This document shows positions 1 through 64,000 of a stretch of DNA of 64,000 nt, one piece after another. The stretch covers positions 26,403 to 90,402 of the forward strand of contig CBDTUI010000001.1 of NCBI GenBank assembly GCA_965363765.1, in the 5' to 3' direction. Made by a program: the position numbers and the translations under genes. Every line of letters begins with the position of its first letter. The stretch's first letter is position 1. Source of the stretch: an uncultured Acidimicrobiia bacterium (GTDB taxonomy: Bacteria; Actinomycetota; Acidimicrobiia; Spongiisociales; JAENVV01). The notes beneath the pieces were generated by a model, which made no database searches, was not told the DNA's origin, and saw only the letters and a list, made by a program, of their open reading frames with translations.

Positions 1-797
1 TCGGGGTCGGGGACTTCAAGCTCGTCGAAGCGGACGGCCCGAATGGGGTGGCGATCAGGAACTACTTCGACGACGACATTCGCGATTCAACCCTCGGCAT
101 CTTCGACAAACAGGCCGACATGATTGTGTTCTTGTCCGAACGGTTCGGGCCGTATCCGTTTGACGTGTACGGCGCACTCGTTCTCGACACCGCAGAAGTG
201 GCCGTCGCCCTCGAGACTCAAACGCTTTCGACGTTTGGCACACAAATCCTCGGCCTCGGTGAGGAGGTCGTCATTCATGAACTCGCTCACCAATGGTTCG
301 GCGACTCGGTGTCATTGAAACGATGGGACGATATCTGGCTCAACGAAGGGTTCGCCACGTACAGTCAGTGGCTGTGGATCGAGGAGACTCAGGGCCCTGA
401 ATTCCGTGACGTTCGTATCGCCCAGTCCTATGACCTCATCAGCGGGCGTCAGTTTCTGGGTGGTACCGGGTCTGAATCGGTGGCGGCTAGCCAGGCCTAC
501 CGCCAGTTTCCGCCGGCCGGTACCCCCGCCGCCGACGACATCTTCAACGCATCCGTCTATCTCCGGGGTGGGTTGACCCTCCATGCTCTCCGGTTGGAAG
601 TTGGTGATGAAGACTTCTTTGAAATTGCCAGGACCTATCAGGAACGATTCGCCTACGGGAACGCCGAAACGAGCGACTTTTTGGCAACTGTCGCTGACGT
701 GACCGGGCGCGATTTAGGAGGATTCCTGGACGCCTGGTTATACGACGAGGCGATGCCTCCCATCCCTGCGCTGAGTCTGTCGCCGCTCGAAGGCTGA
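1..797 (+). CDS. M1-family zinc metallopeptidase (aminopeptidase N-like). The 5' end is cut by the window edge.
   Basis: The reading frame is open from nt 3. HELAHQWFG...WLNEGFATY is the gluzincin HEXXH-(18)-E signature of M1 peptidases. Stop at 795-797. Confidence 0.8.
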   Translation, partial: GVGDFKLVEADGPNGVAIRNYFDDDIRDSTLGIFDKQADMIVFLSERFGPYPFDVYGALVLDTAEVAVALETQTLSTFGTQILGLGEEVVIHELAHQWFGDSVSLKRWDDIWLNEGFATYSQWLWIEETQGPEFRDVRIAQSYDLISGRQFLGGTGSESVAASQAYRQFPPAGTPAADDIFNASVYLRGGLTLHALRLEVGDEDFFEIARTYQERFAYGNAETSDFLATVADVTGRDLGGFLDAWLYDEAMPPIPALSLSPLEG

Positions 798-802
798 CGG
801 TT

Positions 803-850
803 TTGCGACTCTATGCGCATACATGTATAATTATGCGGGTCTAGTTATGC
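803..850 (+). promoter_or_regulatory. Putative argC promoter (TTGCGA-17 nt-TATAAT) overlapped by ARG-box-like palindromes (TATGCGCATA; ACATGTATAATTATGCGG)
   Basis: A -35-like TTGCGA at 803-808 and a perfect TATAAT at 826-831 are separated by 17 nt. The perfect palindrome TATGCGCATA and repeated TATGCG half-sites lie just upstream of the argC RBS GGAGGGGG. argR is encoded in the same operon. Confidence 0.5.
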
Positions 851-863
851 GGAGGGGGTCAAC

Positions 864-1886
864 GTGAAATCAGTAGCAATTCTCGGCGCCTCCGGATACG
901 GCGGAGGAGAGCTGATTCGTCTGGTCGATGCCCATCCGGAGATGACGGTTGCCTACCTCGGTGCCCATACCCAAGCCGGTAAACCTCTGGCAGAGGTGCA
1001 TCCCCATCTGGCGGACGGACAGCGGGTGCTCGAGCCGAACACAGCCGACCTGACCGGCATCGACCTCGTTTTTTTGGCGCTACCGCACGGCGCTTCTGCC
1101 GTGCTTGCAAGTGACCTGGCCGGGGCGGGCGTCAAAGTCGTTGACCTTGGTTCCGACTTCCGAATGGATACGACCGATCGGTACGAAGCCGCTTACGGGG
1201 CCCCTCATCCTCTGCCGAACGAATTATCCGACTGGACATATGGCCTCCCGGAACTGTTTCCGATTGGGGACTCAACGCGAGTGGCTTCCCCAGGCTGCTA
1301 TCCGACCGCCACCCTGCTCGGGGTTGCTCCGCTTCTCGCCGCTGGCGCCGTTTCGCCCGACGGGATTGTCATCAATGCCGTCTCGGGGGCGTCTGGGGCC
1401 GGACGATCGCTGAGCGAAGACCTCCTGTTTGGTGCGGTGGCCGATGGGGTTCGCGCCTACGGGGTTGCTAAGCACCGACACCGTCCCGAGATCGAGATGG
1501 CCCTCGAGGCATACACCGGACAGTCGTCGATTCGGGTGACATTCACCCCGCATCTGGTGCCGATGCAGCGGGGTATTCACGCCACGATCACCGCCCCCAC
1601 CGCCGGTGGGGTGACCGAGAATGACTTGCGCGGCGTGCTGGCCGACTTCGGGGAGGGCAAGCCGTTTTATGAGGTAGTGGATAGCCCCCCGCAGACTCGC
1701 TGGGCGGTCGGCTCAAATCGGGCGATCGTGTCGGTTTATCTTGATGAGCCAACCGGAAACGCGGTGATCCTCTCGGCAATCGACAACTTGCTCAAAGGCG
1801 CTGCCGGTCAAGCCATCCAGGCCGCCAACCTGATGTTCGGCTGGGATGAGGCCGCCGGGTTGCCCGTCTCAGGGTGGATGCCGTGA
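864..1886 (+). CDS. argC: N-acetyl-gamma-glutamyl-phosphate reductase
   Basis: GTG start 5 nt after GGAGGGGG. N-terminal GASGYGGGEL NAD-binding motif and active-site GCYPTA. 340 aa. Confidence 0.93.
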   Translation: MKSVAILGASGYGGGELIRLVDAHPEMTVAYLGAHTQAGKPLAEVHPHLADGQRVLEPNTADLTGIDLVFLALPHGASAVLASDLAGAGVKVVDLGSDFRMDTTDRYEAAYGAPHPLPNELSDWTYGLPELFPIGDSTRVASPGCYPTATLLGVAPLLAAGAVSPDGIVINAVSGASGAGRSLSEDLLFGAVADGVRAYGVAKHRHRPEIEMALEAYTGQSSIRVTFTPHLVPMQRGIHATITAPTAGGVTENDLRGVLADFGEGKPFYEVVDSPPQTRWAVGSNRAIVSVYLDEPTGNAVILSAIDNLLKGAAGQAIQAANLMFGWDEAAGLPVSGWMP

Positions 1887-3001
1887 TCCGATCTGCCGGC
1901 ATGGTCTCCGGCATCAAATCGTCAGGGGCGCCTGACCTGGCCCTGATTGATCTGGGTCGGCTGGTTTCCTGTGCTGCGGTTTTCACGGCTTCTCAGGCGG
2001 CCGCCGCTCCGGTTCTCATCAGTCGACCGATCGCCGGTCGGGGAGAGGCCAGGGCGGTGGTCATGAACTCGGGATGTGCCAATGCCGGGACAGGCGCCGT
2101 CGGCATGGACAACGCTCGGCGTATGCAACTGGCTGCCGCCACCAAGCTGGGATGCGATCCCGGGGCTGTGTTTGTTTGTTCCACGGGACCGATCGGCCCC
2201 CAACTCCCTATCGAGAAGATCGAAGCGGCGCTGGCCAGCATCGACGTGAGCGAGGATGGCTGGACCGGCGCTGCCGAAGCGATCCGAACCACTGACACCT
2301 TCGCCAAGGTTGCCGAGCGCACGTTTGGTCCTCTCAGGGTCCGTGGCATGGCCAAAGGGGCAGCCATGATCAGGCCAGATATGGCAACGATGCTGGCGGT
2401 AATCACCACCAATGCCGACCTGGGCTCAGAAGACCTTGATCGTGGCTTGCGCGACGCAGTCGGGCCGTCGTTCAACTCGCTCAACATCGACGGATGCCAG
2501 TCGACCAATGACACTGTCATCGCGTTCGCCACCAGCGAAGTGAATGCCGATCTCGACGCAGTGAATCGTCTGATTGCCGAGGTGTGCATGGAGTTGGCCG
2601 TAATGATCGCCAGCGACGGGGAGGAAACCAGCCGGGTCGTACGCGTCTCGGTGGTCGGGGCGGCCACCGACGGAACGGCTCGCCGACTCGGCCAAGCGAT
2701 GACCGACTCGGACCTGGTTCGGGCGTCCTTTTACGGTGGAGATCCGAACTGGGGACGGCTTCTGCAAGCGGCGGCCGTTTCAGGAGTCACAATCGACACC
2801 GAGGCGTTTGGGGTTGCCTATGAAGGGGTAGCGGTGGCGAGCGAGGGCTGCCAGGTGGAATATGATCCCGCTGCTATCCGGCCGCTGTTGAGAAACGACT
2901 TCACCGTCGACGTAAGAGTCGGGTGGGGTCCAGGATCAGCCACGATCATCACCACAGACCTCACCCCGGGATACGTCGAGTTCAACGGGGCACCGTCATG
3001 A
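1883..3001 (+). CDS. argJ: Bifunctional glutamate N-acetyltransferase / amino-acid acetyltransferase (ornithine acetyltransferase)
   Basis: Self-cleavage motif ATMLAVITTNA. GIK motif near the N-terminus. The GTG start at 1883 overlaps the argC stop (GTGA); an alternative start is GTG 1874. Confidence 0.9.
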   Translation: MIRSAGMVSGIKSSGAPDLALIDLGRLVSCAAVFTASQAAAAPVLISRPIAGRGEARAVVMNSGCANAGTGAVGMDNARRMQLAAATKLGCDPGAVFVCSTGPIGPQLPIEKIEAALASIDVSEDGWTGAAEAIRTTDTFAKVAERTFGPLRVRGMAKGAAMIRPDMATMLAVITTNADLGSEDLDRGLRDAVGPSFNSLNIDGCQSTNDTVIAFATSEVNADLDAVNRLIAEVCMELAVMIASDGEETSRVVRVSVVGAATDGTARRLGQAMTDSDLVRASFYGGDPNWGRLLQAAAVSGVTIDTEAFGVAYEGVAVASEGCQVEYDPAAIRPLLRNDFTVDVRVGWGPGSATIITTDLTPGYVEFNGAPS

Positions 3002-3894
3002 CCACCGGCCACTCATCACCGAATGCTCGCAAAAGCCGGATCGCCTCGACCATGGGCAAAGCCAAGATTCTGACCGAGGCGGCACCATACATCAAAGCTT
3101 TCTCAGGCAAGATCATGGTCATCAAGTACGGCGGGTCGGCCATGACCAGCGACGAACTCCGAGAAACGTTCGCCGGGGATGTCACACTGCTGAGCCTCGT
3201 CGGCATCAAGCCAGTGATTGTGCATGGGGGAGGGCCGCAAATCACGAGGGCGATGGGCCAATCGGGCGTTGAACCTAAGTGGGTGGACGGGCTGCGTGTA
3301 ACCGACGCCGAGACGATCCGAGTTGTGCAATCGGTACTCGCTGGTGAAGTCAACCCCGATATCGTCCGATTGCTGGCCGGTCATGGGGCGGTGGCGGCCG
3401 GGGTCACAGGTATCGATGGCGGGCTTTTCAAGGCGGTCCAGAAGGACGATCGGCTCGGGTTCGTAGGAGAGATCGAGTCGGTTGACCCGACTTTGGTCCG
3501 CGGCATGCTCAACCAAGGGATCGTTCCGGTAGTGGCACCCCTGGCGCGGGGCGCAGACGGCCACGCCTACAACCTGAACGCCGATACTGCGGCCGGGGCG
3601 TTGGCCGAGGCCCTGGGGGCAACCAAGCTGGTCTATCTCACTGACGTCGAGGGGTTGTATTCGGACCTCGGCGACGAAGACACCTTGCTATCGAGGGTAG
3701 GTATCACCGAGTTGGAGGCGATGATCGAATCTGGCTCGGCATCCGCTGGCATGGTGCCGAAGTTGCGGTCTTGTATCTCGGCAATGAAAGCGGGCGTACC
3801 TCAGGCTCACATTCTTGACGGACGGGTCCAGCACGCGCTCCTCCTGGAAGTGTTTACGCCAGAGGGCATCGGAACGATGGTCGAGCCTCGCTGA
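2998..3894 (+). CDS. argB: Acetylglutamate kinase
   Basis: MGKAKIL...KIMVIKYGGSAM amino-acid kinase N-terminus. ATG 2998 overlaps the argJ TGA (ATGA); an alternative start is ATG 3052. Confidence 0.9.
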   Translation: MTTGHSSPNARKSRIASTMGKAKILTEAAPYIKAFSGKIMVIKYGGSAMTSDELRETFAGDVTLLSLVGIKPVIVHGGGPQITRAMGQSGVEPKWVDGLRVTDAETIRVVQSVLAGEVNPDIVRLLAGHGAVAAGVTGIDGGLFKAVQKDDRLGFVGEIESVDPTLVRGMLNQGIVPVVAPLARGADGHAYNLNADTAAGALAEALGATKLVYLTDVEGLYSDLGDEDTLLSRVGITELEAMIESGSASAGMVPKLRSCISAMKAGVPQAHILDGRVQHALLLEVFTPEGIGTMVEPR

Positions 3895-3936
3895 CATGTT
3901 GCATGAATATTCGCCGACCCGTATCGTTATGCGCCC

Positions 3937-4395
3937 ATGAACACCGCCTCTCGCCGTAGGTTGATCCGCAAGCTGTTGCTCGAGAACGACGTTTCCAGCC
4001 AGGGTGAGATGGTCGACCTGCTTCTTGGCGAATCACACGAAGTGACCCAGGCGACGGTGTCGCGGGACCTCCATGCCCTCGGCGCTGTGAAGTCACGTCG
4101 GAACGGCCGCATGCGATATGTCTTGCCTGACGACGGGACGACTAGCGACGGCGAATATCTGACTCTCGCCAGGGCCCTGATCGAGTTTGTCGAGTCGATT
4201 GCCTTTTCGGCCAACTTGGTTGTCATTAAGACATCACCCGGTGCGGCCGGAGTGGTGGCCGGAGCCATCGATGCTTCCCCTCTCGGTGGGGTGCTTGGCA
4301 CCATTGCGGGAGACGACACACTCATGATCGTTGCTGATGAACAAGTCGGCGGTTTTGGATTGGCGAACCGCCTCGAACAAATCGGAGCTGGGTAA
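3937..4395 (+). CDS. argR: Arginine repressor
   Basis: 152 aa with an N-terminal winged-helix region (QGEMVDLL...ATVSRDL) and a C-terminal oligomerisation domain. It sits inside the arg operon. Confidence 0.88.
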
Positions 4396-5597
4396 TGAAA
4401 AAGATCGTTCTTGCGTATTCGGGAGGCCTCGATACGTCGGTGATTCTCACCTGGCTCAAAGAGGAATATGACGTCGAAGTGGTTGCGTACACCGCCGACG
4501 TTGGCCAGGGCGAAGAAGTTGAAGAAGCCAAGGTCAAAGCGATGGCGACCGGTGCGGTCGAAGCAATCGCCGAGGACCTGATCGAAGAGTTTGTCTCTGA
4601 CTACGTCTTTCCGGCACTGCGGGCCAACGCCATTTACGAAGGGCACTATCTGTTGGGCACTTCTTTGGCCCGTCCGGTGATCGCGAAAGGGTTAGTGCGG
4701 GCAGCCGAAGCCACCGGTGCCGATGGGATCGCCCACGGGGCAACCGGCAAGGGCAACGATCAGGTCCGGTTCGAAGTCTCCGCCTATGCGCTCAAGCCAG
4801 ACATCAAAGTCATTGCACCCTGGCGGGAATGGAAACTGCGGGGGAGGGCTGATTGCATCGCCTATGCAGAAGCGAGGGGAATCCCAATACCGGTCACCAA
4901 GGAAAAGCCTTATTCAATGGATGCCAACCTGCTGCACATTTCTTACGAGGGTGGCGTTCTCGAGGACCCGTGGGTGGGCCCTCCGAAAGACATGTTCAAA
5001 ATGACGGTCGATCCCGAGGACGCTCCTGACGAGCCGGAGATCGTGACAGTCACCTACGACCGCGGCGATCCGGTGGCTGTCAACGGGCAGGCCCTCGGGC
5101 CAGCGGCGCTCCTGGCCCGGCTCAATCAAATTGCTGGAGCGCATGGCGTGGGTCGAGTCGACATCGTCGAGAATCGCTTTGTCGGGATGAAGTCGCGCGG
5201 CGTGTACGAAACGCCTGGCGGGACGGTGCTGCACTACGCACACCGCGCGGTTGAATCGCTGACCCTGGACCGGGAGGTCATGCACTTGCGGGACAGTCTG
5301 ATCCCTCGGTATGCCGCCATGGTTTACAACGGCTTTTGGTTCTCGCCCGAACGCGAAGCGCTCCAATCGTTCGTCGATACCACCCAGGAGCGGGTGTCGG
5401 GGGAGGCGCGGCTGAGGCTCTATAAGGGCGGCGTTTACGTCGAGGGTCGCCGGTCCGACTACCGGCTCTACGACCAGGCCACGGTTACCTTTGAAGAAGA
5501 CGACGTCTACGACCAGGCCGACGCGGCCGGGTTCATTCGTCTCAACGCTTTGCGGTTGCGGCGCTCTGCCGAAGCTCGCCTCGGTCAAGGGGAGTAG
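4395..5597 (+). CDS. argG: Argininosuccinate synthase
   Basis: [18 protein letters not shown]-loop. 400 aa. The ATG overlaps the argR stop (TAATG). Confidence 0.95.
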
Positions 5598-6965
5598 ATG
5601 TCGACGCTGTGGGGCGGAGGTTTCGCCGAAGGTCCCGATGCGCTGCTGTGGGCCTATACGGTCGACACGGCAGACCGCCGGCTGATCTTCGACGACCTGC
5701 ATGGTTCGTGGGCCCACGTCGGGATGCTCGGCGAGCAGGGGATCATCAGTTCCGAAGAGGCCGCTCAGTTGCAGGGTGGCATTTTGGAGATCGTGGCCGA
5801 GGCGGAGGCGGGCGAGTTTGTTTTCCTGAATTCCGACGAAGATGTGCATTCGGCAACCGAACGGCGCCTGATCGAAAAGATCGGCGATGTGGGCCGCAAG
5901 GTGCACACGGGTCGATCCCGCAATGATCAGGTGGCTCTCGACCTTCGCCTCTATTTGGCCAGGGCGGGTCGTCAACAATTGCAGCACCTTGCCGCCATGG
6001 CCAGGGTCTTGGTTGACCAGGCCGAACGGGTGGGCGACCTCGTGGTCCCGTCATACACCCACCTCCAGCAAGCCCAGGCGGTGCCGTTGGCCCATCACCT
6101 GCTGGCGTATGCCGAAATGCTCCGGCGGGATGCCGAACGTATGCAAGCCGCCGTCTATCGGACCGAAGTGTCTCCGCTTGGAGCGAGTGCCTCGGGAGGA
6201 TCGAGCCTTCCTCTTGACCCTGCGGCCTCGGCCCGGCTTCTCGGTTGGAGTTGGCATTTCGCCAACTCGATGGACGCGGTTGGATCGCGCGACTTTGTCG
6301 CCGAGTACGTCTTTGTGTGCGCCCAGGCGATGGTCCACCTGTCGCGCCTCGCCGAAGAAGTCGTGCTGTGGGCGACTAGCGAATTCGGATGGGTGTCGTT
6401 CCCGGACACATTTACGACCGGATCGTCAGCGATGCCTCAGAAAAAGAACCCAGACGTTGCCGAACTCGTGCGGGGACGATCCGCAGGCGTGATCGGCGAT
6501 TTGTCGGCGATCATGGCCCTGCAAAAAGGGCTGCCACTCACGTACAACCGTGACCTGCAAGAAGATAAGCGGATCGCGTTCCACGCCGACGACGTGCTGG
6601 CCGGGTCGCTCCAGACGCTGGCAGCCATGCTGGCCACGGCCGTTTTCAACCCGCCACCCCCCAACCCGGCAGTCACCGCCCTCGACCTGGCCGAAGTGCT
6701 GGTCGGGCGGGGAGTGCCCTTCCGGACAGCACACGAGGCGATCGGTCAGCTACTCAAGAACCTGGCGGACGACGGGCGGACCCTGGCCGAAGCTACCGAT
6801 GCCGACCTTTCGACTGCCCATGATCAGTTCGAGGCCGAAGACGTCGCTCGGATTGATCCCGTTGCGTCGGTTCAACACCGGGTAACTCCGGGTGGCGGTT
6901 CGTTTCGTGAAGTTGCCCGGCAAATAACCCGCCTCCGGTCTTTGCTGGCAGACATCGGCAAGTAG
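5598..6965 (+). CDS. argH: Argininosuccinate lyase
   Basis: N-terminal LWGGGF. Fumarate-lyase signature GSSAMPQKKNPDVAE. 455 aa. Confidence 0.95.
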   Translation: MSTLWGGGFAEGPDALLWAYTVDTADRRLIFDDLHGSWAHVGMLGEQGIISSEEAAQLQGGILEIVAEAEAGEFVFLNSDEDVHSATERRLIEKIGDVGRKVHTGRSRNDQVALDLRLYLARAGRQQLQHLAAMARVLVDQAERVGDLVVPSYTHLQQAQAVPLAHHLLAYAEMLRRDAERMQAAVYRTEVSPLGASASGGSSLPLDPAASARLLGWSWHFANSMDAVGSRDFVAEYVFVCAQAMVHLSRLAEEVVLWATSEFGWVSFPDTFTTGSSAMPQKKNPDVAELVRGRSAGVIGDLSAIMALQKGLPLTYNRDLQEDKRIAFHADDVLAGSLQTLAAMLATAVFNPPPPNPAVTALDLAEVLVGRGVPFRTAHEAIGQLLKNLADDGRTLAEATDADLSTAHDQFEAEDVARIDPVASVQHRVTPGGGSFREVARQITRLRSLLADIGK

Positions 6966-7030
6966 AGTCAAGACCCGGTGCTGACGCAGCCGGGGACGCC
7001 GGCTTCGACAGGGGCATCGGCTGGAAGTGA

Positions 7031-7384
7031 GTGTCTTTGGACTGGTTACCGTGGTTGTTGTCGCTTGGGTTTGCGTTCCTCGGCTGGGCAATCGGTCGAT
7101 CAACGAACCGTTGGTTCGCTGCGAGCCGCGAAGCTACCCGTCGGATGGTCCTCGTCAAAGGGTTGAATTCGGCTCTTATTGCGGTGGCGTACTGGCTTAT
7201 CGTGTGGCAGGTCCTCAAACGCTTCGATCTGTTTGATCTCACCGCTGGGGTCGTCGTCGGACTGATGATGGTCCCGTTCGCCGCCCTTGGCTACATGTGG
7301 GCAGTCCGCCAACACGCCCAAAGTCTGTTTGGCCGGCGCCTCCCCCGCCGCCTCCGCCCCCGAATGTTCATACGACGTAGCTAG
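7031..7384 (+). CDS. Hypothetical small membrane protein (2-3 TM helices, Arg-rich tail)
   Basis: ORF with a GTG start, hydrophobic segments and a basic C-terminus. No recognisable family. Confidence 0.35.
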   Translation: MSLDWLPWLLSLGFAFLGWAIGRSTNRWFAASREATRRMVLVKGLNSALIAVAYWLIVWQVLKRFDLFDLTAGVVVGLMMVPFAALGYMWAVRQHAQSLFGRRLPRRLRPRMFIRRS

Positions 7385-7388
7385 GGGT

Positions 7389-8306
7389 TCAGATCAATGC
7401 GATGGTGGCAGCGAGGGTGAGGGCGCTGGCGACCGTTGATACGAGCACGGTGGTGGTCACGAAGTCTGGTTCGAGGTCGTGTTCGATCGCAATTAGCGCC
7501 GCAAAAACGGCGGCGGGCATGGCCGATTGCAGGATGGTGACGCCACCCGCAGTGCCGCCCAGCCCGATGAAGGCGGCAGCCAGGGCGGCAGCCGCCGGGG
7601 CGATCAGCAGGCGAAGGCCCGATGCCACCCATACTTCTTTTGCGAAGCGTGGTCGCTGCATGCTCGACAACTGAACCCCGAGCGTTACGAGCATGACGCC
7701 GATCATGGCGTCGGCCAGCAGGCCAATTGCCCGGTCGGCGAAGACAGGGAGCGTTAGATCGCCGGCGTTAAAGACGATTGCTAAGGGAAGGACCGCCACG
7801 GTGGGGGTGGTGAGTGCCTTGATGATCGCTTTGGACGGCGAGGCGGTCCGCCAGGTGGCTGCCGTCACCCCGATCATGAAGGCGGCGAAGTTGATGATGA
7901 GGAATGACACTCCGGCGAGTGGCAAGGCCTCTTCGCCGAACGCAAAGGAGACGATCGGTATGCCGAAATTGCCGACGTTCCCGTAAACAGCAACCAAAAC
8001 GACGGCCGCCGTCAGCGAGTAGCCCCACTTGAACAAGCGGCCGGCCGCCAGGCCGAGTAAGGCCACAACCGCGGTGGTTACGGTGATCACTATCGCCATC
8101 TGGGCCACCACGCCGGTCTCGATGTCGGCATCGCGGAGCAGATCAAAAAAGAACGCGGGGGCCAGAATGTAGTAGGCCACCTTGGCGAGTGGAGCGGGAT
8201 CTAAGCCCATCCGCCGACCAACGATGAGGCCGATCGTTGCTAATCCGAAGACGGGCAGCAGGATATCGATGAAGATTGCAGTGAGGTCGGTCACGTGGGC
8301 GGCCAT
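7389..8306 (-). CDS. AEC (auxin efflux carrier / malate permease-like) family transporter
   Basis: Polytopic membrane protein with the N-terminus MAAHVTDLTAIFIDILLPVFGLATIGLIVGRRMG typical of the AEC family. The start was moved to the internal ATG at 8306; the track ORF starts at 8570. Confidence 0.7.
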   Translation of the reverse strand: MAAHVTDLTAIFIDILLPVFGLATIGLIVGRRMGLDPAPLAKVAYYILAPAFFFDLLRDADIETGVVAQMAIVITVTTAVVALLGLAAGRLFKWGYSLTAAVVLVAVYGNVGNFGIPIVSFAFGEEALPLAGVSFLIINFAAFMIGVTAATWRTASPSKAIIKALTTPTVAVLPLAIVFNAGDLTLPVFADRAIGLLADAMIGVMLVTLGVQLSSMQRPRFAKEVWVASGLRLLIAPAAAALAAAFIGLGGTAGGVTILQSAMPAAVFAALIAIEHDLEPDFVTTTVLVSTVASALTLAATIALI

Positions 8307-8367
8307 TCTAGGAGCCGTCCGCTGATCGAGCCGGTCGAGACTGCTCAAAGTTGGTAACGTCGCAAGC

Positions 8368-8799
8368 ATGTCGATCCGTATGTCGCCCGAACGAGTACGC
8401 CAGTTTCTTATGTCGGGCACGCTCACCGGAAAGCTGGCAACGGTGCGATCTGATGGGCGGCCCCATGTGGCACCTATCTGGTTCGTGCTCGATGGCGACG
8501 ACGTCATCTTCAACACTGCCGATACGAGCGTGAAGGGCAAGAACCTGGCACGAGACAAACGGGTGTCCATCTCCGTTGACGATCAAGCGCCGCCGTATGC
8601 GTTCGCGATCATCGAAGGAACTGCTGAGTTAAGCACCGACTCAGATGAGGTGATCCGCTGGGCCACCGCTATCGGACGTCGGTACATGGGTGACGATCGC
8701 GCTGGCGAGTTTGGTCGCCGGAACGGAGTTCCGGGCGAATGGCTCGTCCGGGTCCGACCCGACAAAGTCATCGCCTTTGACGATACGGTCGGGTACTAA
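8368..8799 (+). CDS. Pyridoxamine 5'-phosphate oxidase (PPOX) family protein, probable F420/FMN-binding split-barrel
   Basis: 143 aa with RSDGRPHVAPIWFVLDGDDVIFNT, characteristic of the PPOX class. Confidence 0.7.
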   Translation: MSIRMSPERVRQFLMSGTLTGKLATVRSDGRPHVAPIWFVLDGDDVIFNTADTSVKGKNLARDKRVSISVDDQAPPYAFAIIEGTAELSTDSDEVIRWATAIGRRYMGDDRAGEFGRRNGVPGEWLVRVRPDKVIAFDDTVGY

Positions 8800-8908
8800 G
8801 CGACTGCGACCTTCCATCCGCACCTGCATCGCGAATCGCATCATTCGGGCTGCGACGGCGGTTCTGCTACCGATAAGGTGGCGCTCATGTATTTGACCCG
8901 AGGCGCTC

Positions 8909-10081
8909 GTGCTGCAAATCCCTGACGCCGAACGACGTAGGCGGTTAGCCCATCGCCACGGCCTTGTCGCGGGATTTGAGGCGGTTCCGTCGGTCGCCGA
9001 CGCCCTGGTCGGTCTCCATTCGAGTGATCCTGCCAGCGTCTACTTGTCGGTGTGGGCGCGTATGGATGGCGTCAAAATCGAGGACATCGAATCGGCTCTG
9101 TATGACACGGGAGAGCTGGTCCGGATGTGGGCGATGCGCCGGACCATGTTTGTCGTGCCCCCCGAACTCGGGCAGGTCATGTATCCCGCCGCCACCCGCG
9201 ACGTGGTGACTTCCGAGTGGCGCAAGCTGCGGCAATGGGTGGTCGCCAATCATGATTTTCCAGATCCCGACGCCTGGATGGAGCAGATCGCAGCAGGAGC
9301 CATCGAATTCCTATCGAGGATCGGGAGAAGTACCACTCGTGAACTGAAAGCGCAGGTCGATGGTCTGGATACGGCGCTCGTGGTCCAGCAAGGCACGCGA
9401 GCTCCCGTGACGATGAGCATGGCGAGTCGGCTGCTCATGCTCCTCGCGATGGACGGGCGGGTTGCCAAAGGACGGCCGGCGGGAACCTGGCGATCTTCCC
9501 AATACGAGTGGTTGTCGCTCGGTGAATGGCCAGGCGATTGGATCACGAACGGCACCCACGACGATCCCGAAGCCGAACTGCTCGCAAGGTGGCTGAGCGC
9601 ATACGGTCCGGGGACGTTTCAAGACCTCAAGTGGTGGACGGGTTGGACGGTTGCCAAGACCCGGCGGGCGCTGTCGGCAACCGGGGCCGTCGAGGTGGAA
9701 CTCGATGATGGCACCGGGTTCGTCCTTGGCGACGACCTGAACGCGACACCCGATCCGGGCGATTGGGTGGCCCTGCTACCCGGCCTCGACCCGAGCGTCA
9801 TGGGATGGAAGCAGCGAGACTGGTTCCTCGGTGACCTGGCCGGTCGACTCTTCGACCGAAACGGCAACGCTGGCCCGACCGTGTGGGCCAACGGGGAGAT
9901 AGTCGGTGGGTGGGCTCAGCGGCCAGATGGGACGATCGCGGTGGGTTTGCTCAAAGATGTACCGACCGCTGCCCGAAAAGCCATCGACCGTGAGGCTGAT
10001 GACCTGGCCGATTGGATTGGTCCGGTCGGGCTCCGGTTCCGCTTCCCCAGTCCCTACGAGAAGGAACTACGCGACAGCTAG
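8909..10081 (+). CDS. Winged-helix DNA-binding domain protein of the YcaQ/AlkZ-like (DUF1006) crosslink-repair glycosylase family
   Basis: 390 aa. The N-terminal architecture (LVGLHSSDPASVYLSVWAR...LYDTGELVRMWAMRRTMFVV) resembles the actinobacterial AlkZ/YcaQ family. Confidence 0.55.
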   Translation: MLQIPDAERRRRLAHRHGLVAGFEAVPSVADALVGLHSSDPASVYLSVWARMDGVKIEDIESALYDTGELVRMWAMRRTMFVVPPELGQVMYPAATRDVVTSEWRKLRQWVVANHDFPDPDAWMEQIAAGAIEFLSRIGRSTTRELKAQVDGLDTALVVQQGTRAPVTMSMASRLLMLLAMDGRVAKGRPAGTWRSSQYEWLSLGEWPGDWITNGTHDDPEAELLARWLSAYGPGTFQDLKWWTGWTVAKTRRALSATGAVEVELDDGTGFVLGDDLNATPDPGDWVALLPGLDPSVMGWKQRDWFLGDLAGRLFDRNGNAGPTVWANGEIVGGWAQRPDGTIAVGLLKDVPTAARKAIDREADDLADWIGPVGLRFRFPSPYEKELRDS

Positions 10082-10104
10082 GGTGAGATTCTGGACCCTG
10101 GAGG

Positions 10105-10968
10105 ATGATGTACGAGAAAGCCTTCAAGCAAATTCACGGCAAACAGATGGCCTATATCGACATCGGCGAAGGTGATCCAATCGTGTTTCTGCACGGCAAT
10201 CCAACCTCGTCGTTCCTATGGCGATCCGTCATGGCCGAACTCGAGGGACACGGACGCCTCATCGCCCCCGACCTCATCGGAATGGGCGATTCCGACAAAC
10301 TCGACGATCCGGGTCCAGATTCGTATACGTTTGTTGAGCACCGGCGTTTTCTTGACGAACTCCTCGACCAGCTAGATCTCGGTGACGCAGTGACGCTCGT
10401 CATCCACGACTGGGGTTCGGGTCTCGGCTTCGACTGGGCCAACCGCCACCGGACTCGGGTCAAGGCGATTGCCTACATGGAAGCCATCGTCAAGCCAGTC
10501 ACATGGGAGGAGTGGCCCGAGTCGGCTCGCCAATTCTTCCAGGGGCTTCGGTCAGAAGCCGGAGAATCGATGGTCCTCGTAAAGAACATGTTCGTTGAGA
10601 GGGTGCTGCCCAGCTCGATCCTCCGACCGCTCACCGACGAAGAGATGACCGAGTACCGAAGGCCCTACCTTGCGGCCGGGGAGTCACGTCGCCCCACGCT
10701 GACCTGGCCCCGACAGATTCCCATTGCAGGAACGCCTTCCGACGTGCACGACATCGTGGCGGCATATTCCCAGTGGTTGGCCGACTCGGATGTACCCAAG
10801 TACTTCTTCAACGCTGATCCCGGATCGATTCTCATCGGAGACCAGCGCGAGTTTTGTCGGAGTTGGCCAAATCAGCAGGAGATGACCGTGGCGGGCCTGC
10901 ACTTCATCCAAGAGGATTCCGGCGCCGAGATCGGGCGCGAGCTAGCCAGATGGCTTCCCAGGCTGTGA
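10105..10968 (+). CDS. dhaA: Haloalkane dehalogenase (HLD-II, DhaA/DmbA-like alpha/beta hydrolase)
   Basis: [27 protein letters not shown], nucleophile elbow [10 protein letters not shown]-terminal [21 protein letters not shown]. Colinear with Rhodococcus DhaA and Mycobacterium DmbA. Confidence 0.88.
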
Positions 10969-10990
10969 ACCGCGTTGGGAGCGGCGCTGT

Positions 10991-11617
10991 TTAGGTCTCA
11001 AACTCGATCACGTCGGGGTCTTCGTAAAGAGCCTGCATAAGCGCTCGATGGGCAGTCTGAGTCCCGATCACGTCGAAGTGGGCGATTAGCCGCTCGCGAT
11101 CCTTCGCTTCCTTGAAGGAGCGCACGCGTAGTCCAAGTTCCACAATCCGGTCGCGGAGAGCGTCGAGCTTCGGATGGCCGGCGGTTGTGACGATGCGATA
11201 GATCATATGGCCCGACCGTCGATCGATCATGACTTCCGCTTTGGGCAGAGCGACGAGCACAACCATCATGACGGCAAACGTGGCCATGCTGGCCAAGTAT
11301 TCGCCCGCTCCGATTCCCATGCCCAGTGCCGCTGCTACCCAGATCGTGGCGGCGGTCGTGATGCCGGAGACATTGCCGTTGTGCTTGAAGATGACCCCGC
11401 CACCGAGAAACCCGACGCCCGCCACTATTCCGGCCGCTACCCGGCCCGGGTCGTTGGTGCTGCCGGCTAAATCCTCTGAGATCATCGTGAAGAGGGTGGC
11501 GCCCAAGGTGATGAGCAGGATCGTGCGAAATCCGGCTGCTTTGTCGCGGTATTCCCGCTCGGCGCCGACGATTCCGCCGACGAGCACGGCCAGGGTGAGT
11601 TTGAGGGCGAGTTCCAT
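10991..11617 (-). CDS. mgtC: MgtC/SapB family membrane protein
   Basis: N-terminus MELALKLTLAVLVGGIVGAEREYRDKAAGFRT and a soluble C-terminal domain. Confidence 0.85.
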   Translation of the reverse strand: MELALKLTLAVLVGGIVGAEREYRDKAAGFRTILLITLGATLFTMISEDLAGSTNDPGRVAAGIVAGVGFLGGGVIFKHNGNVSGITTAATIWVAAALGMGIGAGEYLASMATFAVMMVVLVALPKAEVMIDRRSGHMIYRIVTTAGHPKLDALRDRIVELGLRVRSFKEAKDRERLIAHFDVIGTQTAHRALMQALYEDPDVIEFET

Positions 11618-11677
11618 CGGTTGAATGTATCAGCTGGTCGCAGGTGCAGCCAAGCCTGGGCTAAACCCTGACACGAA

Positions 11678-12133
11678 TTAGCCCTTGCGGATCTGTTCTT
11701 CGAGGAAGGCGATCCGTTGGCGAATCCACACCACTGCGCTGTGCGGATCGGCTGAACCCTGCTCGTCGGCGATGGCGTCGATGGCGTTCAGCGTGCCCCT
11801 GACGGAACCCTCGCCGGCCATAGCCAGTTCTATGCCCTGAGTTGGAAACCGGGCCAGATGGGCTCGGAGCCCCTCGAGTTCGCGTTTCATGTCGGCCACG
11901 GAGAGAGGAGCATGCGATCGGAGTATGTCACGAAGGCCGTCGCGTTCCTCCGTCATGGCCGCAAGGGACGCTATATCTCCGGGGTTGGAGCGGGCCTTCT
12001 CTATTTCGCCGGCAAGCTCGCCGAGGCGGCTCAGAATGTCGTCTCGTTTCAATGTTTCTCCCTTGGGATGCCCCGATGGTAGGTGAAGGCCGTCCCGCGC
12101 GTCGGGCCATCCGCCAATTCTGCCCACCGCCAC
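11678..12133 (-). CDS. Hypothetical protein (coiled-coil/acidic). The start is uncertain.
   Basis: ORF with coding-like composition. The track ORF start at 12154 lies inside a palindromic repeat, so I propose GTG 12133 instead. No family recognised. Confidence 0.3.
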   Translation of the reverse strand: MAVGRIGGWPDARDGLHLPSGHPKGETLKRDDILSRLGELAGEIEKARSNPGDIASLAAMTEERDGLRDILRSHAPLSVADMKRELEGLRAHLARFPTQGIELAMAGEGSVRGTLNAIDAIADEQGSADPHSAVVWIRQRIAFLEEQIRKG

Positions 12134-12137
12134 CCGA

Positions 12138-12210
12138 TCTTGGGGCTCCAGCACCCATTATCGGGCGCAGGAACCCAGGGTTCAACCCTGGGTTCGGGTA
12201 GGGGGGGTAG
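12138..12210. repeat. Solo copy (inverted orientation) of the ~60-65 bp palindromic repeat family that is also present as a tandem array at 55759-55947
   Basis: TCTTGGGGCTCCAGCACCCATTATCGGGCGCAGGAACCCAGGGTTCAACCCTGGGTTC followed by a G-rich tail. This is the reverse complement of the unit at 55881-55947. It contains the near-palindrome GAACCCAGGGTTC/GAACCCTGGGTTC. Confidence 0.8.
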
Positions 12211-12220
12211 CCTGGCTCGC

Positions 12221-13642
12221 ATGGATCAGTTTGCACAACGTAGAGCTCAGTTCGCCGAAGCGATTGGAGACGGAGTCGCCATCATTCCGGCGGGACGTGA
12301 CACCACCCGCAACGACGACGTCGACCACGAGTTTCGCCAGGACTCGACGTTCTATTTCCTCACCGGGTTCTCGGAACCCGACGCCGTCGCGATCCTTCAT
12401 CCGTCCCACCCCAGCGCTTCGTACACGCTGTTTGTGCGGCCCCGCGACCGCGAGATGGAAATCTGGAACGGATACCGGGCCGGCACCGAGGGAGCCAAGA
12501 AGGAATACGGAGCCGACGAGGCATATCCGATTGGGGAACTGTCAACCAAACTGAACGACCACCTGATTGGTACCGACACGATCCTCTACCGAACAGGGGG
12601 CCCGCTCGACGAGATGGTTTTGGGGATGATGCAATCGCTTCGGCCGCTCGCCGAACGATACGGACGAACCATCCCCACCCGGTTGGTCGACCCTTCGCCG
12701 ACGCTCGACGAGATGCGACTGCGCAAGTCAGACCCAGAACTGGCTCACCTGCGTAGGGCCTGTGACATATCGGTTCTCGGACACGAAGCGGCCATGCGGT
12801 TCGCCAAGCCGGGAGTGTACGAGTACCAAATCCAGGCAGCCATGGAACACGTCTTTCGCCAGGAGGGGTCACCCCGCAATGGCTATCCATCGATCGTGGC
12901 CTCTGGGCCGAATGCCTGCATCCTGCATTACACCGAGAACGACCGCCAGGTCGAAGATGGTGACCTGGTGCTCATCGACGCAGCGGCCGAATCGGGTCAC
13001 TTCTCTTCGGATATCACCCGAACCTTCCCGGCCAATGGACGGTTTACCAAACCCCAGCGAGCCGTATACGACGTCGTGCTTGGCGCCCATCGGGCCTCGA
13101 TCGGCGACGCAAAAGCGGGCAACACGCATCGCGACATGCACGAAACCGCCAAGAAAGCCATCACGGAAGGACTCATCGACCTCGGCCTACTGCCGCAAGG
13201 TCTCGAAGACTCGCTGAGTATGCACCACTATCGCGAGTACTTCATGCACGGAACCGGTCACTGGCTTGGCATGGACGTGCACGATGCCGGATCGGTTCAG
13301 ATTGGCAATGACTCACGGACCCTTGAGGTCGGAATGTCATTCACGGTCGAGCCGGGCATTTACATTGCGCCAGATCAAGAGGCCGTCGACTTCGTGTTGA
13401 TGGAGTACGACTCATCGGCGCGCTACGAACGGCGTTATCGCATCGGCGCCGAGGCTGCCAAAAAGCTTGAAGAAGAAGAGATGAAGGACGCCCCCCGGGT
13501 TAGCCATGAGATCCCTGCCGAATTTCGGGGAATTGGGGTCCGCATCGAGGACGATATCGCTATCACAGCAGCTGGCCCCGAGAACTTGACCGCCGCTCTA
13601 CCGGTCGATCCCGATGAGGTCGAAGCGATCTGTCAGAACTGA
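12221..13642 (+). CDS. pepP: Xaa-Pro aminopeptidase (M24B family)
   Basis: An N-terminal creatinase-like domain plus the pita-bread domain with HGTGHWLGMDVHD. The start is set to ATG 12221 downstream of the repeat; the track ORF starts at 12083 inside the repeat. Confidence 0.85.
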   Translation: MDQFAQRRAQFAEAIGDGVAIIPAGRDTTRNDDVDHEFRQDSTFYFLTGFSEPDAVAILHPSHPSASYTLFVRPRDREMEIWNGYRAGTEGAKKEYGADEAYPIGELSTKLNDHLIGTDTILYRTGGPLDEMVLGMMQSLRPLAERYGRTIPTRLVDPSPTLDEMRLRKSDPELAHLRRACDISVLGHEAAMRFAKPGVYEYQIQAAMEHVFRQEGSPRNGYPSIVASGPNACILHYTENDRQVEDGDLVLIDAAAESGHFSSDITRTFPANGRFTKPQRAVYDVVLGAHRASIGDAKAGNTHRDMHETAKKAITEGLIDLGLLPQGLEDSLSMHHYREYFMHGTGHWLGMDVHDAGSVQIGNDSRTLEVGMSFTVEPGIYIAPDQEAVDFVLMEYDSSARYERRYRIGAEAAKKLEEEEMKDAPRVSHEIPAEFRGIGVRIEDDIAITAAGPENLTAALPVDPDEVEAICQN

Positions 13643-14268
13643 TCGTTGAGGCTCAGCTCGCCTGCCGCCGCCCTGCGCAAGGCGGTCCTAAGCGTGCTGT
13701 CCGCAAACAACGCCTGGTCGATCGGTAACGGGACTGACATTCTGAGGAGATCGTCCTCGAGCTCGACTTGGGCGCCCGCCTTCGACAGGCTGTCTACAAC
13801 GGCCCGGTTGTCGGGAAGAACGTAGGCAGTGAAAACTGCAACGCCGTTGGTCATGGCGACTTCGGTGAGTTCTTGCAGTAGTCGGGTACCGATTCCGCGA
13901 CCGTGGTGGGAATCGATGACGATGAGGGCCGCCTCGGCAGCCGTTGGATCTTGGGTATCGCGAACATAGCGGGCTACGCCGACCCCGACGCCGTTGTCCA
14001 ATACCGCCACGAGCGCCACATGGTCCTGCCCGTCGACGTCGACGAGGTAGTCGAGTTCGGCGTCTGTGAGTCGGTCGACGCCGCGCATAAACCGAAAGAA
14101 GCGGCTCTGTTGACTCGTCTCTTCGAACCCGGCGACCAATTGGGCGCGATCCTCAGGCAGGATCGGGCGGATGGTGATGGTCTCGCCATCGGGGAGTTGG
14201 GTTTGCACGGCGCCATTCTCGCACGAACCGGTAAGCTCATTGTCATGGCACGACCAAGCTTCAAACAT
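13633..14268 (-). CDS. GNAT family N-acetyltransferase
   Basis: Acetyl-CoA-binding motif LLQELTEVA...GRGIGTRL (Q/RxxGxG/A). 211 aa. Confidence 0.75.
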   Translation of the reverse strand: MFEAWSCHDNELTGSCENGAVQTQLPDGETITIRPILPEDRAQLVAGFEETSQQSRFFRFMRGVDRLTDAELDYLVDVDGQDHVALVAVLDNGVGVGVARYVRDTQDPTAAEAALIVIDSHHGRGIGTRLLQELTEVAMTNGVAVFTAYVLPDNRAVVDSLSKAGAQVELEDDLLRMSVPLPIDQALFADSTLRTALRRAAAGELSLNDQF

Positions 14269-14468
14269 CTCGCCGGTAACTGGGCGAACTCAGAGCTACC
14301 CCTAGCTCAAAAGATTCGACTGACTATCAAGAACAACGCAATCAAGATCAAGAACGGATCGAACTGCTGCGGAAATCACGGCGAACCCGGTTGTTGAGTG
14401 GGTCCTGACGCCTCCGGTTCGGATGGCCATGCACATACCCACGACGACGATCATGGTCATGGCCACAA

Positions 14469-14993
14469 TTAGTTGACGATGGAATAACGCACTAGCTCGG
14501 CCCCGTCGTTGGTCCACCACTGTTTCTCGAGCGCCATACCAACCCGTTCCGCTACCCCCCGCGAGGCCTCGTTTTCGGCCAGAGCGTTGGCAAAAATCGT
14601 CCGTACCCCGACCACGTCGAACGCGTACGAGATAATGGTGTCGACCGCTTCAGAGGCGTAGCCCTGTCGTTGGTACTTCCGGGCGATGGTGTATCCGACG
14701 TCGGCGGTTGAAGGGTCGGAAGCACGTACGTGGAGGCCCACGTCGCCAACTGTCACGCCGGTTTCCTTATCGACGACAGCGAACTGGTGCCACTCGCCGG
14801 GCGTTCCTGGCGGGATATTCGCCAACTCGTCGAAGAAGTCGTGAGCTTCGTCCTCGGTGTATGGCATGTCCCACCCCTGGAGACGGGCGATCTCGGGGTC
14901 GTTGCGATATTCGAGAAACAGGGCCAGGTCCCGTTCGTCGAAGGTTCGGAGGCCGATCCGATCGGTCTCTGCCAGCCAGTTGCTACTGCCCAA
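14469..14993 (-). CDS. GNAT family N-acetyltransferase (RimJ/RimL-like). The start is uncertain.
   Basis: ETDRIGLRTFDERDLALFLEYRNDPE...YQRQGYASEAV typical of RimL-type acetyltransferases. The likely start is TTG near 14993; the track ORF extends to 15131 and overlaps uppS. Confidence 0.65.
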   Translation of the reverse strand: MGSSNWLAETDRIGLRTFDERDLALFLEYRNDPEIARLQGWDMPYTEDEAHDFFDELANIPPGTPGEWHQFAVVDKETGVTVGDVGLHVRASDPSTADVGYTIARKYQRQGYASEAVDTIISYAFDVVGVRTIFANALAENEASRGVAERVGMALEKQWWTNDGAELVRYSIVN

Positions 14994-15840
14994 AACGACG
15001 CTCTCGTTGGGCGAAATCGCGTAGGGACCGGAGGAAATCAACTCTGCGGAAGGCTGGCCAGTGCACGTCAACGAATGAGAACTCGGCGTAGGCAGATTGC
15101 CAGAGGAGGAAGCCAGACAGGCGCGACTCACCGGAAGTGCGGATGATGAGTTCGGCGTCTGGCAGGTCGGAGAGATACATGTGGGCTGCCAGTGACTCCC
15201 GGGTTACCTTGGCAGCGATTTCGTCAGGGGTGATCCCCGCTCGGAGTAAATCCGCCATCAGCTCCCTGGCGGCGTCGACGATTTCTTGTTGGCCCCCGTA
15301 TCCCATTGCAATGTTGAGTTGGCGAGTGCCGGTGGGCCGGGCTGCGGTCATCTCTTTGGCGGAGCGGACGAGGTCGTCGGGGAGCAAATCAAGCGAGCCG
15401 ATGACCCGCAGGGATATGTCGTAATGCTCGGCTAGCAGCGGCAGTCTTGCGAAGAGATCCTTGAGCACGTCGAAGTAGGGAAGTAACTCAGACTCGGGGC
15501 GGGTCATGTTCTGCGGCGACAGAACCCAGCCGGTGACGGTCTCGATGCCGATCTTCTGCGACCACTCGATGAACTGTTCGAATTTGGCCATGCCTTCGCG
15601 ATAGCTCGCCGCGTAATCAGGCAGCCGCTGAGTGCGTGCGTACCGCCGATGCCCGTCGAGGATCACGCCGATATGGCGAGGGAGACGGGTTGAGTCGAGT
15701 CCCCGTTCGAGCTGGCGCTCGTACAGTCGGTAGAGGGGACGGGATAGGACAGATTGGCTCACGCCTTTATGGTACCGACCTGGATGCTGCGTGTCTCTAT
15801 AACTCGGAGCGGTTCCATGCAGTGGAAAGAGCATCGGCAT
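14983..15840 (-). CDS. uppS: Isoprenyl transferase (undecaprenyl/decaprenyl-diphosphate synthase, cis-prenyltransferase)
   Basis: HIGVILDGHRRYA substrate-binding motif and C-terminal RFGQ, as in the UPP synthase family. Confidence 0.88.
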   Translation of the reverse strand: MPMLFPLHGTAPSYRDTQHPGRYHKGVSQSVLSRPLYRLYERQLERGLDSTRLPRHIGVILDGHRRYARTQRLPDYAASYREGMAKFEQFIEWSQKIGIETVTGWVLSPQNMTRPESELLPYFDVLKDLFARLPLLAEHYDISLRVIGSLDLLPDDLVRSAKEMTAARPTGTRQLNIAMGYGGQQEIVDAARELMADLLRAGITPDEIAAKVTRESLAAHMYLSDLPDAELIIRTSGESRLSGFLLWQSAYAEFSFVDVHWPAFRRVDFLRSLRDFAQRERRFGQ

Positions 15841-16459
15841 ATTCGTTCCAGCGGGATCCGTCGTGGGCCCTGATCCAGGTGAACGTGATCTCGGGCCGTG
15901 CTTTCGCTAGGCGATACAGTTCTTGGACCAAATCAAGGTTCTTGATCGGACCGCTCTTGCGCTTCCATCCGTTGCGCTCCCAGCCAGCAGCCCAGGTGTT
16001 GACCGTCTGGACGCACAGGTTCGAGTCCGAGTACATGGTCACAGAACTGCCCTCTGGGACGAGGGCGACTCCCTCGATGAGAGCGGTCAGCTCCATACGA
16101 TTATTGGTCGTATCCGGATCGTGGCCGTACGCCTGGCCGATCACATCACCATCGACGACGTAAACCGCCCCCCAGCCACCAGGGCCGGGATTGGGTACCG
16201 AGGAACCGTCGGTGAATACACCGGTTGCCGGTCCGTCGGCGAACTCGACGAGAACTTGAGCCACGGTCAGCGATTGGGACGACGTCCTTGATTTGGTCCG
16301 TTTGGGCGATGCGGATCCCGACGCCCTCGGCGAGGTCCTATTCGGGGTACCGTTGCGGCAGTCGAGGCATTGCGATGGTGTCCAGTTCTCATACCGATCA
16401 ACAATGTCCTGCCTGACCGAAAACGATTTTCCACAGAGGTTGCATACATACTGCGGCAT
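15797..16459 (-). CDS. rnhA: Ribonuclease HI with an N-terminal CxxC...CxxC zinc-ribbon extension
   Basis: RNase H core: TDGSSVPNPGPGGWGAVYV, NNRMELTALIEG, IRAHDGSRWNEYAD. Preceded by MPQYVCNLCGKSF...CLDCRNG and a basic Ser/Thr-rich linker. The start is coupled to the kinase stop (TGATG). Confidence 0.85.
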   Translation of the reverse strand: MPQYVCNLCGKSFSVRQDIVDRYENWTPSQCLDCRNGTPNRTSPRASGSASPKRTKSRTSSQSLTVAQVLVEFADGPATGVFTDGSSVPNPGPGGWGAVYVVDGDVIGQAYGHDPDTTNNRMELTALIEGVALVPEGSSVTMYSDSNLCVQTVNTWAAGWERNGWKRKSGPIKNLDLVQELYRLAKARPEITFTWIRAHDGSRWNEYADALSTAWNRSEL

Positions 16460-17856
16460 CAGGTGGCTTTCGGGAGTGAGAAGATAAACGAGCTCAGCCC
16501 ATTCTTGCGCTGATAGGTGACGTCACCCTCCATGAGGCGAGCCAGTTGCCTGGCGACGACCAGTCCGAGGCTGAGCCGATCAGGTTGCCGCTCGGCCTCC
16601 GCATCGTTGCGATACGGCTCGAAGATGTTGCCGGGATTGTCGAGTCGGATCCCGGGGCCGTCATCGTGAATGGCAACCTGAACGGTGTCGAATGTTGACT
16701 CAACCGTCACAAATACCTCTCCGCCGCCGTGGGTGACTGCGTTCCCGACCAGGTTCCTGATGATCTGAACGCAACGAAAGCGGTCTCCTTTGGCGAATAT
16801 TGTTTCGCCAATCACACGTACTCCACCTGCCGGGAAGGAAGCGATGACCTCCCTTGTGAGTTTGTTGATATCGAATCGCGCCGGTGTGAATTCGACGCTC
16901 CCGACGTCCACCTTTGCAGCGACGATGAGGTCCTCGATGCGAAACATGAGAACCCCGGCCTGGGTGGCGATGGTGTCGATCAGCTCGTCCTGTTCCGGCT
17001 CCGTGAAGCTCGTTCGATTGTCCTTGAGCTCCTGAGCGAATCCGACCACTGCCGACAATGGAGTCCGCAGTTCGTGGGCGATAGAAGCTACGAATTCATC
17101 CTTCGTACTCACCATGTGTCCGTGCATTTCGACTTGTTCTGCCTGGCGTTGAGCAGTGATGTCTCGCGCAGCGCCGACGACATCGCCATCGTCCGCGGAT
17201 AGGCGGATCTCGTAGGTTCGGTCGCCGCCGCCGAAGTCGGCTTCGCCTATCACGACCTGAACGTCACCGGTATCGATTGCCGACGTGGTCCCGACCAGCA
17301 GCGCAGCCGCAAATTCTTCCGGGAGAAAATCGCCAAAATTTCGGAACAGATACTTGGCTTTGTCCAGCGTACCGATGGCTCCATATATCTCGACGAGTCG
17401 GCCGGCCGAGGTCACTCGAAAGATGGCATCGGGAGCAGCTTCGAGCAGAGATCTGAGTCTCTCCTCGGACCGCACCGCTGCCGCGTCGGCCTTCTGGTCG
17501 GCGCGCTCATAGATCTCTAGCCTGCGAACAATCAGGTAGTACCGACCGAAGACCAGGCTCACGAACACGAGGGACAAGGTGATCAGGGCTCTCGTGAGGG
17601 TGACGGGACCCTCTTCGTTGCGGACCCCCGACAGATAGTCGAGTACGAACGTATTGAACGGAAAGGCGAGCGTGGTTGCCGCCAGCCCTGCTCGGCTCCC
17701 GTAGAAACTCGCAACGAGTGCGACCGGCAGGACGGAAACGAAGGCGGCTGCGTCGCCAAGCTCGCTACCAAAGATGTAAAAGATGAGCGCCGAAAACGCC
17801 ACGGCGAGGGCCACGAAGAGGGCGTGGCGAGTTGTTTGAGCCGAGAGGGAGGTCAT
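16459..17856 (-). CDS. Sensor histidine kinase (membrane-anchored, PAS-like, HisKA plus HATPase_c)
   Basis: N-terminal TM helices. H-box IAHELRTPLSAV. N/G boxes RNLVGNAVTHGGG...DDGPGI. No response regulator is adjacent. Confidence 0.85.
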   Translation of the reverse strand: MTSLSAQTTRHALFVALAVAFSALIFYIFGSELGDAAAFVSVLPVALVASFYGSRAGLAATTLAFPFNTFVLDYLSGVRNEEGPVTLTRALITLSLVFVSLVFGRYYLIVRRLEIYERADQKADAAAVRSEERLRSLLEAAPDAIFRVTSAGRLVEIYGAIGTLDKAKYLFRNFGDFLPEEFAAALLVGTTSAIDTGDVQVVIGEADFGGGDRTYEIRLSADDGDVVGAARDITAQRQAEQVEMHGHMVSTKDEFVASIAHELRTPLSAVVGFAQELKDNRTSFTEPEQDELIDTIATQAGVLMFRIEDLIVAAKVDVGSVEFTPARFDINKLTREVIASFPAGGVRVIGETIFAKGDRFRCVQIIRNLVGNAVTHGGGEVFVTVESTFDTVQVAIHDDGPGIRLDNPGNIFEPYRNDAEAERQPDRLSLGLVVARQLARLMEGDVTYQRKNGLSSFIFSLPKAT

Positions 17857-18028
17857 GATCGACGCTCAGGATATCGGCGTCGGCACGGAGGAACCACTTC
17901 TGTTGGTTTTGTGTCCTGAATAGACTCCCCCTCGTAGCCGCAGTCTCTGTTGCCAAAATCCGGTGCTTAACGTGAGCGACCACCCCGAAGGGCGGTCGCT
18001 ATGGTCGGGCTAACACAGGAGGCTGAAC

Positions 18029-18070
18029 GTGTTATGCAATGATCTTCGGCACATGAAGGCTTTAACTTGA
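18029..18070 (+). other. Putative 13-codon upstream ORF (MLCNDLRHMKALT) translationally coupled to pyrE
   Basis: AGGAGG at 18017-18022 lies 6 nt before GTG 18029. The stop TGA at 18068-18070 overlaps the pyrE ATG (UGAUG). Confidence 0.35.
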
Positions 18071-18627
18071 TGGATTTATCAGAACCGGTTCGTCGCCTCA
18101 AAGAGCATCTGATGGCCGACGCGATTCGCCAGGACGGTCCGTTTACGCTCCGCTCTGGTGCGATCTCATCGTGGTACCTCGACGGACGCCAAACCACGTT
18201 CAACGGGCGTGGTGCCCGGTTGGTCGGCGAGGCTGTTTTGTCTCGTCTCGACCAGGACGCGGTTGCGGTCGGCGGCATGACGATGGGAGCAGATCCAATC
18301 GCGGTCGCCTCGGCCATGTTGTCCACAGACGACCGTCGCCCCCTGAACGCATTCTCGATTCGGAAAGAAGCCAAGGACCACGGCACCGGCGGACGATTGG
18401 TCGGTCCGGTGAAGTCAGGGGATAGGGTGGCGATCCTCGAGGACACGACCACTACCACCGGAGCGTTTATGGAAGCCATCGACGCCGCCGAAGCCGACGG
18501 TCTCGTGGTGATCCAAGCGATCTGTCTTGTTGACCGATCGAGCGGCCTAGCAACAGAGAAGATGGCGGCCAGGGGAATCCCCTATGTGGCGTTGCTGACG
18601 CCCGAGACGCTGGGTCTGGGCGCATGA
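18067..18627 (+). CDS. pyrE: Orotate phosphoribosyltransferase
   Basis: PRPP-binding motif VAILEDTTTTGAFM. 185-186 aa. The start is TTG 18067 or ATG 18070. Confidence 0.9.
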   Translation: MMDLSEPVRRLKEHLMADAIRQDGPFTLRSGAISSWYLDGRQTTFNGRGARLVGEAVLSRLDQDAVAVGGMTMGADPIAVASAMLSTDDRRPLNAFSIRKEAKDHGTGGRLVGPVKSGDRVAILEDTTTTTGAFMEAIDAAEADGLVVIQAICLVDRSSGLATEKMAARGIPYVALLTPETLGLGA

Positions 18628-19214
18628 TTGTTCGCGTAAAACCCCATCGAACCTTTGCATGGGCGATCCTTGGATTGCTGGGAGCGACCATCCTTGCCGA
18701 TTTTCTGGTCGGCGGTCTTATGGCGAGTGGGGCGACGTGGTTGCAGAGCACCCCGATTGCCACCTGGATTACTGAACGGTTTGGCGTGCCGTTCTCGCTC
18801 GGTGAAATCGATGCGTTTGAGGCTCGGGATTTTCTGTGGGCGGCCGCATACGGGACGCTGGGACTCGGACTCGTGATCCATGGGTTGCGGGATCTGCTGG
18901 TGCCGCGCAAAGTCTTGGTCGCCGACGATGAAGGTATCTCGGTTCATCTGTCCGGATGGTTTGGACGGACCACTCGGATTCCCTGGCCCGTGATTGACGA
19001 CATTCGAGGAGGGCGACTCACGCATCTCGATGCCGTATCGGAAGCATTGATGGTCACGGTCACCTCCAACGAAGGCATCCCGAGCGATCCATGGGGTGCA
19101 AGGTGGATAGATGACAACACCCTGGCGATCGTCGCTCGACATTGGACGAAAACGCCAGACGCCGTCGCCGAAGGATTGAAAGACCTGGCGTTGCAGGCGA
19201 AGACGGCCCTGTGA
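18624..19214 (+). CDS. Membrane protein with two N-terminal TM helices and a putative bacterial PH (bPH_2/YdbS-like) domain
   Basis: Two hydrophobic helices followed by a ~120 aa soluble domain. Overlaps the pyrE stop and the nfo start. Confidence 0.4.
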
Positions 19215-19972
19215 TGCTGGTTGGCGCCCATGTCGACCCGGTCGATCCACTGGCGGCCGCCAGCGAACGAGGGGCCGACATCGTTCAGGTTTTCCTCTCG
19301 AATCCTCAATCGTGGAAGAAGCCACCACCTCGAGAAGACGCAGCAGTCCTGAAAGCTTCCGCCGTGGGGATCTATGTGCACGCCCCGTATCTCGTCAATG
19401 TGGTGTCCGGTAACAACCGGGTGCGGATCCCGTCTCGCAAGATTCTTCAGGACTCGGCCGATGCTGCTGCTGCAATAGGCGCGCTGGGCCTGATCGTCCA
19501 CGGTGGACACATGACCGGCGAGGAAACCGACGAAAACGAAGGGTTCGTCCGGTGGCGCAAAGCGCTGGAGGCGGTCGAAACCGACGTGCCGATCCTCATT
19601 GAGAACACTGCCGGCGGCGACGTTGCTATGGCGCGACAGATTGAAGTGATCGGGCGACTCTGGGCCGAGATCGGGGACCTGGGGCCGGGGTTTTGTCTCG
19701 ATACCTGTCATGCGTGGGCAGGAGGCGAACCGCTCGAGGGTCTAGTGGAGCGGGTGATGACTGCTACCGGGCGGATCGACCTGGTGCATTGCAACGATTC
19801 GAAGGATGGGTTCGATTCGCGCCGAGATCGCCACCAGAACCTGACTCGTGGGCAGATCCCCCCCGACGAGCTAGCTGAGTTTCTTCGGGCGGTTGACGCC
19901 CCAATTGTCGTTGAGACCCCCGGATCGGTTGCCGACCACATCGCCGATATAGCTTGGATCCGTAGCCTCTAA
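19211..19972 (+). CDS. nfo: Deoxyribonuclease IV (endonuclease IV, AP endonuclease family 2)
   Basis: Colinear with E. coli Nfo: [31 protein letters not shown] metal-binding motifs. The GTG start overlaps the upstream stop. Confidence 0.88.
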
Positions 19973-19997
19973 CCGGTATTTTGAGCGATCGCTTGAC

Positions 19998-20032
19998 ATT
20001 GGATGCCGTCCCGCGATATAGTTTGAGCGAAC
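19998..20032 (+). promoter_or_regulatory. Sigma-70-like promoter (TTGACA-18 nt-TATAGT) flanked by an inverted repeat TTGAGCGATCGC / GCGATTGCTCAA
   Basis: A consensus -35 TTGACA and a -10 TATAGT lie upstream of the small membrane protein and TetR genes. The flanking 12-nt inverted repeats at 19982-19993 and 20042-20053 are a candidate TetR operator. Confidence 0.45.
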
Positions 20033-20072
20033 GATCAAAGCGATTGCTCAAGACGGTTCGATCAAAGGAGTA

Positions 20073-20468
20073 ATGATGGACTCGCTCATAGTGGTCTACG
20101 TGCTGTACGGAGTATCGGCAATCGGACTTACGGTGTGGTTAGCGAAGACGCTCTTTGCCAACGGAGCTGTGTTCCTCGAGGGAGTATTCAAAGACAATCA
20201 CGAACTGGCCGAAGCGCTGAACCGGCTGCTGGTGACCGGGTTCTACATGCTCAACCTGGGCTACGCGTTCCTGATCTTCAAGACCAACAGTCGCCCGATC
20301 GGAGCCATCGACTCGATCGAGCTGCTCGTCAATAAGATGGGCATCCTGCTCGTAAGCCTGGGGCTCATCCACTTTCTGAACATGATCGTCTTCTGGCGTC
20401 TTCGTAGAGGAAGCGAAACTCGGACCCCACCGCCGTTACCAACCCCCCAGGGTGACTTCCCTTGGTAG
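20073..20468 (+). CDS. Hypothetical small membrane protein (3-4 TM helices)
   Basis: RBS AAAGGAG precedes the ATG. Hydrophobic 131-aa product. Probably co-transcribed with the downstream TetR. Confidence 0.5.
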   Translation: MMDSLIVVYVLYGVSAIGLTVWLAKTLFANGAVFLEGVFKDNHELAEALNRLLVTGFYMLNLGYAFLIFKTNSRPIGAIDSIELLVNKMGILLVSLGLIHFLNMIVFWRLRRGSETRTPPPLPTPQGDFPW

Positions 20469-20505
20469 CAAACGGACCGAGCCGGATCGAAAGGATGCGA
20501 GAATC

Positions 20506-21147
20506 ATGACCCGATTCACGACGGAGCCCTTCATGCCACCCAAATCGGCCGGCGACAATACAAAGGAACGAATCCTCGATGCCGCCTTCGACACGCTTGT
20601 CGAAGACGGCATCACGGGAGCAAGTGCTCGGGCGATAGCGGCTCGAGGCGAATTTAATCAAGCACTGATCTTCTATCACTTCGGCAGCGTACGCGACTTG
20701 CTCATCGCCACCATCGAACGAGCATCTCAAATTCAGGTCGAGCGATATCGGGAACGAATCGAAGGCATCACTGACCTCGGGGACATGGTTCACGTAGCCG
20801 ACGCGCTCCATGCCGAAGATATGGAGCGGGGTTCGATCACCATGGTTGCTCAGCTCATGGCGGGAGCGGCGTCGGATCCGGAGATGGGTGAGGCGGTTGT
20901 TAAAGCTTTCCAACCGTGGATCGACCTGGTGGAAAAGGCCCTCAGGCAGGTATTCGCCGGATCACCCATCGAGCCGTTCCTGCCGTTTCCAGATATGGCG
21001 TACGGCATTTCGTCGCTGTTCCTGGGTCTTGAACTGCTGTCGAAGCTTGACCCCGACCATGAGCAGGACGAACGGATCTTTTCCATGATGACCATGGTTT
21101 CCGGGATGCTTGAAAACGTCATCGCCGGTAAGCCGCTACTCGGCTAG
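20506..21147 (+). CDS. TetR/AcrR family transcriptional regulator
   Basis: HTH KERILDAAFDTLVEDGITGASARAIAARGEFNQALIFYHFGSVRDLL. The start is set to ATG 20506, preceded by AAGGA. Confidence 0.85.
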   Translation: MTRFTTEPFMPPKSAGDNTKERILDAAFDTLVEDGITGASARAIAARGEFNQALIFYHFGSVRDLLIATIERASQIQVERYRERIEGITDLGDMVHVADALHAEDMERGSITMVAQLMAGAASDPEMGEAVVKAFQPWIDLVEKALRQVFAGSPIEPFLPFPDMAYGISSLFLGLELLSKLDPDHEQDERIFSMMTMVSGMLENVIAGKPLLG

Positions 21148-21599
21148 GAGTCTGCTCCTAGATCTGGGTTGACGGGGCATCCCACATCGGCGCGGGGCCA
21201 CTGCTCGACCCGGTCCTCATCGATGGCGATGTACACGTAGTCAAAATCAGCTTCAAGATCAACGTAGAGCTCGCGGACGGCCGAGTCCTCGCCGGGGAGG
21301 CCGTACGTGTGCGTTATGCCTGACGAAAAGAGATCGTCAAGTGGGTGCTCGGCCGGTCCGAAACTCAGTACCTGCCCGGCGTCGTTGGTCAGGGGTCCCA
21401 GCAGGCCGAGCGGGTCAGACGCGAACCGGTGCTCACCGAACTCGAGGAACGTAACGCCCTTCTCGTCGCAGATGAACTGGCTCGGGTACTCATTGACACC
21501 GTTAGCGATGCGGTCGTTGCCATCGACCCAAGGTCCGTGCTGGCTCGACGCGCACGCCCCGAGGACCAAAGCCATTGCCAGTATGAGAACCCGTCGCAT
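21144..21599 (-). CDS. Hypothetical secreted lipoprotein
   Basis: Signal peptide MRRVLILAMALVLGAC with a lipobox (LGAC). Confidence 0.5.
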   Translation of the reverse strand: MRRVLILAMALVLGACASSQHGPWVDGNDRIANGVNEYPSQFICDEKGVTFLEFGEHRFASDPLGLLGPLTNDAGQVLSFGPAEHPLDDLFSSGITHTYGLPGEDSAVRELYVDLEADFDYVYIAIDEDRVEQWPRADVGCPVNPDLGADS

Positions 21600-21619
21600 C
21601 CCACCAGGCTACTGGTAGC

Positions 21620-22261
21620 TTGCCGCTTGTGGAACTGACACAAAACGAAACCAGAGTGCTGGGTGCGCTCATCGAGAAGCACATGACCACCCCCGATCAC
21701 TACCCGCTCACGACGAACTCTCTCATGGCAGCCTGTAATCAGACCTCGAACCGCGACCCGGTGATGGAGCTCAGCGAAGGCGAAGCGATCGAGGCGATGG
21801 ATTCGCTTCGAAGCCAGGGACTAGCTCGAACGGTGAAGCGGACCGGGGAGCGAGCCCTGAAACACCTCGAAATTGCCGACGAGGGACTCGAGCTCAACCG
21901 TGAGCGGAAGGCGCTGCTCGGCGTATTGCTGTTGCGGGGTCCCCAGACGAGTGGCGAGCTGCGTCTACGAACCGAACGCTACGTTCAATTGGACAGCCTG
22001 GAAGAGGCCGACCGGATACTCGAATCGATGGCGACCGCCGACATTCCAGTGGCGGTCTTACTTGAACGGGCACCTGGCCAGAAAGAGGCGCGCTGGATGC
22101 ATCTGCTGGCCGGGGAAACTGCTGAGCATGCAGCTCCTTCCACCGGATCGGTCGCTACCGGACAAGTCGTTCCGTCCCGCTTGGAAGCGCTTGAAGCCGA
22201 AGTGTCGAAGCTCCAAGATCGCGTCAGCGAACTGGAATCACGGTTGGAACAGGACCGATAA
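21620..22261 (+). CDS. DUF480/YceH (UPF0502) family protein with a C-terminal coiled coil
   Basis: N-terminus L..E.RVLGALIEKHMTTPDHYPLTTNSLMAACNQTSNRDPVM, characteristic of YceH. TTG start. Confidence 0.75.
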   Translation: MPLVELTQNETRVLGALIEKHMTTPDHYPLTTNSLMAACNQTSNRDPVMELSEGEAIEAMDSLRSQGLARTVKRTGERALKHLEIADEGLELNRERKALLGVLLLRGPQTSGELRLRTERYVQLDSLEEADRILESMATADIPVAVLLERAPGQKEARWMHLLAGETAEHAAPSTGSVATGQVVPSRLEALEAEVSKLQDRVSELESRLEQDR

Positions 22262-22618
22262 GTCAACACTGATTGTCGAGTCATCCGGCAGGCCGACCAA
22301 GTCGCCGCCGTAGTCCTCGAGAGCGAATCGGTAGCTGGCGTTCGGCATGTAGCGGGGGCAATCGGCAGAAACCCCATCGACGCACGGCGCCATGGTGATG
22401 ACCTCCATCAGCTTCCCGTCGCCATCGAAGAAAGCCACATCCAATGGAATCGGAACGGTCCACATCCAGAACGATCCCGAGGCCGGCGTCTCCCATGCGA
22501 ACAACATGGCGTCAACATCACCGAGCGATGTCACTCCCATCAGCCCCTGCGCCCGCCGCGCGCTGTCGTCGGCTACTGCCACCATCAGATCTACGCCGTT
22601 GAGCTGAATGGTGGCCAA
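22238..22618 (-). CDS. DUF192 (COG1430) domain protein. An in-frame upstream lipoprotein signal lacks a canonical start.
   Basis: DUF192 core (GLMGVTSLGDVDAMLFAW...). Upstream in the same frame (22619-22837) the sequence reads GGATRPFLAALLVGLLTSCTSGS plus a Thr/Pro linker, with no ATG/GTG/TTG. This suggests a non-canonical start or an indel. Confidence 0.55.
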   Translation of the reverse strand: MATIQLNGVDLMVAVADDSARRAQGLMGVTSLGDVDAMLFAWETPASGSFWMWTVPIPLDVAFFDGDGKLMEVITMAPCVDGVSADCPRYMPNASYRFALEDYGGDLVGLPDDSTISVDLSVLFQP

Positions 22619-22803
22619 TTCGAAGCCCTCGATATCGCCGGTGTTGATCGTCGTGGCGGTGGACGGCGGATCGGGATGGGTCTGTGTCGTTGTCGGCGCT
22701 GGTGCGGTAGTCGTCGGCCCAGCCGTGACTGTCGTGGTTGTTGTTGAATTGCCAAGAACAACGGGCTCCGCAGGGGAGCCCGAAGTGCAACTGGTGAGGA
22801 GTC

Positions 22804-23682
22804 CTACCAGGAGAGCGGCCAGGAAAGGTCGCGTGGCTCCTCCTCAAATAGGGCGGCGGCTGCCTCGTCGGTCATGTGATAGGTCTCAGCTTCGCCGGGG
22901 AACGTTTCGCTGCGAACGTCAGCGGCATATTGGGTGAGGGCTTCGATGGCCTGGACGCGCAGGTCGGCATACTTGCGAACAAACTTGGCGTAGTGACCGT
23001 CGTGCAGACCCAGGACGTCGTGCCAGACCAGTACCTGACCGTCGCAGTGGACCCCGGCCCCGATACCGATGGTGGGTATGCCGATCTCCTTGGTGATGAC
23101 CTGGGCGACGGTGTCGGGCACGCCTTCGAGGACGATCGCAAAGACGCCGGCGTCGGCGAGGGCTTTGGCGTCGGCGATCATCTCCTTGGCGTCGGCGACC
23201 GCCCGTCCTTGGACCTTGTATCCGCCCATGGCGTGCACCGACTGGGGGGTCAGTCCGATGTGGGCCATGACGGGAATTTCGGCATTGATGATTGCCTCTA
23301 CAACCGGTAGTCGGTTGATTCCGCCCTCTAGCTTTACCGCTTCCGCCCCACCCTCACGGATGAGACGCGAGGCGTTCCGCACCGCTTCGGATGTGGAGAT
23401 GTGATAGCTCATCCATGGCAAATCACCGAGCACCAGGCTGTGGGGCTTGGCTCTCGCTACTGCGGCGGTGTGGTGAATCATGATGTCGACGTCTACAGCC
23501 AGGGTGTGATCGTGTCCGAGCATGGCGTTGGCGACAGAGTCCCCAACGAGGATGATGTCGATGCCCGCAGCTGAGGCGATCGATGCGGAAGGGGCGTCGT
23601 AGGCGGTCACCATGGCGATCCGTTCGCCGCCTTTGCGGGCTGCGATAGCCGGTGCCGTGACCTTCTTGGGTGCGTCACCCAT
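22804..23682 (-). CDS. panB: 3-methyl-2-oxobutanoate hydroxymethyltransferase
   Basis: IAMVTAYDAPSASIASAAGIDIILVGDSVANAMLGHDHT. 293 aa from ATG 23682. Confidence 0.9.
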   Translation of the reverse strand: MGDAPKKVTAPAIAARKGGERIAMVTAYDAPSASIASAAGIDIILVGDSVANAMLGHDHTLAVDVDIMIHHTAAVARAKPHSLVLGDLPWMSYHISTSEAVRNASRLIREGGAEAVKLEGGINRLPVVEAIINAEIPVMAHIGLTPQSVHAMGGYKVQGRAVADAKEMIADAKALADAGVFAIVLEGVPDTVAQVITKEIGIPTIGIGAGVHCDGQVLVWHDVLGLHDGHYAKFVRKYADLRVQAIEALTQYAADVRSETFPGEAETYHMTDEAAAALFEEEPRDLSWPLSW

Positions 23683-23865
23683 GCGTGTGCTCCTGTCTCC
23701 CCACCTCTTCGAGGTTGAGGGATGTGGCGGGTTTCCGGTTGTTGAAAGTCCGACATCCGATGCCAAGTGGTCACCAGTGTCTTTTTTCAGGATAGCCGTA
23801 GCTGACTTAATCCGTTTTTCGAACCACTCCGTACTAGTACTAAATAGATTCTACAGGAGGTTATT

Positions 23866-24651
23866 GTGAGAAAGCTATCGCTATTCGTAATGGCACTGGC
23901 GGTTATGGCCGTATCGGTGCCAGCCGTGGCACAAGAGACGCCCCGCATTCACCTGATTCATGGCATCCCCGACACAGCTGTCGATGTGGAAGCCGGTGGC
24001 GAGAATGTATTCGAAAACTTTCAGTTCGGCGAGACGCAGGATCTTTCCTCGTTGGCAGGTGCCACGCTCGAAGGCTTGACGGTCAAGTTGGCCGGAACCG
24101 ACACGGTTGCTATCGATGCCGGTGATGTTGCATTGCCAGCTTCGGGTAACTACACGATCATCGCTCATCTCACCGCAGACGGTACGCCGACACTTGCCGT
24201 GTTTGAGAATGACACGTCGTCCATCGCTGCCGGTGAAGGCCGTCTAACCGTTCGCCATACCGCTGCGGCTCCTCCCGTCGACGTTCTGGCCAATGGCGCA
24301 GTTGCGTTCTCAAACCTGGCCAACCCTGATGGCGCTTCAGCTGATCTTGCCGTCGGCACGATCTCGGCGACGGTTGTTCCGACCGGAACCACTGAGCCGG
24401 TTGTAATCGGCCCAGCCGACCTTCCGATCGCCGACGGGACGTCGCTGATCGTCTATGCCGTCGGTTCGCTGGATGCTGAATCGCTGACTGTCCTGACTGA
24501 AAGCATCAGTGGTCTTGGTACCGCTCCCGCTGCAGTCAACACGGGCAACAGCCCGGTTGCGACTACTTCGCCATACGTCGTTGCCGGTGGAGTCCTGGCC
24601 GTCGCCATGGTTGGTTTCGCAGCTCGCCGTCGCACAGCGTTCGACAACTAG
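23866..24651 (+). CDS. Secreted DUF4397-like repeat protein with a C-terminal sortase-type sorting signal
   Basis: RBS AGGAGG. Signal peptide MRKLSLFVMALAVMAVSVPAVAQE. C-terminus: ...NTGNSPVATTSPYVVAGGVLAVAMVGFAARRRTAFDN, a hydrophobic helix followed by a basic tail. Confidence 0.65.
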   Translation: MRKLSLFVMALAVMAVSVPAVAQETPRIHLIHGIPDTAVDVEAGGENVFENFQFGETQDLSSLAGATLEGLTVKLAGTDTVAIDAGDVALPASGNYTIIAHLTADGTPTLAVFENDTSSIAAGEGRLTVRHTAAAPPVDVLANGAVAFSNLANPDGASADLAVGTISATVVPTGTTEPVVIGPADLPIADGTSLIVYAVGSLDAESLTVLTESISGLGTAPAAVNTGNSPVATTSPYVVAGGVLAVAMVGFAARRRTAFDN

Positions 24652-24662
24652 GTCCTCCATTG

Positions 24663-24707
24663 AAAGGGGTTGGGGTGCCACTTGGCACCCCAACCCCTTT
24701 TGCTTGC
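24663..24707 (+). terminator. Rho-independent terminator or attenuator hairpin between the DUF4397 gene and the sortase gene
   Basis: Perfect 17-bp stem AAAGGGGTTGGGGTGCC / GGCACCCCAACCCCTTT with loop ACTT, then TGCTTGCTTC. Confidence 0.7.
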
Positions 24708-24710
24708 TTC

Positions 24711-25379
24711 ATGCGCTACCTTCTTCTTCTCTTTTTGGTTGCCGCCACGGTCGCTTGCGCGGGTGAGTCTGCCCCCCCTTCCGTAGCCGCTCCAACGGCG
24801 GCTACGGTCTCACCGACCACGGCCGTAGACGGGCCGACCACTACGACCTCGATATCGACTTCCGAGGCGAATGAACTTTCCGAACTGACCAGACCGCTCG
24901 AGTCGGCAATCTACGATCCCGACGCGTTCTTTCCTGAGTCCACCAACCCGGTCGGTCTTCGTATTGACGCTATCGACGTCGAGTCGCCGGTAATTCCTGT
25001 CGGGGTTCTCGACAACGGCGAAATGGAAATCCCGGGAGCTGCCGAAGTTGGTTGGTATCGCTATGGGCCTTCACCCGGCGAGAGCGGATCAGCCGTCCTC
25101 GCTGCCCATATTGCCTACAACGGTCGTAACGGCGTGTTCCGCAAGCTCGACCGAATGCAAGTTGGCGACACATTTGAAGTTGTTTACGACGACGGTTCGG
25201 TAGGCCCTTTTGTGGTCACCGAGGTTGCCCATTACGGCAAGGCCGCGTTGCCCTTTGACCGGGTTTTTGCCAAAGACGGAGATGCCGAACTTGTGCTCAT
25301 TACCTGTGGCGGGACGTTCAATGAGTCGTTGAGGTCATACGAAGACAATTTCGTCGTATACGCGACACCCTCCACCTAG
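24711..25379 (+). CDS. Class F sortase (transpeptidase)
   Basis: N-terminal TM/lipobox, catalytic His (LAAHIAYNG), TLxTC motif (LVLITCGG) and a downstream Arg. ~220 aa. The start is set to ATG 24711. Confidence 0.8.
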   Translation: MRYLLLLFLVAATVACAGESAPPSVAAPTAATVSPTTAVDGPTTTTSISTSEANELSELTRPLESAIYDPDAFFPESTNPVGLRIDAIDVESPVIPVGVLDNGEMEIPGAAEVGWYRYGPSPGESGSAVLAAHIAYNGRNGVFRKLDRMQVGDTFEVVYDDGSVGPFVVTEVAHYGKAALPFDRVFAKDGDAELVLITCGGTFNESLRSYEDNFVVYATPST

Positions 25380-25407
25380 CTCTCTCTCTCTCTCTCTCTC
25401 TCTCTCT
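25380..25407. repeat. (CT)14 dinucleotide microsatellite
   Basis: An uninterrupted CTCTCT... run of 28 nt directly after the sortase stop and ~75 nt upstream of the VWA lipoprotein start. Confidence 0.95.
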
Positions 25408-25482
25408 GGGTGAGGGAACCGATCGTTGCGTGGTCAGCGTCCGAGGTTGTGAGCCTGCGGGCTCGTGACCAAGGAGAGCACC

Positions 25483-27102
25483 ATGAATCGAAAGCTTTTG
25501 ACCGGAGTTTTGGCAGCGGCACTAATCCTCGGGGCCTGTGCCTCGACCAGCGGAACGAAGACAACTGCCTGGGGGACCGAACCGCGGAGCGGACCGGCTG
25601 ACACGCAGAGTCGGAGTTCCGACCCCTGGGTCACAGACCCGAGCGACGCTCGCGTGACTCCCGATGCCGTGGATTCAGCGGTGGGCGTGTACTCCGAAGA
25701 GCGAGCGGCCAGCTCGTCGAGTCCTGACTTGTATGGGAACGCCGACTTTGTTGGAGAGTCTCCTAACCCGGCCATAGATCCGCTGCGCGACGGATTCTCG
25801 ACCTTCGCCCTCGACGTCGATACCGGTTCCTATTCGATCGGCAAACGATTTGTGGAAGACGGGTATCTGCCTGATCCCGACTCGGTGAGGACTGAGGAAT
25901 ACGTGAACGCCCTCGACTACCACTACCCCCAGCCCGGCAGAGGAGACGACTTTGCCATCCATCTGATGGGGGGCGTTACACCGTTCGTCGCCGACCCCGA
26001 CACGTATTTGTTTCAGGTCGGCCTACAGGCCTTCGACGTCGAAGACGAAGACCGTCCGCACGCCAATCTCACTTTCGTGATCGACGTGTCGGGTTCCATG
26101 AGCAATGACAACAAGTTGGACATCGTCAAGGACGCGCTCGTAGAGCTGGTTGACAACCTTGGAGTTGATGACCAGGTCGGCATCGTTGCCTACGACAATT
26201 ATGCCGAGGTCATCCTCGAACCGACCTCGGTGCGGTACGCAGATGAGATCGTGCGAGCCATCGAGCGGCTCTATCCGGGCGGAAGCACCAATGCCGAGGC
26301 CGGCCTCGTCGCCGGGTACGAACTCGCCGAAGCGGCGTTTGATCGCAACGCCATCAATCGAGTGATACTCGCTTCCGATGGGGTCGCCAACGTCGGCGAG
26401 ACCGACCCCAACGGGATCTTGGCTTCAATTTCCGAAGCGGCCGGAGACGGCATCAATCTCGTCACGGTCGGCGTCGGGATGGGTGAGTACAACGACTACC
26501 TGCTCGAGCAACTCGCCGACAACGGCGACGGGTTCTATGCCTACGTGAACTCGTACGACGAGATTCGCGATCTTTTTGTAACCGACCTGACCGGGACGCT
26601 GTACACCGTCGCCAAAGACGCCAAGGTCCAGGTCGAGTTCAATCCGGATACGGTCCTGTCGTATCGCTTGCTCGGATACGAGAACCGGGCCATTGCAGAC
26701 GACGACTTTCGCAATGATGCGGTCGATGCCGGAGAGATCGGCGCCGGGCACGCCGTTACTGCCATCTACGAGATCGTGCTGACTGAGGAAGCCAGCCGCC
26801 GCGACGAGGTAGCCACCGTGACCATGCGATGGCTCAACCCGAACTCCAACCAGGCGATCGAACTCGACGGACGGTTCACGGTCGGCGACCTGAACGACGA
26901 CTTTGACCGGGCTCCGAAGGCGTTCAAAGCCGCCACCACGGTCGCTGCCTATGCCGAGCTGCTCCGTGAATCGCGGTTTGGACGAGCTATTGACTGGGGT
27001 CACCTTGTGGGGGTGGTCGATGACGTGGCCAGGGATCTCCGTGATAGCGACTTCGATGACTTCTCCGACCTCGTGTATGACGCCTACCGAATTGATAGCT
27101 AG
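25483..27102 (+). CDS. von Willebrand factor type A (VWA) domain lipoprotein, YfbK-like (VWA plus DUF3520-type C-terminus)
   Basis: RBS AAGGAG. Lipoprotein signal MNRKLLTGVLAAALILGAC. VWA MIDAS motif DVSGSM...GGSTNAE. Confidence 0.8.
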   Translation: MNRKLLTGVLAAALILGACASTSGTKTTAWGTEPRSGPADTQSRSSDPWVTDPSDARVTPDAVDSAVGVYSEERAASSSSPDLYGNADFVGESPNPAIDPLRDGFSTFALDVDTGSYSIGKRFVEDGYLPDPDSVRTEEYVNALDYHYPQPGRGDDFAIHLMGGVTPFVADPDTYLFQVGLQAFDVEDEDRPHANLTFVIDVSGSMSNDNKLDIVKDALVELVDNLGVDDQVGIVAYDNYAEVILEPTSVRYADEIVRAIERLYPGGSTNAEAGLVAGYELAEAAFDRNAINRVILASDGVANVGETDPNGILASISEAAGDGINLVTVGVGMGEYNDYLLEQLADNGDGFYAYVNSYDEIRDLFVTDLTGTLYTVAKDAKVQVEFNPDTVLSYRLLGYENRAIADDDFRNDAVDAGEIGAGHAVTAIYEIVLTEEASRRDEVATVTMRWLNPNSNQAIELDGRFTVGDLNDDFDRAPKAFKAATTVAAYAELLRESRFGRAIDWGHLVGVVDDVARDLRDSDFDDFSDLVYDAYRIDS

Positions 27103-27194
27103 ATCGCCTCGCAGGGGGCGGTCCCAAACGGACCGCCCCCAATCGTCGCGTTCTCCTTCTGCGAGGATGAGAAGATGGCCGCACCAGAGCTGCT

Positions 27195-27469
27195 CGAAAA
27201 GGAGGTTGGGGGGAATTCCGAGCGACCAGACTGCTGCCTTCTTGGATCTCTTGAACGAGCTATCTGACGATCGGGTTGCACTCGGCGTTCTGAAACTCGC
27301 AGACGGCGACATCGAGCAACTTTTGCTTTGGCTTGATATGGCCCGCGTCGATTGGCGAGATGTGCTGGCCGCTGCGGAGTATCCCCGCCAGATCAGGATT
27401 CAGGGTCCCGCACCCGCCGCGGTGATTGCCGCCGACCTGTCCGAATATGAGAGCTGGCTCGAAGAGTAA
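27195..27469 (+). CDS. Hypothetical small acidic protein (LDLLNELSDDRVALGVLKLADGDIEQLLLWLD...). Start unclear.
   Basis: Coding-like C-terminal part of track ORF 26903..27469, lying downstream of the VWA stop. AAAAGGAGG is at 27186-27194. The only nearby in-frame start is a poorly spaced TTG. Confidence 0.3.
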
Positions 27470-27487
27470 CTCGACCTTCGAATAGGA

Positions 27488-29044
27488 CTAGCTCCTAAAG
27501 CTCTGGACCATTGAATTCTTGAGCTCTGACAGTTTGGGGGTGATCGACACGTGGTACGTGTGCGGATTGACGAGACGCCGCACTCCTGGGTCGAGTTGTT
27601 GGAGGTCTGCGATGCGCCGGCGACGGGCGTCCTCGATGCCGCCGAGGTCTCCCACTCGCTGGCCCTGATCGAGAACCCTGACCAGGAGCGGTTCGATGCG
27701 GCTCACTTCGGGCCCGGTGAGGGTTCGGCTGACACCCGGCTGGGTGGGATGGACCAACGTCACTGGAGCGGCGATCTTTTCACCGTTGAGCGAGACCAGG
27801 TCGGCTGTAGCGATGCCCCGCCGGTCATAGATGCGCCACAGGCTCTTGCGGCCCGGGTTCTGGATCTTGGCGGGTGAGTCGGAAATCTTGATGGCCGGCT
27901 GCCACTCACCGTCGCTGTCCTCGACGGCCACAGTTTTATAGACCCCGTCGAAGCTGGAATCCCCCTCTGAGGTGACCATCTTCGATCCAACTCCGTAGAC
28001 GAGTCGGCCCAGGACCCGGGCCGGGTCGACGTCGTATCTCGAAGCCTCTTCGAGGATCTGGTTTCGGATCTGCCAGATGGTCAGTTCGTCGAGTTGGCTC
28101 GACAAGACAATGCGGACGTTCTCGAACCCGGCCGCATTGAGCATCTGTGCCGATCGGACCGATAGATGGGCCAGGTCGCCCGAGTCGAGGCGGATGCCCT
28201 TTGGTTCGTGTCCCTTTGATCGAAGCTCCTCAAACACCTTGATGGCGTTAGGGACGCCAGAGTCAAGCGTGTCGACCGTATCAACCAGGAGCGACGTGTC
28301 GTCGGGATACAGGTCGGCGTAAGCCCGGAAGGCTTCAAGTTCCCCGCCGGCAACGGCCATGAAGACCTGGACCATCGAATGGGCGTGGGTGCCCCGCGAT
28401 TTAAACCCGAGGTCGAGGCTTAGCCCGACGTTGGAAGACGCCTCGGCTCCGCCAATCAGCGAGGCCCGCGACGCCGTGTTCGCACCCCAGGCAGGCGCCC
28501 GCCTCATACCAAATTCGAGCACTGATCCGCCGCTGGCCGCTTCCACAACCCGCGACGCCTTGCTGGCAATCAGCGAAGCAAAGTTGAGATGATTGAGAAG
28601 TGGCGTCTCCAGGATCTGAGCGATCGCCAGTGGCGCCTCGACTACGGCCAGGGGAGTATTGGGGTGAATGACCCGACCCTCCGGAATAGCCCGAAGGGAC
28701 ACGGAATTAAATGAACCGGCGTCGCCGAGCCAGTTGAGGAAGTCCGTTCGGAATTCGGGATCGCCATTTGAGGTCTGGAACGTGGCGAGCGCTTGCAACT
28801 CATCAGAGCCCACCTTGGTGTCAGTCATCCAGTCGAGCAGCGGACCTAGTCCGGCGGCGATCGCGTAACCAGCTTGGTGGGTGCCATAACTTGGGTAGGA
28901 CCGGAAGAAGTAATCGAATTGCGAACGTCGTTCGTGCAAGCCCATATGAAAATACAATTGGGCCATCGTCAGTTGGTAGTGGTCGGTGAAGAGGAATCCG
29001 TCGGCAAGCACAATTGCAATGTTACCGACGTAGGATCGCCCCAT
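27488..29044 (-). CDS. pncB: Nicotinate phosphoribosyltransferase
   Basis: N-terminal LFTDHYQLTMAQLYF motif. ~518 aa from the ATG at 29044; the track ORF extends to 29284. Confidence 0.85.
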   Translation of the reverse strand: MGRSYVGNIAIVLADGFLFTDHYQLTMAQLYFHMGLHERRSQFDYFFRSYPSYGTHQAGYAIAAGLGPLLDWMTDTKVGSDELQALATFQTSNGDPEFRTDFLNWLGDAGSFNSVSLRAIPEGRVIHPNTPLAVVEAPLAIAQILETPLLNHLNFASLIASKASRVVEAASGGSVLEFGMRRAPAWGANTASRASLIGGAEASSNVGLSLDLGFKSRGTHAHSMVQVFMAVAGGELEAFRAYADLYPDDTSLLVDTVDTLDSGVPNAIKVFEELRSKGHEPKGIRLDSGDLAHLSVRSAQMLNAAGFENVRIVLSSQLDELTIWQIRNQILEEASRYDVDPARVLGRLVYGVGSKMVTSEGDSSFDGVYKTVAVEDSDGEWQPAIKISDSPAKIQNPGRKSLWRIYDRRGIATADLVSLNGEKIAAPVTLVHPTQPGVSRTLTGPEVSRIEPLLVRVLDQGQRVGDLGGIEDARRRRIADLQQLDPGVRRLVNPHTYHVSITPKLSELKNSMVQSFRS

Positions 29045-29627
29045 GACAACGTACGGGCAGAACACGGCGCTGATCGTGGTTGATATGCAAAACGACTTCG
29101 CCGATCCGGGCGGCAGTTTGTCAGTGGCCGGCGGTGACGTACTCGTTGGCACCGTCAATGCCGAAGTGATCCGGGCCGCGTCAGCTGGCGCGTTCGTGGT
29201 GTACACCCAGGACTGGCATCCCAAATCCACCCCGCATTTCGCCAAGGATGGCGGCGTGTGGCCGGTGCATTGCGTGGCAAACACCTGGGGAGCTGCCTTT
29301 CATCCTCACCTTATCGTCGCCGGACCGACCGTCCGCAAAGGCACCAACGGCGAGGACGGATACTCGGGTTTCACCATGCGCGACCCAACCACCGAGACGA
29401 CGATCCCGACTGGGTTAGCCGAGCTCCTCAAAGCCCAAGGCGTCAAACGGGTCGTCATAGCGGGCCTCGCCCTCGACTACTGCGTCAAGGCTACGGCCCT
29501 TGATTCGGCCAACAACGGGTGGTTCACCACCGCCCCATCCTATCTAACCGCTGCCGTCAACCTTGAGCCCCAGGACGGCGAGGCAGCGGTCGAAGAGCTA
29601 CGGCAAGCAGGCATCGGGCTCGAGTAA
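29043..29627 (+). CDS. pncA: Nicotinamidase/pyrazinamidase (isochorismatase-like hydrolase)
   Basis: ALIVVDMQNDFADPGG. Catalytic Cys region (LALDYCV). Confidence 0.85.
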   Translation: MTTYGQNTALIVVDMQNDFADPGGSLSVAGGDVLVGTVNAEVIRAASAGAFVVYTQDWHPKSTPHFAKDGGVWPVHCVANTWGAAFHPHLIVAGPTVRKGTNGEDGYSGFTMRDPTTETTIPTGLAELLKAQGVKRVVIAGLALDYCVKATALDSANNGWFTTAPSYLTAAVNLEPQDGEAAVEELRQAGIGLE

Positions 29628-29905
29628 CCGTTATTCGACCACCGGTTCATGGTTCGATACTGACGGTGGACGGCCACTCTTTGAATTGCCAACGTTGGCC
29701 GATCGAACTGGCGACTGGCCGAGGTCGCGAACCGAGCGATACGACCTCCATCTGCCGAAGGGTTTGGAGCAGGTCGCAATGTCAATGTCCGAGGCGGCCG
29801 CGTCCCTCAGTTAACGCGGACGATAACGGAGAAAGTGAGCTCTTACGCTAGTTCCGAGTGCTCGGAATAGTTCTTCTCATCTCTCGACCGCTGTAGCCTC
29901 CCCCG

Positions 29906-31654
29906 CTAGCCACGGTCCTCTGCGGTGACGGCGTCGTACAGGCTCTCGACGATACCGTTGCCGCGCCGGATCGTGATCGGTACGTGAGTATCGAGCTTCT
30001 CGTTTGACTCAGCAGATTTGATCACGAAAACCGTGACCAGGGCGTCTCCCGGAATATTCAGTGCCGGGTCGAGCAAGTCGAAGCCCGGATACTGAGTGCA
30101 GTCGTATGGAGTCATCGAGGCTAAACACAATGTGCGGGCCAGGTCGTCGAGTAGCACTGGCTCCGCATTCCGCGTGAGTCCGGTTGTCACAGAGTGTCTC
30201 GGTTTGATCGCGAGAAACGGAGAATATCGACCTACGCCCCACATTGGGTGGTCCCAAATCGGTGTGGCCTCGAGGGTGCCGGGGGCCTGATACCCATTGG
30301 GCTTCCCATGATCGCTCTTGAGGACGATCACTGCTTCGTCATATACGCCCAGTGCTTTCAGTTTGTCCAGGAATTCGGCCATTTCTGCCAATGCGCACTT
30401 CGTTATAGCATCGAATCCGTCCACGTTTTGGTTTTCTGCGAACCACTCTGGTTCGTGTGCGCGGTACTCGCACGCCTCATCAAATTGCAAGGGGAAATGA
30501 GTATGCGTGAAGTGGAGAAAGTGAGCAGATGGCTGAACCCCACCGACTTCCAGGTTTCTGACGTATCGATCGAAGTCTAGGATCGATAGAGCGAGGTTAT
30601 GGCTCCACTGGGGCGACAGAGACCCGCTAAGCCGGTTTTTCAATTCGGACTCTGCCTGGTCGGCGGGATGGTCGGCGCTCACGAGGAATCCCTGCATCGC
30701 CGACTTGACCCGGCCGGTCGGCACAGACACCGGAGTGAGCGTTCTCGCAAATGAAAGGTCCAGGAGGGTCGATGCAAGTTCTTGACGCATCGTCGTTTCG
30801 GCGAGTCGGCGACCTGAGTTAAGTCCGGTACCGTAGGCATAGTACGTTGTCACCTCGTACCCGTTTGCCCCGAGGACGTTCGTTAGAAGTGTGGGGCCGC
30901 CAAGTGTCCACGCTTGTTCTTGCGTCTTGAATCGGCTTTTAGAGCTCTGGTTTCCGCTGAGCTCACCAAAGATCGATGCCAAGGTTCCGGGTGAGCTTGC
31001 AGCTGCGTTGTCGAAGTATACGAAGCCTCTCAGTTCGTTTTCTAAGTCCGGGTCGGCCGATAAAACTCGGTTTACGGAGGACCTAGATAAACCGTCGAAA
31101 CTGAGTACGAAGATGTTGCTGGTCTCCGAGGCAACTGCATGTCGGTCAGGTTGAGTCCGAGCTTGGTACTCACTAAAAACCAATAGCGAGACGTTGAGGA
31201 TCAAAAGGATTCCCAGGAAACTGTTGACGTAGTGCCCTCTTGCTGACCTCGAAAGTGCAAACAGTACGACTGCAACGATGGTGCTGGCTAGCAGAGGTCC
31301 GATGGCGACACCGAGGTTGCTGGGGTCGGTTAGGCCGTCGTTGGCTGCAACTGGGAACACGAGACTTGTTGTCAGGACGAAGAACGACAGGTAGTGAATT
31401 GTTCGATTGAAAAGTGATCCGGTACGCGAGCCTTTTGCGAGCCGCCGGATTATGAGCAGGAAGAGAAGAACATACGAGGCGAGTCCAAATAGGCCGACTA
31501 ATGACGCTGGAGGAATGGTCGAGATCGGGACATCGTTTTCGCTAGCTATGAGCGCCGGCGTAAATATGAAGACCAGGAACGGGAGCAGGAAGAACGGAAA
31601 CAACGGTTCGGCCAGTCGACCCCGAGGAGACTCGCTAACAGTTTCTTTAGCCAT
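29906..31654 (-). CDS. Sulfatase / phosphoglycerol-transferase (LTA-synthase/EptA-like, alkaline-phosphatase superfamily) membrane protein
   Basis: 4-5 N-terminal TM helices plus a periplasmic AP-superfamily domain (VLSFDGLSRS...KSDHG). The GC content here is visibly lower than in flanking DNA. Confidence 0.6.
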   Translation of the reverse strand: MAKETVSESPRGRLAEPLFPFFLLPFLVFIFTPALIASENDVPISTIPPASLVGLFGLASYVLLFLLIIRRLAKGSRTGSLFNRTIHYLSFFVLTTSLVFPVAANDGLTDPSNLGVAIGPLLASTIVAVVLFALSRSARGHYVNSFLGILLILNVSLLVFSEYQARTQPDRHAVASETSNIFVLSFDGLSRSSVNRVLSADPDLENELRGFVYFDNAAASSPGTLASIFGELSGNQSSKSRFKTQEQAWTLGGPTLLTNVLGANGYEVTTYYAYGTGLNSGRRLAETTMRQELASTLLDLSFARTLTPVSVPTGRVKSAMQGFLVSADHPADQAESELKNRLSGSLSPQWSHNLALSILDFDRYVRNLEVGGVQPSAHFLHFTHTHFPLQFDEACEYRAHEPEWFAENQNVDGFDAITKCALAEMAEFLDKLKALGVYDEAVIVLKSDHGKPNGYQAPGTLEATPIWDHPMWGVGRYSPFLAIKPRHSVTTGLTRNAEPVLLDDLARTLCLASMTPYDCTQYPGFDLLDPALNIPGDALVTVFVIKSAESNEKLDTHVPITIRRGNGIVESLYDAVTAEDRG

Positions 31655-31700
31655 GGCTATGTTCGTCCCATTCGGTAAATCGTTGCTAGAGACCCAACTC

Positions 31701-32726
31701 CTACCAGCCTGTCAAAATGACCTTGCCTGCTTCGGCAGACCGGGCAGTCTCGAAAGCGGCCTTCCATTGCTCGAACGTGAAGTGGTGGGTGATTACGGGA
31801 CTGATGTCGAGGCCCCCTTGCAGAAGAGCCGTCATCTGGTACCAGGTCTCAAACATGCGACGGCCATAGATGCCTTGCATGCTCAGACCCTTGAAGATGA
31901 CATCGTTCCAGTCTATAGGTGCTTCAGAAGGCGGGATTCCCAGCAAGGCAACCTTGCCTCCGTGGTTCATGACATGGAGCATGTCGCGAAGCGCATGCGG
32001 ATTGCCCGACATCTCCATGCCGACGTCAAACCCTTCGATCATGCCGAGTTCACGCATAACGCTTTCGAGGCTTTCTTGGTCGGCTCGGACAGCCCGTTCG
32101 ATCCCCATCGCTCTCGCCAGCTTGAGCCGATAGTCGTTGACGTCGGTGATAACCACATGGCGGACTCCGACTCGGTTGGCGATCGCGCCCGCCATGAGTC
32201 CGATCGGCCCGGCTCCGGTGATGAGGACGTCCTCGCCGACCAGTGGGAAGCTGAGGGCGGTGTGGGTGGCGTTCCCGAGGGGGTCGAGGATTGTGGCAAT
32301 GTCATCGTCGATGTCGTCGGGTATCGGGAACACGTTGATGGCCGGAATCATGACGAATTCGGCAAACGCTCCTGCCCGGTCGACTCCCACCCCCACTGTG
32401 TTCCGGCAATGATGGCGCTGCCCGGCCCGGCAGTTGCGGCAGGTCCCGCAGGTGATGTGCCCTTCGCCCGATACCCGCTGCCCGACGCTGATGCCGGTCA
32501 CTTCCGACCCGACGGCGGCAGCCGTCCCCATGTATTCGTGACCTACGACCATCCCGACGGGGATCGTTGAAGCGGCCCATTCGTCCCAGGCTTCAATATG
32601 CAGATCAGTTCCACAGATCGACGCCTGGCTGACCTCGATAAGCACGTCGTTTGGCCCGTGTTCGGGCATCGGGACGTCAGTCAACTCGAGACCCGGGCCA
32701 GCCGTGGGTTTGATGATGGCCTTCAC
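31701..32726 (-). CDS. tdh: L-threonine 3-dehydrogenase (Zn-dependent)
   Basis: Near-colinear with E. coli Tdh: [40 protein letters not shown]. Confidence 0.95.
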
Positions 32727-33910
32727 GCCACGACCCCCAACTGGCGTCCGACCTCGATGAACGCCCCTATTGACGCGTCGAGGTGATCCTTGGTGTGAGC
32801 CGCAGACATCTGCGTACGGATCCTGGCTTCGCCACGCGGAACCACCGGAAACGAAAAAGCGGTTACGTAGATGCCCTTTGCCAACATGCCGGTGGCCATC
32901 TCACCAGCCAGCTTGGCGTCACCGAGCATCACGGGAATAATCGGGTGGTCGGCTCCCGCCAACCTAAAGCCGGCATCTTCCATCGCCGACCGAAAGTACG
33001 CCCCGTTATCTGCCAATTGGTGGCGCAATGCTGCCCCGTCTTCGATGAGGTCGAGAGCTCTCAACGAGGTGGCAACGATGGTCGGGGCCAATGAGTTAGA
33101 AAAGAGATAGGGCCGCGACCGTTGCCGGAGCCAGCCGACGATCTCTTTTGGGCCGCTTGTGTAGCCACCGGAGGCGCCACCGAGGGCTTTGCCGAGGGTT
33201 CCGGTTCGGATCGTTACTCGATCTTCGACACCCCAATAGTCCGGAGTACCGCCACCGTGCTCACCAACAAACCCGACGGCATGCGAGTCATCGACGAAGA
33301 CCATGGCATCGTATTTCTCCGCAAGGTCGCAGATGCCTGGAAGGTTGGCGACAATGCCGTCCATCGAAAAGACGCCATCAGTGGCGACCAGCCGGAAGCG
33401 AGCACCCTGGGCAGCTTTGAGCTGGGCCTCAAGGTCGTTTAGATCGTTGTTGGCGTAGCGATAGCGCTTGGCTTTGCAGAGTCGCACTCCGTCGATGATC
33501 GAGGCGTGATTGAGGGCATCGGAAATGATGGCGTCCTCTTCGCTGAGCAAAGTTTCGAACAGACCGGTGTTGGCGTCAAAGCAGGACGAGTAGAGAATCG
33601 TGTCTTGCGTCTTGAGAAACGCAGAGAGTCGCGTTTCAAGGTCGGTGTGGATGGTCTGGGTCCCGCAGATGAAGCGAACCGACGCCATCCCGTAGCCGTA
33701 TGTATCGAGGGCGGCATGCGCCGATTCGATGAGGCGAGCGTCGTTGGCGAGCCCAAGGTAATTGTTGGCGCATAGGTTGATGACCTCGCTGCCGTCGTCG
33801 AGGGTCACGGTGGCGCCCTGGGGTGAGGTCATCAGTCGTTCATGTTTTTCGAGACCATCGGCACGAACCGCGGCTAGTTCGTCGGTCAGGTAATCAGTGA
33901 AACTGCTCAT
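32723..33910 (-). CDS. kbl: Glycine C-acetyltransferase (2-amino-3-ketobutyrate CoA ligase)
   Basis: PLP-dependent class II aminotransferase. N-terminal [10 protein letters not shown] motif. The stop overlaps the tdh start. Confidence 0.9.
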
Positions 33911-33919
33911 GCCGACAGG

Positions 33920-34273
33920 CTAGGCGTCCGCGGGCGGGGTGGTCTTTGGCTCCGGTCGGAGCTGGTCAATCCGATCGTCAAGATCAAGCAGGCGTTGGGC
34001 CTCGGTGAGTTGGCGCGCTTCGAGAGCGGCGATGTCTCCCTGAGCGGTTAGCTCGCTCATGCGAAGTTCGTGCCGGTAACCGAGCAAGTAACGAGCAGCC
34101 ACGGTCCCAGCTCCGATAGCGGCGACAACGGCGGCCATATTGCTGGTCAGAATCTCAGTTAAGTCCACATTGGTGACCGCAAAGATCGGGATCATCAAGG
34201 CCATCATCGGAATGAGGTACGCCCAATTCCAGCCGCCTGATTTCGGATCTTCGTCTGCCATATCACTAAGCAT
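33920..34273 (-). CDS. Hypothetical small membrane protein
   Basis: One TM cluster (YLIPMMALMIPIFAV...AAVVAAIGAG) followed by a coiled-coil tail. Confidence 0.4.
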   Translation of the reverse strand: MLSDMADEDPKSGGWNWAYLIPMMALMIPIFAVTNVDLTEILTSNMAAVVAAIGAGTVAARYLLGYRHELRMSELTAQGDIAALEARQLTEAQRLLDLDDRIDQLRPEPKTTPPADA

Positions 34274-34289
34274 AGAAGAGCTTGTCCTA

Positions 34290-34499
34290 GGCGTGCGGAG
34301 CTAGACACAGCACAAAGCATCTGATCAGGCCCCAAACGCGAAAACTGAGGAGCAGCTCAGTTAGCTCGCGAGCGCTTGCTCGTTTACACTCGCGAACCGC
34401 GCACCCATCCGGGTGTTCTCGCACTTCACGGTGCACACATCCTGCTCCACCACCGTGGTGGGGCCGTTCGCTTAAGCGAATGTCCATAGGAGGTATAAA
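34290..34499 (+). promoter_or_regulatory. rpsF 5' leader with multiple palindromes (candidate S6:S18 autoregulatory leader)
   Basis: GCACCCatccGGGTGT at 34401-34418. CCACCACCGTGGTGG at 34447-34461. The perfect palindrome TTCGCTTAAGCGAA at 34467-34480 lies immediately before the RBS AGGAGG. Confidence 0.35.
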
Positions 34500-34790
34500 T
34501 TGCATAACTATGAAGTCATGACGATTCATCGTCCTGACCTCCAAGAGCCAGACGCCCAGGGCAAGGTCAAAGAGATCGCGGCCCTGTTGGAAGCTCGAGG
34601 CGCTGAGGTATCCGAACAGGACTTCTGGGGCAAACGTCGCTTTGCCTACGAGATCAACCACATGAACGAGGGCTACTACTCGCTTGTGACGTTCAAAACC
34701 GACAACCCGGTGGCGATCGATGAACTCGACCGGGCCCTTCGTCTATCTGACGCAGTCATCCGACACAAGGTCATGCGACTAGAAGACTGA
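34500..34790 (+). CDS. rpsF: 30S ribosomal protein S6
   Basis: MHNYEVMTIHRPD...GKRRFAYEI. TTG start 6 nt after AGGAGG. Confidence 0.92.
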   Translation: MHNYEVMTIHRPDLQEPDAQGKVKEIAALLEARGAEVSEQDFWGKRRFAYEINHMNEGYYSLVTFKTDNPVAIDELDRALRLSDAVIRHKVMRLED

Positions 34791-34869
34791 CCTTTTTGTC
34801 ACATCCAGCCCAGATACTGTGTCTGTCGGCGAGAGATGTGACGAAAGAGACGACCCAGGAGAGGGATCA

Positions 34870-35334
34870 ATGACGAACACCGTAACACTCATCGGAAACC
34901 TGGTTGAAGACCCAGAACTGCGCTTCACCCAATCGGGTATTGCCATGGCCAAGATTCGCGTAGCGGTCAACCGCCGCTGGCGTGATCAGCAAAACGAATG
35001 GCAGGAAGAGACGTCGTACTTCGGCGGAACCTTGTGGCGCGAAGCCGCCGAACACGCATCGGAATCCCTGACCAAGGGAACTCGTATCATCGTGACTGGC
35101 AGCCTCGAGCAGCGCAGCTGGGAAACCCCCGAGGGCGACAAGCGGTCCGTGGTTGAACTCCGGATTGACGAAATCGGGCCCAGCCTTCGTTGGGCTTCCG
35201 CTTCGGTCACCAAGGCAGCCCGTACGGGCGGCGGTGACTTCGGTGGCGGATCATCCGATGCAGGGGGCCTGCCGGCCGCTCCGGTTGCTCCGGTTGCTCG
35301 GGAAGATTTCGGACCAGACGAAGCGCCGTTTTAG
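34870..35334 (+). CDS. ssb: Single-stranded DNA-binding protein
   Basis: OB-fold VTLIGNLVEDPELRFTQSG. Gly-rich linker. Acidic tail DFGPDEAPF. The ATG is preceded by GGAGAGGG. Confidence 0.92.
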   Translation: MTNTVTLIGNLVEDPELRFTQSGIAMAKIRVAVNRRWRDQQNEWQEETSYFGGTLWREAAEHASESLTKGTRIIVTGSLEQRSWETPEGDKRSVVELRIDEIGPSLRWASASVTKAARTGGGDFGGGSSDAGGLPAAPVAPVAREDFGPDEAPF

Positions 35335-35357
35335 CACTACAGCTTTAGGAGAAACAA

Positions 35358-35612
35358 ATGGCTCAGCAGCCACGTAAGAAGCGCCGGAACGACTCCGGCC
35401 GCAAGATGAAGAAAAAGGTCTGTGCGTTTTGCACTGACAAACGGGCCACCATTGACTACAAAGAGGTCTCGGTGCTGCGTCGATATGTGTCCGACCGTTC
35501 CAAGATCCGCGCTCGTCGTGTGACTGGGAACTGTGCCCGTCACCAGCGCGAAGTGGCCCTTGCCATCAGGAACGCTCGTGAAATGGCCCTTCTGCCCTAC
35601 ATCAACCGCTAA
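35358..35612 (+). CDS. rpsR: 30S ribosomal protein S18
   Basis: [20 protein letters not shown]... Confidence 0.93.
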
Positions 35613-36058
35613 TGAAACTCATATTGACAGCGGAAGTAGAGGGGCTCGGAGTTGAAGGAGATATCGTCGACGTTGCCGACGGATACGCGCGTAACTACCT
35701 GTTGCCGCGCCACGTAGCCATCAAAGCGTCCGGGGGCGCCCTCAAGCACGCCACCGCGCTGAAGGAAGCACGTGACGAATCGTCACGCAAGGCCCATCAG
35801 GAAGCCGAAGCGATTGCTTCGTCACTGGTCGGCACTCGGATCGTCATCGGAGCCCAAGCAGGCGACGAAGGCAAACTGTTCGGGTCCATCGGTGTGAGCG
35901 ACATCGTCGAAGGCGTGCAGAAGTTCGCCGGCGTAGCGCTCGACCGTCACGCGGTGAATCTCGACAAGCCGATCAAGAGCATCGGCCTCCATGAAGTGCC
36001 AATCAAACTGCATAAGGATGTGCAGTTTGTGTTGACCCTCGACGTTATCCCGGCCTAG
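35612..36058 (+). CDS. rplI: 50S ribosomal protein L9
   Basis: [33 protein letters not shown]. Confidence 0.93.
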   Translation: MKLILTAEVEGLGVEGDIVDVADGYARNYLLPRHVAIKASGGALKHATALKEARDESSRKAHQEAEAIASSLVGTRIVIGAQAGDEGKLFGSIGVSDIVEGVQKFAGVALDRHAVNLDKPIKSIGLHEVPIKLHKDVQFVLTLDVIPA

Positions 36059-36065
36059 CCCGGTT

Positions 36066-37481
36066 ATGGCAGACGGCGGCGCGCACGAGCCACCTGACGA
36101 CTCGTACGCGCCGCCGGCGCCTGATTTCCAGCCCCGTTCCAGTTCACGACCCGGCGGGGTTCGCGTCCCTCCTCACAATGCCGAGGCCGAAGAGTCAGTC
36201 CTCGGAGCGATGTTGTTGTCGTCCGACGCAGCCAACACTGTCATCGATCGCCTCTCGGCTTACGACTTCTACGTGCCGGCCTACCAGGCCATTTACGAAG
36301 CGATGGTCGAGCTCTACAACACGAGCCAGCCGATCGACGCAGTCACGGTCACCGATCAGCTTCGCCGCAAGGACGAACTCGACAAGATCGGCGGACCGGC
36401 TTTCATCGCTCGCCTCCAGAATGCCGTTCCCGTCGCCTCACGAGTTGAATACTACGCCGACATCGTGGAGGACAGCGCCCTCCGCAGGAGCCTGATCCGA
36501 GCCGGTGGCGAGATCACAAACCTCGCCCACCAAACTGACGAAGAGCTCGACTATGTAATCGACAATGCCGAACAGACAGTGCTGGGCGTAGCCGAGCGAC
36601 GGGTCGGTGACGGCTTGTTAGAGCTGTCGACGATGCTCAAACCAGCTCTTGAGTCGATTGAGGCGCTCGAAGCGAATGCCGGACAGATCACCGGGTTGTC
36701 GACCGGGTTCCGTGATCTCGACACGATGCTGGCTGGCTTTCAACCTTCCAACCTCATCGTGATAGCTGCCCGTCCTGCCATGGGCAAAAGCGCCATCGCC
36801 TTGAACATCGCCACCAACGTTGCGGTGAATGGCGGCGTCGTGGCCATGTTCTCATTGGAGATGGGAAAGGATGAGATCATCCAGCGGATTCTGTGTTCCA
36901 TGGGCCGAGTTGACTCGATGAAGCTGCGGGCCGGCCAGCTATCGGTAGAGATGTGGCAGAAGGTCACCAATGCCGCCAGCCGTCTGTATCCCGCTCCCAT
37001 CTTTGTGGACGACAGTTCTTATACGACCGTCACCGATGTTCGCGCCAAATGTCGACGACTCAAACGTCAGAAGGGCCGGCTCGACCTTGTCGTGCTCGAC
37101 TATTTGCAGCTCATGCAGGGCCGCAACCGTGAGAACCGGCAGCAAGAAATTGCCGAGATCAGCCGAAACCTCAAGAACTTGGCCCGAGAACTGGAATGTC
37201 CGGTGGTGGCCGTTTCTCAGCTCAACCGTGGCCTTGAGGCTCGAGAGGACAAACGGCCCCGACTAGGCGACCTTCGTGAATCTGGCGCCATCGAGCAGGA
37301 CGCCGACATCGTCATGTTCATCTACCGCGACGAGTACTACAACCCCGACGCCGTCGAAAGCAAAGGCCTCGCCGAAGTGATCGTGGCCAAACACCGTGCC
37401 GGTGCAACCGGGCGGGTGGAAATGAACTTTCTTCCCGAATACACGTTGTTCGCCGATCTCACCCGACACCCGCCGCCCTAA
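36066..37481 (+). CDS. dnaB: Replicative DNA helicase (no intein)
   Basis: N-terminal EESVLGAMLL. Walker A GKSAIALN. 471 aa. Confidence 0.92.
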   Translation: MADGGAHEPPDDSYAPPAPDFQPRSSSRPGGVRVPPHNAEAEESVLGAMLLSSDAANTVIDRLSAYDFYVPAYQAIYEAMVELYNTSQPIDAVTVTDQLRRKDELDKIGGPAFIARLQNAVPVASRVEYYADIVEDSALRRSLIRAGGEITNLAHQTDEELDYVIDNAEQTVLGVAERRVGDGLLELSTMLKPALESIEALEANAGQITGLSTGFRDLDTMLAGFQPSNLIVIAARPAMGKSAIALNIATNVAVNGGVVAMFSLEMGKDEIIQRILCSMGRVDSMKLRAGQLSVEMWQKVTNAASRLYPAPIFVDDSSYTTVTDVRAKCRRLKRQKGRLDLVVLDYLQLMQGRNRENRQQEIAEISRNLKNLARELECPVVAVSQLNRGLEAREDKRPRLGDLRESGAIEQDADIVMFIYRDEYYNPDAVESKGLAEVIVAKHRAGATGRVEMNFLPEYTLFADLTRHPPP

Positions 37482-37496
37482 GCCACACCTGTTCAG

Positions 37497-37545
37497 GCGA
37501 CACGCTTCCTAAGCGACACGCTTCCTAAGCGACCGCTACAGCGAC
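37497..37545. repeat. Short tandem repeat (GCGACACGCTTCCTAA x2, plus degenerate partial copies)
   Basis: Exact 16-bp tandem duplication at 37497-37528, followed by GCGACCGCTACAGCGACACTGC. Confidence 0.8.
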
Positions 37546-37908
37546 ACTGCTCATCAACATGAGGATCGTGACCGGACCCCAGATGCGGCGTTCCCACTTG
37601 CTGGGGGTCGTCAGATTCAGCACGGCGCTCAGTCCGGCAAAGCCGACTACGAACCAGATCAGCGTCTTCGACAGCTCGAACCACTGGTCCAGCAGCCACC
37701 CGGCCCGGACGAGCACCACCCCGGCGAGCGCAGCGAGTAAAACGGCTTGGACAACGGCGGCTCCCCGCATGTGGTGGGGAAACGTGCCTGGATACCGACC
37801 GCCCATGGCGACGTTCCCCCACGGCATTCCGATCGCCAGGCCTAACTGGAAGACGATCGCCAGCCCGGCCAGCGCCAGGTAAACCCAGGCGGCTAGGTCC
37901 AGATTCAT
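37525..37908 (-). CDS. Hypothetical membrane protein (4 TM helices)
   Basis: Hydrophobic 127-aa ORF with coding-like codon bias. Confidence 0.45.
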   Translation of the reverse strand: MNLDLAAWVYLALAGLAIVFQLGLAIGMPWGNVAMGGRYPGTFPHHMRGAAVVQAVLLAALAGVVLVRAGWLLDQWFELSKTLIWFVVGFAGLSAVLNLTTPSKWERRIWGPVTILMLMSSVAVAVA

Positions 37909-37966
37909 CTGGCGATGTCACGTCCAGCCTGGTCTGGCGTCGCCGTTGCCGTTTCGCCAAGAATCC

Positions 37967-38332
37967 TCATTCATCGAACCCTTCGGATTCCTGGACGCTC
38001 CGAACATAGGCAGTTACGGCGGCGACTTCCTCATCGCTGATGCGGGTGACGGGGGGCATGTCGCCGAATCCCCAGTGGTGGGCGACGACGCCGTTCTTGG
38101 CGGCGCTGGCGAACGCAAAATCGGCATGATGGTTCGGCTCGTAGATAATCGACAAGAACGACGGTCCCTGGGCTGTGCCACGCAAATCGGTGCCATGACA
38201 GGCAGAACAGAACGTCCGGTACGAGTCACTTCCGAGAGCGAGTAACTCGTCCCCAGCTACGGTGGCCGAAGATTCCGCCACCCCGCCACAAGCGCTCGCT
38301 CCCAACATGAGAACGATAAGGAGTTTTTTCAC
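37967..38332 (-). CDS. c-type cytochrome (class I), lipoprotein-anchored
   Basis: Signal/lipobox MKKLLIVLMLGASAC. Heme-binding CSACHG. Confidence 0.8.
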   Translation of the reverse strand: MKKLLIVLMLGASACGGVAESSATVAGDELLALGSDSYRTFCSACHGTDLRGTAQGPSFLSIIYEPNHHADFAFASAAKNGVVAHHWGFGDMPPVTRISDEEVAAVTAYVRSVQESEGFDE

Positions 38333-38408
38333 GCCGCCAGACTAGGTCACTGGGACCGTGACTACTGACGCTTTGATCCCGCTTCTGGTTATCTGGAAGA
38401 CAGCAGCC

Positions 38409-38783
38409 CTAGAAGGCGTAGTCGCCGAATCGCCCCCAGGCAACGAAGAGGGCCATCAACAAGAACACCATGTTCATCGCGGCCTTTTGAGTTTCGTCCC
38501 CTCTGCTCAAGTGGCGAGCTATTGCCCCGACCATTACCAGGGCGATTCCGATGGCCGCTAATGGGGTCAGCATCGGGATAATCCCGGTCACGGCCGGAAC
38601 GATGAGGCCGATGGCACCGAGCACTTCGAGGAGGCCGATGAGCTTGATCGTGCGAGGCTCGTAGTGCTCAACCCAACCCATGTCTTCGGCCAGTTTTTCT
38701 TTCGGCTGCCTGATTTTCATCATGCCAGCCATCAAGAAGATGGCGGCCAACAGGCCAGCAACAATCCAAAGTGCAATGTCCAT
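38409..38783 (-). CDS. DoxX family membrane protein
   Basis: MDIALWIVAGLLAAIFLMAGMMKI... 4 TM helices. The start ATG 38783 is preceded by GGAG. Confidence 0.7.
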   Translation of the reverse strand: MDIALWIVAGLLAAIFLMAGMMKIRQPKEKLAEDMGWVEHYEPRTIKLIGLLEVLGAIGLIVPAVTGIIPMLTPLAAIGIALVMVGAIARHLSRGDETQKAAMNMVFLLMALFVAWGRFGDYAF

Positions 38784-39035
38784 GTGTATTTTCTCCGCAG
38801 TAGTTTCCAGGGTCGATAACCCCGAAGTGAGACCGATCATTCCCTGCGGGAGTGCGAAGACAAATGCGAAGAGGCCCCCGGAGGAGCCTCTTCATAATTC
38901 TCCGCACAAGGTGTGGCAACGAGAGAAGGGGATCTCCGCCGCGTCCTTCGCTGAGAAGCTTGCTTACCCCAGTATCGGCATCCGCCCTAGGTGACTTGAG
39001 AGAAACTTTGGATTGGGTCGGTATAACGTTGCGTA

Positions 39036-39923
39036 ATGCATCCGAGATCGATCGTTGCTCTGGCCGCCGCATCGCTGGGGTGGGGGTTGGCTGGCGTTGG
39101 GGTGCGGGCAATGTTCATTGCCGGAACGACGACCTTCACGGTGATTGTCTTTCGGATTCTCTTCGCCACGGCTGCGGTCGTGGCGTACGGCCTGGTGGCC
39201 CGGACCGGCGTCGATGCTCAAGCGTGGCTCCGTGGTTCGGCTATCGGGGTTCTGAGGATCGGGATCGCCCCAATGCTTTTCATCGGCTCGCTGAACTACA
39301 TCTCAGCCGGTTTCGAATCGTTGGTGATCACGCTCGTCCCGGTGGTCACCGCCGTGTTGGCCCGTCTGTTCCTATCGGAGACCTTGCGCCGTGCTCAGGT
39401 CGGCGGCCTCATGCTCGGCCTGGCCGGCACGCTCATCATCGTGCTTTCTGGTGATAGTGGTCTGGCCGAAGGAGGCAACGCTTTAGCCGGTGCGAGCCTC
39501 GCTTTTGGCGGTGTTGTGGCCGCATCGCTTTCGGGCGTCATAAGTCGCCACTTCGCACCGATGCACGACACTGCCGAGTTGGCTATCCCCATGTTCGTTT
39601 CCGGCCTACTTCTGGTCGGCCTGGTTGGCGCGGCGGTTGGGGGCGTAAGCCCGTCCTCCGTGCCGCCCGATTACTGGCCTCTTCTTATCGCTCTCGGTCT
39701 CGTCGCCACGTTGCTTCCATTCGTGGCAACCCTCTACGCCATCAAGCACGTTTCAGCGACTGTGGTTGCCCTGACCGGATACCTGGCTCCGCTGGTGGGG
39801 CTACTTGGAGGTGTAGTGATTCTCGGCGAACTCGTGACCCCAGCGATTGCCGTTGGCGGTTTACTCACACTGGCCGGTGTCGTAGTCGTTGGCATCCCGC
39901 GGCGTTTGCCCATCCAAACCTGA
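39036..39923 (+). CDS. EamA/DMT superfamily transporter
   Basis: 10 TM helices with duplicated EamA domains. Confidence 0.75.
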   Translation: MHPRSIVALAAASLGWGLAGVGVRAMFIAGTTTFTVIVFRILFATAAVVAYGLVARTGVDAQAWLRGSAIGVLRIGIAPMLFIGSLNYISAGFESLVITLVPVVTAVLARLFLSETLRRAQVGGLMLGLAGTLIIVLSGDSGLAEGGNALAGASLAFGGVVAASLSGVISRHFAPMHDTAELAIPMFVSGLLLVGLVGAAVGGVSPSSVPPDYWPLLIALGLVATLLPFVATLYAIKHVSATVVALTGYLAPLVGLLGGVVILGELVTPAIAVGGLLTLAGVVVVGIPRRLPIQT

Positions 39924-40078
39924 CGTTGCTTGCGGCAGGCGAGCGAAACCGCCCTGCGTCGTCGGCTGTTTCGCTGTGAAGATCGAGGGCGTACCGTCAG
40001 CGAGGGTTGATGGACAGCAGTGGAAAGAGAATCCCCGGGGCGCTGGCCCAGGGGATTCTCTCGTGACTGGCAGCTTGG

Positions 40079-42370
40079 TCAACCGGGGAAGGCGATTGCT
40101 ACGACGTCGTCGATTGAGTCTGCGATGTGGATCGTCATTTCTTGTAGGACGGCTTCGGGGATGTCATCGACATCCACCTCGTTGCGCCGGGGCAGGATTA
40201 CCTCAGTGAGTCCGGCTCGATGGGCCGCCAGTACCTTCTGCTTCACGCCGCCGATCGGCAGAACCTTGCCTTGGAGTGTTACCTCTCCGGTCATCGCTAC
40301 CGTCGACTTGACGTTGCGTCCTGTCAACAGTGACACGAGGGCTGTGACCATGGTCACCCCGGCCGACGGGCCATCCTTGGGGATGGCACCGGCGGGCACA
40401 TGCACGTGGAAACGCCTATCCAAAGAGGCGGGGTCAATGCCGAGCTCCCGGGTATGGCCCTTCACATACGACAGGGCGATCTGGGCGGATTCCTTCATTA
40501 CGTCGCCGAGCTGACCGGTCAATGTGAGTCCGGCCTCTCCGTCCATTGCGGTCGCCTCGATAAAGAGGACGTCGCCACCGGCACCGGTTACCGCCAAACC
40601 TGTGGCGACTCCGGGTACGTCGGTCCGGTCGGAGACTTCGTCCTTCCACACCTTCGGCTTGCCGAGGAAATCGGCCATGAGGTCAGCGTCGACCACGATA
40701 GGTATTTCTGTGTTCTTGCCGGCGACTTTGACGGCAGCTTTGCGAGTCAGCTTGCCAAGTTGGCGTTCCAGGCTTCGCACCCCGGCTTCCCGGGTGTAGC
40801 GGTCAACCACTGTCGCCAGGGTCTCTTCCGGGACCTCGATCTCTTCGGGCTCAAGCCCTGCCGCGCGGATCTGACGCGGGAGCAGATGATCTCTGGCGAT
40901 CTCGACCTTCTCGACATCGGTATATCCGTCAATACGGATGACCTCGGTGCGATCCAACAGAGGACCGGGAATCGTTTCGAGCACATTGGCGGTTGCAATG
41001 AACAGGACACTGGAAAGATCCAGATCGGTCTCCAGGTAGTGATCTCGGAATGTGTGGTTCTGGGCAGGGTCGAGCACCTCTAGCAATGCCGACGATGGAT
41101 CGCCTCTCCAGTCGTTTCCGACCTTATCCATCTCATCCAACAGGAACACCGGGTTCATGGTCCCGGCTTCGATGATCGCTCTAGCGATTCGGCCAGGACG
41201 GGCACCGACGTACGTACGGCGATGACCACGGATCTCTGCCTCGTCACGGACACCACCGAGGGCTACCCGATGGAACTTGCGGCCGAGTGCCTTGGCGACT
41301 GACTCGCCCAAAGACGTCTTTCCGACGCCGGGAGGGCCGACCAGCAGCAAGATGGCACTCGAAGATCGATCGTCTTCCAGCCCACGCTCGGTGCGGAGTT
41401 TGCGGATGGCGAGATGTTCGACAATCCGTTCTTTGACGTCCATTAAGCCGGTGTGGTCGCCGTCTAGCACGGCCCACGCCTCATCGAGGTCCAGCTTGTC
41501 TTCACTTTTGGTTTCCCAGGGGATTTCGAACATGGTGTCGAGCCAGGTCCGGATCCACGAGTGTTCCGGCGACTGCTCGCTCATCTTCTCGAGTCGATCG
41601 ATCTCCTTTGAGATCGAATTAGCGACGTGTTCTGGCAGGTCGCGTCCTTCGAGCTTGGAGCGATAGTCATCGGTGGCATCAGCGTCCTCGCCGAGTTCCT
41701 TTTTGATCGAAGCGAGCTGCTGGCGAAGGATGTACTCACGTTGTGAGTCGGTAATCTTTTCGGTGGCGTCGTCGCGGACCTTCTTGCGAAGCTCGAAGTC
41801 GGCCAGGACGTTGCGCATCAGATCAATCACGAGCCCTAGCCGGGCTCTGATATCCATCGTCTCAAGAACCTCGACCTTCTGGGCAAGATTCAAGTCGGGT
41901 GAGTAGACGATGAGGTCGGCGAGTTGGCTGGGGTTCTCCATTCCGAGTACCCGATCAGCTACGACGCCGATCCCACGATGGTTCATGACTTCGGTAACCA
42001 CTGCCCGGAACTCAGCAACCAGTGAGTCGAGCTCTTCGTCAATGATGTCGACTTCGGGATAGCTCTCGACCTCGACCCACAGCGCACCCGTTTCATCGGT
42101 CGAGCCAGCTCCGACCCGCGCCCGGGCGACCCCGGCGACGACCACGTTGCCGTCATCGTCGGACTGTTGGATCTCGGCGATGGTGCCGACCTTGGCGTAC
42201 TCACCGTCGACCCGAGGGACGAGCAGCAATCGACCGTCACTTGACTCAGCAGCTGCGAGCGCAATTCGGCCCTCGCTAGTTTCGATTTTGAGGGTGACAA
42301 CCATGTGGGGAAAGACGACCCCATTACGAAGGGGAAGTACGGGGAGCGTCGAATGTTTGGTGTTTGGCAC
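40079..42370 (-). CDS. lon: ATP-dependent protease Lon (endopeptidase La)
   Basis: LON N-domain (LPVLPLRNGVVFPHMV). Walker A GPPGVGKTS. Protease domain with catalytic Ser (PKDGPSAG). GTG start with AAGGAG 9 nt upstream. Confidence 0.93.
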   Translation of the reverse strand: MPNTKHSTLPVLPLRNGVVFPHMVVTLKIETSEGRIALAAAESSDGRLLLVPRVDGEYAKVGTIAEIQQSDDDGNVVVAGVARARVGAGSTDETGALWVEVESYPEVDIIDEELDSLVAEFRAVVTEVMNHRGIGVVADRVLGMENPSQLADLIVYSPDLNLAQKVEVLETMDIRARLGLVIDLMRNVLADFELRKKVRDDATEKITDSQREYILRQQLASIKKELGEDADATDDYRSKLEGRDLPEHVANSISKEIDRLEKMSEQSPEHSWIRTWLDTMFEIPWETKSEDKLDLDEAWAVLDGDHTGLMDVKERIVEHLAIRKLRTERGLEDDRSSSAILLLVGPPGVGKTSLGESVAKALGRKFHRVALGGVRDEAEIRGHRRTYVGARPGRIARAIIEAGTMNPVFLLDEMDKVGNDWRGDPSSALLEVLDPAQNHTFRDHYLETDLDLSSVLFIATANVLETIPGPLLDRTEVIRIDGYTDVEKVEIARDHLLPRQIRAAGLEPEEIEVPEETLATVVDRYTREAGVRSLERQLGKLTRKAAVKVAGKNTEIPIVVDADLMADFLGKPKVWKDEVSDRTDVPGVATGLAVTGAGGDVLFIEATAMDGEAGLTLTGQLGDVMKESAQIALSYVKGHTRELGIDPASLDRRFHVHVPAGAIPKDGPSAGVTMVTALVSLLTGRNVKSTVAMTGEVTLQGKVLPIGGVKQKVLAAHRAGLTEVILPRRNEVDVDDIPEAVLQEMTIHIADSIDDVVAIAFPG

Positions 42371-42700
42371 GATGTGTGACTCCTTGAGCGGAACCGATCC
42401 GTTCGATCGGTAATAGATGTAATCAGGATTACACCCAGCTTATTCCCTTTCCAGACTTATCTGAGCCGATCCCAGTCAGATATTCGCTATCGCATCCATC
42501 AGATCCGCAAGGATCCGGCTATTGGTTCGGTGTCGGTCCCCCAGTGGAACGTCCGGGGAAGGGCGTGGCCTGTCGGTCACGTTGCCGAACGGCGAGCCGT
42601 TCTGCGGACGCTGGTGCGCGTCACAGACAGGCGCGTGTTCGCTTCGCTCGTTGGGGGACCGACGGGTCATGGACAGTGGGTCACGCCGCTGCCGCGTATG

Positions 42701-43183
42701 TCAGTGGCGGGCTTGGGCGACTAGGGGGATGGTGCGGTAGGGGATCTGGCAGGCGAGGGCGATGGCCGTTGAGGTGCGATCGACTTGAGGGATCTGGAGA
42801 ATGCGTTCGAGCACACCCATGAGATGATCGTTGGATCGGGCCACGATACGGATGAAGAGATCGCCCTGGCCGGCGACCGAGTGAACCTCGACGACCTCGG
42901 GGATAGACCGGAGCGGTTCCACAACCTCGCTGATCCGACCCTGGGTCATCTCAATGGTGCAGAAGGCCGTCACGTCGTACCCGATTGCCTTTGGGTCAAT
43001 GTCGGGGCCGAATCCACCTATCACCCCTGAGTCGAGGAGCTTGTCGAGTCGGCTCTGGACGGTGGCGCGGGCGACCTCGAGGCGTCGAGACATTTCGAGT
43101 ACGCCCAGGCGAGGCTGGCTGGCGAGCAGTTCGATGAGCCGTTGGTCGAGTTCGTCGACTTGATGAGCAGATTGAGTAGCCAT
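42701..43183 (-). CDS. Lrp/AsnC family transcriptional regulator
   Basis: HTH_AsnC plus a RAM domain. Divergent from hppD. Confidence 0.85.
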   Translation of the reverse strand: MATQSAHQVDELDQRLIELLASQPRLGVLEMSRRLEVARATVQSRLDKLLDSGVIGGFGPDIDPKAIGYDVTAFCTIEMTQGRISEVVEPLRSIPEVVEVHSVAGQGDLFIRIVARSNDHLMGVLERILQIPQVDRTSTAIALACQIPYRTIPLVAQARH

Positions 43184-43299
43184 GGACGAACCTTAGCCCG
43201 ACAACTATACAATTTGCACAGTGAAATCTCGGTTGGTTGCGCACGTTGGTGACTTGCTGTTGAATCACCTGACAAGACCGTCACAGAAAGGCCTCATCC

Positions 43300-44397
43300 G
43301 TGACCGATCTCATGCCCATCCTCGGGTACGACGCCATCGAGTTCTATGTCGGAAACGCCCGACAGGCTGCCCACTACTACCGGACTGCCTTTGGGTTCGA
43401 CGTCACCGCCTATGCCGGTCCCGAGCACGGAAGCCGGGATCGTTGCTCATATGTCCTTGAGCAAAACGGGGTTCGATTCGTCGTGACCGCCGGACTTGAT
43501 CCCAACTCACCGATCGTTCGACACCAAGCGGCGCACGGGGATGGTGTGAAAGACGTGGCGTTTTCCGTTCCGAATGCCGAACAAGCCTTCGCAGTCGCTC
43601 TCGAACGCGGCGCCGAACCACTGGCAGAGCCATATGTGGACGAGGACGAACACGGAAAGATCGTCCGAGCGTCGATCAAAGCGTACGGCGATACCATTCA
43701 CACGTTTGTCGATCGTTCGAACTACTCGGGCATCTACGCACCCGGCTACCACGCCACCAATCATCAAGTCGCCGCGGTCTCAGTCGGCCTCCAACTGGTC
43801 GACCACGTGGTCTGCAATGTCGAGCTCGGTCAGATGGATCGCTGGGCGAAGTACTACGCAGACATTATGGGATTCAGTCAGCTCCACCACTTCGACGACG
43901 AGGCGATCGCCACTGACTACACCGCCTTAATGTCGAAGGTCCTCTGGGACGGCAACGGGCGGATCAAGTTGCCGATCAACGAACCGGCGGCAGGAAAGAA
44001 GAAGAGCCAGATCGAGGAATACCTGGACTTCTACGGGTCGGCTGGTGTGCAACATATGGCCCTGGCGACAGAAGACATTGTCGAGTCGGTTCGTCAGATG
44101 CGTGCCAATGGAGTCCGATTCTTGTCCACCCCGGCCACCTATTACGAGGATCTGCGCACTCGTCTGGACTGGTCGACGATTGATGCCGATCTCGACACCC
44201 TCCAAGAGCTAGGGGTGCTCGTCGACCAGGACGACGAGGGGTATCTTCTGCAAATTTTTACGAAGGCGGTCCAGGACCGGCCGACGGTGTTCTATGAAGT
44301 CATCGAGCGACATGGTTCGCGTGGCTTCGGAGTCGGAAACTTCAAAGCGCTGTTCGAAGCGATCGAACGCGACCAGGCCGAACGCGGCAACCTGTAG
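43300..44397 (+). CDS. hppD: 4-hydroxyphenylpyruvate dioxygenase
   Basis: Two VOC modules. C-terminal GNFKALFEAIE motif. 365 aa. Confidence 0.9.
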   Translation: MTDLMPILGYDAIEFYVGNARQAAHYYRTAFGFDVTAYAGPEHGSRDRCSYVLEQNGVRFVVTAGLDPNSPIVRHQAAHGDGVKDVAFSVPNAEQAFAVALERGAEPLAEPYVDEDEHGKIVRASIKAYGDTIHTFVDRSNYSGIYAPGYHATNHQVAAVSVGLQLVDHVVCNVELGQMDRWAKYYADIMGFSQLHHFDDEAIATDYTALMSKVLWDGNGRIKLPINEPAAGKKKSQIEEYLDFYGSAGVQHMALATEDIVESVRQMRANGVRFLSTPATYYEDLRTRLDWSTIDADLDTLQELGVLVDQDDEGYLLQIFTKAVQDRPTVFYEVIERHGSRGFGVGNFKALFEAIERDQAERGNL

Positions 44398-44433
44398 CCT
44401 TGCAGCCGGCTCGACCCCGGTAGCCTGACAGCC

Positions 44434-44892
44434 GTGAGATATCGGATCGTCGCAGTAGGCCAGATCAAGCGTGGCTTCTATGCCGAGGGCTGCGCGTTCT
44501 ACCTGGACAGGTTGCAGCGGATGACAACGGCCGAACTACTTGAGATCAGAGACGGCAAGGACCGTGACCCGGCGAAGCGAAAAGCCGAAGAGTCGTCGGC
44601 CCTGCTCGGCCACGCTGATGGCCGGCTGGTGGCGCTCGACGAGCGAGGCAAGCGACTCCGATCGGAGGAGCTGGCAGCGGTCATCGGGGATTGGGAAACC
44701 CAGGCCGTTTCGCGAGTGACTTTCCTTATCGGCGGCGCCGACGGTCACGCCCCGGATCTGCTGGATCGAGTGGACGCGACGTGGCAGCTATCGGCACTCA
44801 CCATGCCTCACGAGTTGGCTCGGCTGGTCCTCCTCGAACAGCTGTATCGGGCTGAAACGATCCGATCCGGACACCCGTATCACCGGGCCTAG
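44434..44892 (+). CDS. rlmH: 23S rRNA (pseudouridine1915-N3)-methyltransferase (SPOUT)
   Basis: MRYRIVAVGQIK...FLIGGADG...MPHELARLVLLEQLYRA. Confidence 0.85.
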   Translation: MRYRIVAVGQIKRGFYAEGCAFYLDRLQRMTTAELLEIRDGKDRDPAKRKAEESSALLGHADGRLVALDERGKRLRSEELAAVIGDWETQAVSRVTFLIGGADGHAPDLLDRVDATWQLSALTMPHELARLVLLEQLYRAETIRSGHPYHRA

Positions 44893-44901
44893 TCTGTAGC
44901 A

Positions 44902-46389
44902 GTGAGCGAGTCGCGACCAACAAGTGTCCTATCCCCGGAGCTGCTGCCCGTTTCGGTGGCCATCTTCACGCTGGTTGGTTTATCGGCTTTCAACTCCCTC
45001 GGCGTCTCGGCGGCACTGCCCAATCTCGCCGCCGATCTCGGCAACCTGGATCTGCTCCCATGGGTGATCACCGTGTATCTCCTCATGGCGGGTGTGGCCA
45101 CGGTTGTCTCGGGAGCCCTGATCGACTCGGTCGGTCTTCGAACGATCTTTCGAGTTTCGGTGGGGGCGTTCGTGTTGGGGTCGCTCCTCGCCGGTTTGGC
45201 TGGGTCGATGCAGATGCTTATCGCCGCCCGGGTTGTCCAAGGAATCGGTGGAGGCGGCGTGATCGCCGTGGGCCTCGCCGGGGTGAACCTTCTGTTCCCC
45301 AAGCACCTGGTCGGCCGAGCGTTCGCGGCCAACTCGACGGTGTGGGGTGTCATGGGTGTTGCTGGCCCGGCCCTCGCCGCGTTCCTGCTCTCGTTTGCGT
45401 CTTGGCACTGGATCTTTTTCGTCAATGTGCCGTTCGGGCTCGTTTCGTTGGCTGCCGGATGGCGGGTCATGCCGGGGCCAGCTGGCACGCACTCAGGACG
45501 TCGCCTCGACCTGCTCGGCTTGGCGATTGTGTTCGTTTTCAATCTGTTGTTGCTGTTCGCTGTGAATTCGTTCGATAGTAGTTCGGCCTTGCTATTCGGG
45601 GCTGCGGTGATTGCTGGGGCGATCTACCTGTGGCATGCCCGGCGTCACGGCGAGCCGGTGATGAAGCGGCGCCACCTGGTTGATCCACCGTTCGGACTGC
45701 TGGCCTGGTCGATCAGTATGTTGCTGGCCGGAGGCATTGCTGCCGAGTCGTTCTTCACGCTGTACGTGCGAGGAGCGAGAGGTGGTAGCCAGACGCTGAC
45801 CGGGTGGGCCGTGGTGTTCTTTGTTGTCGGTTGGACGATTGGCTCAAATGCGTCGAGTCGAATGCTCGACCGGTTGGCGGAAACCAGCACGATCGTGATC
45901 GGTTTCGCGCTCAACCTGGTCGGTCTCCTATCTGTGGCCCTCCTGGCGGCATTTGATGCGCCGCTGCCGGCCGTGTTCGTTGGAATGGCCGCCGTTGGCG
46001 CTGGCCTCGGTATGGCAACGAACGCTGGACTTACGTTGCTCCAATCGATTACTGCCGTTGACGAGAGTGGGCGCGCCACCGCCGCCCATCAGTTTTATCG
46101 GAACCTTGGGTTCACAATCGGCGCGGCGACCGGCGGTGCGGTCATCCTGTTCGTGGTGGCTAGGCAACTCGGCGATGTCGATGCAGTACGGGGATTGCTG
46201 GCCGGTAGTTCAGGAGTGTCAGACGAGGCAGGTGCGGCGGCATTGGCGGATGGGTTCGCGGCTGCTGTGGGGATCGGACTTGGGTTCGGGTTGATTGGCC
46301 TGATCCCGCTGACGCTGCTGAGAAGGGCGCTTTCCGACGACCGCATAGTTGCCAACCGGGACCGGCAGCATCCCCGCTATATCCCTTAG
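44902..46389 (+). CDS. MFS transporter (DHA2-like, 14 TM helices)
   Basis: MFS signature regions. ~14 hydrophobic helices. GTG start. Confidence 0.8.
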   Translation: MSESRPTSVLSPELLPVSVAIFTLVGLSAFNSLGVSAALPNLAADLGNLDLLPWVITVYLLMAGVATVVSGALIDSVGLRTIFRVSVGAFVLGSLLAGLAGSMQMLIAARVVQGIGGGGVIAVGLAGVNLLFPKHLVGRAFAANSTVWGVMGVAGPALAAFLLSFASWHWIFFVNVPFGLVSLAAGWRVMPGPAGTHSGRRLDLLGLAIVFVFNLLLLFAVNSFDSSSALLFGAAVIAGAIYLWHARRHGEPVMKRRHLVDPPFGLLAWSISMLLAGGIAAESFFTLYVRGARGGSQTLTGWAVVFFVVGWTIGSNASSRMLDRLAETSTIVIGFALNLVGLLSVALLAAFDAPLPAVFVGMAAVGAGLGMATNAGLTLLQSITAVDESGRATAAHQFYRNLGFTIGAATGGAVILFVVARQLGDVDAVRGLLAGSSGVSDEAGAAALADGFAAAVGIGLGFGLIGLIPLTLLRRALSDDRIVANRDRQHPRYIP

Positions 46390-46397
46390 GCAGTTGG

Positions 46398-48149
46398 CTA
46401 GTCAGTCTCTTCCCAGAGTGCCCGCATCTCGGCATTGCGGGCCAACAGCTCCTCCAAAGTTCCGGTGTCGTCGATCCGGCCGTCTTTCATCAGGATGATT
46501 TGGTCGGCACGCCGGAGGGCCGGGTGGCGGTGGGAGATCACGAGGCAGGTCGCATCGCGAAGTTCAAAGAGTCGCTGCCAGAGTTCTGCTTCGGTCCGCA
46601 CGTCGAGGGCTGACGACAGATCGTCGAACACGAGGAGGTCGGCATCCGTTGCGAACATACGGGCTGCGGCCGAACGTTGAATCTGGCCACCCGACAGGCG
46701 AGCACCGCGCGTTCCTACCACCGTGTCCAAGCCCGATTCCAATTGCCCAAGGTCGCTGGTCATGCGGGCCAGATCGATCACTTCGCCGAGAGTGGCCTCG
46801 TCAAGCGTGCGCCCCATGGTGATATTGGACTCAAGCGTGTCAGATACCAAGCGAGGGACTTGAGGGGTGTAAGCCGACCGGGGCGGGACCAGGAACGAAC
46901 TCGGGTCGCGGATGATCTCGTCGTTCCAACGAATCTCGCCGGCGTCGCGGGGTAGGAGTCCGAGTAACACCCGAACCAGAGTCGTCTTCCCAGACCCGAT
47001 CCGTCCGGTCACGACGGTGAACGTGCCCCGTTCAAGGGTGAACGAGACATCCCTGATTCCCTGAGCGTCTCCGTCCGGGAAGCCGAACCCGAGGCCGGTA
47101 ACAGTCAATCGACGAAGTCGACGATCGGGGGACAGCACGGCCGACACTGGTTGGGGCGGATCGCCATCCTGCCAGAGAGGCTCGGGATCAGTTATCTGAG
47201 TGACGGGTGCATCGACCATCAAGCGCATCATGCGCGTCACGGCCACCTTGGCGCGGTAATGCTGCGCAAGCATCTGACCTCCCCAGGCCATGTACCCGGT
47301 CATGCGCGGGATATAGACCAGGAACACCGTGAGATCTCCGATGCTTATCCGCCCGTTCTGAATGAGCGATCCGCCCGCCAACAGGACCAGTCCGGTCGAA
47401 ATGTTCGCCATGTTGCGGTTGAGTGAGCGCACCGTCTGGTCGAGGAACGTGTCGCGCAGAGCAGAGCGTTGTCGTTCCTCGTTGAGCGATGCAAGGTGAT
47501 CAATCATCGGGTCTGCGGTGCCGGTCGCTTTGACGGACTCGATGGCCGTGAAGAAGTCGCCGATGAACCCGGTCACCGACTCGGTCGAATTGCGGAGTCG
47601 TTCTCGATACATCTTGATACGCCCCGACAGGCTCCGTGTGATGAGGAACGCCCCGACCATCGGAGCGATCGCCCACCATGTCAGCGTCGCCGAGATGGCC
47701 TGCATGATCCAGATGGATACGACTAGAAACCCGACCAAACCGAAAAGGTCGAGCAGGTTCTCGACGTAGTCAACGAGCTGATCGGAGTCTTCCCGGAAGG
47801 TAGAGACTGCCGCGCCGGTGCTCATGGGCAGGACCCGAGACCCAGGGGCCCGCATCAGGTAGTCGAGCAGGTTGCGGCGGATCAGCAGAACCATCCGGTG
47901 CCACAAACGCGAATACGAAAGGATGCTCGTCTGAAACAGAACGAGCCGCCCGATGATCACTGCTAGGTAGATCCACAGGGCGGTGGTTGCCAGGTTGCGG
48001 TCACCCTGGTCAAGGGCGTCGAATACCCGCCCCACCATGACACCGATCACGGCTGGGAAAATGTGGAAGCCTCCCCACAACAGGACGTTGATCCAGAACA
48101 TGAAGGGCCACGGCTTCGAGATGCGCCAGGCGACTGGCAGCGGGTTCAT
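46398..48149 (-). CDS. ABC transporter, fused permease/ATP-binding subunit (type I exporter)
   Basis: 6-TM domain plus Walker A GSGKTT, signature LSGGQIQR and Walker B LVFDD. Confidence 0.88.
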
Positions 48150-49918
48150 AGCGGCACCTCGTCTCTGATCAAGCCGTCCTTGGCGGTGCTCAGCAAATGA
48201 GCAAACGCTGAGTCGGGGTCGGCGGCGAGGTCGGTCCGGCGGCCGTGTTCGATGACTTGGCCCCGCTCAAGGATCATGATTTCGTCCACATGTGAGACGG
48301 TTGCCAGACGATGCGCCACGATGATCGCGGTGCGGCCTTCGATGAGCCTGTCGAGTGCAGCCGCGAGAACTACTTCGGTGGCCGGGTCGACGCGGGAAGA
48401 AGGCTCGTCGAGGATCACCAGACCCGGATCAAGAAGATAGGCCCTGGCGAGCGCCACCAGCTGCGCCTCACCGGACGACAATCCTTTTCCGGCTGTGTCG
48501 AGATGGGTGTGAATACCATCGGGAAGGGTGGCCAGCCATTGGCCAAGACCAATATCGCGTAATGCGTGTTCGATGAGTGCGTCATCGTGGTCAGGGACGA
48601 ACATCGCCACGTTGTCGCGCACGGTGCCCTCGAAAAGTTGCACGTCTTGCGTGATCATTGCCACCCGAGTCCGCAGCGACGACTCGTCGATCTCAGTTAT
48701 CGGTTCACCCCCGAGGGAGATGGTGCCCGAACTCGCGTCGTAAAAACGGGCAATGAGTTTGGTGATCGTGCTCTTGCCGCTTCCGGTCCGCCCGAGCAAC
48801 CCGATATGGGTCCCGGGCGCGAACGCAAACGTCACCCCGTCGAGTACCGGATCGGTTTCGTACGCGAATGTCACGTTGGCAAAGTCGACGGCGAGAGCGT
48901 CGGATGACAGCTGAGTTGTTCCGAGTCGGGGGACCGTCGGTTGACGGCTGAAGAGCTCGCGGAGACGTCCAAGACCGGCAGCCGCCTTCTGGACCTCTTG
49001 CATCTGGTCGGTGATCTCTTCGATCGGTCCCTCAAGTTTGGACATGTACTGAATGATCAGAAAAGCAACCCCGTATGTGATTTGGCCCTGGAACACGAGA
49101 TAGGCGCCGACCGCCAAACCCAGCAGCGTCCCGAGCGAGAACATGCCGATCGACGTTGTCCAAATGACCGACCGCTTGATCCAGGCGTTCACCGATCGGG
49201 TGTAATAGCGTCGCATTACGGTCTGGAATGTGCCCATGACATACTCGCCCGCCCCGTTGGCGCGGATGTCTTCGATGGCGGCCAGCCGTTCCTCAATGAA
49301 ACCGTACAGGTCGGCCGACGTCCCTCGCTCGGCCTTGGTGGCGGCGACGGCGAACCCTCTCAGGAGATACATGGCGAGCACGACCGCGGCGGCGAACCCG
49401 ACAACGGTCCAGCCGGCGATAGCGTTCTCCCGGAACGTGAGAACGAAAATCCCACCAAGCAGCAGTACCCCGGAGATCACCTGAACTGCGAAATGGGAGA
49501 ACATCTTGGCGACGGCGTCTATGTCTCCGTCGACCCGCTCGATAAGCGCTCCGGCGCTCGTGTGCTTGTGATAGTCGAGATCGAGGGAGGCGACATGCCT
49601 CGTAGCGTCGATCCGCAGGTCGTTGGCGATTGACCATCCGATGGCCGTTCCGACGTATCGAGATGCAATTGCCATTATTTGAGCCCCGATTCCGGCGGCG
49701 ATGTAGATGGCGGCCAATCTGACCAGCTGACTGAGGGGGACACTTCCGAAGGCTTCGTCAATGAAGTCAGCCAGGATTTGTGGAATCCACAGCTCGAGGC
49801 CGACGCCAACCACGATGGCCAGAGTGGCGAGCAGGAACCAGCCCTTGCGGGTAGCCAGATAGGGGCGAAGTACATCGAGGTTCAGGCGCGACTTCTCGGC
49901 ACGCTCTTCGGGGTTCAT
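48146..49918 (-). CDS. ABC transporter, fused permease/ATP-binding subunit (partner of the downstream exporter; heterodimeric pair)
   Basis: 6-TM domain plus [17 protein letters not shown] and ILDEPSS. The stop overlaps the downstream start (ATGA). Confidence 0.88.
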
Positions 49919-50029
49919 GGGTTCAGGCTACGTGTGACGCGCCTCGAACGTCGTTCTTTTTTGCAGCGCTGATCGTGCTGGCGAGTGGGGTTGTTGACAA
50001 GGTAGGTCCGCACCCCTTGAATCCCCGGT

Positions 50030-50920
50030 GTGGCTGGGAAGTTAATGGGTTCAATCGAGGCGGGGGGCACCAAGTGGATTTGTGCTGTGGGAACCAGTCC
50101 GTCTGGCATTGTTGCTGAGACGCGTATCGACACCACCAGTCCAGCCGAAACCCTGGGTCTCGTACTCGACTTCTTCCGCTCCCAGCCGGTCATCGAAGCC
50201 GTCGGCGTGGCTTCGTTTGGGCCACTGGAGTTGCGCAAAGATCATCCCAAATTCGGGTACATCACGACCACACCCAAAGAGGGCTGGATGGACGCCGATC
50301 TGGTCGGTACCATCGGCGATGGGCTCGGAGTTCCTGTTCAACTCGACACCGATGTCAACGGGTCTGCCCTCGGTGAGGGCCGATGGGGTGCGGCCCAAGG
50401 CGTGGGGTCGTTTGTTTACTTGACGATCGGAACCGGGATCGGCGGGGGAGCAGTGGTGGGAGGCGAACCCGTTCATGGACTCGCTCACCCGGAGATGGGC
50501 CACGTCTCGGTGACCAGGCATCCAGACGACGGATTTGGCGGGCTATGCCCGTATCACGGTGACTGCTTCGAGGGGCTGGCCGCCGGCCCGGCAATTGTGG
50601 CCCGCTGGGGAGACGAACCGCGCTATCTGGCTCCAGCCCTTGGTCGGTCGGCAGCTGAGATGGAGGCTTTCTACGTTGCAGAAGGCCTGCGGGCCATCGT
50701 GTTTACATTGGCGCCAGAGCTGATCATCGTGGGCGGTGGTGTATCGCATATGGATGGTTTCTTTCCGGCGGTACGGAGTGCCCTCATCACGACGCTCGCT
50801 GGCTATCCGGGTCTTCCCGAGCATTCGTCGGATGCTTTTGTTGTACCGCCCGGACTCGGCGACAGGTCGGGGATTGCTGGTGGATTCGTCCTTGCTGAAC
50901 GAGCTGTCCGAACCCCGTGA
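50030..50920 (+). CDS. ROK family sugar kinase (glucokinase/fructokinase-like)
   Basis: IEAGGTKW N-terminal ATPase motif. ROK Zn motif (GLAHPEMGHV...CPYHGDCFEG). An alternative start is ATG 50045. Confidence 0.8.
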   Translation: MAGKLMGSIEAGGTKWICAVGTSPSGIVAETRIDTTSPAETLGLVLDFFRSQPVIEAVGVASFGPLELRKDHPKFGYITTTPKEGWMDADLVGTIGDGLGVPVQLDTDVNGSALGEGRWGAAQGVGSFVYLTIGTGIGGGAVVGGEPVHGLAHPEMGHVSVTRHPDDGFGGLCPYHGDCFEGLAAGPAIVARWGDEPRYLAPALGRSAAEMEAFYVAEGLRAIVFTLAPELIIVGGGVSHMDGFFPAVRSALITTLAGYPGLPEHSSDAFVVPPGLGDRSGIAGGFVLAERAVRTP

Positions 50921-51852
50921 CCGACCAGTTGCCTCCATTCGCAACTTCGCCTCCCGAACGACCGGGAAAACCGGTCGCGACGCAGGCGATCGACGCAGAC
51001 CTGGTCCGAGCGTTGCTTCGCTCGCAGTGTCCGATGTACGCCGATCTTCCTCTCATCAAGGCGGCCACCGGGTGGGACAACGAGATGTATCGGCTCGGCG
51101 ACGAACTGGCCGTTCGGCTCCCTCGCCGCGACATTGCCGCTCCGAACATCACCAACGAGCAGCGTTGGCTCCCTGGCCTGGCTCCGGCGCTTCCAATCCG
51201 TGTTCCAGTCGCCATCGTCAACGGGACACCGGAGTTTGGCTATCCATACGGGTGGAGTGTCGTGAATTGGGCAGCAGGCACAACGGCCGCTTCGAGCTCG
51301 CTGCTTCCTGCCAACGCCGGCGCCATTGCGAAGTTTCTGGTGGCCCTTCACAGCCAGGTCCCGCCCGACGAAGCGCCGGTCAATCCGTGGAGAGGGGGCC
51401 TTCTGGCCGAACGCACCGAAGCCGTCGAGGAGCGCCTAGAGGTCGTTTTCCGAAAAGACCCTGAACTCGGAGTCACGCACGCGGACACTCTCAGACTCTG
51501 GAAGGCAGCATCTCAAGTGACGATCGATCTTCCCGCCACCTGGATCCACGGTGATCTGCATCCCAAGAACCTGATCGTCGACGAAGGCATCATTGTCATG
51601 GTCATCGACTGGGGAGATATCTGCGTTGGTGATCCCGCTACCGATCTGGCCGCAGCCTGGATGTTGTTTGATGCCCTCGCGGTTGAGGAATTTCGGCAGT
51701 CATATGGGAACATTTCGGAGGCAACGTGGTTGCGTGCCCAAGGCTGGGCCATCTACTTCGGAGCCGTGCTGTTGCTCAACGGATTGGCAGACGACCAGGC
51801 CTTTGCCGCGGTCGGACGGCGCACGCTGAATAGAGTGGGAATGAGTCGGTAA
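50917..51852 (+). CDS. Aminoglycoside-phosphotransferase (APH) fold kinase family protein
   Basis: Brenner motif HGDLHPKNLIV and IDWGD. The start overlaps the ROK stop. Confidence 0.75.
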   Translation: MTDQLPPFATSPPERPGKPVATQAIDADLVRALLRSQCPMYADLPLIKAATGWDNEMYRLGDELAVRLPRRDIAAPNITNEQRWLPGLAPALPIRVPVAIVNGTPEFGYPYGWSVVNWAAGTTAASSSLLPANAGAIAKFLVALHSQVPPDEAPVNPWRGGLLAERTEAVEERLEVVFRKDPELGVTHADTLRLWKAASQVTIDLPATWIHGDLHPKNLIVDEGIIVMVIDWGDICVGDPATDLAAAWMLFDALAVEEFRQSYGNISEATWLRAQGWAIYFGAVLLLNGLADDQAFAAVGRRTLNRVGMSR

Positions 51853-51955
51853 CCCCGCCGGCTGTCCGCGAGATTATTTTTGGCTACTGAGAACTATTTC
51901 CAGTGTCGGGTGTCAAAGCGGTATACATCAGCTCGGTCAACTGAAGGAGGCCATT

Positions 51956-52768
51956 ATGAAGCTCGGTGAAATGGGAACGAAGGTACGTGATTCGATCGTC
52001 GGAACCGTCAAAGGCGCCGGCACGGTGGCCGACACAACGGTCAACGAGATCAAGGACACGACAGTCAAGGTGTTGAAGGGCGCTGGTGGCATTATCCACG
52101 GCGGAACCGACGCAGTTGGCGATGTTGTATCAGGCGCATTGAGCGCTGTCGATGATATCGGCGGCGGTATCCTCAAGGTTGCCAAGGGTGTTGTGCTCGG
52201 TGTAGTTGGCTCGGTTGGCGAAGTAGCGACTGTTACCGCCGGGACGATCAGCGACATTGTTCGCGCAGCGATCAAGGGTACGTCTGAGATTGGTGGCGAC
52301 CTAACGGCTGCCGCCAGTGGCACGGCCCAGGGTGTCATGGGTGGCGCCAAGGAAGTAGGCATGTCGGCTACCGACGCAGCCTTCACCCTCGCCAAGTCCG
52401 TTGTGACGGGTACGACTGAGGTCGGTGGCGACCTCATCGGCGCCGTGACCGGCACCGTTCAGGGTGCCGTCAAGGGCGCATCCGAAACGGGTGGCGATGT
52501 ACTCGGTGCCATCTCGAACACCGCTCGCGGCGCAGTCCGCGGTGTAGGTGAAGTTGGCGGCGACATCGCCGAAGTAACCCGCACGACCATTTCGGCTGCC
52601 ATTGGTGCTGCCAAAGAGGTCGGTCTTGGAGTCGAGGATGCTGCTTCGGCAGCCGCCACCGGCGCCATGGAAGCGGCTGGCAACATTGGCGAGTCCGCAG
52701 TGAACGCGGTCACCGGTGTTATCGGTACCACCGTCGACGGTGTGAAGGTTGCTGTCAAAGGCCAGTAA
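51956..52768 (+). CDS. 22-residue tandem-repeat protein (Gly/Ala/Val/Thr-rich, apolipoprotein/LEA-like 11/22-mer periodicity). Unknown function.
   Basis: Strong RBS GAAGGAGG. No signal peptide. The motif E(V/I/T)GGD recurs every 22 aa (for example EVGGDLIGAVTGTVQGAVKGASETGGDVLGAISNTARGAVRGVGEVGGDIAEV). Followed by a strong terminator. Confidence 0.7.
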   Translation: MKLGEMGTKVRDSIVGTVKGAGTVADTTVNEIKDTTVKVLKGAGGIIHGGTDAVGDVVSGALSAVDDIGGGILKVAKGVVLGVVGSVGEVATVTAGTISDIVRAAIKGTSEIGGDLTAAASGTAQGVMGGAKEVGMSATDAAFTLAKSVVTGTTEVGGDLIGAVTGTVQGAVKGASETGGDVLGAISNTARGAVRGVGEVGGDIAEVTRTTISAAIGAAKEVGLGVEDAASAAATGAMEAAGNIGESAVNAVTGVIGTTVDGVKVAVKGQ

Positions 52769-52796
52769 GGCACTCTGACTAAACCGAACCAAAAGG

Positions 52797-52829
52797 AGGC
52801 CCGGGCGTTTGCCCGGGCCTTCTTGTTTT
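52797..52829. terminator. Bidirectional rho-independent terminator (for the repeat-protein gene on the plus strand and argS on the minus strand)
   Basis: 10-bp GC stem AGGCCCGGGC/GCCCGGGCCT with loop GTTT, followed by TCTTGTTTTG and preceded by AACCAAAAGG. Confidence 0.8.
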
Positions 52830-52837
52830 GGGTCGTT

Positions 52838-54598
52838 CTACATCCGGTCGGGGACTTCTATCCCGAGGAGATCGAGTAGGACCGTGAGGGTCCGCGCGGT
52901 TAGTTCAATCAGACCGAGCCAGGAAGCCTTGCGAGTTAGATCCGTCTCGCTGAGAATGTGGCACTCCTCGTAGAAGCGGTTGAACTGCTGGGCGAGTTCG
53001 TAGGCGAACTCGGCGATGTGATTCGGAGCGCGAGTGGTCCAGGCCCGATCGATCACGTCGGGAGAGCGAAGTAACTCGAGCATGAGGCGCCGTTCTGCTT
53101 CGACTGTCGGTTCCACGAGGGAACCGGGTGTCCAACCGGCCTCGGCCGCCTCCCGCAGGATTGACTGGGTTCGCACGACCGCGTATTGGAGGTACGGGCC
53201 GGTCTTGCCGACCAGACTTGTGAATCGTTCGAGGTCGAACAGATAGTCGGATTGTCGGTGGTTAGACAACTCACCGAACTTGAGGGCAGCCAGACCGACC
53301 AACCGCGCGATTTCGGTCCGCTCCTCGTCGGTGTAGTCACTGATCTTCGATTCTGCCAGGCGGGCGAGACCTGCTTTGGTCACCATGTTGATCAGATCAC
53401 GCAGCTTGACCACGCCACCCTTGCGGGTCTGGAAGGGTTTCCCGTCTGGTCCGTTCATCGTTCCGAACTTGATGTGCTCCAGTGCGGCGTCCGGTGGCAC
53501 GATGCCAGCCTGGCGGCCAACCCGAAACACCTGTTCGAAGTGGAGCGCTTGACGGGCATCGACGACATACAGGACTTCTTGTCGATCGAGTTCCTCCATC
53601 CGCATCTGCAACGTGGCAACATCGGTCGTCGAATACAGGTAGGCACCGTCGCCTTTGAGCATGATGAGCGGCGGTATGTCCATCTTGTCGGTCGGTTCGG
53701 CGACGTCGACTACCAACGCCCCAGCCGACTCCTTAGCGAGTCCTTGGGACTTCAGCAGGTTGATCAGTGGGTCAACCAATTCATGCACCGTCGCCTCTCC
53801 GTACCAGAGGTCGAAGTCCACTCCGAGGTCATGGAAGTCTGCTCGTTGTGACGTTTGGGAAACGTCAACGAGGTGCTGCCAGAGTGCCCGATATCCGGGC
53901 CGGCCCTGTTGGAGTTCGACGGTGGCCAGTCGGGCCGCCTCAGCGATGTCCGGATCGTCTTTAGCTCGCCCGGATATGTCCGGGTAGATCTCCTGGAGGT
54001 CGGTCATGCTGACCGGCGAATCGGCGGGATAGCCGTATGTGATGGCAGGGTCGAAGTAGGGCAGGTCAGGCATTCGCTCCCTGACGCCGACGATGACCTG
54101 TCCCATTTGGGTGCCCCAGTCACCGAAGTGGGCGTCGCCGAGAACGTTATGTCCGACGAACTTTCCGATGCGGGTCAGCGAGTCGCCAATGATGGTGGCT
54201 CGTAGGTGGCCAACATGCATGTCTTTGGCGACGTTGGGGCCGCCGTAGTCGACCAGCACCCGTTTGGGATCGGCGACGGGGTCGATGCCGAGTCGGGCAG
54301 TCTGCATCGTCGAGGCGAACCCGATGAGGGCTTGGTCGGTCAGCCTGATGTTGATGAATCCAGGTCCGGCGAGTGTCAGCTCGGCAAATTGAGGACGGTT
54401 GGACAGTGACTCGACGACGGTCTGAGCGATTTCACGCGGATTGCGGCCAGCTTGTTTGGCGGCCGGCAGCGCACCGTTGCATTGGAACTGCCCGAGATCG
54501 GGTCGCGATGACACCACTACGGCACCGAACGAGGAGTCAAGGCCCTGGCTGGCAAAAGCCTGGCCAAAGATTTCAGAGAGTTGAATCAGGACGTTCAT
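52838..54598 (-). CDS. argS: Arginine--tRNA ligase
   Basis: Class I aaRS. HIGH-type motif HVGHLRATIIGD. C-terminal DALR anticodon-binding domain. 586 aa. Confidence 0.92.
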   Translation of the reverse strand: MNVLIQLSEIFGQAFASQGLDSSFGAVVVSSRPDLGQFQCNGALPAAKQAGRNPREIAQTVVESLSNRPQFAELTLAGPGFINIRLTDQALIGFASTMQTARLGIDPVADPKRVLVDYGGPNVAKDMHVGHLRATIIGDSLTRIGKFVGHNVLGDAHFGDWGTQMGQVIVGVRERMPDLPYFDPAITYGYPADSPVSMTDLQEIYPDISGRAKDDPDIAEAARLATVELQQGRPGYRALWQHLVDVSQTSQRADFHDLGVDFDLWYGEATVHELVDPLINLLKSQGLAKESAGALVVDVAEPTDKMDIPPLIMLKGDGAYLYSTTDVATLQMRMEELDRQEVLYVVDARQALHFEQVFRVGRQAGIVPPDAALEHIKFGTMNGPDGKPFQTRKGGVVKLRDLINMVTKAGLARLAESKISDYTDEERTEIARLVGLAALKFGELSNHRQSDYLFDLERFTSLVGKTGPYLQYAVVRTQSILREAAEAGWTPGSLVEPTVEAERRLMLELLRSPDVIDRAWTTRAPNHIAEFAYELAQQFNRFYEECHILSETDLTRKASWLGLIELTARTLTVLLDLLGIEVPDRM

Positions 54599-54646
54599 GG
54601 CTATCGGTAAGGATAGGCCGGATAACCTGACAGTCGGTCTGTCCCG

Positions 54647-55159
54647 CTAACCGTTGGTGACGTTGAAGCGGAGGTTGCCGGAAGAATCCGAAACGATGGC
54701 CTCAAAACTACATTTGGCGCCAGAGCTGGTCATCGTCTTCTCGGCGATCGGTTCGGTCGCATCCTCGGAGTCGAAGACCTTGAACACCACAGGCAGGCCG
54801 CCGTCAACGGTGAGATTCTGGCCTCGGTCGGTTCTGACAGGCCCGATGGTCGCCTTCGAGGTCGTGGCTGTCAGCCAGTAGCCGTCGGAACCAGCGATGA
54901 CCGTGATGTCACAACTGGCGTGCCTGGTTGAGATGAGCCCGGCTTCATCGGTGTTGCCAGTCATCTGGATTAGGCCGAAACCAAGCATGACGACGACGGC
55001 CGCGCCTGCGGCGGCCATCACCAGATTGTTGAATCGGTTTCGGCGAGGCTGAAAAGGGACGACTTTGGTTTGCACAAATTTGTGGTCTGGGACTTCGATG
55101 AGGCGCGCTTTGGCGGCCAGATGGCCGCGTAGGCGCTCCTCAAAGTCGGATTCGTTCAC
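54647..55159 (-). CDS. Putative anti-sigma factor (single-pass membrane protein co-translated with the ECF sigma factor)
   Basis: The start overlaps the sigma stop (ATGA). Domain order is ~55 aa cytoplasmic N-terminus, one TM helix (LVMAAAGAAVVVMLGFGLI), then a ~95 aa extracytoplasmic domain. No canonical zinc anti-sigma domain. Confidence 0.5.
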   Translation of the reverse strand: MNESDFEERLRGHLAAKARLIEVPDHKFVQTKVVPFQPRRNRFNNLVMAAAGAAVVVMLGFGLIQMTGNTDEAGLISTRHASCDITVIAGSDGYWLTATTSKATIGPVRTDRGQNLTVDGGLPVVFKVFDSEDATEPIAEKTMTSSGAKCSFEAIVSDSSGNLRFNVTNG

Positions 55160-55707
55160 GTTGCTTCTCCAAGAGATTTCTGGAGTGCGGCGACACCCCG
55201 ATGAATTCGGCTTTTAACGGTCCCCTTGGGAATCCCGAGCGAGTCGGAGATTTCCTCCATGGACCAATCCATGTAGTACCGCAAGACGACCGGGGCCCGA
55301 TACTTTTCGGGTAGTTCTGCCAGGGCCGCGTCGAGCTTTGGCTCGAACTGCGGATCTTCAATATGGGGTTTGTCCGTGACGTAGATCGATGGCAGTTCTC
55401 GTTTTGACCGACGAAGTTTGGTGCGTGCCCAGTTCATGCCAACCCGGTAAACCCAGCCTCCCGGGTTGTCATAGGTCTGCACGTCTGACCAGCGCTGGTA
55501 GGCGCGGGTCATGGCTTCATCGGCCGCCTCGATGCCCAACTCCCGGTTACCAAGAACGATCACCAGGGTGCGCACCAAATGAGGACGTTTCGCGTTGTAG
55601 AACTCTTCAAAAGAGTTCAGCGAGATGCCCTGTTCGACTGTCACGGTTCCCTCCATACGGGGAGCAGACGCATCGTTTGGCTTGTTGGTTCCCAGATTCC
55701 GTTCCAT
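55156..55707 (-). CDS. ECF subfamily RNA polymerase sigma-70 factor
   Basis: Sigma70_r2 (FEEFYNAKRPHLVRTL...YQRW). Sigma70_r4 (LPEKYRAPVVLRYYMDWSMEEISDSLGIPKGTVKSRIHRG). The start is set to ATG 55707; the track ORF runs into the repeat array. Confidence 0.85.
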   Translation of the reverse strand: MERNLGTNKPNDASAPRMEGTVTVEQGISLNSFEEFYNAKRPHLVRTLVIVLGNRELGIEAADEAMTRAYQRWSDVQTYDNPGGWVYRVGMNWARTKLRRSKRELPSIYVTDKPHIEDPQFEPKLDAALAELPEKYRAPVVLRYYMDWSMEEISDSLGIPKGTVKSRIHRGVAALQKSLGEAT

Positions 55708-55758
55708 CTCGTTCCCAGGATAGGTCTCCCCAACCTGGCTCCAAACCCACCATTCCCC

Positions 55759-55947
55759 GAACCCAGGGTTCAACCCAGGGTTCCAGCGCCCGAATACGGG
55801 TGCTGAGGCCCCAAGAACAACCCAGGGTTGAACCCAGGGTTCCTACCCCCGTTTTTCGGGGGGTTACAGCCCCGAGAACAACCCTGGGTTGGTGCGTGAA
55901 CCCTGGGTTCTAGCGCCCGGGTATGGGTGCTGGAGCCCCAAGAACAG
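55759..55947. repeat. Tandem array of three copies of a 61-67 bp palindrome-containing repeat (same family as the solo copy at 12138-12210)
   Basis: Copy 1 is 55759-55819, copy 2 is 55820-55880 and copy 3 is 55881-55947. Each starts with the near-palindromes (G)AACCCAGGGTT(C/G)AACCCAGGGTTC and ends CCCCAAGAACA. Copy 2 has a diverged middle (CCCCCGTTTTTCGGGGGG hairpin). Confidence 0.85.
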
Positions 55948-56013
55948 CGCGCGGGTGACAAAAGGTGGGCTGCGGTGGGCTGGGTCGGGACGACGCAGCT
56001 ACCCTTCGGCCTG

Positions 56014-58203
56014 ATGTCTCAGACGTTCGACTTTGCGGGAACCGACGTGATTTTCGTCGAGGGCGATTCGGTACTCACCGCCCTGGTGCGGGGCGGGATT
56101 TACCCGGCCGGTGGGGGAACCCTCTGCTGCGAAGGTGATTGCCCGTACTGCATTGCCACCGTCGACGGCGTCTCGTACGTTCGGACCTGCCAGACAGCTG
56201 CCCGCGAGGACCTGGTCGTCGAACCTCACCCGGCCGACCAGGATCCGCCTCTGCCAGCCGACCAAGGGTATCGGTCCGCGCCCATCGAATACCGCCATGC
56301 TGACCTTGTGGTCGTTGGTCAGGGCGAAAGTGGCCGGATGGCCGTCTACGAGGCTTCGGCCGCCGGGCGAACAGTTGATGCCTTTGACGCCAGTAGCGGC
56401 GAAGAGGTCATCGGGATCTATGACGGTCCGATGGTGATCGTTCGGACACCCGAACGGATGATCCACGTCGAATGTGACGAGATCGTCGTGGCGACCGGTG
56501 CGGCGCAAATCCAGCCAGCCTGCCCGGGGAGCGAACTGATCGGCATTATCACCGGACCTGCGGCGCAGGTACTGGCCACCCAGGGTGTCGAGCTGGGCGT
56601 TGTCGCCGTCGTCGGCCCGCCACCAACAGACCTCGAATGCGTCGTCGCTGTGGGAGAGCTGGTCCGGTTTGAAGGCTCTGACGGTCGACTCAACGCAGTC
56701 GTAACTGTGACCGACGATGGGGAGCGCCGGACCGAATGCGACACCGCAGTTGTCAGCCTGGGGATCTATCCACGTGACGGTCTAGCCCGAATAGGAAACG
56801 GCCTCGCCGTAACCGTCGTCGGCGACGCTGCGTTGCCAGCCACGATTCCTCCCTGTCCATCCGAAGGTGTGATCTGCCCCTGCAACAACGTCGACGTCGA
56901 CGACCTACAAAGCGTATGGGATCGTGGCTTCCACGAGATGGAACTCGTCAAGCGGGCCACCCTTGCCGGAACGGGAACCTGCCAGGGGATGGTCTGCTTG
57001 CCGTACTTGCGGAGTTTCCTCGCTGACCGGGGAGGTGAACTGCAACCGGCGTTCACCGCCCGTCCGGTCGCCCGTCAGTTGACCATCGGGGAAATGTCCG
57101 CCGGCGAACACGACCGGCCCGTACCGCGCACTCCGCTCCACGGAGAACATGTCGCCCTCGGTGCCCGCATGGACCGAATTGGCGGCTGGTGGCGACCGTG
57201 GACATACGGCGATCTGGCAGCAGAATATGACGCGGTCCGGCACAGAGTTTCGATCGGCGATGTCTCGACTCTTGGCAAGATGATCGTGTCGGGTCCCGAC
57301 GCCGAAGCCTTTCTTGAATACATCTATCCCACCAACGTGTCCACCATCAAACCCGGCCGCTCCCGATACGTTCTCATGCTCAACGAGCGGGGATACGTGT
57401 TCGACGACGGCCTAGTCAGCCGGGAACTAGACGGTCCGTTCTCGTTGACGTTCACATCGGGAGGCGCCAGCCACGCCGAAATGTGGATGCGCGATTGGGG
57501 TTCGAGCTACGACGTACGGATGTTGAACCAGACGATGTCCCTTGCCGCCATCAACGTCACAGGCCCGCTGGCGAGCGAGTTGCTCACCAAAGCAGGAGTC
57601 ACCAACCCGCCGCCGTACATGGGCCATGCCGAACTTGAAGTGGCCGGGATCGCATGCAAGGTTTACCGACTGAGCTTCACGGGTGAACTATCTTTCGAGC
57701 TACACCATCCGGTCGACCGATCGGTGGAGCTCTGGCGTGCGTTGCTCGAACTCGGGGCCGAGTACGACATCTACCCGCACGGCCTTGAAGCCCTCCAGCT
57801 GCTGAGGTTGGAGAAGGGTCACATCCTCGTCGGTGTCGACACTGACTTCGATTCGACACCTCGCCGTATCCAGCATGAGTGGGCCTGCCGACTCGATAAA
57901 CCCGACTTCCTTGGCAAAACCGCCGTAGTCCGCACCAACGAGATTTCGCTCGATCGTCTGCTCGTCGGGTTCACCACCGAGCGAGCAACCGTCGACGGTG
58001 CTCTGCTTTACAGCAAGGGTGAGTACTGCGGATATGTCACCTCGGCTGGGTGGTCGCCAATCATTGGGCAAGGAATCGCCATGGCCTGGCTCTATGTCGG
58101 GTCGGATGGCGAGTTGCCTGACGAGGTTGAGATCGACGGCATGCCAGCGGTCCGTGTTTCGTTGCCGTTCTATGATCCGCAAGGCGGCCGAGCTCGTGCT
58201 TGA
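56014..58203 (+). CDS. soxA: Sarcosine oxidase alpha subunit family protein (2Fe-2S Fer2_4 N-terminus, FAD/NAD-binding domain, GcvT-like folate-binding C-terminus). Shorter than canonical SoxA.
   Basis: N-terminal CCEGDCPYC iron-sulfur-type motif. Dinucleotide-binding VVVGQGESG. C-terminal aminomethyltransferase-like domain (HVALGARMDRIGGWWRP...GKMIVSGPDA). The start is set to ATG 56014. Confidence 0.75.
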   Translation: MSQTFDFAGTDVIFVEGDSVLTALVRGGIYPAGGGTLCCEGDCPYCIATVDGVSYVRTCQTAAREDLVVEPHPADQDPPLPADQGYRSAPIEYRHADLVVVGQGESGRMAVYEASAAGRTVDAFDASSGEEVIGIYDGPMVIVRTPERMIHVECDEIVVATGAAQIQPACPGSELIGIITGPAAQVLATQGVELGVVAVVGPPPTDLECVVAVGELVRFEGSDGRLNAVVTVTDDGERRTECDTAVVSLGIYPRDGLARIGNGLAVTVVGDAALPATIPPCPSEGVICPCNNVDVDDLQSVWDRGFHEMELVKRATLAGTGTCQGMVCLPYLRSFLADRGGELQPAFTARPVARQLTIGEMSAGEHDRPVPRTPLHGEHVALGARMDRIGGWWRPWTYGDLAAEYDAVRHRVSIGDVSTLGKMIVSGPDAEAFLEYIYPTNVSTIKPGRSRYVLMLNERGYVFDDGLVSRELDGPFSLTFTSGGASHAEMWMRDWGSSYDVRMLNQTMSLAAINVTGPLASELLTKAGVTNPPPYMGHAELEVAGIACKVYRLSFTGELSFELHHPVDRSVELWRALLELGAEYDIYPHGLEALQLLRLEKGHILVGVDTDFDSTPRRIQHEWACRLDKPDFLGKTAVVRTNEISLDRLLVGFTTERATVDGALLYSKGEYCGYVTSAGWSPIIGQGIAMAWLYVGSDGELPDEVEIDGMPAVRVSLPFYDPQGGRARA

Positions 58204-58582
58204 AGTCCTGGCGGTAACCCGAATCGTGGCCGCGGTCGGGGCTCTTGATGGGGCGGCCTACCCGCCTGACGCAGTCATCATGCGAACCGCGCCGGACGAT
58301 GCCATGGTGATTGGAGGCGGAGCGGTAGAAGTCGAGGATCCGCACGCCATCATTCAGCAGGACAGCGGCTGGACGGGTGTTTGGGTCAACGCCGAACCAG
58401 CCGATGCATTCTTACGCACCAGCTGCGCATGGGCAGTTCCTGACCGGCCCAGCTTCGCCCAAGGGATGATCGCCGGACTGGCTATCAAACTGTGGCAGGC
58501 CAAAGATCGGACGCTGTTCGTATTTCCTACCGCACTCACCGCAGATTTTGTCGAGCGGACTCCGCCGGAGTGGTCGGCATGA
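58196..58582 (+). CDS. soxG: Putative sarcosine oxidase gamma subunit (short). The start is uncertain.
   Basis: Small ORF between soxA and soxB in the alternate frame, with a coding-like sequence (AYPPDAVIMRTAPDDAMVIGGG...). A GTG at 58196 overlaps the soxA stop. Confidence 0.45.
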   Translation: MLEVLAVTRIVAAVGALDGAAYPPDAVIMRTAPDDAMVIGGGAVEVEDPHAIIQQDSGWTGVWVNAEPADAFLRTSCAWAVPDRPSFAQGMIAGLAIKLWQAKDRTLFVFPTALTADFVERTPPEWSA

Positions 58583-59790
58583 ACGAGTTCCTCGAACAGA
58601 AAGTCCGGCTCACATGGGGTGAACAAAAACCCAACTACGACGTTGTGATTATTGGGGGAGGTGGGCATGGGCTCTCGACTGCCTATCACCTGGCGACACG
58701 GCATGGCATCACCAACGTGGCCGTTCTGGAACGTAGCTACATCGGCGGCGGCAATAGCGGCCGGAACACGACAGTTATTCGCTCAAACTACGGAGTCCCC
58801 GAATCGGTTCGGTTCTATCAGAGGTCCGTCGAGTTGTACCAGCGACTCGAAGAGGAAACCGATCGCTGGATCATGCACAAACAAAAAGGCATTCTGTGGA
58901 CCGTTCACACGGAAGCCGGACTGAGGCAAGAGCGGGCGCGTTCCATCATCAATCGAGCAAACGGGGTCGAGACCGAGTTTCTGACTCCCAAAGAAGTCGC
59001 CCAAATCGCTCCTGAGATCGACCTAAATGTCGGTGGAGGAAAGTACCCCGTTCTGGGCGCTTCGTATCAACCGGCCGCTTCGACTGCCCGACACGATCGC
59101 GTCAACTGGGCACTTGCCGAGGGAGCGATGCGGCATGGTGTCGATGTACTTCAGCGAACCGAAGTCATCGATCTCATCATGGACGGGGATCGGGTAACCG
59201 GGGTTCGGACCAATCACGGCGATATTTCTGCGGATGTAGTGGTGTCGGCCGTCGGCGGCCACGTCACCCGCATTACCGACATGGCAGGACTGCGGATCCC
59301 GATCCGTACCCACCCTCTCCAGGCGTTCGTGACCAACCATTACGAGCGTACGTTCAATCCAATCGCCTCTTCGCTCGACCTGGGCTTCTACGTGAGCCAG
59401 ACGGCCAGAGGCGAGATGCTGGCTGGTGCCCACATTGACCAGCAGCCCAGCTACTCCTATCGATCCGGCCATCATTTTCTTTCGTCAATCGCCCACAACA
59501 TCCAGCGCTTTCTCCCCTTCATGCGCGACCTGCGCATCCTTAGACAGTGGACCGGAATCTGCGACATGTCGCCCGACTACACGCCAATCATGGGCAAAAC
59601 TCCTGTCGACGGGCTGCTTATCACGACGGGTTGGGGAACGTGGGGCTTCAAAGCGATCCCAGCCGGCGGTGAAGCGATGGCTGAGTTGATCGCAACTGGC
59701 AAGACGCCAGCGCTGATCGCTCCGTTTTCGCTGGATCGGTTCCGCAACGACCGGACGCTGGCCGACCGTAGTTCGGCTGGGACCCACTGA
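58579..59790 (+). CDS. soxB: Sarcosine oxidase beta subunit (FAD-dependent oxidoreductase, DAO family)
   Basis: YDVVIIGGGGHGLSTAYHLA dinucleotide-binding motif. 403 aa from ATG 58579, coupled to the upstream stop. Confidence 0.85.
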   Translation: MNEFLEQKVRLTWGEQKPNYDVVIIGGGGHGLSTAYHLATRHGITNVAVLERSYIGGGNSGRNTTVIRSNYGVPESVRFYQRSVELYQRLEEETDRWIMHKQKGILWTVHTEAGLRQERARSIINRANGVETEFLTPKEVAQIAPEIDLNVGGGKYPVLGASYQPAASTARHDRVNWALAEGAMRHGVDVLQRTEVIDLIMDGDRVTGVRTNHGDISADVVVSAVGGHVTRITDMAGLRIPIRTHPLQAFVTNHYERTFNPIASSLDLGFYVSQTARGEMLAGAHIDQQPSYSYRSGHHFLSSIAHNIQRFLPFMRDLRILRQWTGICDMSPDYTPIMGKTPVDGLLITTGWGTWGFKAIPAGGEAMAELIATGKTPALIAPFSLDRFRNDRTLADRSSAGTH

Positions 59791-60026
59791 TGAGTATCCG
59801 GATCATCTGCGACCATTGTGGGACCCGACCCCTTGAGGAGTACGTCTACGGCGAAATTTTCGACGTACCGGCTTCGATAGCTGATCCGCTAGAACGGAAC
59901 CTGGACCGAGCCTTCAACCACACCAACATCGAAGGCCCGGTGATCGAAGCGTGGTTCCATCTCTATGGTTGCCGGCGATGGATTACGGTCAATCGAGACA
60001 CAGCTACCGATAGGGTTATCGAATGA
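59790..60026 (+). CDS. soxD: Sarcosine oxidase delta subunit
   Basis: 78 aa. MSIRIICDHCGTRPLEEYVYGE Cys-containing N-terminus typical of SoxD. The ATG overlaps the soxB stop. Confidence 0.75.
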   Translation: MSIRIICDHCGTRPLEEYVYGEIFDVPASIADPLERNLDRAFNHTNIEGPVIEAWFHLYGCRRWITVNRDTATDRVIE

Positions 60027-60036
60027 CCTACCCGAA

Positions 60037-60678
60037 ATGTTGGACATGCCGGTAGAAGCCGAACCTATCATTCGACTCATGACCCGACTGGTAGGCACGG
60101 GTCCCGCGCTAGGGACGACCGCTACTCCGATTACAACCAAACGCCTCAGGATTGATCTGCCAACCGAGGCAGCCGCTCACTCGCTCTTTGCAATGACGTA
60201 CGGTCCCGGTGGCCAGTCAGTGACGTCCAAGCTACTGTGGAACGGCCCCATCGACCTGAACGAAATGGCTGCTTGGTGCCAGAAGTACGGGTCAAATGAG
60301 TTCAATGATGGTGGCCACCACTGGGTCATTTCCCAACGCGATGACTTCAGCCGGAGTAGACCCGTGGTGATGGGGGCGATTGGATTGACACCAGGGGATC
60401 AAGCTGGCCTCGCCAGCCTCGGGTACTGGTCGGGTGAGGCGTTCTGGAATCAGGGCTTCATGACCGAAGCGGTTGGTGCCGTCGTTAGCCATGGTTTCGA
60501 CGTTCTCAACGTGGCCCGAATTGAGGCGTGCACCTTCCTGACTAATCCGGCCAGCGCAGCCGTATTGAAAAAGGCTGGGTTTGGGTCGGAGGGCGTTCGG
60601 CGCGAATCGGCATACAAATACGGCGAATGGATTGACCAAACTGTCTGGGCGGCGTTGCGGACCGATCAGGAAAACTGA
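60037..60678 (+). CDS. GNAT family N-acetyltransferase (RimJ/RimL-like). The start is uncertain.
   Basis: TKRLRIDLPTEAAAHSLF N-terminal region. Acetyl-CoA motif region (QGFMTEAVGAVVSHGFDVLNVARIEA). Alternative starts are 60046 and 60079. Confidence 0.7.
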   Translation: MLDMPVEAEPIIRLMTRLVGTGPALGTTATPITTKRLRIDLPTEAAAHSLFAMTYGPGGQSVTSKLLWNGPIDLNEMAAWCQKYGSNEFNDGGHHWVISQRDDFSRSRPVVMGAIGLTPGDQAGLASLGYWSGEAFWNQGFMTEAVGAVVSHGFDVLNVARIEACTFLTNPASAAVLKKAGFGSEGVRRESAYKYGEWIDQTVWAALRTDQEN

Positions 60679-60705
60679 TCTCTGCTCGGCATGACAAGTC
60701 CGGCG

Positions 60706-62160
60706 TTACCAGTTCAGAGCGATGTACTTGGTTTCGAGGAACTCGTGGATACCCTCGAAACCGCCTTCTCGTCCTACGCCTGACTGCTTGAAACCTCCGA
60801 ACGGTGCGGCGGGATCGGAAACGAGTCCCCGATTGAGCCCTACCATTCCGCTTTCCATCGCTTCGCTCGCTCGGAGGCCGCGACTCAGATCGCCCGTGTA
60901 GATGTAGGAGATGAGGCCGTACTCGGTGTCATTGGCCATCGTGATCGCCTCGGCTTCGCTGCCAAACGTAACGATTGGTGCGACTGGACCAAAAATCTCA
61001 GTCTTGAGAATGTCAGAGCCGGGTGCGACATTGTTGAGCACTGTCGGAGCGTAAAAGAAGCCCTTCTGGTCGGGGATCGTGCCGCCGGTTACCACCCGGG
61101 CGCCACCATCGGTCGCCATTTCGACCAAGGCGGCGATCTCGTCGCGGCTCTTGCGGTTCACCATCGGACCTACCTGCGTGGAACGATCGATGCCCGGACC
61201 CATCTTCAACGAAGACATGGCCTTGCTGAGTTTGTCGGTGAATTCCTGCGCGACCGCTTCATGGACCATGATGCGATTGGCAGCCGTGCAAGCCTCGCCG
61301 GCGTTACGCATTTTGGCGACCATGGCCCCGTCAATGGCGTCGTCGATGTCGGCATCTTCAAACACGATGAATGGGGCGTTGCCGCCCAACTCCATCGACG
61401 TCTTCAAGACCTGGTTGGCGGCTTTGGCGAGCAGCATTCGCCCGACGCCCGTTGATCCGGTGAAGGAAAGCTTGCGCACGCGGGGATCGGATAGCAGCGT
61501 ATCAACCGCGTCGGATGACCCACGAGCGCTCATGATATTGACAACTCCGGCTGGCAGTCCGGCCTTTTGCATGAGGTGCACGATGGCGAGCGTGGTCAGG
61601 GGAGTGTCGGAGGCTGGTTTAAGGATGGTCGTGCAACCGGCTGCCAAAGCGGGGCCGAGCTTGCGAGTGGCCATCGCAGCCGGGAAGTTCCAGGGCGTGA
61701 TGAGGACGCTGATACCGACCGGCTGGGACATCGTCATGATGCGCTTGTCACCGCCGGGAGCGGTACGTACTTCGCCGCCGACTCGCACAGCTTCTTCGGA
61801 GAACCATCGGAAGAACTCAGCGGCATAACGAGTTTCGCCGAGAGCGTCCGGGAATGCCTTGCCGTTCTCGAGCACGATCAGTTCTGAGATGGTTTCCTCG
61901 TGCTCGATCATCAACTCAAAGGTTCGACGCAGAATCTCACCACGCTGGCGGGGAGCGGTCGCCGCCCATGAGGCGGCCGCATCTGCTGCCGCATCGAGAG
62001 CTTGATTCGCCTCGACTGAACTGGCGGCCCCGACTGCGGCGAGAAGCTCCTCAGTGGCGGGGTCGATGACATCGATCGAACTCGACCCGGCCTGCCATTC
62101 TCCACCAATGAACAAGCCAGTTTTTCCCTCGTCAATAAGCGTGTTGAGCATGGTCGTCAT
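60706..62160 (-). CDS. gabD: NAD(P)+-dependent aldehyde dehydrogenase (succinate-semialdehyde dehydrogenase GabD-like)
   Basis: ALDH family. Catalytic Cys region (GEACTAANRIMV). Glu motif (ELGGNAP). 484 aa. Confidence 0.85.
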   Translation of the reverse strand: MTTMLNTLIDEGKTGLFIGGEWQAGSSSIDVIDPATEELLAAVGAASSVEANQALDAAADAAASWAATAPRQRGEILRRTFELMIEHEETISELIVLENGKAFPDALGETRYAAEFFRWFSEEAVRVGGEVRTAPGGDKRIMTMSQPVGISVLITPWNFPAAMATRKLGPALAAGCTTILKPASDTPLTTLAIVHLMQKAGLPAGVVNIMSARGSSDAVDTLLSDPRVRKLSFTGSTGVGRMLLAKAANQVLKTSMELGGNAPFIVFEDADIDDAIDGAMVAKMRNAGEACTAANRIMVHEAVAQEFTDKLSKAMSSLKMGPGIDRSTQVGPMVNRKSRDEIAALVEMATDGGARVVTGGTIPDQKGFFYAPTVLNNVAPGSDILKTEIFGPVAPIVTFGSEAEAITMANDTEYGLISYIYTGDLSRGLRASEAMESGMVGLNRGLVSDPAAPFGGFKQSGVGREGGFEGIHEFLETKYIALNW

Positions 62161-62243
62161 GATGCCTCCGAATGGTCTCGTGCAAGCCTAGACCTTGCGG
62201 TACGGACGCAAATGCGGTTTTTTCGACCGTGCGGTGGGGGGCG

Positions 62244-62954
62244 TCAATCGCCTGGCACTTCGATCATTACTTCGCCCAACGGTTTGCGTTCGAGTACCGG
62301 GACCTGGGCGTCAGGTGTGGGATAACCAACCGGGAACAGCACGAACGGGCGCTCATTGTCCGGTCGGCCGAGCAGTTTGGTAAGAAACGCCATCGGTGAC
62401 GGCGTGTGGGGGAGGGTGGCGAGGCCCATGTTGTGTAGCGCAGCAATAAACAACCCGCAGGCCATCCCGACGCTTTCCTTCACGTAATAGTGGTGCTGCT
62501 TGGTCCCTTCCGGAGTGGCGCCATACCGCTCTTCGAAGACGACGACGATCCAGGGGGCGGTTTCCAGGTAGCCCTTGCGCCAATGAGTGCCGAGGTGGGC
62601 GAGAGCTCCCTGCCACTCATCATTCATCCGGCCGTCGTAGTTGAGGCGCTCTTCCTCCTCTGCCGCATGTCGGATTTGTTGCTTGGTTTCGGTGTCACCG
62701 ATCACAACGAACTTCCACGGCTGCATATGGGCACCGGACGGGGCCGTTGCGGCAGTCCGGATGGCCAGGTCCAAGAGTTGGCGGGGAACTGGCTCGTCTG
62801 AGAAGGTTCGCACCGATCGCCGCTGTTCCATCAGTTCAAGGAAGGCTTCGCCGCGAGCTGCCTGCTCTTGCTGGTCGTATTGCGTGATCCGATGCTCTAC
62901 GAACGGGTACTTTGCGGCATCCTCGGGTCGGGGGTAGACATACGGATCGGTCAC
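62244..62954 (-). CDS. Nitroreductase family protein (FMN-dependent)
   Basis: RRSVRTFSDEPVP...APSGAHMQPWKFVVI nitroreductase signature. Confidence 0.8.
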   Translation of the reverse strand: MTDPYVYPRPEDAAKYPFVEHRITQYDQQEQAARGEAFLELMEQRRSVRTFSDEPVPRQLLDLAIRTAATAPSGAHMQPWKFVVIGDTETKQQIRHAAEEEERLNYDGRMNDEWQGALAHLGTHWRKGYLETAPWIVVVFEERYGATPEGTKQHHYYVKESVGMACGLFIAALHNMGLATLPHTPSPMAFLTKLLGRPDNERPFVLFPVGYPTPDAQVPVLERKPLGEVMIEVPGD

Positions 62955-63169
62955 GACTTCAGCTCAGCCGAACGACCTCTCGCTGTCAAGGGCCGAACGT
63001 CATCGGGGTTCGTTGCGGTGGGTGTGCCCGAGCCCTCTTTGAGGCTCATTGTCCGTACAAGCGCCTCTGTTTGGGAAATGTTTTCCCGATACAACCAACT
63101 ACGCCGACTACGAGATGTACTATGGGTACCTAATCGAGTCCGGAACTCCCCACTCCCTCCGGACTCGAA

Positions 63170-63206
63170 AAGCGGAACCCCGGCTTGCCGGGGTTCCGCT
63201 TATTTC
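63170..63206. terminator. GC-rich hairpin, a candidate terminator downstream of the Gmad2-like gene
   Basis: 14-bp stem AAGCGGAACCCCGG/CCGGGGTTCCGCTT with loop CTTG, followed by ATTTCTGGGTT on the plus strand. The strand assignment is ambiguous. Confidence 0.55.
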
Positions 63207-63230
63207 TGGGTTGCTTTGGGTCTTTTCGGA

Positions 63231-63989
63231 CTACGGCAAGTACTGCTCCACGATCGAAGTGATCGTGTCTCCGTCCACGGTGTACCAGACCCACCGGCCC
63301 GCCGAATACCAGTCGCTTGGGTTGGAGCCGTTGTAGACCGCCGCATATTCGGAAGGTGTCACCTCGGTGAGGTTGACGTACCCGCGGTCCTCAAGGAACC
63401 CGCTGGTTCCGTCGGTTGGGATCAAGCAAACAGGAGCATCGGCCGCCACAACCTGGGCGATGCCCGACGAGCTGATTCCCTGGATATAGAACCCTGCTGG
63501 TGCTTCCTCGCCGCTGGCGGCGGCCGTATCCATCGCAGGCTGGCCGGTCAGGAATCGAGCCTCGTCGATCGTGACTTCCACCCCGCCGGTCAGATCCTGC
63601 ACCAACGCTACTTCGCCGAATCGCAGCTCTCCTGCGCCGATCGCCACGATCCCGGGGATGATCGGGCAACCGTTTTCGAGTGTCGACGTCCACGGCTGAA
63701 GCGTCAGCTGGTGGGTTCGTTGGTTGATGATGCTTCCGTCCTCGGCTGAGTATTCCCACACGGTGAGAGTCGCCTCTGTGTCCGTTTCGACGAAGTAGGG
63801 GATAGCGGTATCGAAGGCGCCCCACCCTGTGCCATTCGAGGTCTGAATCGTTCCCTCCCACAGAACTGCGCCATTGGCTTCGAGCCGACCTTGGAAGACT
63901 GCTTCGAATACTGCGGCCGTCCCTCGAAGATAGACCGGACCGGTGACCGTTTCACCGTAGGCGGGCTGTTCCACAAGGATGTTCGGCAC
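63231..63989 (-). CDS. Gmad2/GerMN-like immunoglobulin-fold domain protein (secreted). The N-terminus may extend past the window end.
   Basis: A C-terminal region (VYLRGTAAVFEAVFQGRLEANGAVLWEGTIQTSNGTGWGAFDTAIPY) resembles the Gmad2 Ig-like domain. Confidence 0.45.
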   Translation of the reverse strand: MPNILVEQPAYGETVTGPVYLRGTAAVFEAVFQGRLEANGAVLWEGTIQTSNGTGWGAFDTAIPYFVETDTEATLTVWEYSAEDGSIINQRTHQLTLQPWTSTLENGCPIIPGIVAIGAGELRFGEVALVQDLTGGVEVTIDEARFLTGQPAMDTAAASGEEAPAGFYIQGISSSGIAQVVAADAPVCLIPTDGTSGFLEDRGYVNLTEVTPSEYAAVYNGSNPSDWYSAGRWVWYTVDGDTITSIVEQYLP

Positions 63990-64000
63990 GAAGTCGGCGA

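What the first reader, a model, noticed from the sequence alone, without database searches (positions are those of the whole stretch)
51956..52768. Stand-alone gene encoding a 22-residue tandem-repeat protein (apolipoprotein/LEA-like periodicity)
The 270-aa product has at least 8-10 consecutive 22-aa repeats, each containing the motif E-(V/I/T)-G-G-D.

Composition is dominated by G, A, V, T, E, D and K. There is no signal peptide and no cysteine.

An 11/22-mer periodicity is the hallmark of amphipathic helical lipid- or surface-binding proteins such as apolipoproteins, perilipins, LEA_4 proteins and phasins.

The gene has a strong RBS and its own strong terminator, suggesting a highly expressed monocistron. 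I do not recognise the family. It could be a lipid-droplet, membrane-stress or desiccation-protection protein, or something new.
Basis: partly seen in the sequence, partly recalled or inferred. Interest (0 to 1): 0.65.

Follow-up and report, generated by a model that had tools for sequence, protein, structure and literature searches.

The report
Undescribed glycine-zipper helical-repeat protein
This is a real, probably abundant and very slowly evolving bacterial gene whose product is predicted to be a stack of twelve short helices; it belongs to a protein family that no database describes, and relatives elsewhere are attached to, or encoded next to, machinery for storing sugar polymers, fats and calcium.

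Summary
The ORF at 51956..52768 (+) is a real gene. Against five Acidimicrobiia orthologues dN/dS is about 0.05, and the protein is 94% identical where the neighbouring ArgRS is 83%. It has a strong Shine-Dalgarno site, a -36 kcal/mol terminator and marked codon bias.

The 22-residue period is real (autocorrelation z = 9-10), but it is not a pair of 11-mers. Each unit is one helix of about 18 residues plus a G-G-D turn. Gly falls at positions 4/8/12/16/20 and Val/Ile/Leu at 2/6/10/14/18. The exact E-x-G-G-D motif occurs in only 4 of 12 units.

AlphaFold2 (pLDDT 84.6) gives twelve helices, that is six hairpins. The model superposes on a de novo designed helical-repeat protein (TM 0.83). No natural solved structure comes close.

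Pfam, NCBIfam and PDB sequence searches find nothing. About 375 representative relatives exist. They are stand-alone, or fused to receiver domains (inside GlgE alpha-glucan operons), YihY/BrkB membrane domains, a glycogen-binding CBM48, or CoBaHMA. Others are encoded beside WS/DGAT, or in CoBaHMA/DUF5132/Ca-type ATPase clusters that resemble the calcyanin neighbourhood.

It is not a member of the LEA, apolipoprotein, perilipin, phasin or calcyanin families. The best reading is a rigid, non-enzymatic scaffold or adaptor domain. Its function is inferred, not shown.

The parts
51911..51955 (+). Conserved leader or promoter-proximal block (GTCA(A/G)AGCGGTA(T/C)ACATCAGCTCGGTC(A/C)ACT-GAAGGAGGCCA). 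It is nearly invariant in six orthologous loci, while the sequence further upstream varies.
   Evidence: Alignment of the window with L001-L005. The upstream neighbours differ by 17-31% at the protein level between the same genomes. Any role as a promoter or operator is inferred, not tested.
51944..51950 (+). Shine-Dalgarno sequence AAGGAGG, with a 5-nt spacer to the ATG.
   Evidence: Read from the sequence. It is invariant in all six orthologues.
51956..52768 (+). Coding sequence, 270 aa plus stop: a glycine-zipper helical-repeat protein of 12 helix-turn units of 22 residues.
   Evidence: ORF. Periodicity. dN/dS 0.05. Effective number of codons 39.2 against a window mean of 48.8 +/- 4.4. AlphaFold2 gives 12 helices, pLDDT 84.6.
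51956..52285 (+). Residues 1-110: five degenerate units (helices 1-5). They are more polar and are modelled with lower confidence; they may cap the N-terminal end of the stack.
   Evidence: Register table. pLDDT 59-79 by 10-residue block. This part aligns end to end with the long-form homologues.
52286..52549 (+). Residues 111-198: the canonical 88-residue (four-helix) block, with E-x-G-G-D turns at residues 111, 155 and 177. This same 88-residue block is present in an extra copy in the 365-aa homologues.
   Evidence: Motif positions. The alignment shows an 88-column insertion in L061, L053 and L070.
52550..52765 (+). Residues 199-270: the family's hallmark C-terminal region (EVGGD...AKEVG...EDAASAAATGA...GVKV). 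It comprises helices 10-12 and a short C-terminal beta hairpin.
   Evidence: This is the most conserved stretch in all family alignments. pLDDT is 95-97, with strands at residues 259-264. hhalign against the CoBaHMA-linked subfamily gives probability 99.85% and E = 8e-31.
52793..52824 (.). Intrinsic terminator hairpin, usable in both directions, shared with the convergent argS gene.
   Evidence: Consensus scan found it on both strands. Folding energy -36.2 kcal/mol, z = -4.9, with 0 of 200 shuffles folding as well. A GC-rich hairpin is also present in L001.

Best explanation
The gene encodes a cytoplasmic, non-enzymatic, all-alpha repeat protein. It is probably abundant.

**Structure**
- Twelve helices of about 18 residues are joined by 3-4-residue G-G-D turns. 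These six helical hairpins are predicted to stack into a two-layer solenoid.
- Within each 22-mer, Gly recurs at positions 4, 8, 12, 16 and 20.
- Val/Ile/Leu recur two residues out of phase, at positions 2, 6, 10, 14 and 18. Ala lies beside them.
- The result is a wide face of small and apolar residues that allows very tight helix-helix packing, and one narrow polar stripe that faces the solvent.

**Family and likely role**
- This is the stand-alone 'long form' of a domain family that Pfam and NCBIfam do not describe.
- Elsewhere the same domain is fused to receiver (REC) domains inside GlgE alpha-glucan operons, to YihY/BrkB and DUF502 membrane proteins, to a glycogen-binding CBM48 and to CoBaHMA.
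- It is also encoded beside WS/DGAT, and in CoBaHMA/DUF5132/Ca-type P-ATPase clusters.
- I therefore infer that it works as a rigid scaffold or adaptor surface. It would dock onto or organise other proteins or bodies, most plausibly storage-polymer or inclusion machinery or membrane-transport machinery. It may also assemble with itself. I do not think it acts as an enzyme or as a lipid-inserting amphipathic helix.

**Shown versus inferred**
- Shown: the gene is real, it is under strong constraint, the periodicity exists, no known family matches, and the family's architectures and gene contexts are as listed.
- Predicted: the fold.
- Inferred: the scaffold role and any link to storage bodies for this particular stand-alone copy.
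For: **A real and constrained gene**
- dN/dS is 0.05. The protein is 94% identical between the window and L001, against 83% for ArgRS, 75% for ROK and 69% for APH. dS is also lower (0.66 against 1.4-2.5).
- Codon bias: effective number of codons 39.2 against 48.8 +/- 4.4, and GGC+GGT make up 91% of Gly codons against 58% elsewhere in the window.
- Strong Shine-Dalgarno site and terminator.

**Repeat and fold**
- 22/44/66 periodicity at z = 8-10. Lag 2 is strongly negative, so the pattern is not beta-like.
- The position-specific consensus and helical-wheel directions place Gly about 190-230 degrees from Val/Ile/Leu, Ala at 300-350 degrees and polar residues at 125-180 degrees.
- AlphaFold2 gave the same 12 helices from 8 and from 51 sequences. 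pLDDT rose from 75 to 84.6, all five models scored 74-85, and pTM was 0.75.
- The long-form homologues align end to end with 29 invariant columns, mostly Gly and Ala. Each repeat therefore has its own identity, as expected of a defined fold.

**Family architectures and contexts**
- Of 150 representatives, 10 carry REC and 9 carry BrkB. Single examples carry DUF502, CBM48, HMA_2 and DUF2934. The repeat region itself is never covered by a Pfam model.
- GlgE operons.
- WS/DGAT.
- CoBaHMA clusters.
- The subfamilies are homologous: hhalign probability 99.85%.
Against: - No experiment bears on this.
- The fold is a prediction. AlphaFold2 can idealise low-complexity helical repeats. The N-terminal 100 residues have pLDDT of only 59-79.
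- The stand-alone long forms, including the window gene, have no conserved neighbours. The functional contexts come from subfamilies that share only about 30-40% identity, and these may have diverged in function.
- 'Scaffold' is a broad category.
- The contexts found are varied: alpha-glucan, neutral lipid, Ca-ATPase, BrkB, GroEL, MscS, KaiC. They may not share one theme.
Confidence: 0.4

Rival explanations
1. A surface-active coat protein. The helical hairpins would form a closed, soluble state like that of apolipophorin-III. They would open onto the surface of lipid droplets, polymer granules or stressed membranes, in the way phasins, perilipins or LEA proteins act.
For: - The protein is all-helical with amphipathic helices (muH 0.26-0.56, z 1.6-3.4).
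- One subfamily lies 9 nt upstream of a WS/DGAT gene on at least four contigs.
- A CBM48 fusion exists.
- Neighbours in some loci include GroEL, MscS and trehalose-synthase genes.
- Weak single hits of family members: Chlorosome_CsmC 5e-5, Senescence 1.8e-4, Phasin_2 6e-4.
- ApoLp-III matched the broad family profile at E = 0.037.
- The gene looks highly expressed.
Against: - The window protein has no Pfam hit at E <= 10.
- The ApoLp-III match disappears with the long-form profile.
- GRAVY is +0.44 and 18% of residues are charged, so it is not a hydrophilin.
- There is no Pro punctuation, and the 11-mer signal is weak.
- The apolar or small-residue arc of about 220 degrees suits burial inside a protein.
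- Very strong purifying selection with position-specific Gly/Ala conservation is not typical of loosely constrained coat or LEA proteins.
- The window contains no lipid or glycogen genes.
Confidence: 0.25
2. A remote relative, or a functional analogue, of the calcyanin (GlyZip)3 domain. On this reading it is a tandem glycine-zipper hairpin module that works with CoBaHMA and DUF5132 proteins and cation transporters in Ca handling or in intracellular mineral inclusions.
For: - Gly-x3-Gly helices paired into hairpins and repeated in tandem. Calcyanin's GlyZip is described the same way (PMC8890360; bioRxiv 10.64898/2025.12.07.689555).
- A homologous subfamily (hhalign 99.85%) lies in conserved clusters of the form HMA_2 - DUF5132 - HMA_2/TM - repeat - HMA_2, next to P-type ATPases that carry an HMA_2 N-terminus and resemble Ca-type pumps.
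- One member is fused to HMA_2.
- The ccyA neighbourhood in Microcystis likewise holds DUF5132, CoBaHMA and a Ca/H exchanger (bioRxiv 10.1101/2024.07.07.602159).
Against: - The central Gly-Pro and the conserved Trp of calcyanin are absent; the window protein has no Pro and no Trp.
- The units are 22/44 residues long and there are 12 helices, not three motifs of about 50 residues.
- NCBIfam gives no hit at E <= 10, so the PdsO GlyZip-containing model that the calcyanin paper cites, if it is part of the library, is not matched either.
- I could not obtain a calcyanin sequence, so homology was not tested directly.
- The window gene has no CoBaHMA, DUF5132 or transporter neighbours.
Confidence: 0.1
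3. A self-assembling cytoskeletal or filament element. The solenoid ends, if uncapped, would stack head to tail into fibres or sheets.
For: - The predicted fold is that of designed helical-repeat proteins, which were used to build crystals, cages and fibres.
- The signature of abundance and slow evolution is typical of structural proteins.
- Repeat number varies in whole 88-residue blocks.
Against: - No oligomer prediction could be run.
- The more polar N-terminal helices and the conserved C-terminal beta hairpin look like caps.
- Frequent fusion to REC or BrkB at one end suggests a monomeric module.
Confidence: 0.1
4. A glycine-zipper protein that inserts into membranes or forms pores, in the manner of the T7SS LXG toxins or VacA.
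For: - Glycine-zipper motifs occur in membrane-depolarising toxins (PMC12744356, found).
- One segment (residues 72-90) reaches a Kyte-Doolittle value of 1.6.
Against: - There is no LXG or secretion signal and no adjacent immunity gene.
- The helices carry Lys, Asp and Glu.
- The protein is acidic with net charge -8, has housekeeping-like conservation and is chromosomal and syntenic in all orthologues.
- No match in plasmids.
Confidence: 0.03
5. Not a protein-coding gene: a chance ORF in GC-rich DNA, or the true gene lies on the opposite strand.
For: - Long antisense ORFs overlap it, of 172, 163 and 104 aa.
Against: - dN/dS is 0.05 in this frame with dS up to 1.05.
- All orthologues are exactly 270 aa.
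- There are hundreds of homologues.
- A Shine-Dalgarno site and a terminator flank it.
Confidence: 0.01

Closest known systems
Calcyanin C-terminal (GlyZip)3 domain (ccyA; marker of intracellular amorphous CaCO3 formation)
   Same: - Long helices with Gly or a small residue every fourth position, paired into hairpins and repeated in tandem.
- A homologous subfamily of the present family is fused to CoBaHMA (HMA_2) or clustered with it, with DUF5132 and with Ca-type transporters, as calcyanin is.
   Different: - No central Gly-Pro and no conserved Trp.
- 22/44-residue units repeated 12 and 6 times, against three motifs of about 50 residues.
- More polar, and confidently predicted as a soluble solenoid.
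- No sequence similarity detected; homology was not tested directly.
- Found in Acidimicrobiia, Dehalococcoidia and Nitrospirota rather than Cyanobacteria or Methylococcaceae.
De novo designed helical repeat proteins (DHR series; e.g. 5cwb, 5cwd, and the repeat arm of 8cwy)
   Different: - Those proteins are artificial, and identity is only 11-20%.
- The natural protein uses Gly/Ala zippers rather than Leu-rich cores.
- It has distinct N- and C-terminal elements.
Exchangeable apolipoproteins (apoA-I/A-IV/E 22-mers; apolipophorin-III helix bundle)
   Same: - A 22-residue helical periodicity.
- An up-and-down arrangement of amphipathic helices.
   Different: - No HMM match.
- No Pro punctuation.
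- Low charge.
- Gly-x3-Gly in place of class-A charge patterning.
- A wide apolar arc.
- Strong position-specific conservation.
LEA_4 / group 3 LEA proteins and hydrophilins
   Same: - Tandem repeats.
- Gly-rich.
- Helical propensity.
- Some relatives are encoded near trehalose, GroEL or MscS genes.
   Different: - GRAVY is +0.44, whereas hydrophilins are strongly hydrophilic.
- The 11-mer signal is weak.
- No HMM match.
- Predicted to be folded.
- dN/dS is 0.05.
Phasins, perilipins, and the chlorosome envelope proteins CsmC/CsmD
   Same: - Small, abundant, non-enzymatic helical proteins associated with storage bodies.
- One relative lies in an apparent operon with WS/DGAT.
- Isolated weak hits to Phasin_2, Senescence and CsmC among 150 relatives.
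   Different: - The window protein does not match these HMMs.
- No PHA, lipid or chlorosome genes lie nearby.
- Different repeat architecture.
Natural alpha-solenoid scaffolds (HEAT, ARM, TPR)
   Same: - Stacked helical hairpins used as docking surfaces.
- Modular fusion to other domains.
   Different: - Best structural matches reach only TM of about 0.3.
- The helices are shorter and more regular.
- Gly/Ala-rich packing.
- No sequence relationship.

Membership tests
LEA_4 / hydrophilins | Match to the Pfam LEA_4 model | tested here: not met
   Zero Pfam families at E <= 10.
LEA_4 / hydrophilins | Strongly hydrophilic composition (the hydrophilin criterion, from established knowledge) | tested here: not met
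   GRAVY is +0.44. Charged residues make up 48 of 270, or 18%.
LEA_4 / hydrophilins | Tandem 11-mer repeats | tested here: not met
   Lag 11 gives z = 3.3 against lag 22 at z = 9.3. The 22-mer consensus is not two similar halves.
Exchangeable apolipoproteins (ApoA1/A4/E, ApoLp-III) | HMM or sequence match | tested here: not met
   No Pfam hit. ApoLp-III (1eq1) matched only at E = 0.037 with the broad profile, and was absent with the long-form profile.
Exchangeable apolipoproteins (ApoA1/A4/E, ApoLp-III) | 22-mer amphipathic helices punctuated by proline | tested here: not met
   The protein has no proline. The turns are G-G-D.
Exchangeable apolipoproteins (ApoA1/A4/E, ApoLp-III) | Reversible opening of the helices onto lipid | not testable with these tools
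   This needs lipid-binding assays.
Phasins / perilipins | HMM match (Phasin_2, Perilipin) | tested here: not met
   No hit for the window protein. One of 150 relatives matched Phasin_2 at 6.3e-4, below the threshold.
Phasins / perilipins | Encoded with storage-polymer or neutral-lipid synthesis genes | tested here: not met
   Window neighbours are ROK, APH, ArgRS, a sigma factor, ABC transporters and similar. The feature is met only in a distant subfamily, P0127 with WS/DGAT.
Calcyanin (GlyZip)3 | Gly or a small residue every fourth position along long helices | tested here: met
   Gly lies at 22-mer positions 4, 8, 12, 16 and 20.
Calcyanin (GlyZip)3 | Each motif folds as a helical hairpin | tested here: met
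   Met in prediction only: 12 helices separated by 3-4-residue turns.
Calcyanin (GlyZip)3 | A conserved central Gly-Pro in each GlyZip | tested here: not met
   The protein has no Pro. The feature is as described in PMC8890360.
Calcyanin (GlyZip)3 | Three motifs of about 50 residues, with a conserved Trp and Glu in the third | tested here: not met
   There is no Trp. The protein has twelve 22-residue units.
Calcyanin (GlyZip)3 | Significant match to the pCALF GlyZip HMMs | not testable with these tools
   No calcyanin sequence or profile was available; no supplement is held.
Calcyanin (GlyZip)3 | An N-terminal CoBaHMA or X/Y/Z domain, and Ca-transporter or DUF5132 neighbours | tested here: not met
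   Absent from the window protein and its surroundings. Present in a homologous subfamily.
Alpha-solenoid / designed-helical-repeat-like fold | Tandem helix-turn-helix units stacked into a regular solenoid | tested here: met
The undescribed family itself (G-G-D 22-mer glycine-zipper repeat domain) | The C-terminal hallmark EVGGD...A.EGAI..AKE.G...EDAASAAA.GA..AA..IG......GVKV | tested here: met
   Residues 199-264 align with all subfamilies. hhalign probability is 99.85%.
Glycine-zipper membrane toxins | A secretion or LXG domain and membrane-spanning hydrophobic helices | tested here: not met
   There is no Pfam domain. Hydrophobicity peaks at a single 1.6 window, and the helices are charged.

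The most novel reading that the evidence does not exclude
This family could be a natural counterpart of designed helical-repeat proteins that bacteria use as a general organiser or coat module for intracellular storage bodies. Different lineages would plug the same glycine-zipper hairpin solenoid into different systems:
- alpha-glucan or glycogen, through REC fusions in GlgE operons and through CBM48 fusions;
- neutral lipid, through WS/DGAT;
- Ca or mineral inclusions, through CoBaHMA/DUF5132/Ca-ATPase clusters.

On this reading it would be a distant relative of calcyanin's GlyZip domain. The stand-alone Acidimicrobiia protein would then be an abundant granule-associated or envelope-associated structural protein.
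Probability: 0.15. Interest if true: 0.8.

Novelty: new variant of a known kind. Interest (0 to 1): 0.6.

Why it matters
- The protein defines a domain family of about 375 clusters at 50% identity, spread over several phyla. No curated family or solved structure covers it.
- It is among the most conserved genes of its locus, and probably among the most highly expressed.
- If the predicted fold holds, it is a natural protein almost superposable on idealised de novo helical-repeat designs. That would interest both protein designers and structural biologists.
- The family's architectures give testable handles on several poorly understood systems:
  - a receiver-domain protein embedded in GlgE alpha-glucan operons of Dehalococcoidia;
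  - the function of YihY/BrkB membrane proteins;
  - the CoBaHMA/DUF5132/P-type-ATPase clusters, which parallel the unexplained calcyanin system of CaCO3-forming bacteria.

Tried and rejected
**Searches that found nothing**
- Tandem Repeats Finder on the DNA found no array.
- Pfam found nothing at E <= 10, and NCBIfam gave only noise.
- PDB sequence searches, with a single sequence and two profiles, matched only designed repeat proteins, a phage tape-measure segment, weak ApoLp-III and alpha-synuclein. I read these as similarity of composition and periodicity.
- Rfam found only terminator-like matches below threshold.
- tblastn against plasmids found no match.
- Literature searches on YihY/BrkB, on GlgE plus a response regulator, and on glycine-zipper repeats found nothing that describes this family.

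**Tools or data that were unavailable or limited**
- The Foldseek AFDB50 library was not available.
- The word-indexed homologue search was swamped by low-complexity words and returned only 7, 10 and 39 proteins. The exhaustive representative search and the metagenome scan were needed instead.
- The CoBaHMA paper (Gaschignard et al. 2024) and the calcyanin supplements are not held, so no direct profile comparison with GlyZip was possible.

**Gene-context leads that did not hold**
- Guilt by association for the long stand-alone forms failed. Neighbours are heterogeneous: a methylase, a glyoxalase, Lhr, a sigma factor, Maf, LUD, NhaA, CorA and transposases.
- I tested whether the neighbouring APH kinase is a maltokinase. 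It is not (BLASTP E = 1.7; no NCBIfam match).
- I looked for glycogen or lipid genes elsewhere in the window. None appeared among the top families.

**Alternative readings rejected**
- A beta-solenoid reading was suggested by a 180-degree peak on the Eisenberg hydrophobicity scale. I rejected it for three reasons: the lag-2 autocorrelation is strongly negative, the peak comes from the scale scoring Gly as apolar, and AlphaFold2 is confidently helical.
- Coding on the antisense strand is rejected by the dN/dS result.
Full report
**1. The observation**

The ORF 51956..52768 (+) exists and encodes 270 aa.
- Four residues make up 62% of the protein: G 53, V 42, A 42, T 30. There is no Cys, Pro, Trp or Tyr.
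- AAGGAGG lies 5 nt upstream of the ATG.
- Downstream, a 14-bp GC-rich hairpin followed by a T-run (52793-52824) is read as a terminator on both strands and is shared with the convergent argS gene. It folds at -36 kcal/mol, z = -4.9.
- BLOSUM62 autocorrelation against 300 shuffles gives z = 9.3, 10.1 and 8.1 at lags 22, 44 and 66. Lag 11 gives only 3.3, and lag 2 gives -4.9.
- Stacked in a register of 22, the protein has twelve units.
- There is no repeat at the DNA level.

The periodic protein is therefore real. The claim that every unit carries the motif, and the 11-mer claim, are both overstated.

**2. It is a real gene, unusually constrained and probably highly expressed**

A scan of one genome per species found five orthologues in Acidimicrobiia MAGs, 92-94% identical over the best aligned segment (query residues 1-257); the ROK - APH - gene - argS gene order was checked, and is the same, in L001.
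- All five are exactly 270 aa, with dN/dS of 0.02-0.06 at dS 0.2-1.2.
- Between the window and L001 the protein is 94% identical. ArgRS is 83%, the ROK kinase 75% and the APH kinase 69%. dS is also lower, 0.66 against 1.4-2.5.
- The effective number of codons is 39.2 against a window mean of 48.8 +/- 4.4. GGC and GGT supply 91% of Gly codons, against 58% elsewhere in the window.
- The 45 nt before the ATG are nearly invariant in all six loci, although the sequence further upstream varies.
- Rfam finds nothing above threshold there.

**3. What the repeat is**

The 22-mer consensus is E1 V2 G3 G4 D5 h6 x7 G8 A9 V10 p11 G12 T13 V14 p15 G16 A17 V18 K19 G20 A21 x22, where h is hydrophobic, p polar and x any residue.
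- Gly falls at positions 4, 8, 12, 16 and 20. Val/Ile/Leu fall at 2, 6, 10, 14 and 18.
- On a helical wheel Gly points about 190-230 degrees away from the Val/Ile/Leu stripe. Ala lies at 300-350 degrees and polar residues at 125-180 degrees.
- This gives an arc of small and apolar residues of about 220 degrees, and a narrow polar stripe.

AlphaFold2 gave the same result from both alignments.
- With 8 sequences it gave 12 helices of 17-19 residues separated by 3-4-residue turns, pLDDT 75.
- With 51 sequences the helix boundaries were the same. pLDDT was 84.6, all five models scored 74-85, and the C-terminal half scored 92-97. A short beta hairpin appeared at residues 259-264.

The sequence pattern of three packing faces and one polar face is what a two-layer hairpin solenoid requires. 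That last point is my inference.

**4. No known family matches**

- Pfam gives no hit even at E <= 10. NCBIfam gives only noise.
- PDB sequence searches with profiles hit designed repeat proteins, a tape-measure segment, ApoLp-III at E = 0.037 and alpha-synuclein at E of about 3. With the long-form profile nothing natural remains.
- Membership of LEA_4, the apolipoproteins, perilipin or phasin, and calcyanin fails on defining features in each case (see the membership table).

**5. The family**

An exhaustive search of 1.84 billion cluster representatives found 375 relatives at E <= 1e-3, of which 54 are at E <= 1e-10.
- Among 150 of them, Pfam finds REC in 10 and YihY/BrkB in 9. Single examples carry DUF502, CBM48/AMPK1_CBM, HMA_2, DUF2934 and Cation_ATPase_N. 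The repeat region itself is never covered.
- Three isolated weak hits were to Chlorosome_CsmC (5e-5), Senescence (1.8e-4) and Phasin_2 (6.3e-4). I treat these only as leads.
- Long stand-alone forms of 269-370 aa from metagenomes align end to end with the window protein. There are 29 invariant columns, mostly Gly and Ala. The 365-aa forms carry one extra 88-residue, four-helix block. Each repeat therefore has its own conserved identity, as in a defined fold.

**6. Gene contexts**

The long stand-alone forms have no conserved neighbours. The window's APH neighbour is not a maltokinase. Other subfamilies do have sharp contexts.
- (a) The proteins with the repeat domain plus a C-terminal REC, about 303 aa, are named 'response regulator' in Dehalococcoidia MAGs. 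In L091 this gene lies between glgE and treS-mak, followed by malQ, glgB and a second CBM48 plus alpha-amylase-domain gene. The other loci checked show the same treS-mak and downstream genes after it. The TreS and maltokinase models score above their cut-offs.
- (b) P0003 (24 cluster members, 15 of the full 283-290 aa length among those listed) fuses a glycogen-binding CBM48 to the domain.
- (c) P0127 ends 9 nt before a WS/DGAT gene on at least four contigs. TIGR02946 scores 397 bits against a cut-off of 310.
- (d) In loci L006, L010, L015 and L092-L096 a subfamily lies in clusters of the form HMA_2 - DUF5132 - HMA_2/TM - repeat - HMA_2, next to P-type ATPases that carry an HMA_2 N-terminus. 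The L006 ATPase, the one scanned against NCBIfam, best resembles Ca pumps, below the cut-off.
- (e) P0001 (REC plus repeat, 48% identical to the query) directly follows a KaiC-like ATPase gene.
- (f) BrkB appears as a divergent neighbour in three loci. GroEL, MscS-type channels and DUF748 each recur three or four times.

hhalign shows that the CoBaHMA- and WS/DGAT-linked subfamily is homologous to the long form: probability 99.85%, E = 8e-31, over 179 columns.

**7. Comparison with calcyanin**

The literature describes calcyanin's C-terminal domain as three GlyZip motifs of about 50 residues.
- Each motif has Gly-x3-Gly periodicity and a central Gly-Pro, and is predicted to form a helical hairpin.
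- In many species the domain is fused to CoBaHMA. In Microcystis it is encoded next to DUF5132, a CoBaHMA-DUF454 protein and a Ca/H exchanger (PMC8890360; bioRxiv 10.1101/2024.07.07.602159; bioRxiv 10.64898/2025.12.07.689555).
- The present family shares the glycine-zipper hairpin logic. In one subfamily it also shares the partners.
- It lacks Pro and Trp and has a different unit length.
- I could not obtain a calcyanin sequence. The relationship is therefore a resemblance, not a demonstrated homology.

**8. Interpretation**

What is shown:
- the gene is real, strongly constrained and codon-biased;
- the protein has a 22-residue helix-turn repeat with a glycine zipper;
- no curated family matches;
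- homologues are fused to, or in apparent operons with, signalling, membrane, alpha-glucan, neutral-lipid and Ca-transport components.

What is predicted: a two-layer hairpin solenoid.

What is inferred: the domain is a rigid scaffold or adaptor rather than an enzyme or a lipid-inserting helix, and the stand-alone copy in this window is an abundant structural or adaptor protein.

Its support is contextual and comes from distant subfamilies. Against it stand the wide apolar arc, the low charge, the weak 11-mer signal and the strong position-specific conservation. The filament, calcyanin-like and pore readings are less likely. The reading that this is not a gene is refuted.

**9. Verdict**

This is an undescribed helical-repeat family, a new variant of the alpha-solenoid or glycine-zipper kind, and its function is unproven. 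Interest is moderately high because of three things: the designed-protein-like fold, the exceptional conservation, and the testable links to GlgE operons, YihY/BrkB proteins and calcyanin-like CoBaHMA clusters.

Noticed in passing
L006:169-5423; L092:598-7490; L093; L094; L095:67-6747; L096:118-3127; L010:284-6812; L015: A conserved gene cluster in distant family members: small HMA_2 (CoBaHMA) protein, DUF5132 protein, HMA_2 plus transmembrane protein, repeat protein, and another HMA_2 protein. It lies next to one or two P-type ATPases that carry an HMA_2-like N-terminus. The L006 ATPase, the one scanned against NCBIfam, best resembles Ca pumps. In L006 and in L092/L093, metK lies beside the ATPase. 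The cluster parallels the calcyanin (ccyA) neighbourhood described in Microcystis.
   Followed up: partly
L091:6214-16909; L087:2230-11141; L088; L036:948-6328; L025; L079: Proteins of about 303 aa made of the repeat domain plus a C-terminal receiver domain. In L091 the gene lies between glgE and treS-mak, followed by malQ, glgB and a second CBM48 plus alpha-amylase-domain gene, with gaps of only 3-14 nt to its two neighbours. The other loci show treS-mak and the downstream genes after it. This looks like an uncharacterised response regulator built into the GlgE alpha-glucan operon of Dehalococcoidia-like bacteria.
   Followed up: partly
L011:8001-10108 (also L012-L014): A 214-aa family member ends 9 nt before a wax-ester synthase/diacylglycerol acyltransferase gene (TIGR02946, 397 bits) on several independent contigs.
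   Followed up: partly
L007:6476-9329 (also L008, L009): The closest non-orthologous relative (P0001, 48% identity) has an N-terminal receiver domain. Its gene starts 2 nt after the end of a double-domain KaiC-like ATPase gene.
   Followed up: no
window 51911-51955: The 45 nt upstream of the start codon are nearly invariant in six orthologous loci whose flanking genes have diverged by 17-31% in protein sequence. The block contains GCGGTA(T/C)AC, a possible -10 or operator element. An AGAACT box about 27 nt further upstream is also invariant.
   Followed up: partly
L061:1000-2094; L053:63-1160; L044; L058:5392-6501; L070: Homologues of 364-370 aa differ from the 270-aa forms by one clean insertion of 88 residues (four helices). 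Repeat number therefore changes in whole four-helix blocks.
   Followed up: partly
P-ids (alignment A9): Among 150 family representatives, single sub-threshold Pfam hits fall on Chlorosome_CsmC (5e-5), the Senescence domain (1.8e-4) and Phasin_2 (6.3e-4). Phasin_2 and Chlorosome_CsmC are, by name, families of proteins associated with storage granules or chlorosome envelopes. The matches may be compositional, and I could not identify which members gave them.
   Followed up: no
L034:4514-5446; L049:2-589; L057:211-1140: A YihY/BrkB membrane-protein gene lies divergently upstream of short stand-alone family members in three loci. This echoes the 9 of 150 representatives in which the two are fused, and suggests a physical partnership.
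   Followed up: partly
window 51937-52792 (- strand): Three long antisense ORFs (172, 163 and 104 aa) overlap the gene. They are by-products of the GC-rich, Gly/Ala/Val codon composition and are not genes; the dN/dS result supports the + frame.
   Followed up: yes
window 50030-51852: The ROK-family kinase gene (fructokinase ScrK-like, below the NCBIfam cut-off) and the APH-family phosphotransferase gene overlap by 4 nt, and the same arrangement is conserved in L001. The pair is probably co-transcribed, and the substrate is unknown.
   Followed up: partly

Follow-up and report, generated by a model that had tools for sequence, protein, structure and literature searches.

An undescribed short palindromic repeat in intergenic DNA of uncultured Acidimicrobiia and its resemblance to REP-type elements

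The window analysed here, a stretch of 64,000 nucleotides from an uncultured Acidimicrobiia bacterium, carries a short repeat in two of its divergent promoter regions. Between the gene of an ECF-type sigma factor and that of a SoxA-like protein (assigned through Pfam), three units of 59-67 nt each follow one another head to tail at 55759-55946, and a solo unit in the opposite orientation is flanked by pepP (ATG at 12221) and by a small gene on the minus strand that starts with TTG at 12052. Each unit is built of three modules: a head formed by two perfect 11-bp palindromes, AACCCWGGGTT, set at a pitch of 12 bp, a GC-rich hairpin of variable sequence, and a tail, GCCCYANGWW, which in the window units reads GCCCC(A/G)AGAAC (Table 1). 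The tandem array, placed at 55759-55947 by a sequence-only reading of this DNA, was confirmed when the letters were read again and by profile search (nhmmer E values from 3e-18 to 2e-13), as was the proposed copy before pepP, at 12138-12195, which shares 83% complementarity with unit 1 along 70 nt (nhmmer E = 2e-19). If up to two mismatches are allowed, the window contains 11 occurrences of the 13-mer GAACCCWGGGTTC, against a mean of 1.8 in shuffled sequences, none of 100 shuffles reaching 11. Folded as single-stranded DNA, unit 1 attains -18.7 kcal/mol (z = -4.9), and the hairpin subtype of unit 2 (CCCCCG type) recurs in a different genome, at 6852-6926 of locus L028. As the same reading held, the repeat also seeds false open reading frame starts, those at 55773, 55927, 12154 and 12083 being artefacts of its stop-free frames.

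Table 1. Repeat units of the window and their modules (P1 and P2, the two palindromes of the head).
Feature	Position	Strand	Sequence or remark	Profile search
Unit 1	55760..55818	+		nhmmer 64 bits, E = 3e-18
Unit 1 head	P1 55760-55770, junction C 55771, P2 55772-55782		AACCCAGGGTT-C-AACCCAGGGTT	
Unit 1 hairpin	55784-55792 pairs 55797-55805		CAGCGCCCG/CGGGTGCTG, loop AATA	
Unit 1 tail	55807-55818		GGCCCCAAGAAC	
Unit 2	55819..55879	+		nhmmer E = 3e-14
Unit 2 head	P1 55819-55829, junction G 55830, P2 55831-55841		as unit 1	
Unit 2 hairpin	about 55845-55864		other subtype, ACCCCCG TTTTT CGGGGGGT	
Unit 2 tail	55869-55879		GCCCCGAGAAC; ends CCCCGAGAAC, not CCCCAAGAAC	
Unit 3	55880..55945	+		nhmmer E = 2e-13
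Unit 3 head	P1 55880-55890, insert 55891-55897, P2 55899-55909		7-nt insert GGTGCGT ahead of junction base	
Unit 3 hairpin	55911-55919 pairs 55924-55932			
Unit 3 tail	55933-55945		GAGCCCCAAGAAC	
Solo inverted unit	12138..12195	-		nhmmer E = 2e-19
Solo unit palindromes	12172-12182 and 12184-12194		positions on + strand	
Solo unit hairpin	about 12149-12170			
Solo unit tail	12138-12148		TCTTGGGGCTC (reverse complement)	

Repeats of other kinds are also present in the window. A perfect (CT)14 microsatellite at 25380-25407 lies in the short spacer of two co-oriented genes, directly after the upstream stop, and a 16-nt tandem repeat, GCGACACGCTTCCTAA, present in 2.6 copies at 37497-37537, occupies a convergent gene junction. 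Within the gene at 51956-52768, an internal duplication of 72 nt (52276-52347 and 52408-52479, 71% identity, 132 nt apart) gives rise to a repeated glycine- and threonine-rich protein segment.

On its own (minus) strand, and outside the repeat array, the sigma-factor gene is preceded by GGAACC (55692-55687), a spacer of 16 nt and CGTCT (55670-55666), the last ending 9 nt before the ATG at 55656. The -35 element GGAACC is kept in 5/5 orthologues, and the -10 element reads CGTCT in three of them and AGTCT in two. With reference to ECF consensus sequences, in which a GGAAC -35 and a CGT or GTT -10 element stand 16-17 nt apart, we take this arrangement to be a canonical autoregulatory promoter of the ECF type, and judged by its sequence and position it is likely to be that of the sigma gene. 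The distance of only 9 nt from the ATG suggests a leaderless or near-leaderless sigma mRNA.

The sequence-only reading had proposed a dispersed family, and a k-mer and profile check brought further copies to light. An exact scan with AACCCWGGGTTSAACCCWGGGTTC over one genome per species (185,579 species) returned at least 40 stretches, those listed being all from eight Acidimicrobiia MAGs. With a profile built from 19 copies, 51 full-length oriented copies were located in the window together with 40 loci (L001-L040) of eight Acidimicrobiia MAGs; these MAGs are fragmentary, and 51 is a count over window and loci, not per genome. Since the 40 loci were chosen by the exact head pattern, the apparent conservation of the head in them is inflated, and the statements made below on head conservation rest on the window, on two further loci (L052 and L053) and on secondary copies. 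The consensus of 49 aligned copies reads (CGCTGG) AACCCWGGGTT-N-AACCCWGGGTTC-[CAG or GTA]-YGCCCG-ATAT-CGGGCR-[CTG]-G-N-GCCC(C/T)-A-N-G-(A/T)(A/T), with an information content that nears the maximum along the dyad arms, is intermediate for the inner stem and tail, and drops to background beyond the element. Variants include a hairpin subtype GCGCGG-ATT-CCG (L017, L020, L022 and L029), head-only copies (L005 and L037) and copies with one dyad or three (L039, L014). At 1103-1150 of L014, three successive 12-nt palindrome repeats are found, against two in the orthologues L010 and L013, so that the head can gain a repeat. Single-armed copies have the head at one end and the tail at the other, the ends not being inverted repeats of each other, and about 5 of some 45 sites are two-armed, in the order tail-hairpin-head-hairpin-tail (L003 at 1394-1484, L008/L038 and L025).

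A distant blastn search against a plasmid collection gave no match, motif strings in the literature matched only primers in unrelated papers, and no paper on this family was found in the literature on Acidimicrobiia repeats. The units of the window are genuine members of a palindromic repeat, short and not described before, which is dispersed among the intergenic regions of a few uncultured Acidimicrobiia. Among viral contigs there were 11 matches, all from one unrelated phage locus of low GC content (L041-L051, IMG/VR, about 42% GC). In these contigs an identical 23-nt double palindrome is present once per contig, followed by a T-run and preceded by a sequence resembling a tRNA 3' end, GGTTCGACTCCCG..., where ARAGORN, applied to L041 and L042 only, called no tRNA; it looks like an unrelated, ordinary terminator made of a hairpin and a T-run.

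The gene context of the copies was established with a simple codon-usage caller trained on long ORFs of these sequences, in which strands are sound and starts unreliable. Predicted genes contain none of the 51 copies. The 50 classifiable copies comprise 20 between divergent genes, 11 between convergent genes, 11 in tandem spacers and co-oriented, and 8 in tandem spacers and opposed. The element occurs in either orientation, 31 copies being co-oriented with the downstream gene and 19 opposite to it. Copies behind genes often start 2-10 nt past the stop codon and may occupy the entire spacer, and some convergent spacers are wholly filled, to within 2-8 nt of both stops. The flanking genes are spread over 109 unrelated Pfam families; no recurrent neighbour gene or transposase was detected among 74 flanking proteins, and when E. 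coli RayT was compared by tblastn with 360 kb of related DNA, no hit had an E value under 1. In short, the element is non-coding, confined to intergenic DNA, and indifferent to the orientation and type of its neighbours. The earlier claim that all copies abut the 5' ends of genes is therefore true inside the window and fails for the family, whose copies occupy divergent, convergent and tandem spacers in both orientations and often start just past stop codons.

Certain neighbours deserve mention in their own right. The only gene seen between inverted copies is one of 304 aa with AbiEi_4 and DUF559 (restriction-endonuclease-like) domains, flanked by two inverted repeat copies at 4100-5011 of L015 and 2160-3074 of L019; its neighbours are a malate/lactate dehydrogenase-like gene and a conserved small gene, and it could be an inserted cassette. 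In three MAGs, copies also directly precede tRNA-Ser genes with the anticodons gga and cga (L006 7333-7398; L039 3380-3445; L025 5932-6010 and 7901-7998), beside an apparent TACAAT -10 box.

The comparison of orthologous regions showed that genomes differing by about 25% in nucleotide sequence have inherited the element at corresponding chromosomal positions. Locus L026, aligned with the window at 7.2-14.8 kb (72.5% identity), carries it at the pepP site in the matching relative orientation, and L033 and L036, aligned at 50.8-58.9 kb (about 76% identity), carry it some 100 nt upstream of the sigma gene. Moreover, a metagenome scan with the sigma protein, by which loci are unselected for the repeat, yielded two close orthologues (L052 and L053, 96% amino-acid identity), both with the element, and sigma homologues at 53% identity or less, none of them with it. 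According to the five-way alignment, the units upstream of the sigma gene number from 1 to 3: the window has three, L052 three heads and two hairpin-tails, L033 one unit and an extra head, and L036 and L053 one unit each. In L052 the first, sigma-proximal head has decayed, the insert of the third head (GGTACGA) matches that of unit 3 of the window, and the middle units of the two sequences have differing hairpin subtypes. Copy number varies among orthologues at four further sites (L001/L023; L017/L029/L020; L022/L035; L028/L027). Within orthologous pairs, the hairpin and tail are conserved about as well as the partly coding flanks, and the dyad arms far better. Inheritance is thus mostly vertical, with arrays that expand and contract, the local variation consisting in the gain, loss and replacement of whole units.

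A search for empty sites among orthologous locus pairs gave no clean case, the element being present in every informative pair, so that its mobility is at most putative. The pair L025 and L039 was considered as an empty site and discarded, being a rearranged tRNA-Ser region. Genome-specific homogenisation of hairpins by concerted evolution was also rejected, as orthologous copies are more alike than copies within one genome. Regarding the other side of the array, the sarcosine-oxidase block of the window (about 55950-60070) is absent from L036 and L053, which diverge from the window directly after their single repeat unit; the repeat there marks the edge of an indel of about 4.2 kb.

The constraint on the head was assessed on palindromes outside the search pattern, of which 44 have intact arms; of those with one mismatch, about 8 lie beside elements. 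The centre of the dyad is A or T in 38 of the 44 (86%), and the junction base is free (A5 G4 T4 C3). An initial impression that centres flip by complement transversion and that the junction is always C or G was abandoned, because the search pattern itself had imposed W and S at these places; only the A/T preference of the centre survives. The centres of the two dyads of a head, W1 and W2, are complementary in 23 cases and non-complementary in 25, that is, without co-variation, and complementarity is not above chance. The head is therefore not maintained as a single long hairpin between P1 and P2, a structure which had been entertained, and each dyad behaves as an independent symmetric site.

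The hairpin module, in turn, has a stem of 8-10 bp and an A/T-rich loop of 4-5 nt. The stem is paired in 82% of cells, a figure hardly reduced by shuffling because it mostly follows from the consensus, and compensatory change is visible at two column pairs (45:62, with CG 19, UA 12 and UG 5; 44:63, with GC 21, AU 6 and GU 8). Whole-hairpin subtypes swap between units, and the foot of the hairpin reads CGTA(G/C)GCCCG in about one third of the copies and CCAG(Y)GCCCG in the majority. Units fold well as single-stranded DNA on either strand, better than shuffled sequences, with z down to -5. Rfam 15 gave no match at the gathering score over the whole window and, at E values up to 10 over 55600-56100, just generic miRNA-type hairpins far below threshold. 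Stem G-U (G-T) and A-C mismatches stand at about 44 to 35, favouring neither strand; RNAalifold predicts just the invariant head hairpin, with zero covariation; and one and the same loop can be read either way round in different copies, as with GAAAAT and ATTTTC. Taken together, the lack of an Rfam match, the strand symmetry, the absence of covariation, the bidirectional loops and the folding of either strand point to an element that acts at the DNA level. A sigma-70-type promoter within the unit (TTGAAC, 17 nt, GATAAT across the hairpin loop) was dismissed, the promoter scan being negative and the loop occurring in both orientations. As to intrinsic terminators, single units have no T-run after either hairpin, and the sole match of the terminator scan needs the junction of two array units.

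On these grounds, the array and the solo copy probably represent, with a probability of about 0.6, a clade-specific family of repetitive extragenic palindromic DNA of the REP/REPIN/BIME kind. The dyad arms would be held intact through recognition by a dimeric protein or by a transposase-type, hairpin-specific enzyme, and arrays would grow and shrink by slippage or by unequal recombination between identical heads. In the window, the element would then be a passenger of two divergent promoter regions and not a regulator. Nevertheless, the fact that the element has stayed at orthologous sites close to promoters would also agree with a function for the host. A rather unlikely extension is that the double dyad is not junk: its copies would be sites, spread over the whole genome, at which a dimeric protein peculiar to the clade binds, be it a transposase that has been domesticated or a factor for chromosome organisation or regulation, and purifying selection would have kept them at unchanged intergenic positions across about 25% nucleotide divergence. 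If this were true, REP-like 'punctuation' would exist in Actinobacteria with a recognition logic unlike that of RAYT and REP.

Close to this lies the proposal that the head is an operator array for such a protein, for instance a global regulator or nucleoid protein, the sites being selected and not selfish. The perfect 11-bp dyads, whose arms stay intact around an A:T centre that may have either orientation (86% outside the search pattern), would agree with it, as would the missing co-variation of W1 and W2, which makes each dyad an independent symmetric site, the exact arms at both window sites in genomes of 72-76% identity, and the recurrence of copies upstream of the sigma gene, pepP, the tRNA-Ser genes and an LLM-type oxidoreductase. 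However, 11 of the 50 copies occupy convergent spacers, in which a regulator would have no target, the head is nearly always accompanied by hairpin and tail, the neighbour genes have no common function, and the sites at one promoter vary from 1 to 3 among close relatives, one head of L052 having decayed; we therefore consider the proposal unlikely. Terminators or 3'-end stabilisers, with the two divergent-region copies of the window as inactive by-products, are an explanation suited to the many copies placed 2-10 nt behind stops, convergent pairs included, and to the two stable GC-rich hairpins of each unit (z down to -5). The phage contigs of about 42% GC show the same 23-nt double palindrome with a T-run, and within the array the minus-strand head hairpin is followed by TTGTTCTTGG, which the terminator scan flagged. 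Yet in a single unit neither hairpin is followed by a U-run, whichever strand is read, 20 of the 50 copies, both window sites included, stand between divergent genes, and termination does not need strict conservation of a dyad sequence, all of which makes this explanation improbable.

Two further readings which give the repeat a role in the expression of its neighbours fared worse. Transcription of the units into a regulatory RNA with a defined structure, be it an sRNA or a leader acting in cis, could account for the compensatory changes at pairs 45:62 and 44:63 and for folding better than that of shuffled sequences, but it is very improbable in view of the ratio of G-U to A-C (about 44 to 35), the outcome of RNAalifold, which predicts only the invariant head hairpin and zero covariation, the 31 co-oriented as against 19 opposite copies, the absence of any Rfam family at the gathering score and the lack of a detectable sigma-70-type promoter. 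The RNA hairpins suggested by the sequence-only reading thus found no backing in strand asymmetry, in an orientation rule or in Rfam. That reading had also seen in GGAAC the -35 element of an ECF sigma factor, by which the head would be a promoter dependent on the product of the adjacent gene. Read on the reverse strand, about 60% of the heads have GGAAC-N17-GTT, which resembles promoters of the SigH/SigE type, and at five orthologous loci some 100 nt separate the ECF sigma gene from the array upstream of it. Nevertheless, the better ECF-type promoter, GGAACC-N16-CGTCT, stands beyond the repeat with its -35 element intact in every orthologue, about one third of the copies read CGAAC, 22% lie between convergent genes, L052 retains the promoter without a sigma-proximal head, and sigma homologues at 53% identity or less are without the element, so that this idea is barely credible. 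The array is not a promoter or RNA switch linked to the adjacent sigma-factor gene, and nothing in the present evidence indicates that the sigma factor or the sarcosine oxidase genes are regulated by a novel mechanism.

The practical consequences of the REP-like family concern annotation and assembly. The repeat explains four spurious ORF starts and is a masking target for annotators of these MAGs, it marks places where the assemblies of the clade may break or collapse, and its unit number could be used as a strain marker. Retained at orthologous sites and built on a perfectly conserved double dyad, the family would also be a useful second case in which to ask if repeats of this sort survive as selfish DNA or because the host uses them to bind proteins.

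Several families of short intergenic repeats can be set beside this one. The BOX elements of Streptococcus pneumoniae, a low-GC Firmicute, are modular intergenic repeats composed of boxA, boxB and boxC, with modules of 45-59 nt. Like them, the present repeat is modular and intergenic, has one module in variable tandem number and folds into stable hairpins, but there is no sequence relation and BOX modules are not perfect dyads. Mycobacterial interspersed repetitive units (MIRUs), of 46-101 bp, lie inside operons in one orientation and carry small ORFs that overlap the stop and start codons beside them. They share with our repeat an actinobacterial host, intergenic tandem arrays and a variable copy number, whereas here, unlike in VNTRs of the MIRU type, the orientation is free and all four gene-orientation contexts are occupied, divergent and convergent spacers included. 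As for MITEs such as Correia and ERIC, these are likewise small, non-coding, dispersed and intergenic, and the rare two-armed copies have the look of inverted repeats; however, most copies have no terminal inverted repeats, and neither a clean empty site nor a related insertion sequence was found. Consequently, from the earlier description of a dispersed intergenic family of REP/BIME or MITE-like type, the former part stands (51 copies, none in genes) and the MITE-like label is not borne out.

REP-like systems have been studied mostly in Proteobacteria, and to our knowledge systems of the REP type have not been described in this actinobacterial class. The differences from them are several. The best-conserved module is here a double perfect 11-bp dyad, which classical REPs do not have; the array units are direct repeats and do not alternate in orientation; inverted doublets (REPINs), the predominant replicating form of those systems, are here in a minority (about 5 of some 45 sites being two-armed); and the 360 kb of related DNA yielded no RAYT gene, which in those systems is single-copy and lies between two inverted REPs. 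REP palindromes have a GT(A/G)G tetranucleotide at their 5' foot (PMC2817692), whereas most hairpins of this family start with CAG(Y), although about one third do start with GTA(G/C). The likenesses are nonetheless broad. REP, REPIN and BIME elements are extragenic GC-rich palindromes which show compensatory evolution, form arrays of variable number, and are persistent and vertically inherited (PMC2817692; PMC3116915; bioRxiv 10.1101/2022.05.22.493013). As in the REP/REPIN-RAYT systems of Enterobacteria, Pseudomonas and Stenotrophomonas, whose palindromes measure 20-40 nt, the repeat is a short, GC-rich, imperfect palindrome that is strictly extragenic and present in many copies; as with REP and BIME, it often stands straight behind stop codons, forms arrays with a varying number of units and keeps its pairing by compensatory change; and a few copies are two-armed in the manner of REPINs. 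Long vertical inheritance at orthologous sites is a further common trait (PMC2817692; bioRxiv 10.1101/2022.05.22.493013). Among known kinds, REP/REPIN/BIME is the closest.
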